Positions 1-32,000 are shown, counted from the first letter of the stretch. The stretch is 32,000 nt of DNA from an uncultured archaeon (GCA_964648855.1 CAZYLT010000020.1:15183-47182), one strand, 5' to 3'. Notes: generated from the letters alone by a model not told the origin. Program-made: numbers and translations.

Positions 1-1
1 T

Positions 2-580
2 TTGATACCCGAGGTTGCTGAGCTAGTCCTGCAGGAGGCTGATGAGATACTGGGTGGAATTCCCCATGTTCTCCTGACTATCAAAAATAACACCCTCATG
101 GCAAATGCTGGCGTCGACAAATCTAATGTGCCCCCAGGCTATGCATCACTTCTGCCAGTTGACTCAAAGAGTAGTGCTAATTGCGTCCGTGAAGAGGTCT
201 ACAAAAGAACAGGAAAGCAAATCGGGGTGATCATAATCGATAGCAGGACACAACCATTACGATTGGGCAATATTGGAATGGCACTTGCAGTATCGGGGTT
301 TAATCCGGTTGCAGATGAGCGAGGTAAGAAGGACCTATTTGGAAACGAAATGAGAATCACAAGGCGCGCAGTGGCCGATAATCTAGCATCTGCCTGTACA
401 GCCGTCATGGGTGAGTCTAGCGAATCAATTCCTGCAGCTATAATCAGAGGAGCTCTAGTCGAGCTCTCAGAGGAATCGTATGACTCTTCAGTTATGTGGA
501 TTAGCCCTCAGGAATGTATGTACATGGCAATCTTCGAGCAATGGCGCAGAGATTGCGGGGAAAACCAGAGTATCGAATGA
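2..580 (+). CDS. cofE: Coenzyme F420-0:L-glutamate ligase (5'-truncated by window edge)
   Basis: Motifs NAGVDKSN, IIDSRTQPLRLG, DERGKKDLFG and ADNLASAC..VMGE are typical of CofE; frame is open from the window start. Confidence 0.9.
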   Translation: MIPEVAELVLQEADEILGGIPHVLLTIKNNTLMANAGVDKSNVPPGYASLLPVDSKSSANCVREEVYKRTGKQIGVIIIDSRTQPLRLGNIGMALAVSGFNPVADERGKKDLFGNEMRITRRAVADNLASACTAVMGESSESIPAAIIRGALVELSEESYDSSVMWISPQECMYMAIFEQWRRDCGENQSIE

Positions 581-698
581 AGGGAAATCTGCTGTACTAG
601 GCATGTCCTGGCTTCTGGAGTTCGTGCTCGAAAGAAAGAAAAGGGGAACTCATATCTCGATAGATACAGAGCATTTATGAAACGCAGGGATTGATTAT

Positions 699-2030
699 TT
701 GAGCGAAAAGGTGGTTCTGATCGATGCATCGGTTGCAGGAGCATCAGGGGACATGATTCTATCTGCCCTCATAGATATCCTTCAGGACGATGAAGCCATT
801 GTCCCAGTTGCAGCAAGTCTTCTCATATATGACCCCGCTATTCGCGTCCAAGTCTTGGACAAGAGCTTGGGTGGTCTTTCTGGAAAGCACCTTGAAATTA
901 CCAAGGACAAAAGCGTGAGATTCGACCCACCGTCGCTTCGTGAGATAATCAGTGTTCTCTCAGAAGAATTGGAGCTTTCGCCCAAGGGGAAACAGCTTGC
1001 TAGTGAAGCTCTTGAACAAATCTTCAGAGCCGAATCCAGAGCTCATGATACTCCAATTGATGAATTACATCTTCACGAAACCGGCTCAATTGACACAATC
1101 CTTGACATTGCTGGTACAATGTATCTTCTGGAGAAAGCAAATCTACTAGAAGATGCTCGCTTTGTATGTACAAGTGTGGCAGTTGGCAGCGGTACCATCG
1201 AAACTGAACACGGCGAACTCGAAGTACCGGTTCCGGCAGTTGCTGAAATCATTGTAGAATATGAGATGCCCTTTCACAAGGGTGATGCAAAAACCGAAAC
1301 ACTGACTCCTACAGGCGCTGCAATTTTAGCGACACTCGCTGAAGAATATGTGGAATCAAGAGATGCCTTCGAAGAAGCACAAAAGGGCAATGGATTCGGT
1401 AGCCGTGACCTAGGTGATGTTCCTAACGTTCTATCGATTTCGATAGGAAAACTGGAGAAAACAAAACCAGTACCCAAGCCTGAGGAAACGGCAAAGAGAA
1501 AGAAACCTCAGCCCGAATCAAAACCAACTAAGACAGAGGAGATGCCCATGGAATCAGGAAAATGGAATCAGGATGAAGTGATTGTTATTGAGGCGAATGT
1601 CGACGATGTTGACGGCGAAGTCCTTGGTAACATGATCGACACCCTTACATCAGATGGCATGGCACTAGATGTTGTTATAATTCCTGCCTACGGAAAGAAA
1701 AACAGACCATGCTATGTTGTCAAGGTGATCTCTTCAATAAATGGACTAAATGCTATTGCGGAGCTACTGATTAAGAACTTGGGCACATTGGGCATAAGGT
1801 ATACTACGTGGTCTAGGTTGAAGGCACAACGTGAAACAATTGTGACTCGGCTTGAGGTTGATGGTGAGCAATATATGGTCAGGGTTAAACTCTCTCGAGG
1901 TCCGGATGGTAGCATTGTCAACATTAAGCCCGAGCTTGATGACATTACCACTGTATCAAAAGCAACGGGAATTCCAATTCGAGAGTTAAAACCAAGAGTA
2001 ATCCTTCAGGCTCATGCAGTCACTGAATGA
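699..2030 (+). CDS. larC: Nickel-pincer cofactor biosynthesis nickel insertase LarC (LarC1+LarC2 in one frame)
   Basis: GASGDM, HETGSIDTILD, HG..VPVPA, TPTGAA, EANVDD, KKNRP, TLGIR and KPE motifs; TTG start; 3' end overlaps the polB stop by 11 nt. Confidence 0.9.
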   Translation: MSEKVVLIDASVAGASGDMILSALIDILQDDEAIVPVAASLLIYDPAIRVQVLDKSLGGLSGKHLEITKDKSVRFDPPSLREIISVLSEELELSPKGKQLASEALEQIFRAESRAHDTPIDELHLHETGSIDTILDIAGTMYLLEKANLLEDARFVCTSVAVGSGTIETEHGELEVPVPAVAEIIVEYEMPFHKGDAKTETLTPTGAAILATLAEEYVESRDAFEEAQKGNGFGSRDLGDVPNVLSISIGKLEKTKPVPKPEETAKRKKPQPESKPTKTEEMPMESGKWNQDEVIVIEANVDDVDGEVLGNMIDTLTSDGMALDVVIIPAYGKKNRPCYVVKVISSINGLNAIAELLIKNLGTLGIRYTTWSRLKAQRETIVTRLEVDGEQYMVRVKLSRGPDGSIVNIKPELDDITTVSKATGIPIRELKPRVILQAHAVTE

Positions 2031-4296
2031 ATGGTTCTAGGGAAGCAGACCCATCTCCGCCCAAAGACAAATCGCTGAGATATTTTGCAGGCACTAGATT
2101 TTCAAACGCCCTCATACAGAGCTCTTCGTACGCTTTTGGATCATACGTGGCAGAGTCACCAAGTAGTTCTACTGCTCTAACGCGTCGTAAAGGGTTAGGT
2201 GATTCCGTGTCGGTCAAGATGTACCGTACCTTCTGACCTGCATGTAACTCTCTTCCTGTTTCTACTACTTGTTTTGCTACTATCGCCGCTCTTGATGTTG
2301 CCTTATATTCGTGGGGCTCACGCGTGAGTCGTGAGTGTAGTACAAGGTCTCGGAGGTCAACATCCCCGTCTCGGAGTTTCGCCGAAAACTCTTCACAAAC
2401 TGAATACGCTTCGGGAACCATCTCTAGAAAACCCTCTTTGTCTTTTCCCTTTGCAAGCGTCTTTATCATCTCTAACTGACAGTCTCCCACATAGAGACAG
2501 GTATCTCTTCGGCGGGTTTCTATGCCTCGTGTTTTGATTCCCCCATTCTGATATACACCATAATATCGGTTCAGAGGCGCAATTGAAGGATGAAGCCTTG
2601 ATGATGGAATTACCATCCAGCGATATACTCCCTTCAAGGACATATCGATGTCAACTGTTTTACTCACTCTTCTACAGAATTCTTGCACGTGGTCGAATTC
2701 AATTTCGCTTTCAGCTTTCACCCATAGAGAGTCCACAATACCATGGACCGTCTTAAGTCCCATCTCTTGGCCTATCTCCTGGGTCTTGAGTAGCACTTCA
2801 CGTGCCAGAGCACAGACCGCGGTGTGCGCCTCAACACGACCAAATTTCGCATTTTTGAATCCAAGGTACCCAAAACAAGAAACAAGCACACCCTTCAGAG
2901 TGTTTTGCATCATCGCGTATTTCTTGGTATCTTCTCCCTCTGTTATCAACCGTTTGAATTCGTTCCGTTTACGTACTACCAGCTCCAGTGACTTCGCAAT
3001 CAATCCTCTCTTGCGATTACAGAGACGGAAACTAAGTTCGGGGACTTCAATACAATACTTGTAGTCATAGGGGCAGTCTGTCCGCATGCAGATTGTTTCG
3101 GGGCTGATATTTCGAGTCACCATCAGCGTGGGATACATAGAGGAGAAGTCGACCTCCGCAACATGCTCATAGATATCCGGCTTTGGCTGAAAAATCAATC
3201 CTCCCCTGTCAATATTTGCCAGCTCGTTTATTGACTTGAGAAACTCGGGATTTCTCTTCACCGGCGGAATGAGTACATCCATCTGGTTCGCTGTATGGAA
3301 CTGAACTGATGCATTGACACTACCAATGGACATCCGTGCGACTCGCTGTGGTGGAGCAAATGCAAGTCGACAACCCTCTATCACGCCCTCAACTCCTGAC
3401 GGGCCGTGAAACTGATTATCACTTCTATCGATGTGAATTCTACCGTTGAACATCACTTGGTTTCCAGACCGATAGACAATCCGATTATACTGCCAGAACG
3501 ACTGGGGCTCTCGGTGTATCACATTCAGAGGAGTTCCATCACGGGAGAAGGTCAGTTCTACCTCATTCAGCTTTGCTCTGAGAGTAAGATACCTGAACAC
3601 ATGGTCGTCCCCACCCCTAGTGACGATGATGTCTGGGTCGATGGTATCAACAGCTCTCTGAAGTGATAGGAGGGTCTCTCTCTCGGTGCGTCCCCTCAAT
3701 TGGATTGCCTTGCCCTGATTATAGATTTCAATGTAACTTATTGGATCTTCAAGGCGTGGAAATACGCGTCCAGATGCAACGTAGACCTCAATGCCTATCT
3801 CTTCAAGGTCTGGAATGTCATATTCGGCATCTTCTCGGTTATCAAGGCACTTGATTGCTGTAACTTTCTCTCCCTCGGTTTCGAACTCTATTCTTCCGAA
3901 AGCGAAGATCTCCTCACTCAAAAAGAACTGCTGGACTGGACCGATTTCTGCATGATAGACCACAGCATCAGGGAGTCTCTCAAGATCCTTTGCAACTTCC
4001 CTCTGTTTTCCGATATCAGTGAAAACTCGTAAAACACGAGATTTCTCGTCATCATATACACTGGTATATTTGCGGACTACATCCACTCCTGTCACATGAG
4101 AATGCTCTCGTATTGTATGAAACAATCGTTGGTCTGTCCACTCTTCAATATCTAGAAGGCTGGTATGCACAAAAAGTGCTGGCTTGAATTTGTCATAGAC
4201 GTACCCCTGCGTCTTTCCGTTCCTCTTGATCCAGAGAATCAATGCTTCTCTATCATGGTCTACGCTTGCATCGAGGAGCCATCCCTGTTTTTTCAT
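2020..4296 (-). CDS. polB2: Family B DNA polymerase, archaeal PolB2 (Dpo2-like) group
   Basis: DFSSMYP (motif A), K.VLVSCFGYLG (motif B variant), HGIVDS in place of YGDTDS (motif C), RGIETRRRD; no recognisable exonuclease acidic motifs. Confidence 0.9.
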   Translation of the reverse strand: MKKQGWLLDASVDHDREALILWIKRNGKTQGYVYDKFKPALFVHTSLLDIEEWTDQRLFHTIREHSHVTGVDVVRKYTSVYDDEKSRVLRVFTDIGKQREVAKDLERLPDAVVYHAEIGPVQQFFLSEEIFAFGRIEFETEGEKVTAIKCLDNREDAEYDIPDLEEIGIEVYVASGRVFPRLEDPISYIEIYNQGKAIQLRGRTERETLLSLQRAVDTIDPDIIVTRGGDDHVFRYLTLRAKLNEVELTFSRDGTPLNVIHREPQSFWQYNRIVYRSGNQVMFNGRIHIDRSDNQFHGPSGVEGVIEGCRLAFAPPQRVARMSIGSVNASVQFHTANQMDVLIPPVKRNPEFLKSINELANIDRGGLIFQPKPDIYEHVAEVDFSSMYPTLMVTRNISPETICMRTDCPYDYKYCIEVPELSFRLCNRKRGLIAKSLELVVRKRNEFKRLITEGEDTKKYAMMQNTLKGVLVSCFGYLGFKNAKFGRVEAHTAVCALAREVLLKTQEIGQEMGLKTVHGIVDSLWVKAESEIEFDHVQEFCRRVSKTVDIDMSLKGVYRWMVIPSSRLHPSIAPLNRYYGVYQNGGIKTRGIETRRRDTCLYVGDCQLEMIKTLAKGKDKEGFLEMVPEAYSVCEEFSAKLRDGDVDLRDLVLHSRLTREPHEYKATSRAAIVAKQVVETGRELHAGQKVRYILTDTESPNPLRRVRAVELLGDSATYDPKAYEELCMRAFENLVPAKYLSDLSLGGDGSASLEPFIQ

Positions 4297-4299
4297 CTA

Positions 4300-4563
4300 T
4301 CACTCCTCTGCGTTTTTCAGTTCTTCAAGTTGAAGTCGTAGTTCGTCAATCTCTTCAAGTAGTCCGATTATAGAGGCAACAAGAATCACTTCTGTGGTGC
4401 GGGGTGTGACCATCATGGTTCCTGCATCTGCGCAGGCTCTTGCATAGTCAAACATCCGTTGTAGTTGTTCTCTCTGTGAACCTCTCAACGTACGTGAGAA
4501 TGATTTCCAACGACTTTCTTCCTTATCTACTGCATCCCGAAAGGTTCTGGCAGTTCTTCCCAT
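4300..4563 (-). CDS. Small PolB2-associated helical protein (arCOG07300-like)
   Basis: MGRT..TFR...EE.RW..F.R.LR...R..F..AR pattern; ends 3 nt before the polB2 start; start placed at ATG 4563 rather than TTG 4626. Confidence 0.75.
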   Translation of the reverse strand: MGRTARTFRDAVDKEESRWKSFSRTLRGSQREQLQRMFDYARACADAGTMMVTPRTTEVILVASIIGLLEEIDELRLQLEELKNAEE

Positions 4564-4689
4564 GGTCAACTCATCCGGTATCTTACGTAGGTTGCGTATC
4601 GACGTGGAAGAAGTACGGCATCTCAATAGTTGTTACATTTCTTCCTCCTAGCCTTCTGTTTGGCAGAACGACAAGGTCAGAGGGACTTG

Positions 4690-4702
4690 ACTGAAAGTAA
4701 AA
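4690..4702 (-). promoter_or_regulatory. Candidate DNA-damage/UV-responsive element upstream of the polB2 operon
   Basis: Minus strand TTTTACTTTCAGT contains the ANTTTC core known from Sulfolobales UV-inducible promoters and resembles the haloarchaeal TTTCACTTTCA motif. Confidence 0.45.
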
Positions 4703-4749
4703 TCGAATGGGGTTGATTGCTTTGAAGCTTATAAGCCAATATTGCGAGA

Positions 4750-5499
4750 TTGTGTCTGGTAGGGATAATTTTGAAAAAACACATCCAGATTCTTGCTGTT
4801 CTCTCCCTGATATCCATAATTGGCCTAGGTGCAGAAATCTTGTTTTTTCCCAGTATTGGAAGGCAATTCGAGTATACCAAAGATACTGCCTACACCCAGT
4901 TGACAATGATCGAAGACACAAATGGGAGTCTCTCCTCCTTCTATTCCCATTATATTGAGGTTCACGACGACGGTGAATTCAATATTACTCTCCCAGCTTG
5001 GACCGACGCTGTGAATATTTCCCTCAATAGTACGGCGTATGAAGTTTCGGCTGAAATCATGGTACAAACTGACTTCTTGGGTGTTCGTGAAAGTCTTCTT
5101 AATCTTACATGGGGTGCGAATCTAAACATGATTCATGAAAACGGGAGTGCTACATACGAATTACCGCTACGTAGATATCTGCTGAGTGCAGGCATTGCAT
5201 ATTCGACGAAGCAGTCTGCAATCCTTAAACTGGACACTACATCTATAGAAAAGTACAATCTTTCATGGGTGGGAATTTCTTTCGAGTCCATGTTTCACGC
5301 AGACTGTAATTCTAGTTATATGATTCACTATGGAATACTTCTTGATGTCTATGTTACTTATAAGCGGGCTTTCGCACACGATATTTCATTTTTCACTCTC
5401 ATCTCTCTAGGGGTGGGGATTTTTTCAGCGGGAATGCTTGTGGCTGAGGTGCTTCACCTGAACCCTGATGATCAGCTCGAAACCACCTATTACCATTAG
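4750..5499 (+). CDS. Hypothetical membrane protein (N- and C-terminal TM helices, extracellular domain with N-x-S/T sequons)
   Basis: 249-aa ORF with hydrophobic segments at both ends; exact start uncertain (TTG 4750 or about 4771); TATA-like CTTATAAG near 4728-4735. Confidence 0.7.
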   Translation: MCLVGIILKKHIQILAVLSLISIIGLGAEILFFPSIGRQFEYTKDTAYTQLTMIEDTNGSLSSFYSHYIEVHDDGEFNITLPAWTDAVNISLNSTAYEVSAEIMVQTDFLGVRESLLNLTWGANLNMIHENGSATYELPLRRYLLSAGIAYSTKQSAILKLDTTSIEKYNLSWVGISFESMFHADCNSSYMIHYGILLDVYVTYKRAFAHDISFFTLISLGVGIFSAGMLVAEVLHLNPDDQLETTYYH

Positions 5500-5500
5500 T

Positions 5501-5538
5501 AGGTAATCACCGTGTGCTCCAAGGATTACCTCTTTTTT
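5501..5538 (+). terminator. Hairpin plus T-tract terminator between convergent genes
   Basis: AGGTAATC (5501-5508) pairs with GATTACCT (5524-5531), followed by CTTTTTT directly after the stop at 5499. Confidence 0.55.
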
Positions 5539-5577
5539 CGCACTAATCTGTGGAGTGATATCCACTATCATTTCTTT

Positions 5578-5862
5578 TCAGAATTTATTGTCATGCTTTC
5601 TGAGTTCTTCTTGGCGGATGTGTACTTTGCCAGCATGCACTGCACAACTCACGCAATAATATGAGGTCATACGTTTCCTCTGAATATAGGCGCCCTGTTG
5701 CTGTAATTCTCTTGCCATCTGTGGGTCGACCAAAGAGCTGTATTTGGTGTATTTCTTTGCCTTATCTGCGGGGACCAAACGACCACATCTGGAACATTGG
5801 ACACTCCCCTTTTTACCCGCGCCACCCTTTGAGCGACCACCGGACTTTCTCTTTTTCGTCAA
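5578..5862 (-). CDS. rps26e: 30S ribosomal protein S26e (eS26)
   Basis: KKRKSGGRSK, VQCSRCGRLVP.DKAKK and YCVSCAVH zinc-finger pattern; TTG start. Confidence 0.95.
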   Translation of the reverse strand: MTKKRKSGGRSKGGAGKKGSVQCSRCGRLVPADKAKKYTKYSSLVDPQMARELQQQGAYIQRKRMTSYYCVSCAVHAGKVHIRQEELRKHDNKF

Positions 5863-5992
5863 TAGGTTCTATCCTCTCTGCATTTCAAAGAATGCCGCAG
5901 AATGCGGAAGTCAAATGCTTAAATCATTGTGGTTTTGTTCACGGTTCTTCTTTTGTTAGTAGTGGGTGAATTCCTTTGCTCACTTGAGAAGT

Positions 5993-6691
5993 CTAGTTGA
6001 ACTGCTTGCTAATGTTTTCAGCAACGGTCTCCTGTGGTAGGACCTCCCGTGATATAGTCTGCAGGGTTTCGTCTTGGAAGATTCCGTTTCGTACCAGCTC
6101 TTCCCCTGCCTTCATTGTGGCTTGAATGACGTCCGTTAGGTCCATCCCCTTCTTCATCAGCATGGGTAGTGCCCAAGCATAGGGTCGCACTACTGCTCCG
6201 ATATAATCTCGCTGCATATTCTTGGCCATGGCTTTCACATGGGCTATCAAGGGATCAAAATTGTCCAGTTCTGCGAACCCGCATACTGAAACAAGGACGA
6301 TTTTTCCATTGGGGATTGGATGCCTTTGTGGATGCCTACAATGCCCGTCGATTATCTCAACTTTTCCGCTCATCAAGGGGATGAATCGGTCTAGCATTGT
6401 CTTCATGCTACCTGTCATGCCATCAACATAAATTGGCGTTCCCAAAACGATGGTCTCGGTATCCTTTACTCGGTTATATAGTGGCCTCATATCATCATCA
6501 TGAATACACTCACCCGGGGTGCTTGTCCAGCAGGTGAAGCAACCGGTACAGGGCTCGATATCCAGCTTGTGCACATATATGATATCTACCTCTCCGCCGG
6601 CATTCTCCGCTCCCTCCAAGAAGTACTTCATAAACCCGGCAGTGGCTCCTCGTTCCATATTCGGGCTTCCGTTGAATGCTAGAATCTTCAT
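5993..6691 (-). CDS. Flavodoxin-family / iron-sulfur flavoprotein (NADPH-dependent FMN reductase fold)
   Basis: NGSP...G.T, CxxCxxC-x7-C (CTGCFTCWTSTPGEC), DDM, GTPIY and MK..LDR motifs. Confidence 0.88.
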   Translation of the reverse strand: MKILAFNGSPNMERGATAGFMKYFLEGAENAGGEVDIIYVHKLDIEPCTGCFTCWTSTPGECIHDDDMRPLYNRVKDTETIVLGTPIYVDGMTGSMKTMLDRFIPLMSGKVEIIDGHCRHPQRHPIPNGKIVLVSVCGFAELDNFDPLIAHVKAMAKNMQRDYIGAVVRPYAWALPMLMKKGMDLTDVIQATMKAGEELVRNGIFQDETLQTISREVLPQETVAENISKQFN

Positions 6692-6823
6692 GTATTACCC
6701 ATGAGAGGCCCAACTCATCAAGTTTCCGCCCTAATTAGATAGAGGAGAACTGACGAAGAACTTTAATAACTGTGAACAACCCCCAACTTGCTAAGCGCTG
6801 CCAATTCATAGGTGGAAATACAA

Positions 6824-7390
6824 ATGGTAACAGCCCTGTTCAAGGTGGTACTCATGGGTGATGGAAGTGTTGGAAAGACCAGTCTCCGTCGTTGCTACAT
6901 GGGTGAAGGATTCAAGGCTCAGTATATGATCACCATCGGAGCGGATTTTGCAGTCAAGAAGATGCAGTTGGAAGGCGGACATGACGTGAGCATTCAGATT
7001 TGGGACTTGGCAGGTCAGGAGCACTTCAAGAGCGTTAGGTCAACCTTCTACAAGGGGACACAGGGTGCGCTTGCGGTGTATTCCACAGTTGAGAGGCAAT
7101 CATACGAGAACATCAAGAAATGGTTGGACGAGTGCTGGACCAATGCCGGGAAGAAGATTCCCATAGTTCTGATTGGCAACAAGATTGACCTTAGACAACA
7201 ATTCGAGAACAACCCCGCCATGAAGCAGACCATTGTCACCACTGAAGAGGGACAGCGGCTGGCTGATGATATAGCATCAAACGGCGTGCATACGTCATTC
7301 ATTGAAACGTCTGCTAAAACTGGTGAAAATGTTGAAGCAGCCTTTCTAGAGCTTGCAATAAAGATTCTTGAGGCTGGAGGCTTGGCCTAG
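6824..7390 (+). CDS. Rab-like small GTPase (Ras superfamily)
   Basis: G1 GDGSVGKT, switch I TIGADF, G3 WDLAGQ, G4 NKID, G5 TSAK; no C-terminal prenylation cysteine; ATG 6824 follows GGTGG. Confidence 0.93.
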   Translation: MVTALFKVVLMGDGSVGKTSLRRCYMGEGFKAQYMITIGADFAVKKMQLEGGHDVSIQIWDLAGQEHFKSVRSTFYKGTQGALAVYSTVERQSYENIKKWLDECWTNAGKKIPIVLIGNKIDLRQQFENNPAMKQTIVTTEEGQRLADDIASNGVHTSFIETSAKTGENVEAAFLELAIKILEAGGLA

Positions 7391-7481
7391 TCAAGCTTTC
7401 AACTTGTTTCTGTCTGTCTTCATAATGTTTTTAGATGCCCCCAAATCAGTCAATAATAGCATTGATTCTGCGGTGACTTGG

Positions 7482-8609
7482 ATGGACGATAATCAACTCT
7501 CATTGTTCCTACAAAGAAAAACATTGAAACCTGAGGCTGAACATGGTGGCGAGATTACCAGACGATTCTCAATGAACAAAGTTGGCAGGATGTTTGCTGC
7601 TGCCATGCAAGATAGAACCATCCGCCTCTATGATGCCAAAACCTGCCAAGAGATGCAACGTGTACAGGATGAACATCTAACGACCTCCATTGATTTCAGT
7701 CCCCGCGGAGACATTGTTGCAACAGGAAGCGTAGGTCGCCTAGTCAAACTGTGGGATATCAAATCTGGGAAATTGATGGGCACTCTGGAAGGGCATGAAT
7801 ATCCTGTTCTCTCCCTCTCATTCTCACCTGATGGTGATAAGTTGGTCTCGGGGAGTGGCGACACTACACTACGAATTTGGGATGTTGATAACCTTCGCTT
7901 TATTCGAGAATTGAAAGGACACACACTCTATGTTGTCAGTTGTGATTGGGACCCAATACACGACCGGATTGTATCATCATCAATCGATTCAACCATCCGC
8001 GAATGGAATGCATCCACTGGCGAGTTGCTTGCCGAGCATGACGACCATCGAACTGCTGTTCATCAGGTCCTATTTAACAGGGAAGGCTCACTTATGGCAT
8101 CTGCCTCCTCCGATCACAGCATAATCCTGTGGAATACGGAAGGCAAACTTGACTCTCAAGAGACCCTCGTGGGACATAATGAGGAAGTTCGTGCCATCTC
8201 CTTCAGCAACAATGGAAAATATCTGGTTTCAGGGTCTAGTGACAAAGAACTATACGTCTGGTCAATAGAGGATTATGGCATCAAAGGTCAAGCGAGAACT
8301 ACGGGGGAAATTGATGGCTTAGAGTGGTATCCAAATGAGCTTGCATTCATAAGTTCTGACGGTACTGGTGCAATCATCCGCTGGGATGTCCGCGAACTGG
8401 AAGCTATGCTGAGCCCGTTTCAGAATCTTCTTGATGAAATCAAGGCAAATGATGATGAGAGCAAGAAGCAGGAATTCATTGAACGGTTCAACGAGATACA
8501 GGCTCAATATGATGAAGAGGCATTACGCGACAAACGGCTGTTCTATATCATGTGGCAATGCAAGCGAGAACTCGGCTTACTAAAAGGGAAGGTTCGAAAA
8601 AGAAGATAA
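7482..8609 (+). CDS. WD40 repeat beta-propeller protein with a C-terminal helical domain
   Basis: About 7 GH...S.S.D.T.R.WD-type repeats; start placed at ATG 7482 after the SD-like GGTGA. Confidence 0.92.
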   Translation: MDDNQLSLFLQRKTLKPEAEHGGEITRRFSMNKVGRMFAAAMQDRTIRLYDAKTCQEMQRVQDEHLTTSIDFSPRGDIVATGSVGRLVKLWDIKSGKLMGTLEGHEYPVLSLSFSPDGDKLVSGSGDTTLRIWDVDNLRFIRELKGHTLYVVSCDWDPIHDRIVSSSIDSTIREWNASTGELLAEHDDHRTAVHQVLFNREGSLMASASSDHSIILWNTEGKLDSQETLVGHNEEVRAISFSNNGKYLVSGSSDKELYVWSIEDYGIKGQARTTGEIDGLEWYPNELAFISSDGTGAIIRWDVRELEAMLSPFQNLLDEIKANDDESKKQEFIERFNEIQAQYDEEALRDKRLFYIMWQCKRELGLLKGKVRKRR

Positions 8610-8643
8610 AAACATGCGAATCTCCCCAAATGTTGCTTACCAT

Positions 8644-9174
8644 CTAGTCTGTCTTTACTGAATCTACCATCACTTCACAGAGATTTTTGTAAGCATCCTC
8701 TACGTTTTGTCCCGTAAGAGCACTGGATTCAACGTAGATATGACCGTGTTTTTCTGCCCACTCTTTTCCCTCTTGGGTTGTGACAACCCGGCTCTCTTCA
8801 AGGTCTACTTTGTTGGCCACAACTATGAGGGGGATCTCCCGACCCAGATTCTTGAAGCATTCGTTTTTCCAATTTTGGATATTAAGAAATGTTCTTCGCC
8901 TAGTGACATCGTACACGAGCAATCCACCTCTGGCTCCTCTGTAGAAACCCTGCCTCACTACTTCAAATCTTGGCTGGCCTGCTAAATCCCATACTTGCAG
9001 TACCACATTGGCATCTCTATCGGGCATCTCGACTCTTTTGATGGCAAAGTCAGAACCAATAGTCCGCTTGTACTCCGATTGGAAGTGCTGTTGTGTGAAT
9101 TGAACAGTAAGTGCGGTTTTTCCGACAGCACCGTCGCCAAGCATGACGATCTTGAAGCGATATTCAGCTGACAT
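8644..9174 (-). CDS. Rab-like small GTPase (Ras superfamily)
   Basis: GDGAVGKT, TIGSDF, WDLAGQPRF, FYRGA, NKVD and SSAL motifs; no CAAX/CC tail. Confidence 0.93.
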   Translation of the reverse strand: MSAEYRFKIVMLGDGAVGKTALTVQFTQQHFQSEYKRTIGSDFAIKRVEMPDRDANVVLQVWDLAGQPRFEVVRQGFYRGARGGLLVYDVTRRRTFLNIQNWKNECFKNLGREIPLIVVANKVDLEESRVVTTQEGKEWAEKHGHIYVESSALTGQNVEDAYKNLCEVMVDSVKTD

Positions 9175-9351
9175 CACAAGACACTTCCTGTTGCCTGAGG
9201 GTATAGAGAAGACCTATTAAAATATCGTATGGCAAATGGCGTTCTGAGTAAGAAATCAAGTTGAAACTTTAATAAACTCTAATGACTTTGAAATCCATAC
9301 TGGACTATTGAAATAACGACTAGTGCGGCAAGAAATGGGGGATTTCAAGAA

Positions 9352-10204
9352 ATGGCGGTTGTAGCTCCTAACTATAGTCTATTCACAGCAATTATCCTGT
9401 TTCTCATCTTCATCCTTAATTTCAATCCATGGAATAGGAAGCTCAGAAATACCCGAAATTCGCTCTTATTGATAATCGTGACAACATCGCTAGCAATACC
9501 GCTTCAAGTCTGGTTCAACTATGATTTGGCTGCATACAATACAGGCGACACCTATCTATTGAATCTCCACCTAAATGCTTCGCTATTGCCGGGTGAGAAA
9601 TATGAAATCCACCACGTGTCAAATTGGTATGCAGAGAGGGGAGCTCTCCTGGAAATATCAAATGAATCCCAAGGCATCGTATTCTACTTAGTCGATGAGA
9701 ATATGCGGGGTACACGTTTCAACGAAATTCGCGTGAACGAATCCTGGTTCCGGGTTCTCCAATCCCTATGCTTTGTTTCGATTCAAACTTCCCTATTATC
9801 GTACATCCCTGTTTCAAATAGCCAACTGGACGGTTTGCTTCACTAATCCACTTACAAATGAAACAATACCTCTAAACGTCCGTGGAATGTGGATGGAGGA
9901 CTCAGAAGATCTCGCCCGTTGGAGGGTTTATCTTCCACGTACACAACCTGTTGTTGCACTGTTATGTCTGTGGGTATTCGTTCCATTGATTCTAATGGCG
10001 ACTGAAAATATCAGTACACATCAATTGGCTCAGAATCTACGTTTATTGATTGCAGCCTTGTTTTCGGCTGTGATTCACTTGCTTCTTTCTCTTCCGTTTA
10101 TCAGTAGTATCATTTTCTTCGGTTTTTACCTTGTCTTTCCATTACCAATCGTTACTCTGGTTCTATACTACATCATCAAGAAACAAGAAGATACAACCCA
10201 GTGA
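9352..10204 (+). pseudogene. Multi-pass membrane protein split by a +1 frameshift near 9737-9770 (pseudogene or sequencing error)
   Basis: ORFs 9352-9846 and 9773-10204 overlap; the second frame is open from 9737; joined they give TM-TM / glycosylated loop / three TM helices. Confidence 0.6.
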
Positions 10205-10419
10205 ATTAGATTAACGAGTCGAAGAAGGATTCTTGCTAATCAAAACCACTTGGCAAGAAGGAAATTCAAATGTTTCATCAAGGATTGCCAGGTATTCAGC
10301 GATTTAGGCAGCCCTGGGGACTCGAAGAGTAGTCGTAGTCAAGACCCATTGATTACACTATCATTTAATAGGGATATGGGATTCTTTTCTAATGTTGTAC
10401 GATTCTGGAGTGTAAGCGA

Positions 10420-10806
10420 ATGGAACGACCTGATTATAGCACACTTGCCTCGATCCTTGAAGAGATGAACAAGGAGGGCGAATTTACCGCTTCTGTGCTT
10501 GCTAGAGATGACGGGCTACTCATGGCATCTGCAGCCTCTCCGAAGACAAACCGAGAGGTTGTTGCTGCAATGTCTGGGTTTGTTGCCTCAACTGTGGAGC
10601 GCATGCGCGACGAGTTGGGTCTGGGCCAACTAAGGGATATCTCTGTGCGCTGCTCAATGGGTAAGGCTGTCTTCAAGAAGATTGCATCACAAGGGGAACA
10701 AGCACTCCTTATCGCCGCTATCATGCCAAGGAGCGTACGCTATCATCTTCGACCCATTGGCAAGGCTGCAACCAAGATAAGGTATGTCCTTGGGTATTCT
10801 GACTAG
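10420..10806 (+). CDS. Roadblock/LC7 (MglB-like) domain protein
   Basis: ASVLARDDGLLMAS...VAAMS...ELGLG.L pattern; 128 aa. Confidence 0.88.
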   Translation: MERPDYSTLASILEEMNKEGEFTASVLARDDGLLMASAASPKTNREVVAAMSGFVASTVERMRDELGLGQLRDISVRCSMGKAVFKKIASQGEQALLIAAIMPRSVRYHLRPIGKAATKIRYVLGYSD

Positions 10807-10897
10807 CTGCCACTGCCAAAGCTCATCCTCGCAAAAGATTCAAGTGATATAGTCACACAGTAATTCTACGCTTATTTCGGTCCAGGAGTGCGCTCTA

Positions 10898-11224
10898 TTG
10901 GCAAAAGGGGACAAAAAGAACTCGGAAGATGACACCAATGCTACCGTTGAGATAGTCTTCTTCAAGTCCAATACGTGTGCTTTCTGTCCGAGAGCCGAAG
11001 AAGTGATAACGGATATGATGGAGGATTTTGGAGAGTCCGCCCTTGAACTAACGATTATCAACGTATCTGAGAATCCAGGGGCAGCAGAAGAGTATGGAAT
11101 CTTCGCTTTGCCAACCACGATGATTGGCGGGGTATCAGTGACAGGTATTCCAGAGCCAGAAATATTGATGAAGATGATTCTCGGTTGTAAAATCTCCAGC
11201 AAGAGAGGTGTATTCAGTGAGTGA
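10898..11224 (+). CDS. Thioredoxin-fold protein with CAFC motif, KaiB-like in its central part
   Basis: CxxC motif, INVSENPGAAEEYGIFALPT (cis-Pro loop); SD CAGGAG and TTG start; stop overlaps the next gene. Confidence 0.85.
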   Translation: MAKGDKKNSEDDTNATVEIVFFKSNTCAFCPRAEEVITDMMEDFGESALELTIINVSENPGAAEEYGIFALPTTMIGGVSVTGIPEPEILMKMILGCKISSKRGVFSE

Positions 11225-11963
11225 ATTCGAAATCGAACGCGTAAAGACAGGTATCACGGGACTAGATGACCTGATTCAAGGAGGATTCCCCCGTGGCGAT
11301 ACCATTCTGATTGCAGGGAAGGCAGGAACCGGAAAGACAATTTTCGTCAATCAGTTTCTGTATAAGGGTGTTGTGGAATATGGTGAGCCCGGCGTATTAG
11401 TCACCCTAGAAGAGCCTTCCAGAATGATCAAGAGAAACATGATGCAATTCGGAATGAACCTGGATAAAATCATCGGGGAGGAATTACTCAGCATCGTTGA
11501 CCTCTCTCCCGCCAAAGAAGTCAAACGTGTTAAAATTGGCGAGTATCCTTCTTTTGACCTCTCAGGATTAGAGGCAATAATTCTCAATCATATGAATAAG
11601 ATAGATGCACAACGGGTCGTCATTGATACGCTGTCCATTCTTGCATACAAGTTTAGTAGCAGAGACATCCTTCGTCAGGAGTTCTTTAAACTCGCGGCGA
11701 AACTCACAAAGGACGGTGCCACCCTCCTGTTGACAAGTGAAATCCCTGAGCATAAGGGCGGACTCGGTGTCTTTGACATTGAGGCCTTCTTGGCATCGGG
11801 AGTGGTTGTCCTCTATAACGAAAAAATTAGTGATACATCTAGGTCCCGTAGCATTGAAATCCTAAAACTGCGTGGTACTCAACACAGCTCTCGAATACAT
11901 TCGATGCGAATAACCGATGAAGGTATTCGAGTCTACCCTGGTGAAATCAGTCCGGGACGATAA
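11217..11963 (+). CDS. Single-domain KaiC-like (RecA-superfamily) ATPase, CI-like
   Basis: TGITGLD..GGFP, Walker A GKAGTGKT, catalytic LEE, VVIDT, LLTSE, KLRG..H; GTG start after SD GAGGTG. Confidence 0.92.
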   Translation: MSEFEIERVKTGITGLDDLIQGGFPRGDTILIAGKAGTGKTIFVNQFLYKGVVEYGEPGVLVTLEEPSRMIKRNMMQFGMNLDKIIGEELLSIVDLSPAKEVKRVKIGEYPSFDLSGLEAIILNHMNKIDAQRVVIDTLSILAYKFSSRDILRQEFFKLAAKLTKDGATLLLTSEIPEHKGGLGVFDIEAFLASGVVVLYNEKISDTSRSRSIEILKLRGTQHSSRIHSMRITDEGIRVYPGEISPGR

Positions 11964-11984
11964 TTCCCCCATGAGGCATGACCA

Positions 11985-12698
11985 ATGAATACATCCGCCC
12001 AAGGAAGCGAATCGGAAAGCCCAGCACGGGTATATCCGATGATTAGCGACTTGGTCGATTTTGGCCAACTCACTCAATTGTCTTTCATGTTGCTAGGGCC
12101 TATTGGGTCCGGAAAGACAACTTATGCAGAAGCGTTTCTTGCAGAGGGACTCAGACTAGGATTTCCCGCAGTATTTGTTACAACGGATGTATCTCCCCGA
12201 GTCATCAGAAATGATATGAGCCGATATGGTTGGTCAATCGAAGAAGGAGAGGAAACGGGACAGTTTGTCTTCATCGATGGCTACTCCGAACGGATGGGGG
12301 CTCCAAAGGCAAAGTCCACGCATTCACTTGCCAAGATTGATGACGTAAGCGAGCTGGGAATTGTGCTCTCTGAGGTCCTAGAAGATATGGTTGTCGCTAG
12401 GGTGGTCATCGACAGCCTCTCCACCTTAGTGCTCCACTCGGGACCAACAGCCATGCCTCGGTCGGTCCAGCGGCTAGCGGGGCGGCTGAAGCAAAATTCC
12501 CACAGTATCATGTTTGTTCTTGAGGATGGAGTTCATGACGATAAGACCTATGCAACATTTTCTTATCTTGCTGACTCGGTTCTTCGATTCAGAATTGAAC
12601 ATCAGGGAGATGTGTCGCGTCATCAAATTCGAATGGAACGAATGCGGGGCAGTGACGCTTCAAGAGACTGGCATGACTTCGTTATTGAGAGACCGTGA
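11985..12698 (+). CDS. Second single-domain KaiC/RAD55-like ATPase, divergent (lacks the EE pair)
   Basis: Walker A GPIGSGKT, VTTDVSP instead of EE, FIDGYS, VIDSLS, YLADSV, RMRG. Confidence 0.85.
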   Translation: MNTSAQGSESESPARVYPMISDLVDFGQLTQLSFMLLGPIGSGKTTYAEAFLAEGLRLGFPAVFVTTDVSPRVIRNDMSRYGWSIEEGEETGQFVFIDGYSERMGAPKAKSTHSLAKIDDVSELGIVLSEVLEDMVVARVVIDSLSTLVLHSGPTAMPRSVQRLAGRLKQNSHSIMFVLEDGVHDDKTYATFSYLADSVLRFRIEHQGDVSRHQIRMERMRGSDASRDWHDFVIERP

Positions 12699-12752
12699 AA
12701 GCTTAAAACGGAAAGATACTGCTTCTGAGTCAACCGTCAGAGGAGAGATACA

Positions 12753-15053
12753 GTGGAGTCGCTACTTAAAGCAGCACTAAGAGAGATACTATGTGCTTCG
12801 CTCTCCCTTGATGATGGCCTCACTACTATTCAGAATCTTGCAGTTGGAAATAAAAGGAACTCGGATTTGTTTTTTGAAGTAGCGAGAGCAATAGAAGAGA
12901 TACTTCTGCGTCGTCCTGCTCCTGCCAGTGCCAAACTCACAGAATTGGAGGTACGCCTGTCAACTCGCAAGGACTCAACACTCCGTGATATGATTATGCT
13001 TCTTGATACGAGATACACCACTGTGCATTGCAGAGCAGAAGCCGAAATTGCTCCTGATATGGATGCAATCCCCCGTCTTCTTGAGATATTGGCTGATCTA
13101 GAGCAGGGCATATCAACAGCAATTAGCCTTAATCTCAGACCTCTGCTTCCTTTCCTTGCTGATGAACTCATAATGACACTTGAGGCTCTTCATACCCGTT
13201 CGCATGAGGCATCAATTAGATTGGCATCATATGAGGCGCATCACACTGCATGGTTATTGTCAGAATCCGGTATTTTCGATTGTGCAGATGCGATTCTGAA
13301 TCAACTGATGAAAATATCTGAGCACATGGGATTCGACAATCTCAGTTTTGAATCCACACTCGACGAGGCAGCTGTGCTCACAGAGCTCGGAATGTATGAT
13401 GAATCAAGGAAATTGCTACTCGATTTGCTCAGTCGGGCGGAAGAGGGAAATGATCCTATTCGGTTGGCAATGGTGAAGCTCCAGAAGGCAATAAATGAAA
13501 CCCGTGATGACTCGATATCTCATGACCAAGCTAGAAATACAGCCAATATAGCGGCAAGAATGTTCCAAGATATTCTTGATTACGGGGGTTTCTCAAAGGA
13601 CGGCCTGGGATTGGTACATCTCGTAATCGGCTCTAACATTCTGGCCAGTGGTTGGAGAGAGGCTGTGCCTGAGGCTTTAGATGGACTTGAGAATGCCCTC
13701 AATGTCTTTGGGTCTCTTGAAGAGATGAATGAAACCCAAAGAATACTCCACTTCAGAACCCTTGCTGGACTTGGCTTTTCGTATGGTATGATGGGGAATG
13801 ACGACAACATAGTCAAGGGTCTTGAATATCTGGAGAGAGCCAAGATGGTTCTTCAAAAAACCGGGGACCATGATGAGATATTCGATATTGAAATTGCCAG
13901 ATGTAATCATGCAATCGGATGGTTATGTCTCTCTTGTGAAAGCGAAGAACATCTTGACCGGGGAAGAGAAGCATTTGAAAGAGCAATCGAAGCTCGAGAG
14001 CAATTCTTGGAACAGGGCAGAGTATCAGAATTAGTAGTTCTTGGTACAAAACTCGGGAAAACATTGCTTGAATTAAGAAATGATGACGAAAAAGACGCGC
14101 AAGGAATTGACCAAATCCAAGATGTCTTGGTCCGCTATGTCCCTCTCTTTCCAATTGACCCCCGCTCCTTCACCGAAATAGCAATTGCAACATATGACGT
14201 AGTATGGATATTATTCAGACACGGCTTGACTCCTTCTCAGAGACTATTGCGTTTCTTCGACGATGTAGATAGGATGCTCCGCGATACAAGAGTTGGGGAG
14301 GACTCATTATTCATTCAGGGCGTATCCCTCATCGTTCCTCTGCTTAATGGCTCTTGGTCGCAACTATCTCGGCGAGCAAATGACATATCGAATGAAAAAT
14401 CAGAGCTATCGGAAGTTGCGAAAGTGTTGGGCTGTCTTGCACATTCAAGAATCAACTTGGAAGCTACCAATCTAGAGGCTGGTCTAAGTATCCAACCAGA
14501 AATAAGTCAAAATGCAATCGAATGTGATAGTCTTCTCGGCAACTATTGGATAGGTCAAAGGTCATTAGCAGCTACAGTCAAGTCGTATTATGAGAACAGA
14601 GATTATGAAGAATTAGCCTCTGGCCTATATGGAGCGTCCCAACAGCTAAAGGCAGTAGGTTCTGTTCGAACCAGTTTCGCTGAGTCAAGTGAATTCATCA
14701 CTGCTACGGCAGTTTCGCTAGCAGAAGTTTTACTGAATACTGCAAAGGCTCTGTCTTCAACCTACTCGATTGAACTCGACGATGAACAAACAATCGCTAC
14801 GGAATCCATTAGAGAAGTAAGAAATGTAGATTTTATTTTGCCTGATGATTGGTTGGGCCTACTTAAGATAACTAATTCTTATGTTAGAATGATAAAAGCC
14901 TCCGATGGAACTCACGCCTTGTCATACTTGAATGCTGTCTTCTCGAATATCTCCAGAGCCCTAAGAATGATGGATAATATTGCACTCATTGACCGTCGAG
15001 TCCTATCCCGTTTAGGGGAGGCAATGAATCGAAGATATTATCTCCGAAAATAG
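12753..15053 (+). CDS. Large all-helical TPR-like protein
   Basis: 766 aa, Leu/Ala/Glu-rich; TPR-like units such as LAGLGFSY...GLEYLERA and NHAIGWL...AFERAIE. Confidence 0.7.
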   Translation: MESLLKAALREILCASLSLDDGLTTIQNLAVGNKRNSDLFFEVARAIEEILLRRPAPASAKLTELEVRLSTRKDSTLRDMIMLLDTRYTTVHCRAEAEIAPDMDAIPRLLEILADLEQGISTAISLNLRPLLPFLADELIMTLEALHTRSHEASIRLASYEAHHTAWLLSESGIFDCADAILNQLMKISEHMGFDNLSFESTLDEAAVLTELGMYDESRKLLLDLLSRAEEGNDPIRLAMVKLQKAINETRDDSISHDQARNTANIAARMFQDILDYGGFSKDGLGLVHLVIGSNILASGWREAVPEALDGLENALNVFGSLEEMNETQRILHFRTLAGLGFSYGMMGNDDNIVKGLEYLERAKMVLQKTGDHDEIFDIEIARCNHAIGWLCLSCESEEHLDRGREAFERAIEAREQFLEQGRVSELVVLGTKLGKTLLELRNDDEKDAQGIDQIQDVLVRYVPLFPIDPRSFTEIAIATYDVVWILFRHGLTPSQRLLRFFDDVDRMLRDTRVGEDSLFIQGVSLIVPLLNGSWSQLSRRANDISNEKSELSEVAKVLGCLAHSRINLEATNLEAGLSIQPEISQNAIECDSLLGNYWIGQRSLAATVKSYYENRDYEELASGLYGASQQLKAVGSVRTSFAESSEFITATAVSLAEVLLNTAKALSSTYSIELDDEQTIATESIREVRNVDFILPDDWLGLLKITNSYVRMIKASDGTHALSYLNAVFSNISRALRMMDNIALIDRRVLSRLGEAMNRRYYLRK

Positions 15054-15057
15054 CGAA

Positions 15058-17151
15058 CTAGAATTCTTCATAGGGTTTGCTGCCAACAGGTCTATATTGT
15101 GTCGGCTTTGCGCCCCAAGTAACCCAGCCCGAAGTTTCGGTTCTCATTTCATTTGCCAGACCAAATGATTCACGCACTGGGATTTCGGCTTCTATCCTGT
15201 ATAGTGCCTTTTCCGAATCGATTTTCAAGACCTGTCCCTTTCGCCTGGCGAGAATTGATGTCAATATGCCAACGTAGTCCTCTGGGGCAGTTATCTCCAA
15301 TCTAGTCCACGGCTCCATTACAACGGGATCATCCGACATTATACTGTTTCTCAGAGCCTCAACAAGTGGTTGTGTCACATCCCGCCATGATGTTTCTGGG
15401 CTCTCAACTTTCAGTTTTGCCTTCTGAATTGAAGCTAGAAGCATTCTCATTCGCTCCCCTTGGACAGGCCCGTTTCGCGTGACAATTCTGAAGCCTTCTT
15501 TCACCCATTCGGCAATGTCACTATACGGGTCAATAGTACCGGTTGTATCAACCAAGTAACATTGAGCCTGTTCATCCTTCTCTATCACAGTTCCTTTGAC
15601 ATCTTCTAGTGCATCATTTTCAATGAGATTCGCTTTCACCCAGAACCTGCTTGTGTCCTCTGAACCTCCCTGAGCGGTTTTCGCCCTCGCTGTGAGCTGC
15701 TCCTTCAGCACAACCATTGGAGTACCTAATCGTAAGTGTACTCCCAATCTGGTTAGTTTTTCCACAGCAATCTCAACATGGAGCTCTCCAGCGCCTGAGA
15801 GCAGCATCTCCCCTGTTTCTGGATTCAATTCAAATTCTAACGTTGGGTCTGTACTCACAAACTCCTGAATGGGCTCCTGTATCTCGGAGAGTTCAGCCAA
15901 TCGTCTAGGTTCAATTGTGTATGTGACGACTGGCTCAGTAGGATATTGAAGCGCAATCATCGGCTCCAACTCTGCAATATTCGGGCTGACAAGCGTATCA
16001 CTGATTGAAACGTCTTTTATCCCTGTGATGAATGCCAGATTACCGGCGGGTACCTCGTCAAGGGCAACTCGAGTCTTGGACATGTACACTCCAACTTGGA
16101 GACTCTTGTCCTTCTTTCTAGTCCTACGAGTCAGCAATGGCTCCCCTCGCCTGAGGACCCCAGAGAACACTCTAACAGTTGCCACGGTACCAGCGTGTCT
16201 GTCAGGTTGCACATCACTCACCAGCAGGATACACGGACCATTTGGGTCACAATTCATTAGGCTCTTGCCGCTGTCAGATTGAAGGTCGCCATCCCAAAAT
16301 GCTGGAATTCTGTACTGTTGAGCATCAATCGGGTTGGGCACTGTCTTAACAACTGAGTCTAGTACAACTTCTGCAATGGGAAACTTCTCTTCAAGTTCTT
16401 CTTCCGTTTCATTCCTGTAGGAGTCTACTACTTCTTCCATCAATTCCATGAATACGTCGGCTAGAGATTCAGCATCTGATTCATCAGCTCGTGCCTTCAA
16501 GGTTTCAAGTCCAATTGCCCACTTGTCAAGCGCCGAACCGATTGAGAGCGAGTTCTTGGGAAAAGAAACCTCCCACTTTTCAAGAATTTCGTCTTCAAGA
16601 TATTTTCCTAGCATCGCGTTAAATTCACGGGCTACTTTGTTCACCTCTTCGGCAACTTTCCGAGCCTGTAATCGTCGTTCGGTGACCAATCGGTCAACCT
16701 TGTTAATGAACAGAACAGGTCTAACTCTCTCCGCCATTGCCTGCCTTGTCACAGTCTCTGTCTGAACCATCAGCCCCTCGATGACATCAATGACAACAAT
16801 TGCCCCATCAGTAAGTCGCAGACCTCGTGTTACATGGCTCGAGAAATCAATGTGTCCCGGAGTGTCAACAAGATGAACAAGATGCTCCTTTGATTCGAAT
16901 TCATGTACAAGAGAGATGCCAGATGCCTTTATTGTAATGCCACGTTCCTGTTCAATGAGGTCGTAATCCATCATGCGAGCCGACGCTGCAATTTTGCTCG
17001 ACATGAGACCTGATGCTGCGATAAGAGAATCCGTCAGAGTTGTCTTGCCATGGTCAATATGAGCAATCACAGTACAATTGCGGATTCTCTCCCGGTCATT
17101 GATGAGATTGACAACCCGTTCGTTGACGAATTTCTTATACAAGTGAGACAC
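15058..17151 (-). CDS. Elongation factor 2 paralog (aEF-2p) lacking the diphthamide motif
   Basis: AHIDHGKTT, ERGITI, DTPGH, NKVD, GAGELH and MEP...GL..EMR..TSG motifs; the domain IV tip reads KLKVESPETSWRD with no HRG. Confidence 0.9.
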   Translation of the reverse strand: MSHLYKKFVNERVVNLINDRERIRNCTVIAHIDHGKTTLTDSLIAASGLMSSKIAASARMMDYDLIEQERGITIKASGISLVHEFESKEHLVHLVDTPGHIDFSSHVTRGLRLTDGAIVVIDVIEGLMVQTETVTRQAMAERVRPVLFINKVDRLVTERRLQARKVAEEVNKVAREFNAMLGKYLEDEILEKWEVSFPKNSLSIGSALDKWAIGLETLKARADESDAESLADVFMELMEEVVDSYRNETEEELEEKFPIAEVVLDSVVKTVPNPIDAQQYRIPAFWDGDLQSDSGKSLMNCDPNGPCILLVSDVQPDRHAGTVATVRVFSGVLRRGEPLLTRRTRKKDKSLQVGVYMSKTRVALDEVPAGNLAFITGIKDVSISDTLVSPNIAELEPMIALQYPTEPVVTYTIEPRRLAELSEIQEPIQEFVSTDPTLEFELNPETGEMLLSGAGELHVEIAVEKLTRLGVHLRLGTPMVVLKEQLTARAKTAQGGSEDTSRFWVKANLIENDALEDVKGTVIEKDEQAQCYLVDTTGTIDPYSDIAEWVKEGFRIVTRNGPVQGERMRMLLASIQKAKLKVESPETSWRDVTQPLVEALRNSIMSDDPVVMEPWTRLEITAPEDYVGILTSILARRKGQVLKIDSEKALYRIEAEIPVRESFGLANEMRTETSGWVTWGAKPTQYRPVGSKPYEEF

Positions 17152-17156
17152 TATGC

Positions 17157-17747
17157 TTACCTAACCTTTCTCTCGTATATTTCAATGGGGATTCTTGTTT
17201 CTTCCTTACATTCTCTGCAGCGCAGAATTACTTCAGTGTCGGTTCTCTCAATTTCATCTTTGAGTGGCATTCCACACTTGCAGACAAATCCCACAAGTCG
17301 AGCGGGATTTCCTACAACGAGCCCATGGGAGGGAACATCTTTTGTGACCACCGAGCCGCTGCCCACCATACAGTATTCACCGAGTGTAGTGTTGCATATA
17401 ATGACTGCATGTGCCCCGATTGATGCCCCCTTCTTGACCAGCGTTTCCACCAGTTCCCAGTTCTCAGTGAATGCCCTGGGGTAGAGGTCATTGGTAAAGG
17501 TCATATGAGGTCCACAAAACACGTCATCCTCAATAATCACGCCCTGATAGACAGAGACTCCGTTCTGAATCTTTACATTATTGCCTATCGTCACTTTGGT
17601 GTCAACATATACCCCCTTTCCGATGTTACAGTTGTTCCCAATCTTTGCGCCGCCTCTAATATGTGCAAAGTGCCAGATCTTTGTTCCCGTACCTAGCTTT
17701 GCCCCATCATCGACGACTGCAAGGTCATGTATGAATGGCTCGCTCAT
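17157..17747 (-). CDS. Hexapeptide-repeat (left-handed beta helix) N-acyltransferase, WbpD/WxcM-like, with a C-terminal Zn ribbon
   Basis: KIWHF.HI, KIQNGVSVY, FTND.YPR, GNPAR, then CKCG...CREC. Confidence 0.88.
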   Translation of the reverse strand: MSEPFIHDLAVVDDGAKLGTGTKIWHFAHIRGGAKIGNNCNIGKGVYVDTKVTIGNNVKIQNGVSVYQGVIIEDDVFCGPHMTFTNDLYPRAFTENWELVETLVKKGASIGAHAVIICNTTLGEYCMVGSGSVVTKDVPSHGLVVGNPARLVGFVCKCGMPLKDEIERTDTEVILRCRECKEETRIPIEIYERKVR

Positions 17748-17876
17748 GAATCTCACAGGCATCTTAGAATGGAGTATCCGAGTTAACTCTTACCGTTCAC
17801 TCAAGGATCCTATCAAAAACTGGAGTGGTGAACCTGATGCTCGATGCCCCGTTGATGCATGCGCCCTCAAAGATTG

Positions 17877-18500
17877 CTAGGTTTTGTTTCTCGAAGCACT
17901 ACGTCTGCTTTTGGTCAATGGGGAAACCCAGAGCGTTCCCTTGTAGACATCCGCTGTGGGACATCCCACACATCTGTTGCCTTCGTAGCCCTTGCATTCC
18001 TTGCAGTTCCTGAAACAGGGCGTAACATTGCCTCCCTTCTTTTCAGGTGCTAAGTCAATACTGATGTATTCAGGAAGGACATATGATGTTCCGAACCAAA
18101 TTTCAGACCTTCGGATTCCCTCTTCCGTTCTCATGGAACACGTTCCCAATATGGCTTGCAAAGAGTACATGTCTTCTGCAATCATGACGGCGAATAGATT
18201 GTATCTACCTGTGACCGGCGTCAAGGTCACAATCCGCGGACAGTCCCTGTACTTCTCAATTAGGTGTTCTGTCACTTTGTTACTCTCGGTTTCAAGAGCC
18301 AAGAATAGAACCTTCAAATCAAGATCGCGTGTGCTTATCCCCGCAGTCACACGAACAGTGCCTTGGTTTGTAAGCTTGTGAAGGCGTTTACTGACTGCAA
18401 CATGTGACATACCCAGAATGTCTCCAATTTCAGTTAGGCTGCGTCTTCCATCCTCTAACAGCAGTGATACCATTCTCTTGTCCACATTGTCCATTGTCAT
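17877..18500 (-). CDS. Lrp/AsnC family transcriptional regulator with a C-terminal cysteine cluster
   Basis: MD.VD..M..LL.EDGR.S..EIG..LGMS..AV.KR..KL helix-turn-helix, VTGRYNL in the RAM domain, tail C-x3-C-x2-C-x7-C-x2-C. Confidence 0.88.
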   Translation of the reverse strand: MTMDNVDKRMVSLLLEDGRRSLTEIGDILGMSHVAVSKRLHKLTNQGTVRVTAGISTRDLDLKVLFLALETESNKVTEHLIEKYRDCPRIVTLTPVTGRYNLFAVMIAEDMYSLQAILGTCSMRTEEGIRRSEIWFGTSYVLPEYISIDLAPEKKGGNVTPCFRNCKECKGYEGNRCVGCPTADVYKGTLWVSPLTKSRRSASRNKT

Positions 18501-18532
18501 AGTGTCAACCTCGCAGAGTATCCCAACATCTG

Positions 18533-18549
18533 GGTTACACCAGGTAACC
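18533..18549. promoter_or_regulatory. Palindromic operator candidate GGTTAC-N5-GTAACC upstream of the Lrp gene
   Basis: Perfect 6-bp arms lying between a minus-strand TTTTAA box (about 18566-18571) and the start codon at 18500. Confidence 0.5.
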
Positions 18550-18610
18550 TTCTCATCATTACTTAGTTAAAAATCTATAGACTAAACCGGTCTTTTAAGG
18601 GGGGATTGCG

Positions 18611-19234
18611 TTACACTTCTCTTGCCTTTTCCCAGTCGTGCTCGTAGATGTGTGCATTCACTGATAGAGTTGTGATGGTTCCTATCTTCAGATTCACTCT
18701 CTCTGCAACGTAGGTGACCAACTCTCCCAATGCGTACACATTGGCGAGCCACGCACCATACATGTCATTGGATCGAATCATGACGGAGAGGTCCAGCCAT
18801 TCTTCCCGAGTCATGAATACGAAATGGTTGAGGCAAGGAACCTCCTCGGACTCTGTATCTTTCCTTGGGTCCCATGTTGTAGCAACAGCTCTCCTAGAAT
18901 GTGGATTGGATGAGAGCTTGCGGATGATGTATTCGATTTGGTCCACCTCGCCATCGCCCCACGCGTTGAGCCTTTCACCGTATGTATAGTCGAAGTCCAT
19001 CCTGTCAGGAGTCAGTAGCTGAGTCGCATATTTTTCCTTGAGCACTTTTTCACTAAACGGATACAATTCAGTCACTCGATTCTCCAGAGGTTTTCTGACA
19101 TGCACCATGAGATTCTCGCACCACTTAGTCTTCATTTCTCGTTCGTCTGTGCGTTCCATGCCCGAGGCCATGATTTTTCTAACGACTCGAGTCCAGCCAT
19201 CTACAGGTGTGCTTGCTCGGATATATGTGGCCAT
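18611..19234 (-). CDS. thyA: Thymidylate synthase, archaeal ThyA type
   Basis: YTYGERL, SRRA, catalytic PCL, RSNDM, W.AN (dUMP-specifying Asn), AHIY; start placed at ATG 19234. Confidence 0.92.
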   Translation of the reverse strand: MATYIRASTPVDGWTRVVRKIMASGMERTDEREMKTKWCENLMVHVRKPLENRVTELYPFSEKVLKEKYATQLLTPDRMDFDYTYGERLNAWGDGEVDQIEYIIRKLSSNPHSRRAVATTWDPRKDTESEEVPCLNHFVFMTREEWLDLSVMIRSNDMYGAWLANVYALGELVTYVAERVNLKIGTITTLSVNAHIYEHDWEKAREV

Positions 19235-19415
19235 TGATTTCTCATTCCTCACTAGCTCATCGGTGTTGGGCCTCACATATGGTTTGCTGCCCTAGATGGT
19301 GGGCAGATGACATAGATTGTAAGTGTATTGTTTTTGTCCACAACTCTTTCAGTATATCAAACCATCTTCCGATTTATCGAAAACAAATCGCGCCATTTTG
19401 AGTGGGTGAGGGCCA

Positions 19416-19429
19416 ACCAATATGTTGGT
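19416..19429. promoter_or_regulatory. Palindrome ACCAATATGTTGGT resembling an NrdR box in the thyA/nrdD divergent region
   Basis: ACCAA/TTGGT arms; core CAATATGTTG differs at one position from the bacterial CwAtATaTwG consensus. Confidence 0.35.
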
Positions 19430-19606
19430 ATTTTTCACTAGAGATTTTTTCGGCAAACCCTACCGGTAATTGAACAAAAGTGGAATTCAGAGGGAGGTGA
19501 ATCGAACAGCTATTATCTGAGATTATTAGGGGCAGTACCAATGACATGTTGGAAGCCGATGAATCAATGCCGCCCTCTCTCAATTGAAGCTAGACGGCCT
19601 CTACTT

Positions 19607-19662
19607 GGGCTTCGTAACTGGACAAGCCTTTTATTCAGTATTACCCCAGTCATACGAAGCCC
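19607..19662. repeat. 15-bp interrupted inverted repeat flanking a TATA-like box
   Basis: GGGCTTCGTA-ACTGG (19607-19621) versus CCAGT-ca-TACGAAGCCC (19646-19662); the loop contains TTTTAT. Confidence 0.75.
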
Positions 19663-19709
19663 TCATCGAAAGGGTGGTTGTGCTCGTAAAGTCGCCGGGA
19701 GGATTCACG

Positions 19710-19991
19710 ATTAATCAATCCAGATTGTATCTCGTCACGCAAGAGAACTGTGTCAATTGTCCAGCTGCGAAGGCAGTAGTGAAAGAGGCCTTTGATGCTA
19801 ATGAAGTAGACATCCAGACTGTTGACTTACAAGATATGGATCCTGATCTAGAATTCAGGCTTTTGGAGAATCAGGTGTTTATTGCTTCAACCCCCAGCAT
19901 TATTCTTGAGGACAATGGGACCTTGAAAATGCTCTATAGCGGCACTGTCCCGACAGTAGATGATATCCGTAAAGACTTGGGGATGAACTGA
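19710..19991 (+). CDS. NrdH/glutaredoxin-like redoxin (CVNC) preceding nrdD
   Basis: CVNCP motif, STP cis-Pro loop; stop 3 nt before nrdD; start uncertain (ATT 19710 after GGAGG, or TTG 19725). Confidence 0.8.
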   Translation: MNQSRLYLVTQENCVNCPAAKAVVKEAFDANEVDIQTVDLQDMDPDLEFRLLENQVFIASTPSIILEDNGTLKMLYSGTVPTVDDIRKDLGMN

Positions 19992-19994
19992 AGA

Positions 19995-22900
19995 TTGACC
20001 GACATATACAAATCGATTGCTGTTACTATGGATGATATCCGTGCGAGAGAGAAGAAGCTCCCCAAGGTTCGGACAACTCAGGGGACCATGGAATCATTTG
20101 ATGCTACGAAAATCATAGAGAGTCTTATCACCGAAGCACACCTCTCTCGAGCCAATGCACAGCTTATCGCAGTCCGAGTCATGGATCGAATTGTCGCGTC
20201 AGGAATCAAGTTTCTCTCTGGACCGCTTATTCGTGAGATGTGTAACTCAGTTCTAGCCGAGATGGGTTTCGAACAGGAACGGATTGAGTACACCCGCGTC
20301 GGTATTCCAATGTGGGATCTTAATCAGCTCATCAATGATCCAGGTGACCACACATCCAACGCCAATCTCATGAGAAATCCAGAAACCATTGCAAAGCTCG
20401 TGCATGATCAAGTCATGGAACAGCACACATACCTCTCTATCCCCTCTCACCTTGCTGATGCTCATCTTAAGGGTGACATCTACATTAAAGACCGGGAGTA
20501 CTTCTCAACTAGAGATTACTGCGCTACTTGGGACCTTAGACAGGTGCTGAAGCTTGGCATTGCGCCAGATGGACTTGGTGGCATGCACTCAAGTGCTGCT
20601 GGTCCAGCTCAACATCTACATGTTGCGGTGAATCACTCAGCCATCTGGCTGGCTGCAGCGCAGAGTTCGTTCTCCGTTACTCCTGAACAAGAAGTCCTGA
20701 TATCAGACGAGGAAGGGACTCGACTTGTTCCCATCGGCCCTTTTGTGGACAGGGTTATGAAACAGAAGCCATGCAAACAAATTCCGCAGGTGAATGGCGA
20801 GGTTGCTGATACCACAGGGGATGGTCTCTTTACTTATGCTTTCAACCCTGAAACAATGATGATCGAACGAAAGGAGATCAACAGGGTCATTCGTCATCCG
20901 ATATCAGACGATGTGTGCAGAATACGCACTCGTACTGGGCGCGAGATCCGGTGTACAGGTTCACACAGTCTGTTCACGCTTGAGAATGGAAATGTCAAAC
21001 CCATTGCAGTGAACAATTTGAAGGAAGGGGACTTGATTGCAATACCCCGTGTGCTCCCTCATGGAGATGGTCCCAGTACTCTTGATATAGGCCATGCCCT
21101 TCTTGAGCTTGGCGAGGATAAGACTTCTTCTGTATACGTGAAGGGTGTTGCCGATCAGTTGAGCGAGTTGGAGGAATGGGAAAGGAGGCGTAACTCCGTT
21201 TCCCTATCGAAGGTTCGAGACCAGAATTACGATATTGACTTTTCTGGTTCTTCGATAAGTCTATCACGATCATCTTACGAATTGCCTGCCGAGATTGACA
21301 TTAGCACTGAATTATCCCGGTTCTTAGGGTATTTCGCGGCGGAGGGACATATTGGTCTTGATCGTCATAATGAGCCAAATACAATAGTGCTCAGCTTTGG
21401 TGTTCATGAGAAACACCGCATTGAAGATGCTAAGGAATGCATCCAAAATGTCTGGGATGCTGATATCAATGTGCAACGCCCCCACAAGACTGAGCTTCAG
21501 CTTGTTATCTGCAACAAGCTGGTTGCTCTTATCATGACAGAGATTCTTGGAACAGGTCGGAATTCCAAAGACAAGAGGATTCCGCCAGTAGTACTATCCG
21601 GTTCCGCAGAGATCAAGTGGGGATTCTTGAACGGATACTTCTGCGATGGTCATGTACACAGAAGAAGCGTTAAGTTCACTTCGGTCACAGAAGGGCTCAG
21701 TACGGATTTGCTCTATCTCCTTCTCCAGCTGGGTATCATTGCTAGGCAGAGGCCCCATATATCATCAAGGCACAAGCTTGGTAAGCGCACGATACGAGAG
21801 AGTGTTGGTTATCGCACTTCTATCTATGGCCGGGAGAATCTGCAACGTTTCGCAGCGCATATTCCCGATATCACCACTGAGGACTTCCAATACAAGACTC
21901 GACATCTAACAACAACCTCACTTCCTGATGCAATTCCAATTGAGAAAACGAATGTACGAGAACTCATCGACAAGATGGGTGTGCCACATACACATGGCAG
22001 AATACCTAGGATCAATACAATATTCCAGAAGCAGCATATGGCCCCTGGTCTCTTTTGTACTGTTCTCGACCAGTTAGCCGAGTTCTCAGAGACTCCCGTT
22101 GATTACTCGGACGAGATCGAGTCGTTGCGTCATCTTACTTGTGGGGATGTAGCTTTTGACATAGTTGAAGTCATTGAACGAGAGAGCTTCGAGGGTCAAG
22201 TCTATGACTTATCCGTTGATGGTTACGAGAACTTCATAGGAGGACATGGCGGGATAATTCTGCACAATTCCGGAGGGCAAGGATACTTCTTCTACAATAC
22301 ATTCCTGGCTCCGTTTATGGCTGGAAAGTCTTACAAGAAGATCAAACAAGCCGCCCAGCAACTCATATTCACTCTTACACAGCAATATGTAGCACGAGGT
22401 GGACAGGTCATCTTCTCAAGCGTTGACCTAACACCGGGCATTCCCAAAATCATGCGAGATGTTCCAGCTGTTCTTCCTGGTGGAAAACAGACTGAAATGA
22501 CCTATGGTGACTTCGAAGAAGAGGCGAATCAATTCTTCGACGCATTCATGGAGGTCATGATTAGTGGCGACGTCAAGGGGAAGGGCTTCAACTTTCCGAA
22601 ACCAAATATTGTACTAAGAGAAGAATTCATGGGACCGGAATATGATGAGTCCTGGAGAAAGGTGGCAGAGCTCACTGCTAAATTCGGTTCACCATACTTT
22701 GAGAACTACCTCAACTGGCGGTCAAGCATAGAAGCTGGCTGCAGCAGCTGTTGTTCCCATCTTTGGACTGCGAGCAGCGATGAAGAGATGGAGGAATTCC
22801 TGAGCGGAAACATGGTCTTTGGCGCATCTCAAATGGTTACTCCCAACTTCGGGCGTGCGGCCTGGATTGGTCGGAGTGATGAGAACAGATTCCTCGAGAA

Positions 22901-23735
22901 GGTGGACGAGTACATCGACCTGTCCAAAGAGGTTGTTCTAGAAAAGAAAGGAGCCATGGACAAACTCATTGCAAGCGGAAGTGTTCCATTCTACACTCAG
23001 CCCAAGCCAAACGGTGATCCCCTTATCAACATGGAGACCAGAGAGTTCCTGCTCGGGACTGTCGGCTTTGAGGAGATGGCCCACATCATGACCGGTCATC
23101 ACCTACATGAACGCGAGGGAACTCGTTTCGGAATCAAAGTGCTCAAGCATCTGAAAAAGCGGGCAGACGAGTTCCAAGAGGAAACAGGTTTGCACTTTGG
23201 TGTGACACGTACACCTGCCGAGAGTGCCGCTGGTCGGTTGGCACGCAAGGACTATAATTCATATCCGGGTATCAGGAAATACTTGAAGGGCGACATGCCC
23301 AGTGTCTACTACACCAATAGCACTACACTTGATGTTGCCGCAGACTTGCCATTGAGTGACAGAATAAAGAAAGAGGGAATGTTCCATCCGTTCATGGACG
23401 GCGGCGCCCTGACTCACATCTATCTTGGAGAAGCAAATCCTGACCCAGACGCACTCTGGGCATTGACAAAGAAGATTGCAAAATCAACTCTTAATTCATA
23501 CTGGGCGTTCACAAAAGACCAATTGTGGTGTAAGCAATGCAACTACCAGGCTGGTATAGATTGGCGTCACACGAAGTTTGATTCAATCAATGATCTGGAT
23601 AATATTCCCTGTCCCAGATGTGGTTACGTCGGCGTGGAGATTTACTCCCGAATCACTGGCTACCTGCAAGGAACCTCTGTTTTCAACGATTCAAAGAAGC
23701 AGGAATTCATCGATAGACATCGGTACAACATATGA
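19995..23735 (+). CDS. nrdD: Anaerobic (class III) ribonucleoside-triphosphate reductase with ATP cone and intein
   Basis: N-terminal ATP cone, AH..GDIYI.D, YC, SCC, TPAESAAGRLA..D, YYTNS, GG...HI, CxxC...CxxC and glycyl-radical RITGY motifs. Confidence 0.95.
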   Translation: MTDIYKSIAVTMDDIRAREKKLPKVRTTQGTMESFDATKIIESLITEAHLSRANAQLIAVRVMDRIVASGIKFLSGPLIREMCNSVLAEMGFEQERIEYTRVGIPMWDLNQLINDPGDHTSNANLMRNPETIAKLVHDQVMEQHTYLSIPSHLADAHLKGDIYIKDREYFSTRDYCATWDLRQVLKLGIAPDGLGGMHSSAAGPAQHLHVAVNHSAIWLAAAQSSFSVTPEQEVLISDEEGTRLVPIGPFVDRVMKQKPCKQIPQVNGEVADTTGDGLFTYAFNPETMMIERKEINRVIRHPISDDVCRIRTRTGREIRCTGSHSLFTLENGNVKPIAVNNLKEGDLIAIPRVLPHGDGPSTLDIGHALLELGEDKTSSVYVKGVADQLSELEEWERRRNSVSLSKVRDQNYDIDFSGSSISLSRSSYELPAEIDISTELSRFLGYFAAEGHIGLDRHNEPNTIVLSFGVHEKHRIEDAKECIQNVWDADINVQRPHKTELQLVICNKLVALIMTEILGTGRNSKDKRIPPVVLSGSAEIKWGFLNGYFCDGHVHRRSVKFTSVTEGLSTDLLYLLLQLGIIARQRPHISSRHKLGKRTIRESVGYRTSIYGRENLQRFAAHIPDITTEDFQYKTRHLTTTSLPDAIPIEKTNVRELIDKMGVPHTHGRIPRINTIFQKQHMAPGLFCTVLDQLAEFSETPVDYSDEIESLRHLTCGDVAFDIVEVIERESFEGQVYDLSVDGYENFIGGHGGIILHNSGGQGYFFYNTFLAPFMAGKSYKKIKQAAQQLIFTLTQQYVARGGQVIFSSVDLTPGIPKIMRDVPAVLPGGKQTEMTYGDFEEEANQFFDAFMEVMISGDVKGKGFNFPKPNIVLREEFMGPEYDESWRKVAELTAKFGSPYFENYLNWRSSIEAGCSSCCSHLWTASSDEEMEEFLSGNMVFGASQMVTPNFGRAAWIGRSDENRFLEKVDEYIDLSKEVVLEKKGAMDKLIASGSVPFYTQPKPNGDPLINMETREFLLGTVGFEEMAHIMTGHHLHEREGTRFGIKVLKHLKKRADEFQEETGLHFGVTRTPAESAAGRLARKDYNSYPGIRKYLKGDMPSVYYTNSTTLDVAADLPLSDRIKKEGMFHPFMDGGALTHIYLGEANPDPDALWALTKKIAKSTLNSYWAFTKDQLWCKQCNYQAGIDWRHTKFDSINDLDNIPCPRCGYVGVEIYSRITGYLQGTSVFNDSKKQEFIDRHRYNI
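20673..22268 (+). mobile_element. Intein (532 aa) with LAGLIDADG homing endonuclease in nrdD
   Basis: Begins SVTPEQEVLI after extein AQSSF; block B TGSHSLF; FLGYFAAEG and FLNGYFCDG; block F VYDLSV...NF; ends LHN before extein SGGQG. Confidence 0.92.
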
Positions 23736-23827
23736 TGCTTTGTTGCTTTCCCTACATAGTCGTTCATCATAGGTTTATGTTCTGTGATGTGAACAATTGA
23801 GTTGCAAATCCTGGTCTTGAAGGTTCT

Positions 23828-25162
23828 CTATTCATTTCCATTGAGTGCCTTCATTGCAGATTGAAATCTATTTGTTATGTCCTCTCTGTCCCATTTCTCG
23901 GGTACATTTTCTTCGCTAGCTCGATGAAGCATCTGTGCTTGTTTTGACAGTGCATCCCGTTGCTCTCGTGTTTGTATATTCGGTGCAATGGCGATTATTG
24001 CCTCAAGCAGTCTAATGGTGACGGCAACATCAGAGTAGGCATTCTGTCGGATTTGATTGAACGACTCCTCTAGAATTCCCGAGAAGGTCAGAGGTTCCGT
24101 CATCAGGCGCAGAGTGCCCTCGCTTCCATAATGATAACCAGAGGGGATGCTTCGTTGAACGAGCTGAGAGAGTCCCGAGGCAAGCTGGTCGATACAGGCC
24201 ATTGCAGTAAAGGGGTCATTGATTCCCGCTGAAAGAGCTCTCACTGCAATCTCCACCAGCTGGTCGACAGAAAACTCAACGTCGTTGATGCGGAGTCGCT
24301 GATCACCTATGATAAAGGCGTCCTTGACTTTTTCAGAAATCCCCTCTAAGTTGGAATCAGCAGACCAAACCTCAATCAATGGGCCTTCTTTGGTTACAAA
24401 GTCCCCTGGCTTATTGACTGCGCGTAGAACTGCATCATGCTCTTCAGCAATGCTAACGAGCGCGTCAACATCGATTGCCTGTAGATATCCACCGACTTCA
24501 GAATCAACGGTGGATGAAGCCTCCTCCTGTAAAAAGGTAGGGATATCTTCCTTGTTCCGCAATTCTCTGGCGTATACAGAGTAATCAAGGCTATCTGGAA
24601 AAAGGCACTCAATTGCCTGTTCCAGTTCACGACCCACCTGTGCAATGACATATTCAGCCTGTAGCAGAACGGTGACATGATGGAAGAAATAGACGAGGAC
24701 AATGACACTGACAACTGCCAGTATCAGTGCTACAAATATGGCGAGATTGGGGATGAAGACCACCCCCGGCGCATTTGTAATGCTCCGCAAAAGAAAGAGG
24801 CAATATGTGTATGTTGAAATGAATGTTCCCAAAACAACTTGATTTCCTCGGTCTCTCAGGAAATTATTCAGTAGTCGAGGCCCGAACTGACTTGAGGCTT
24901 GAACAAGGGCCACAATAGTGATAGAAAACGTCACACCTGTGACTCCAATCATTGCCGCTGAAACAGTGGACAGAAATGAATATGCCCCGACGGGATCCGA
25001 AATATCAACCCAACCCAGTATATCTTGCAGCCTGTTGGGATATGCCTCGTCTATTGCAATCGTTATGAATGAAAGGGCTATAGCCCCCGTGACCATAATT
25101 GCTGGAATAAACCAGTACGAGGCCCGGAGTTTTTCTGAATATGTTGACAATCTTGAACTCAT
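23828..25162 (-). CDS. DUF2254 family membrane protein
   Basis: SYWFIP, FSITIVAL..ASSQFGPRLL..F.RD, Q.VLGTF..T, EIAVRALS.GINDP.TA..CID motifs. Confidence 0.88.
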   Translation of the reverse strand: MSSRLSTYSEKLRASYWFIPAIMVTGAIALSFITIAIDEAYPNRLQDILGWVDISDPVGAYSFLSTVSAAMIGVTGVTFSITIVALVQASSQFGPRLLNNFLRDRGNQVVLGTFISTYTYCLFLLRSITNAPGVVFIPNLAIFVALILAVVSVIVLVYFFHHVTVLLQAEYVIAQVGRELEQAIECLFPDSLDYSVYARELRNKEDIPTFLQEEASSTVDSEVGGYLQAIDVDALVSIAEEHDAVLRAVNKPGDFVTKEGPLIEVWSADSNLEGISEKVKDAFIIGDQRLRINDVEFSVDQLVEIAVRALSAGINDPFTAMACIDQLASGLSQLVQRSIPSGYHYGSEGTLRLMTEPLTFSGILEESFNQIRQNAYSDVAVTIRLLEAIIAIAPNIQTREQRDALSKQAQMLHRASEENVPEKWDREDITNRFQSAMKALNGNE

Positions 25163-25263
25163 TCAGGTATTACTCTCCTTGACGCCAATCAGCCATACGA
25201 CATGTCTAAAATGCACTAAGGGTTTCATATTATTGCTCGTATATAAAGAAGACCAGAATCCCT

Positions 25264-26289
25264 TCACTCAGATGCCATGAGTACATTGTACTCTCTTTCG
25301 AATTCTCTCTGCATCTCCTTCTTCTCTTCTAGCGGAATGAACGCCGCATGGAGTGCATTTTGTGTCAGCTGGTGAATCTCCTGCAACGAGAAGTTGAGAT
25401 GATGATTGAGTTGGATATACTCATTGTTTAAACTGGTATTGAAAAGCGTAGGGTCATCGCTATTGACCGTGACCATCAGTCCTCGGTCATAGAATTCTCG
25501 TACTGGATGCTGATTGACCGAGCTTACAACCCCTGTTCGAACATTACTCACTGGGCACGCCTCGATAGCTATGTTGTTCTCTTTTAGGTGATGCATTAAC
25601 CGAGGATCTTTGATTGCTGTTGTTGCATGCCCAATCCTCTGGACATTGAGATAGTCAATTGCATCCCAGATAGACTGGGGTCCTGCTGCCTCCCCCGCAT
25701 GTGCAACGAGCTGCAAGCCCATCTGTTTTGCTCGCTTGAAGACCGTCTTAAAAGGTGCTGGTGGGAACTTATCCTCACTCCCTCCTAGGTCGATGGATAC
25801 TATATTGTCTGGCTTATCTTCAATCGAGTCGAGGGTCTCCATACTCTTCTCAGGTCCCTCATTGCGCACCAAATCGATTCTGATATTGGCCTTGATCGTG
25901 TTCTGCTTTCGTGCCTTTCTAATCCCCCGATTAATTGCATCAATCATGTCCGCAAAGTCAAGACCTCTCTCCACATGGTCTCTTGAAGAGAAGCTCAGTT
26001 CAACATACCGGATGTTCTGTGCGACACAGTCCTCTAGGACTTCGAATGCCAGTTGTTCAAATTGATTCTCGTTTGTCATGACATCGATTGTGGTGGAATA
26101 AATCTCGATGAAGTGTTGGAAATCTCTGTAGATAAAAAATCGTTTCATCCCTTCTTCTGTCTTGAATCCTGTCTCAATGCCTGCTTTTTGAGTGAACTCA
26201 AGCAGAGTGGATGGTCGAATTGCTCCGAGCATGTGGAGATGTAACTCCACCTTTGGCAGTCTTTCAATGATTGAATGAGCTCTATCCAT
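25264..26289 (-). CDS. add: Adenosine/adenine deaminase
   Basis: LPKVELHLH, HAGE, RIGH, CP.SN and NSDDP metal/catalytic motifs. Confidence 0.92.
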   Translation of the reverse strand: MDRAHSIIERLPKVELHLHMLGAIRPSTLLEFTQKAGIETGFKTEEGMKRFFIYRDFQHFIEIYSTTIDVMTNENQFEQLAFEVLEDCVAQNIRYVELSFSSRDHVERGLDFADMIDAINRGIRKARKQNTIKANIRIDLVRNEGPEKSMETLDSIEDKPDNIVSIDLGGSEDKFPPAPFKTVFKRAKQMGLQLVAHAGEAAGPQSIWDAIDYLNVQRIGHATTAIKDPRLMHHLKENNIAIEACPVSNVRTGVVSSVNQHPVREFYDRGLMVTVNSDDPTLFNTSLNNEYIQLNHHLNFSLQEIHQLTQNALHAAFIPLEEKKEMQREFEREYNVLMASE

Positions 26290-26381
26290 AGTCTATCAGA
26301 AGAACACAGATTGCACTTGATTCTATTGGCTGACGAACAAGAAAGAGTGTACAGAGGGCAGGATACCCTCTGTAACTTGTA

Positions 26382-29300
26382 CTATTTCCCTTTCTTCGCT
26401 AGGAGTTTCTGTATCAACAAGATAAGGACGATGCCACCCGCCAGACCCACAAAGACGCCATATGTTGCCATGAAGTCAGATAATGACTCACCTACGGCAC
26501 CAAACGCATCGGGATTGACGACCTGATATTCAAGCGTGGTGGACACTTCATTTCCTGCCCCATCAACCGCAACAAACTCTACCGTGTAGTTTCCATTATC
26601 GAGGGTTGTGGTATCCCACGAGAAGGTTGTTGTGTCGCCGATGTCGTCATCAGCCAGGGACCCATCAACATAGAAGCGGATTTCTTCAATGCCACTTCCC
26701 GCGTCATTTGCCGAGACCATGAATTGGATGACTCCTTGTACAGGTGTAGTTGTTGAGGGCGCCTGCACGCTCATTGCTGGATTCTGTGAGTCTCTCACGA
26801 AGTAATCCAGGGGCTCAGACTCCGATCCGATATACGCGGCTTGCTCAAATACATCGTAAGCAACGACATAGTAGTATACTGTCACTCCATAGCCCTGAGC
26901 AGGAATCACGCCTGTGTATAGAGTTCCTGTCTGCTCCATCTCAACAACATTCCATGATTGGGCACTGGTGAATAGCGCGGTCTGCTCGGTTGCATAATAC
27001 AATGTCACATTCCTGACCTCATTCAGGTCATCGGAAATAACCGATATCGTCACTTCCTCTCCGTACTCTGGTGCAGTTGGATTAACTTGCAGACCATAAG
27101 TAACGGGTGGGGCAACATCATTCTGTACATTTACTGTGATGTTGTCAGTTGCAACGTTGCCAGCGGCATCATATGCAAAAGCTCCAATGCTCTGTGTGCC
27201 ATTGCTTGCCATCCTCGAATCCCAAGTGAAATTGATTGGCGACGAGCTATCGTTATAGACCAGAATTCCACCGTTCCAGATCTCGACATATGCAACGCCA
27301 CTTGATCCAAGTTCGCCGTCATCAGCGGTGATTTCAAATTCAACATCTCCTTCCACGGTTATACCATCAGATGGGTTAGCGATGTTTACAGTTGGATTTG
27401 TGCTGTCCGTGGAAGAATAGCTATAGTACTCACCGGCATTGTCATCCGTGGTTGTCATTCCTGACCTGTCTGTGACTTCTAGGTAATATTCTCTAGAAGT
27501 ACCATAATCTAGCTGCGGCAGAGTCACAGTGTAACCCCCAATGGTGTAATCCCCTTGGGTTTCCGTCCAACTGCCATCATCTCTGTAGTGGACAGAAACT
27601 GACCCGATTCCTGCTAGATTGTCAGTCGCTTCGACATAGATTTCAGTATTCTCATTATATTCTGGTGTCATCGGCGTTTGCGATATCAAGTGAATATCAG
27701 GGGGTCTTACGTCCATGAAATGCAATTCATCGAAGAGAACCGATATCTTTCCTCCATTGGCTCCATTTGCAGAAAAAATGAACTCGGTCATGTTCCAATC
27801 GTGAAGACCAAATGTGGCGTTCAAATCATGTGTGATGTTTCTCTGAATACTCATCCAGCTGCCGGTAGTATTGAAGCCGTCAACGTAATAGTATGCGTAG
27901 TTGGTTGTGTTTCCGGGAGCATATCCATGTGCTCCCAGGATATAGTGCAGCCGATAACTCCCCTCGAAATACATCTCTATCATGGCGAACGTGGAATCAG
28001 AACCGGCATCTAGTGTGTCCAAGCGCCATGTGAAGTCGGTGTAGGTCCATTGGTCAATCTCGAAGTAGGGGCGCCGGTATAGCCCTGTGCTGTCATGAGA
28101 TGTCAGTGTAACGTTTGCCGCATAATCGCCGGTCAGAGAGTCAGATGATTGTGACCAGTAGCTCTTGCTACCTGTCCATAACGGCCAAGATGGAATATTT
28201 TCGGAGTAAGCGAAATCAACCTCAAAACCTGGGTCTCCTAGTGGATAGCCGTTCATAGAATACCGGTCTACCAGAAGGGTTGCTGACGAGTTATCATAGT
28301 TACCCAGATTTACATCGAACTCTCCTTGGTCAACCTCGACCTGCGTTAGATTAAGCTCGACGAGGATATCATACACGTCAATCTGAAAGTGATTCCAAGT
28401 ACCTCTATCTCCAAATCGGGGGGCCTGCAAGTGGTAATAGGCGTATGATGCACCTGTGTTGTTTGTGTTCGTAATTTGGTCTTGGAAGATTCCGAAATAC
28501 CAGTATATTCCTCCGTTTAAAGTTCCATTTCCGAACCAGAGTGTATACCGACCATATTGACCCGGTCCACCGTTGTTGGTGTCTTGATACATCCAATCGA
28601 ACTCGACTGTCAACGTATCCGGTGCCAGAGCGTAATGCCCTTGTCGGTATTGGAATGAGTGATAGATTTCAGAAGTTGCATAAACCGCCGTCCTATTGGT
28701 TGACACTGAAAGATTAGCTGCGTTGCTGCCCTCCGTGCATTCTGAACTATGGGAGAATTCGCCCTTGATGCTAGTAGAAGAATGATACCAATAGCTGCTA
28801 TCACCCGTTTCGAATCCACCATTCTTGATATACTCATACCCCGTGCCGTTTCTCATGTGAACATCATCGAGTAGCAGTTCGCCCATTCCGGCAGGATTGC
28901 TAGGTGATGATATTCTGATGTATAAGTCAGCGATTTCCAAATCCGTAGTAATTGGTCCATTCGAAGCTTCGAAATCACTGGTGATATTCCGACTGAATAG
29001 ATTCCATTGTGCAAAGGTCGTTGTGTTCAAGAAGTAGTATCCATGGCTTGTACTGTTGCTTCCGGGTTGATGTGGACTTGAGAGATAATAGTAGAGATAG
29101 TAGTAGCTACCATTGTACAGCCTAAAGTAGACCCATACCTGACCGTTATCAGATAAATTGGGGTTGCTCAATATGTTGTACGAGAAGTTCAGAACTGTCC
29201 CCTCTGATAGTGTTCCCATGTAATGATCCTCATTACCTCCATTCTTCCTGACTTCTGTAAAGCTACCTGTGTAATCTGTACCCTCTACTTCCAACAGACA

Positions 29301-29606
29301 AGAGTAGGTACCGTTACTAACGTCACCTTCATAGTCAAATTTTACCTCTCTGTGGATTGTAGTATAGACTGACCAAGATCCGCTCGTGCCGTACAAGTCC
29401 TCGTTTTCGAATCCTCCATTTCTGACCAGATTTGGTTTCAGAGACGTGCTTGAACCTGTATCAGATGGAAGCTTTTCTAAATCCATATCAGGTGTTGGCT
29501 TTGCCTTAGTAGCAACCGGCCTTCCGATTGAATGCATAGGCTGAATATTTCCGAGTAACACAAAAACCAAGAATACCCCTATTATGGCGTGTCTAATTCC
29601 TTTCAT
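26382..29606 (-). CDS. Large membrane-anchored surface glycoprotein: three CBM-like jelly-roll repeats plus four Ig-like domains
   Basis: Signal peptide; NGGFE/NGGFE/DPGFE repeat starts spaced 199 and 196 codons; D.AGN Ig-like motifs; C-terminal TM plus KKGK; many N-x-S/T sequons. Confidence 0.85.
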   Translation of the reverse strand: MKGIRHAIIGVFLVFVLLGNIQPMHSIGRPVATKAKPTPDMDLEKLPSDTGSSTSLKPNLVRNGGFENEDLYGTSGSWSVYTTIHREVKFDYEGDVSNGTYSCLLEVEGTDYTGSFTEVRKNGGNEDHYMGTLSEGTVLNFSYNILSNPNLSDNGQVWVYFRLYNGSYYYLYYYLSSPHQPGSNSTSHGYYFLNTTTFAQWNLFSRNITSDFEASNGPITTDLEIADLYIRISSPSNPAGMGELLLDDVHMRNGTGYEYIKNGGFETGDSSYWYHSSTSIKGEFSHSSECTEGSNAANLSVSTNRTAVYATSEIYHSFQYRQGHYALAPDTLTVEFDWMYQDTNNGGPGQYGRYTLWFGNGTLNGGIYWYFGIFQDQITNTNNTGASYAYYHLQAPRFGDRGTWNHFQIDVYDILVELNLTQVEVDQGEFDVNLGNYDNSSATLLVDRYSMNGYPLGDPGFEVDFAYSENIPSWPLWTGSKSYWSQSSDSLTGDYAANVTLTSHDSTGLYRRPYFEIDQWTYTDFTWRLDTLDAGSDSTFAMIEMYFEGSYRLHYILGAHGYAPGNTTNYAYYYVDGFNTTGSWMSIQRNITHDLNATFGLHDWNMTEFIFSANGANGGKISVLFDELHFMDVRPPDIHLISQTPMTPEYNENTEIYVEATDNLAGIGSVSVHYRDDGSWTETQGDYTIGGYTVTLPQLDYGTSREYYLEVTDRSGMTTTDDNAGEYYSYSSTDSTNPTVNIANPSDGITVEGDVEFEITADDGELGSSGVAYVEIWNGGILVYNDSSSPINFTWDSRMASNGTQSIGAFAYDAAGNVATDNITVNVQNDVAPPVTYGLQVNPTAPEYGEEVTISVISDDLNEVRNVTLYYATEQTALFTSAQSWNVVEMEQTGTLYTGVIPAQGYGVTVYYYVVAYDVFEQAAYIGSESEPLDYFVRDSQNPAMSVQAPSTTTPVQGVIQFMVSANDAGSGIEEIRFYVDGSLADDDIGDTTTFSWDTTTLDNGNYTVEFVAVDGAGNEVSTTLEYQVVNPDAFGAVGESLSDFMATYGVFVGLAGGIVLILLIQKLLAKKGK

Positions 29607-29787
29607 GTCTATTCGATTCCTCCAAACGCGAATGGGTGGCTAATGGAATCACTCCTTATATGCTCTTTGAATGCCTTAGCATTCACTTTACTGTTCTTTT
29701 CTAAAACGTCAACTGCTCGATTAAAAATCGGAAATATGCTGGCCGAGGTAGAATCCCCTATAAGGGAACGATATCATGCAATCAACC

Positions 29788-30141
29788 ATGACTGACCTGA
29801 GCAAGATTAAATCAGAGGCTGACATCAGACGCGTCTTATGCGACCGCACTAGATTCGAACAGGATGTCTACGTGGCCACCTCCAAGATTCCAAAGGGAAA
29901 GGTCAGCACCTATGGACGGATTGCGAAAAAGATTGGTCTGCCTAAGGCATATCGTGCAGTGGCAAGCGCGTTGCGCAAGAATCCTCTTCATCCAGTTGTT
30001 CCCTGTCACCGTGTTGTAAAGAATGATGGTAGTTTTGGAGGGGACCCGAAACGCGCGGCTGATAGGCGTAAGCAAGTCATTGAGGAGGGCATCACTGTGA
30101 GAGACGGGCAGGTTCAGCTGGCTGATGATATTCTGTACTAG
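29788..30141 (+). CDS. ogt: Single-domain O6-alkylguanine-DNA alkyltransferase (MGMT family)
   Basis: IPKGKVSTYG.IA, RAVA.AL..NP, active-site PCHRVV; start at ATG 29788 or 29776. Confidence 0.85.
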   Translation: MTDLSKIKSEADIRRVLCDRTRFEQDVYVATSKIPKGKVSTYGRIAKKIGLPKAYRAVASALRKNPLHPVVPCHRVVKNDGSFGGDPKRAADRRKQVIEEGITVRDGQVQLADDILY

Positions 30142-30318
30142 ATGATTGTACTCGGAATAGAACAAAGAAGCATCCAACGTCTTTCTCAGCATGATGTCAT
30201 TAGGACGATTTCACTCGGTTATGGAGATTATATTATGCATTCTTTGGCTTATCGCTTTGGATGGGACAGTGCTTTTTTCATAGGCAGGTATCTTCTAACG
30301 CTCCTGTATTCTTCTCTT

Positions 30319-30951
30319 GGCAAGTGATAAATCGTAATGGTGTTGCGCCTTTGGTGGTTTCTACTGTTAGATTAAGGCTCCAAGTATTCCACATGATTAT
30401 AGTAATCCGAGTATGAAAATGAGGTGTTGCATTGATATCTCGGTTCTTGGTCGTTAGGTGCTGGCCCATTTTATATGTGAAGATTATTCCCATAATTGAT
30501 GCGATGAAGATTGCGGTCACAAAAACAAAATCTAGTTTCTTCCAACCCTGAATATAGAAGCGATTTAGGAACATGAGCTCGTCGCTCGGTGAAAGCCACC
30601 TAGAGCGATGGAAGCGATGGTGGCAATGAATAGCGCATAGTTGATACGCATATCTGATTTTCCCTTCTGCAGAGGTACAAAGCGGGAATTGTAAATTCCC
30701 TCGTCCTCATCACACCAACGAACAACAGTCCATACACGCAGTTTCTCAGTTTTATCATCGAGTTCATCAAAGACTCGCCGCTGTTCACCAATGCCGGAGA
30801 CTTAACCATCAGTATATCGAAAGAGGAACGTTGGCATACTGTACTGCATGGAACTCTCTAAGACCTCAAAGTACTGCCAGAGTGCTGCATTCAGTTCAGT
30901 GAATGTCGGGCAGCTAATGACGCGGCCTTTGTATTCGTTGCGAAATGACAG
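30319..30951 (-). pseudogene. Decayed, 3'-truncated site-2 protease (peptidase M50) pseudogene
   Basis: Manual translation across frames gives INYALFIAT..., IIFT-YKMGQ-HL (degenerate HEMGH), FILGLL*..GILGALI*Q*KPP...YDLSLA; at least four in-frame stops and two frameshifts. Confidence 0.72.
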
Positions 30952-31060
30952 ACTATCGCTCCCTCACCTAGGTGGAAATTAGCTAAGGCTCGGATGGTTT
31001 GGCCATAGGCATAGTGTCCTATGCAGAAGAGCACCATCTACGAAACCCAGAAATCATTCA

Positions 31061-31100
31061 GAAAGAAAAATGTGAAGAGGGCCACCCCTAGGGGGCGGCC
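31061..31100 (-). terminator. GC-rich hairpin plus T-tract terminator of the last gene
   Basis: Minus strand GGCCGCCCC-CTA-GGGGTGGCC, then CTCTTCACATTTTTCTTTC, starting 17 nt past the stop codon. Confidence 0.7.
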
Positions 31101-31116
31101 GCTCCTTTGCTCCGTA

Positions 31117-32000
31117 CTACTTCTTACGCTTGGCAACACAGAGAATGATAATCAGGACACAGACACCTGCAATTAAGAGCAGTAACATTGGGTCATCCAA
31201 GAAACCCGGTGGTATGATGCCTGCAGCCTCTTCGACTTCGACATGCACTGTATTGCTTGCCTCATTACCGGTCCAGTCTACAACCGTGAGCGTATAGCTG
31301 TAGTTGCCAGCCGCAAGACCGTCGATACTGACCTCAATGCTTCCACCAGTCCATTCTTCGGTGGTAATTGCTGTTCCATTCCTGCTGACGATGTACTCTG
31401 CAGGATGGTAGCTGTCAGGATTCCACGCTATCGTATTGCCCGTTTCACCTTCGGTGTAAGAAATATCGGCAGGTGAGTCAATAGTGGGTCCAAAGAGATG
31501 AGCAATGACATTCAGCCATATCTCATCCTTGTCAGCGTATCCTGATTCATCGCTGTCGCCGTCCAATTGGTCGAAGATATACCCCATGGCTATTGTTTTG
31601 CGGTCATTCCTAACCGCGAGTGCACACTTGTTTGTCTGCTCTAACGAACTGGAACCACCCAGGGCGGTCGCGTTGTTGAACACATGGAACAGATCTCCAT
31701 CGTCACTATATGGACCAGCAATCTCAAACGAAGTCGAGCCTAGGTCAATGGGGTTCACATAGATTGGATGTTCTTGGTCCCAGACATAGAATTCGTCATC
31801 TAATGGGTAGTTTTCTGCCCACGCAGCACCCATTATGTTCAGAAGGTCCTCGAAATCGACATAGCCCCAGGCAAAGTTTGCCATGGCAAGATAGCCGCCA
31901 TTCTCAACATGCTCGATTAGCTGATTAATTGATTCATCCACCAAATGGTTGACAGCATCGACTATGACATACTCCCAATCGTACGTTTCGAGCGTCAAAT
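31117..32000 (-). CDS. Membrane-anchored surface protein, C-terminal part (5' end outside the window)
   Basis: Acidic extracellular region, Ig-like P.I.SP.D..Y..G..GN.I.W...D..GN domain, C-terminal TM plus KRKK. Confidence 0.8.
   Translation of the reverse strand, partial: LTLETYDWEYVIVDAVNHLVDESINQLIEHVENGGYLAMANFAWGYVDFEDLLNIMGAAWAENYPLDDEFYVWDQEHPIYVNPIDLGSTSFEIAGPYSDDGDLFHVFNNATALGGSSSLEQTNKCALAVRNDRKTIAMGYIFDQLDGDSDESGYADKDEIWLNVIAHLFGPTIDSPADISYTEGETGNTIAWNPDSYHPAEYIVSRNGTAITTEEWTGGSIEVSIDGLAAGNYSYTLTVVDWTGNEASNTVHVEVEEAAGIIPPGFLDDPMLLLLIAGVCVLIIILCVAKRKK

Follow-up and report, generated by a model that had tools for sequence, protein, structure and literature searches.

Does an archaeal gene cluster that places a thioredoxin gene ahead of two KaiC-like ATPase genes encode a KaiBC-type system, as the initial annotation had proposed from its gene order, or a signalling module of another kind? 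It has been proposed that KaiC-like ATPases serve as signalling hubs in archaea (work cited in PMC5847659), and a 'KaiB-like thioredoxin' accompanying archaeal KaiC genes was pointed out in 2016. The cluster lies at positions 10420–15053 of the window, by which we mean the whole 32,000-nt stretch of DNA analysed; its host is a Thorarchaeota MAG from microbial-mat metagenomes, in agreement with the Asgard origin suspected from the sequence. We favour, with moderate confidence, the view that the locus is an order-wide conserved Thorarchaeota signalling module with a pair of single-domain KaiC-family ATPases at its centre, a view that draws on gene content, motifs, folds, conservation and the recurrence of sub-modules in other archaea.

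Conservation of the gene cluster

ORF calling in the window gave five plus-strand genes with gaps of 91, -8, 21 and 54 nt, which encode a Roadblock/LC7 protein (Robl), a CxxC thioredoxin (Trx), two single-domain KaiC-family ATPases (KaiC1 and KaiC2) and a 766-aa TPR-like solenoid; the ORF calls and Pfam matches agree with the arrangement first described. Gene order is the same in 20/20 loci from 16 genera and is unchanged in all 59 related loci, as far as the contigs reach, while in the sister family the Rab, Robl, Trx, KaiC1 and KaiC2 genes are co-oriented. Since the order is identical in both sets of loci, the cluster is more than a chance arrangement, and the suggestion that its neighbourhood be compared among relatives is answered by conservation across the order. 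The cluster is single-copy and occupies a fixed chromosomal place in nearly every genome of the order. Orthologs of KaiC1 were found in 64 and those of KaiC2 in 68 of the 76 family genomes, both also in the one sister-family genome, and neither among ~220 other Asgard genomes at ortholog-level scores. The family synteny block also takes in unrelated genes (an EF-2 paralog, a hexapeptide transferase and a WD40 gene), so that conserved order within the family alone is weak evidence of function. The EF-2-like paralog (15058–17151, minus strand, an ORF call given for context) is convergent with the cluster and follows it in every locus, those of the sister family included.

A complete and a degenerate KaiC-family ATPase

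KaiC1 (11217–11963, plus strand, GTG start, 248 aa) is a single-domain, CI-like KaiC-family ATPase with complete catalytic motifs, whose orthologs align from the GTG at 11217. It matched the Pfam KaiC family with 234 bits and scored 165–182 bits against CI compared with 63–67 bits against CII. In addition, it bears an insert of B-loop length and clusters with CI and other K1-like genes in trees, so that its designation as CI-like stands. Every K1-like and K2-like protein has an insert of this length, however, and the insert is therefore not specific evidence for a KaiB-type contact.

KaiC2 (11985–12698, plus strand, 237 aa) is a single-domain KaiC-family paralog that gave a Pfam KaiC match of 108 bits as well as matches to DUF7504 and DUF7090. 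Its Walker A, Walker B and Arg motifs are intact, but a T-D-V sequence replaces the catalytic Glu pair; T67-D68-V69, K44, D143, R219 and R221 are invariant in 56/56 orthologs, whereas the catalytic E68 and E69 of KaiC1 are invariant in 51/51. A circadian KaiC has tandem CI and CII domains in one polypeptide of ~500 aa, with the Glu pair behind the Walker A strand in both domains; here two separate genes were found, and the pair is present in KaiC1 only. Both proteins scored below the cut-offs of TIGR02655, the circadian KaiC equivalog (KaiC1 174 and KaiC2 40 bits; cut-off 546), and of PRK09302 (207 and 65 bits; cut-off 408). With respect to the phosphorylation sites of KaiC, S193 of KaiC2 is invariant and aligns with S431, Y194 aligns with T432, and T188, conserved in 52/56 orthologs, corresponds to T426. 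The S431-equivalent column varies (E, Q, N, S) across the K2 clade at large.

KaiC2 had been described as CII-like. As can be seen from an ML tree of 76 rows, the K2 clade pairs with CII with a support of 98/96.7 (77 in a quick tree of 83 rows), but HMMER gave KaiC2 a better score with CI than with CII, favouring CI for both ATPases, and AU tests rejected neither CI and CII held together (p 0.12) nor Thor KaiC2 and CII held together (p 0.20). The description thus has tree topology on its side and profile scores against it; the AU tests do not discriminate. KaiC2 belongs to a widespread, archaea-wide clade of stand-alone K2 genes that usually sit beside a KaiC1-like gene, and in most of 27 non-Thor loci a K1-like gene adjoins the K2-like one. 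Because this stand-alone clade is old and widespread, we conclude that no recent fission took place, and the earlier proposal of a KaiC split into two polypeptides is not borne out.

A thioredoxin gene that overlaps KaiC1

Trx (10898–11224, plus strand, TTG start) is an MJ0307-type thioredoxin with a CAFC active site, a cis-Pro and a basic C-terminal tail. It scored 33.3 bits against Thioredoxin_3 (PF13192), above the cut-off of 24.8, and matched PDB 1FO5 at 4e-12, and the residues of its CxFC motif and cis-Pro (C27, C30 and P72) are invariant in 36/36 orthologs. Since Trx does not reach the cut-off of the TIGR00411 equivalog (53.9 against 92.75), we regard it as a diverged paralog. An AF2 model (pLDDT 83) has the minimal Trx fold (beta-alpha-beta-alpha-beta-beta-alpha); fold-switched KaiB and thioredoxins tied as structural matches to it, and the model has the thioredoxin-like fold of the KaiC-binding, fold-switched KaiB state.

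The KaiB profile (PF07689) gave 23.4 bits with Trx, and 23.2 bits in a whole-genome scan, below its cut-off of 27; that scan contained no KaiB above cut-off, and control genomes of MJ0307-type organisms gave similar sub-threshold KaiB matches. At least four matches to this thioredoxin are present in the genome (G000), and among those listed only the cluster Trx rings the KaiB profile. A KaiA profile search of the 94.6%-complete genome yielded no match, as had been supposed from the window. In 44/50 loci the Trx stop codon overlaps or directly adjoins the KaiC1 start, the overlap being 4 nt in 38/50, which supports translational coupling of Trx to KaiC1. The suggestion of a KaiB-like Trx therefore holds as far as the invariant redox cysteines and the overlap with KaiC1 are concerned, although by sequence the protein is an ordinary MJ0307-type thioredoxin. 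Since the ortholog alignments contain no conserved cysteine in either KaiC1 or KaiC2, the two ATPases cannot be thiol-disulfide substrates.

Roadblock protein and Rab-like GTPases

Robl (10420–10806, plus strand) is a Roadblock/LC7 (MglB-type) protein with a Robl_LC7 (PF03259) match of 27.2 bits, above the cut-off of 23, and weak matches to archaeal roadblock structures in the PDB. It has one conserved cysteine, C78, in 47/49 orthologs. The two Rab-like genes reported upstream are both real. The one at 8644–9177 (minus strand; Pfam Ras 176.6 bits) encodes the ortholog of Thor-Rab, matching the crystallised protein (PDB 7EZB) at 3.3e-84 with ~70% identity, and the source contig of the latter, LRSL01000056.1, is one of our loci and bears the same cluster. 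Crystallisation of Thor-Rab and a phosphate-release assay of its GTPase activity have been published (PMC10933270). The second Rab/Ras-like small GTPase (6812–7390, plus strand), which is 39% identical to the Thor-Rab ortholog, precedes the WD40 gene in many relatives and is given here for context.

Between the Rab-like genes and the cluster are the WD40 gene and two small membrane ORFs. The WD40 gene (7368–8609, plus strand; context only) encodes a beta-propeller protein with matches to Pfam WD40 and beta-propeller families, and is syntenic in at least 31/59 loci. The two small hydrophobic ORFs (9352–10204, plus strand), which lie between Rab and Robl, match no Pfam family; they are genus-specific, found in one same-genus genome and in none of the other loci compared, and are placed outside the module. 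In the main family Rab and Robl point away from each other, whereas in the sister family the two are co-oriented with a 46-nt gap. By analogy, this adjacency suggests that Robl and Thor-Rab are an MglB/MglA-like pair, with a putative GAP or GEF role for Robl.

TPR-like protein and promoter-like elements

The last gene (12753–15053, plus strand) encodes a 766-aa TPR-like alpha-solenoid specific to one family (Thorarchaeaceae-like f1). Searches of Pfam, including TPR, and of NCBIfam gave no match. An AF2 model (pLDDT 88, 34 helices) found its best Foldseek matches among the TPR solenoids Ctr9, Ski3 and LGN (E 4e-6 to 1e-3; TMt 0.6–0.74 with the LGN TPR), and the Atlas returned TPR clusters at 0.94. 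The protein is thus TPR-like at the level of fold, but not by Pfam. Its gene is present in 22/24 family genomes (39–51% identity) and, with this query, was absent from the sister family and the other Asgard genomes searched. Since the sister family lacks it, the gene falls outside the core of the system in which it had been included.

Three conserved promoter-like elements were located. A TATA-like sequence, TTTAATAGG (10364–10372, plus strand), ~50 nt upstream of the Robl start, is a likely promoter; most of 46 loci have this element, and a conserved AATGCGCAA following it, ahead of Robl. In the Robl–Trx spacer, CAAAAGATTCAAGTGA (consensus TCAAAACATTCAAGTGA; 10832–10847, plus strand) lies ~50 nt upstream of the Trx start, and elements of this type, followed by an AGGAG Shine–Dalgarno site and the conserved TTG start, occur in most of 49 such spacers, possibly serving as an internal promoter or operator. 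The BRE/TATA-like GTGAAAGCTTAAAAC (consensus GTGAAAnCTTTAAAGC; 12695–12709, plus strand) in the KaiC2–TPR spacer includes the TTAAAA at 12703–12708 that had raised the suspicion of a separate promoter. This element is kept in ~50 spacers, 30–40 nt ahead of a GAGGAGAG Shine–Dalgarno site and the start codon, and the suspicion appears justified: the TPR gene probably has its own promoter. Judged from these sequences, the cluster may be transcribed as up to three units (Robl; Trx-KaiC1-KaiC2; TPR) and not as one operon.

Sub-modules in other archaea

Subsets of the cluster (Trx-KaiC, the KaiC pair and GTPase/roadblock-KaiC) recur in Heimdallarchaeota, other Asgard families and DPANN. One Heimdallarchaeota MAG carries Trx-K1-K2, and two genomes of another Asgard family carry Trx-K1 with a RagA-like GTPase; Trx-K1 adjacency is thus seen in three further Asgard genomes from two families, with 29–36% Trx identity and decayed surrounding synteny. 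A Ras gene accompanies K1 and a K2-REC fusion in Borrarchaeum, and Aenigmatarchaeota and Micrarchaeota have a KaiC-GTPase fusion with Roadblock and a K2-like gene. In line with the proposed link, small GTPase and roadblock genes adjoin KaiC-like genes in several archaeal lineages.

A proposed signalling module and its alternatives

In the signalling module that we favour, the core unit would be Trx-KaiC1-KaiC2. KaiC1, a complete CI-type RecA-fold ATPase, would hydrolyse ATP, while KaiC2, which is predicted to retain nucleotide binding (Walker A, Walker B and Arg finger intact) but has lost the catalytic Glu pair, may be a regulatory or phospho-acceptor subunit. The two could assemble into a heteromer, as a hexamer of mixed subunits or as stacked rings. 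Trx, a dedicated CxxC thioredoxin presumably co-translated with KaiC1, may dock on the CI-type B-loop face much as the SasA N-domain and KaiB in its fold-switched state do. Docking would be gated by the dithiol/disulfide state of Trx itself, since conserved cysteines that it could reduce are lacking in both ATPases. The adjacent Roadblock protein and Thor-Rab, as a putative MglB/MglA-like pair, could act as output of the ATPase switch or feed into it, and a separately promoted TPR solenoid may have been added to the module as a scaffold in one family. Every physical contact in this scheme is thus a prediction of the model, as are the direction in which signals pass and any dependence on redox state or time.

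Conserved neighbourhood might instead reflect synteny only. Trx would then be a general or substrate-specific redox enzyme, the KaiC pair would be unrelated to it, e.g. accessory to a surface-filament or secretion ATPase (ArlH-like) or to DNA transactions (RadA/RadB-like), and Rab and Robl would be independent. KaiC-family proteins have many roles (PMC4858521), the conserved block reaches clearly unrelated genes, the promoter-like elements are separate, the Rab gene of the main family is divergent and not co-transcribed, and an ordinary redoxin could act on an unrelated substrate. We nevertheless consider this unlikely, given the conserved Trx/KaiC1 overlap, the persistence of Trx-K1 adjacency where synteny has decayed, the recurrence of GTPase/roadblock-KaiC linkage, including gene fusions, in DPANN and Borrarchaeum, and a window that contains no pilus, archaellum or DNA-repair genes.

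Less probable still is a genuine KaiBC-type timer, an hourglass or oscillator in which KaiC1 is CI, KaiC2 is CII phosphorylated at S193, Trx is KaiB, sequestered in a slow step needing ATP hydrolysis, and redox state entrains the cycle. Trx-K1-K2 follows the order kaiB-CI-CII, KaiC1 is CI-like with its B-loop insert, the Ser and Thr of KaiC2 align with S431 and T426, the K2 clade lies on the CII side of the ML tree, and the Trx model fits fold-switched KaiB. However, the catalytic Glu pair on which the autokinase/autophosphatase activity of CII depends is missing from KaiC2, the S431-equivalent position varies across the wider clade, the profile scores bring KaiC2 nearer to CI, and the AU tests do not discriminate. 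Furthermore, the genome has neither KaiA nor a KaiB above cut-off, and the redox site of Trx is normal and invariant, while nothing points to a second fold of the protein like the KaiB ground state. That the cluster is an accessory mobile system based on a KaiC-like NTPase, for anti-virus defence or otherwise, is very improbable: KaiC-domain genes do occur in Asgard viruses (PMC13700489) and NTPases are often paired with TPR proteins in defence systems, but PADLOC matched only mad8 (~17 bits, over the P-loop), the cluster is fixed and single-copy as described above, its GC content is unremarkable, and nuclease or other effector domains are missing from it.

Comparison with known systems

In cyanobacteria, fold-switched KaiB, or the SasA N-domain, sits on the CI B-loop (PDB 5JWO, 5JWR). 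The Thor module shares with KaiB-KaiC the succession of a thioredoxin-fold gene, a CI-like domain, scoring in the range given above, and a second KaiC domain. It differs in that these domains are two polypeptides, the second without catalytic glutamates, and in that the partner has a CxxC motif and scores below the KaiB Pfam cut-off, with no KaiA; whereas fold switching, phosphorylation cycling and timing are features of the cyanobacterial system, the Thor module is known here from sequence and models.

Small GTPases work with roadblock-fold regulators in MglA/MglB (Myxococcus, Thermus) and in Rag-Ragulator. There, as in the Thor sister family with its short gap, a Ras-superfamily GTPase gene adjoins a Roadblock/LC7 gene, but unlike MglA the Thor GTPase is Rab-like, closest to Rab1, Rab11 and Rab14, and we know of no described MglAB or Ragulator system that includes a KaiC pair and a thioredoxin. 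Heteromeric rings of RecA/KaiC-fold paralogs with degenerate sites occur in Elongator (Elp4/5/6); the Thor cluster, too, encodes an active and a degenerate paralog of one fold side by side, although a KaiC1/KaiC2 heteromer is, by comparison, conjectural. Of the K2-clade proteins, 7/17 gave weak matches to the Elp4 (PAXNEB) Pfam family, from which we claim no orthology.

There is also a close likeness to the archaeal KaiC systems noted earlier, which also have single-domain KaiC-family ATPases with a degenerate KaiC paralog, a thioredoxin-fold partner gene immediately upstream, and variable input/output partners. Unlike these, the Thor module has a partner whose CxFC redox site is invariant and an active and a degenerate ATPase always paired in one order, and it adds a eukaryote-like Rab, a roadblock protein and, in one family, the TPR solenoid.

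Gene content and conservation of the cluster

Five genes lie in the same orientation with gaps of 91, -8, 21 and 54 nt, as the initial annotation had described. They are a Roadblock/LC7 gene, Robl (10420-10806, +; 128 aa; Pfam Robl_LC7, 27.2 bits); a gene for a CxxC thioredoxin, Trx (10898-11224, +; 108 aa, TTG start; Thioredoxin_3, 33.3 bits); two genes for single-domain KaiC-family ATPases, KaiC1 (11217-11963, +; Pfam KaiC, 234 bits), whose GTG start is the codon from which orthologs align, and KaiC2 (11985-12698, +; 237 aa; Pfam KaiC, 108 bits, with weaker DUF7504 and DUF7090 matches); and a TPR-like gene (12753-15053, +) encoding a protein of 766 aa. The two Rab-like GTPase genes reported upstream were likewise found, one termed Rab2 (6812-7390, +) and one on the opposite strand (8644-9177, -), with a WD40 propeller gene (7368-8609, +) between them. 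Downstream, and convergent to the cluster, lies a gene for an EF-2-like paralog (15058-17151, -).

Comparison with relatives showed that this neighbourhood is conserved. Across 16 genera, all 20 loci show the order [Rab2]-WD40-Rab(-)-Robl-Trx-KaiC1-KaiC2-766aa-EF2like(-), and the same order was seen in 59 further loci on every contig reaching far enough. We conclude that the order-wide conserved module is real. Ortholog-level matches (68/76 for KaiC2 and 64/76 for KaiC1) are restricted to the same family and one genome of a sister Thorarchaeota family, with none in ~220 other Asgard genomes. Every relative, the sister family among them, has the EF-2-like paralog in the same place.

At the sister-family locus (L087), Rab, Robl, Trx, KaiC1 and KaiC2 are all co-oriented, with a Rab-Robl gap of 46 nt, and the cluster leads straight into the EF-2-like gene. 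Since this locus lacks the 766-aa gene and has the rest, the core of the module is Rab/Robl together with Trx, KaiC1 and KaiC2. Of 24 same-family genomes, 22 carry the 766-aa gene, at 39-51% identity, and it was not found outside the family; the large protein is an addition at family level. Between Rab and Robl, two overlapping small hydrophobic ORFs (9352-10204; 164 and 143 aa, no Pfam match) occur only in the window genome and in a same-genus relative (L183), which marks them as a genus-specific insertion; the other relatives all have Rab and Robl side by side and divergent. The apparent absence of the ATPases from L183 is due to the end of its contig inside KaiC1, just past Trx.

Affinities of the two ATPases

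Against solved KaiC structures, KaiC1 scores 165-182 bits with the N-terminal domain (CI) but only 63-67 bits with the C-terminal domain (CII). It carries an insert that matches the CI B-loop, a loop missing from CII, in both length and position, and its Glu pair is invariant among orthologs. In our reading KaiC1 is CI-like, in agreement with the initial annotation.

KaiC2 retains Walker A (K44), Walker B (D143) and an RxR(G/S) motif, and at the position of the Glu pair T67-D68-V69 is invariant. Its best solved relative is PH0284 (82 bits); solved KaiC scores 44-50 bits for CI and 25-26 bits for CII, and of 101 two-domain KaiC proteins, 92 give a higher score with the N-domain (means 30 vs 14 bits). 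The invariant S193 of KaiC2 aligns with KaiC S431, and T188 with T426; in the wider clade of KaiC2-type proteins (K2) the S193 column holds E, Q, N or S.

The initial annotation had proposed that each ATPase be placed by phylogeny. A first tree of 83 rows included Thorarchaeota K1 and K2, their counterparts from elsewhere, and 21 two-domain KaiCs divided into CI and CII, a set picked by similarity to KaiC1. Support was 99 for K2, 98 for CII and 93 for CI with K1-like genes, but only 77 for the split that separates K2 and CII from CI and K1. In a careful tree of 76 rows, from which seven long-branched rows were omitted (L186_2412, L182_3204, L150_4001, L132_4001, L128_K1like, and P0169 CI and CII), UFBoot/SH-aLRT values were 100/99 for K2, 100/99 for CII, 100/94 for CI and 98/96.7 for the split between K2 with CII and CI with K1-like genes. 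KaiC1 thus falls with CI as proposed. For the pairing of K2 with CII, however, AU tests did not reject trees in which CI and CII were held together (p 0.12) or in which Thorarchaeota KaiC2 and CII were (p 0.20), and because K2 and CII are both divergent, long-branch attraction may account for it. A recent fission of a two-domain KaiC into two polypeptides is excluded, since free-standing K2-type genes are found in DPANN, Nitrososphaeria, Bathyarchaeia and Asgard archaea alike.

Recurrence of K1-K2 pairs in other archaea

A full HMMER scan of 1.8 billion representatives with KaiC2 gave only four proteins at <=1e-30. The next relatives, at ~36% identity, have in common the motifs T-x-D-x-S-P and D-x-Y-S-W-R-x-G; all match Pfam KaiC, and most match DUF7504 and DUF7090. 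K2-type genes occur in Nanohaloarchaeota, Aenigmatarchaeota, Micrarchaeota, Iainarchaeota, Bathyarchaeia, Nitrososphaeria and Borrarchaeum, and most of the 27 loci compared have a canonical KaiC1-like gene next to the K2-type gene, the two being divergent or else co-oriented with K1 first. KaiC2 is a member of an old, widespread clade. Weak Pfam matches to PAXNEB (Elongator Elp4) were noted in 7 of 17 K2-type proteins and to Elong_Iki1 (Elp5) in two; Elp4 and Elp5 are degenerate RecA-fold ring subunits of eukaryotes.

Several of the associations seen in Thorarchaeota recur elsewhere in altered form. A Heimdallarchaeota MAG has consecutive Trx-like, Trx, K1-like and K2-like genes. Two genomes of another Asgard family encode a 152-aa ORF, Trx, a K1-like protein and a RagA-like GTPase, the 152-aa ORF showing no detectable roadblock likeness (hhalign probability 0.1%). 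A further Asgard family has Ras, K1-like, two K2-like genes and a GvpD-like gene, and in Borrarchaeum Ras and K1-like are followed by a gene (L156, 3974-5284) in which a K2-type KaiC domain is joined to a response-regulator receiver domain. MAGs of Aenigmatarchaeota and Micrarchaeota (L128, 4734-6263; L132, 2409-3931) encode a single 383-aa protein that combines KaiC-like and Arf/Ras-like GTPase domains, with a Roadblock gene immediately after it and an adjoining K2-type KaiC. These low-identity recurrences, around which synteny has decayed, constitute the strongest evidence that the putative links between Trx and KaiC, K1 and K2, and KaiC and GTPase/roadblock are functional. Separately, a K1-K2 pair resembling Nitrososphaerota pairs of the same study is found on contig CAVZMC010000083.1 (L179), which was binned as an Acidobacteriaceae MAG, and could reflect mis-binning or gene transfer.

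The thioredoxin keeps its redox cysteines and falls outside the KaiB family

By sequence, Trx is a small thioredoxin of the MJ0307 type (PDB 1FO5, 4e-12), scoring 53.9 bits against TIGR00411, under the equivalog cut-off. Its AF2 model (pLDDT 83) has a minimal beta-alpha-beta-alpha-beta-beta-alpha fold, and the best 50 Foldseek matches are all thioredoxins. The designation 'KaiB-like' holds for the fold, which is common to KaiB and all thioredoxins, but not for family membership, as the score of 23.4 bits against Pfam KaiB does not reach the cut-off of 27. Among at least four thioredoxin matches in genome G000, only Trx matches the KaiB profile, below that cut-off. No KaiA was found in the genome, as previously stated.

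The redox cysteines are indeed kept: all 36 Trx orthologs share C27 and C30 (CAFCP) as well as the cis-Pro P72, and C-x-F-C is also kept in KaiC-adjacent thioredoxins of three non-Thorarchaeota Asgard genomes. Neither ATPase has a conserved cysteine, and KaiC1 and KaiC2 were therefore rejected as thiol-disulfide substrates of Trx. Conserved cysteines do occur in neighbouring proteins: C78 in Robl, C167 in Rab, and C14 and C392 in the 766-aa protein. In another Asgard family (f27; genomes G257, G293, G275 and others), a Trx-like domain of 33-36% identity lies inside open frames of ~670-700 aa (e.g. L185, 4096-4299).

A Rab of known structure and a helical solenoid

The small GTPases and roadblock proteins of Asgard archaea are investigated as precursors of the membrane and signalling machinery of eukaryotes, and we know of none whose partner or input has been established. 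The Rab-like product of 8644-9177 matches the crystallised 'Thorarchaeota Rab' (Thor-Rab; PDB 7EZB) at 3.3e-84 and ~70% identity. Thor-Rab came from contig LRSL01000056.1 of Thorarchaeota SMTZ1-45 (PMC10933270), which is one of our compared loci (L054) and carries the whole cluster; the word KaiC is absent from that paper. Its 'Thor-RB' gave only weak matches and is thus a different roadblock protein from Robl. The cluster supplies candidate partners, all of them expressible and testable, for the one Asgard Rab with a published structure and GTPase activity: the roadblock protein Robl, Trx, the two KaiC-type ATPases and the TPR scaffold.

The AF2 model of the 766-aa protein (pLDDT 88, pTM 0.77) is a purely helical solenoid with 34 helices. 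In Foldseek it most resembles long TPR proteins (Ctr9, Ski3 and IFT-A subunits), the TPR domain of LGN/Pins gave TMt 0.6-0.74, and Atlas returned TPR clusters at 0.94. The protein is TPR-like at the level of the predicted fold, and no Pfam family matches its sequence. The matches of the modelled fold are generic for it and say nothing about partners.

Putative transcription signals

Three differing conserved elements, two of them TATA-like, lie in spacers 30-55 nt upstream of start codons. Upstream of Robl, TTTAATAGG (10364-10372) and then AATGCGCAA occur ~50 nt before the start in most of 46 loci. In the Robl-Trx spacer, TCAAAACATTCAAGTGA (10832-10847) is found in most of 49 loci, where an AGGAG site and the conserved TTG start follow ~50 nt later. 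In the KaiC2-TPR spacer, GTGAAAnCTTTAAAGC (12695-12709) precedes GAGGAGAG and the start by 30-40 nt in ~50 loci; it includes the TTAAAA box near 12703, in keeping with the suggestion that the TPR gene may have its own promoter. The reported overlap of Trx and KaiC1 is 8 nt here; among 50 loci, 38 have a 4-nt overlap of stop and start, and in 44 the two genes either overlap or abut. The conserved elements and this overlap point to three likely units, Robl, Trx-KaiC1-KaiC2 and the TPR gene, with Rab divergent from Robl. A bacterial promoter/terminator scan was uninformative for an archaeon. The three elements and homologous spacers in loci L033-L091 could define a Thorarchaeota promoter consensus.

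A possible ATPase switch

We infer that K1 and K2 might form a heteromeric ATPase switch, that Trx would dock on its CI-type face depending on redox state, and that the switch could couple to the Rab/roadblock pair. A timer function is possible but unsupported. We hold it improbable that the archaeal K1-K2 pair is an unfused, perhaps ancestral-like, counterpart of CI and CII, with a redox-active thioredoxin in the position and on the surface later used by KaiB, and with a Thorarchaeota 'proto-KaiBC' ATP/redox switch directly controlling, or controlled by, a eukaryote-like Rab via the roadblock protein.

Earlier papers on archaeal KaiC systems make this kind of system already known. The 2017 'signalling hub' paper, as far as it is cited in PMC5847659, deals with inactivated KaiC domains and many partner domains, and Schmelling et al. 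(2017; PMC5520375) found bona fide KaiB only alongside full-length KaiC. In the searchable literature we found no fixed Trx-K1-K2 triplet with an invariant redox site, no linkage of such a triplet to Thor-Rab, a roadblock protein and a TPR solenoid, and no paper on a KaiC-MglB link in archaea. The module is a variation on the known archaeal KaiC-hub theme. It offers a tractable case for the role of the many single-domain archaeal KaiC-like ATPases, and for asking whether paired active and degenerate KaiC paralogs, together with a partner of thioredoxin fold, function as CI, CII and KaiB do.

PADLOC returned no defence-system match for the cluster. The only sequencing runs listed as containing the window are DNA runs of a single microbial-mat study. 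Further along the contig, the gene for the anaerobic ribonucleotide reductase NrdD (19995-23735) is split by an intein that bears a LAGLIDADG homing-endonuclease domain (Pfam NRDD, Intein_splicing and LAGLIDADG_3).
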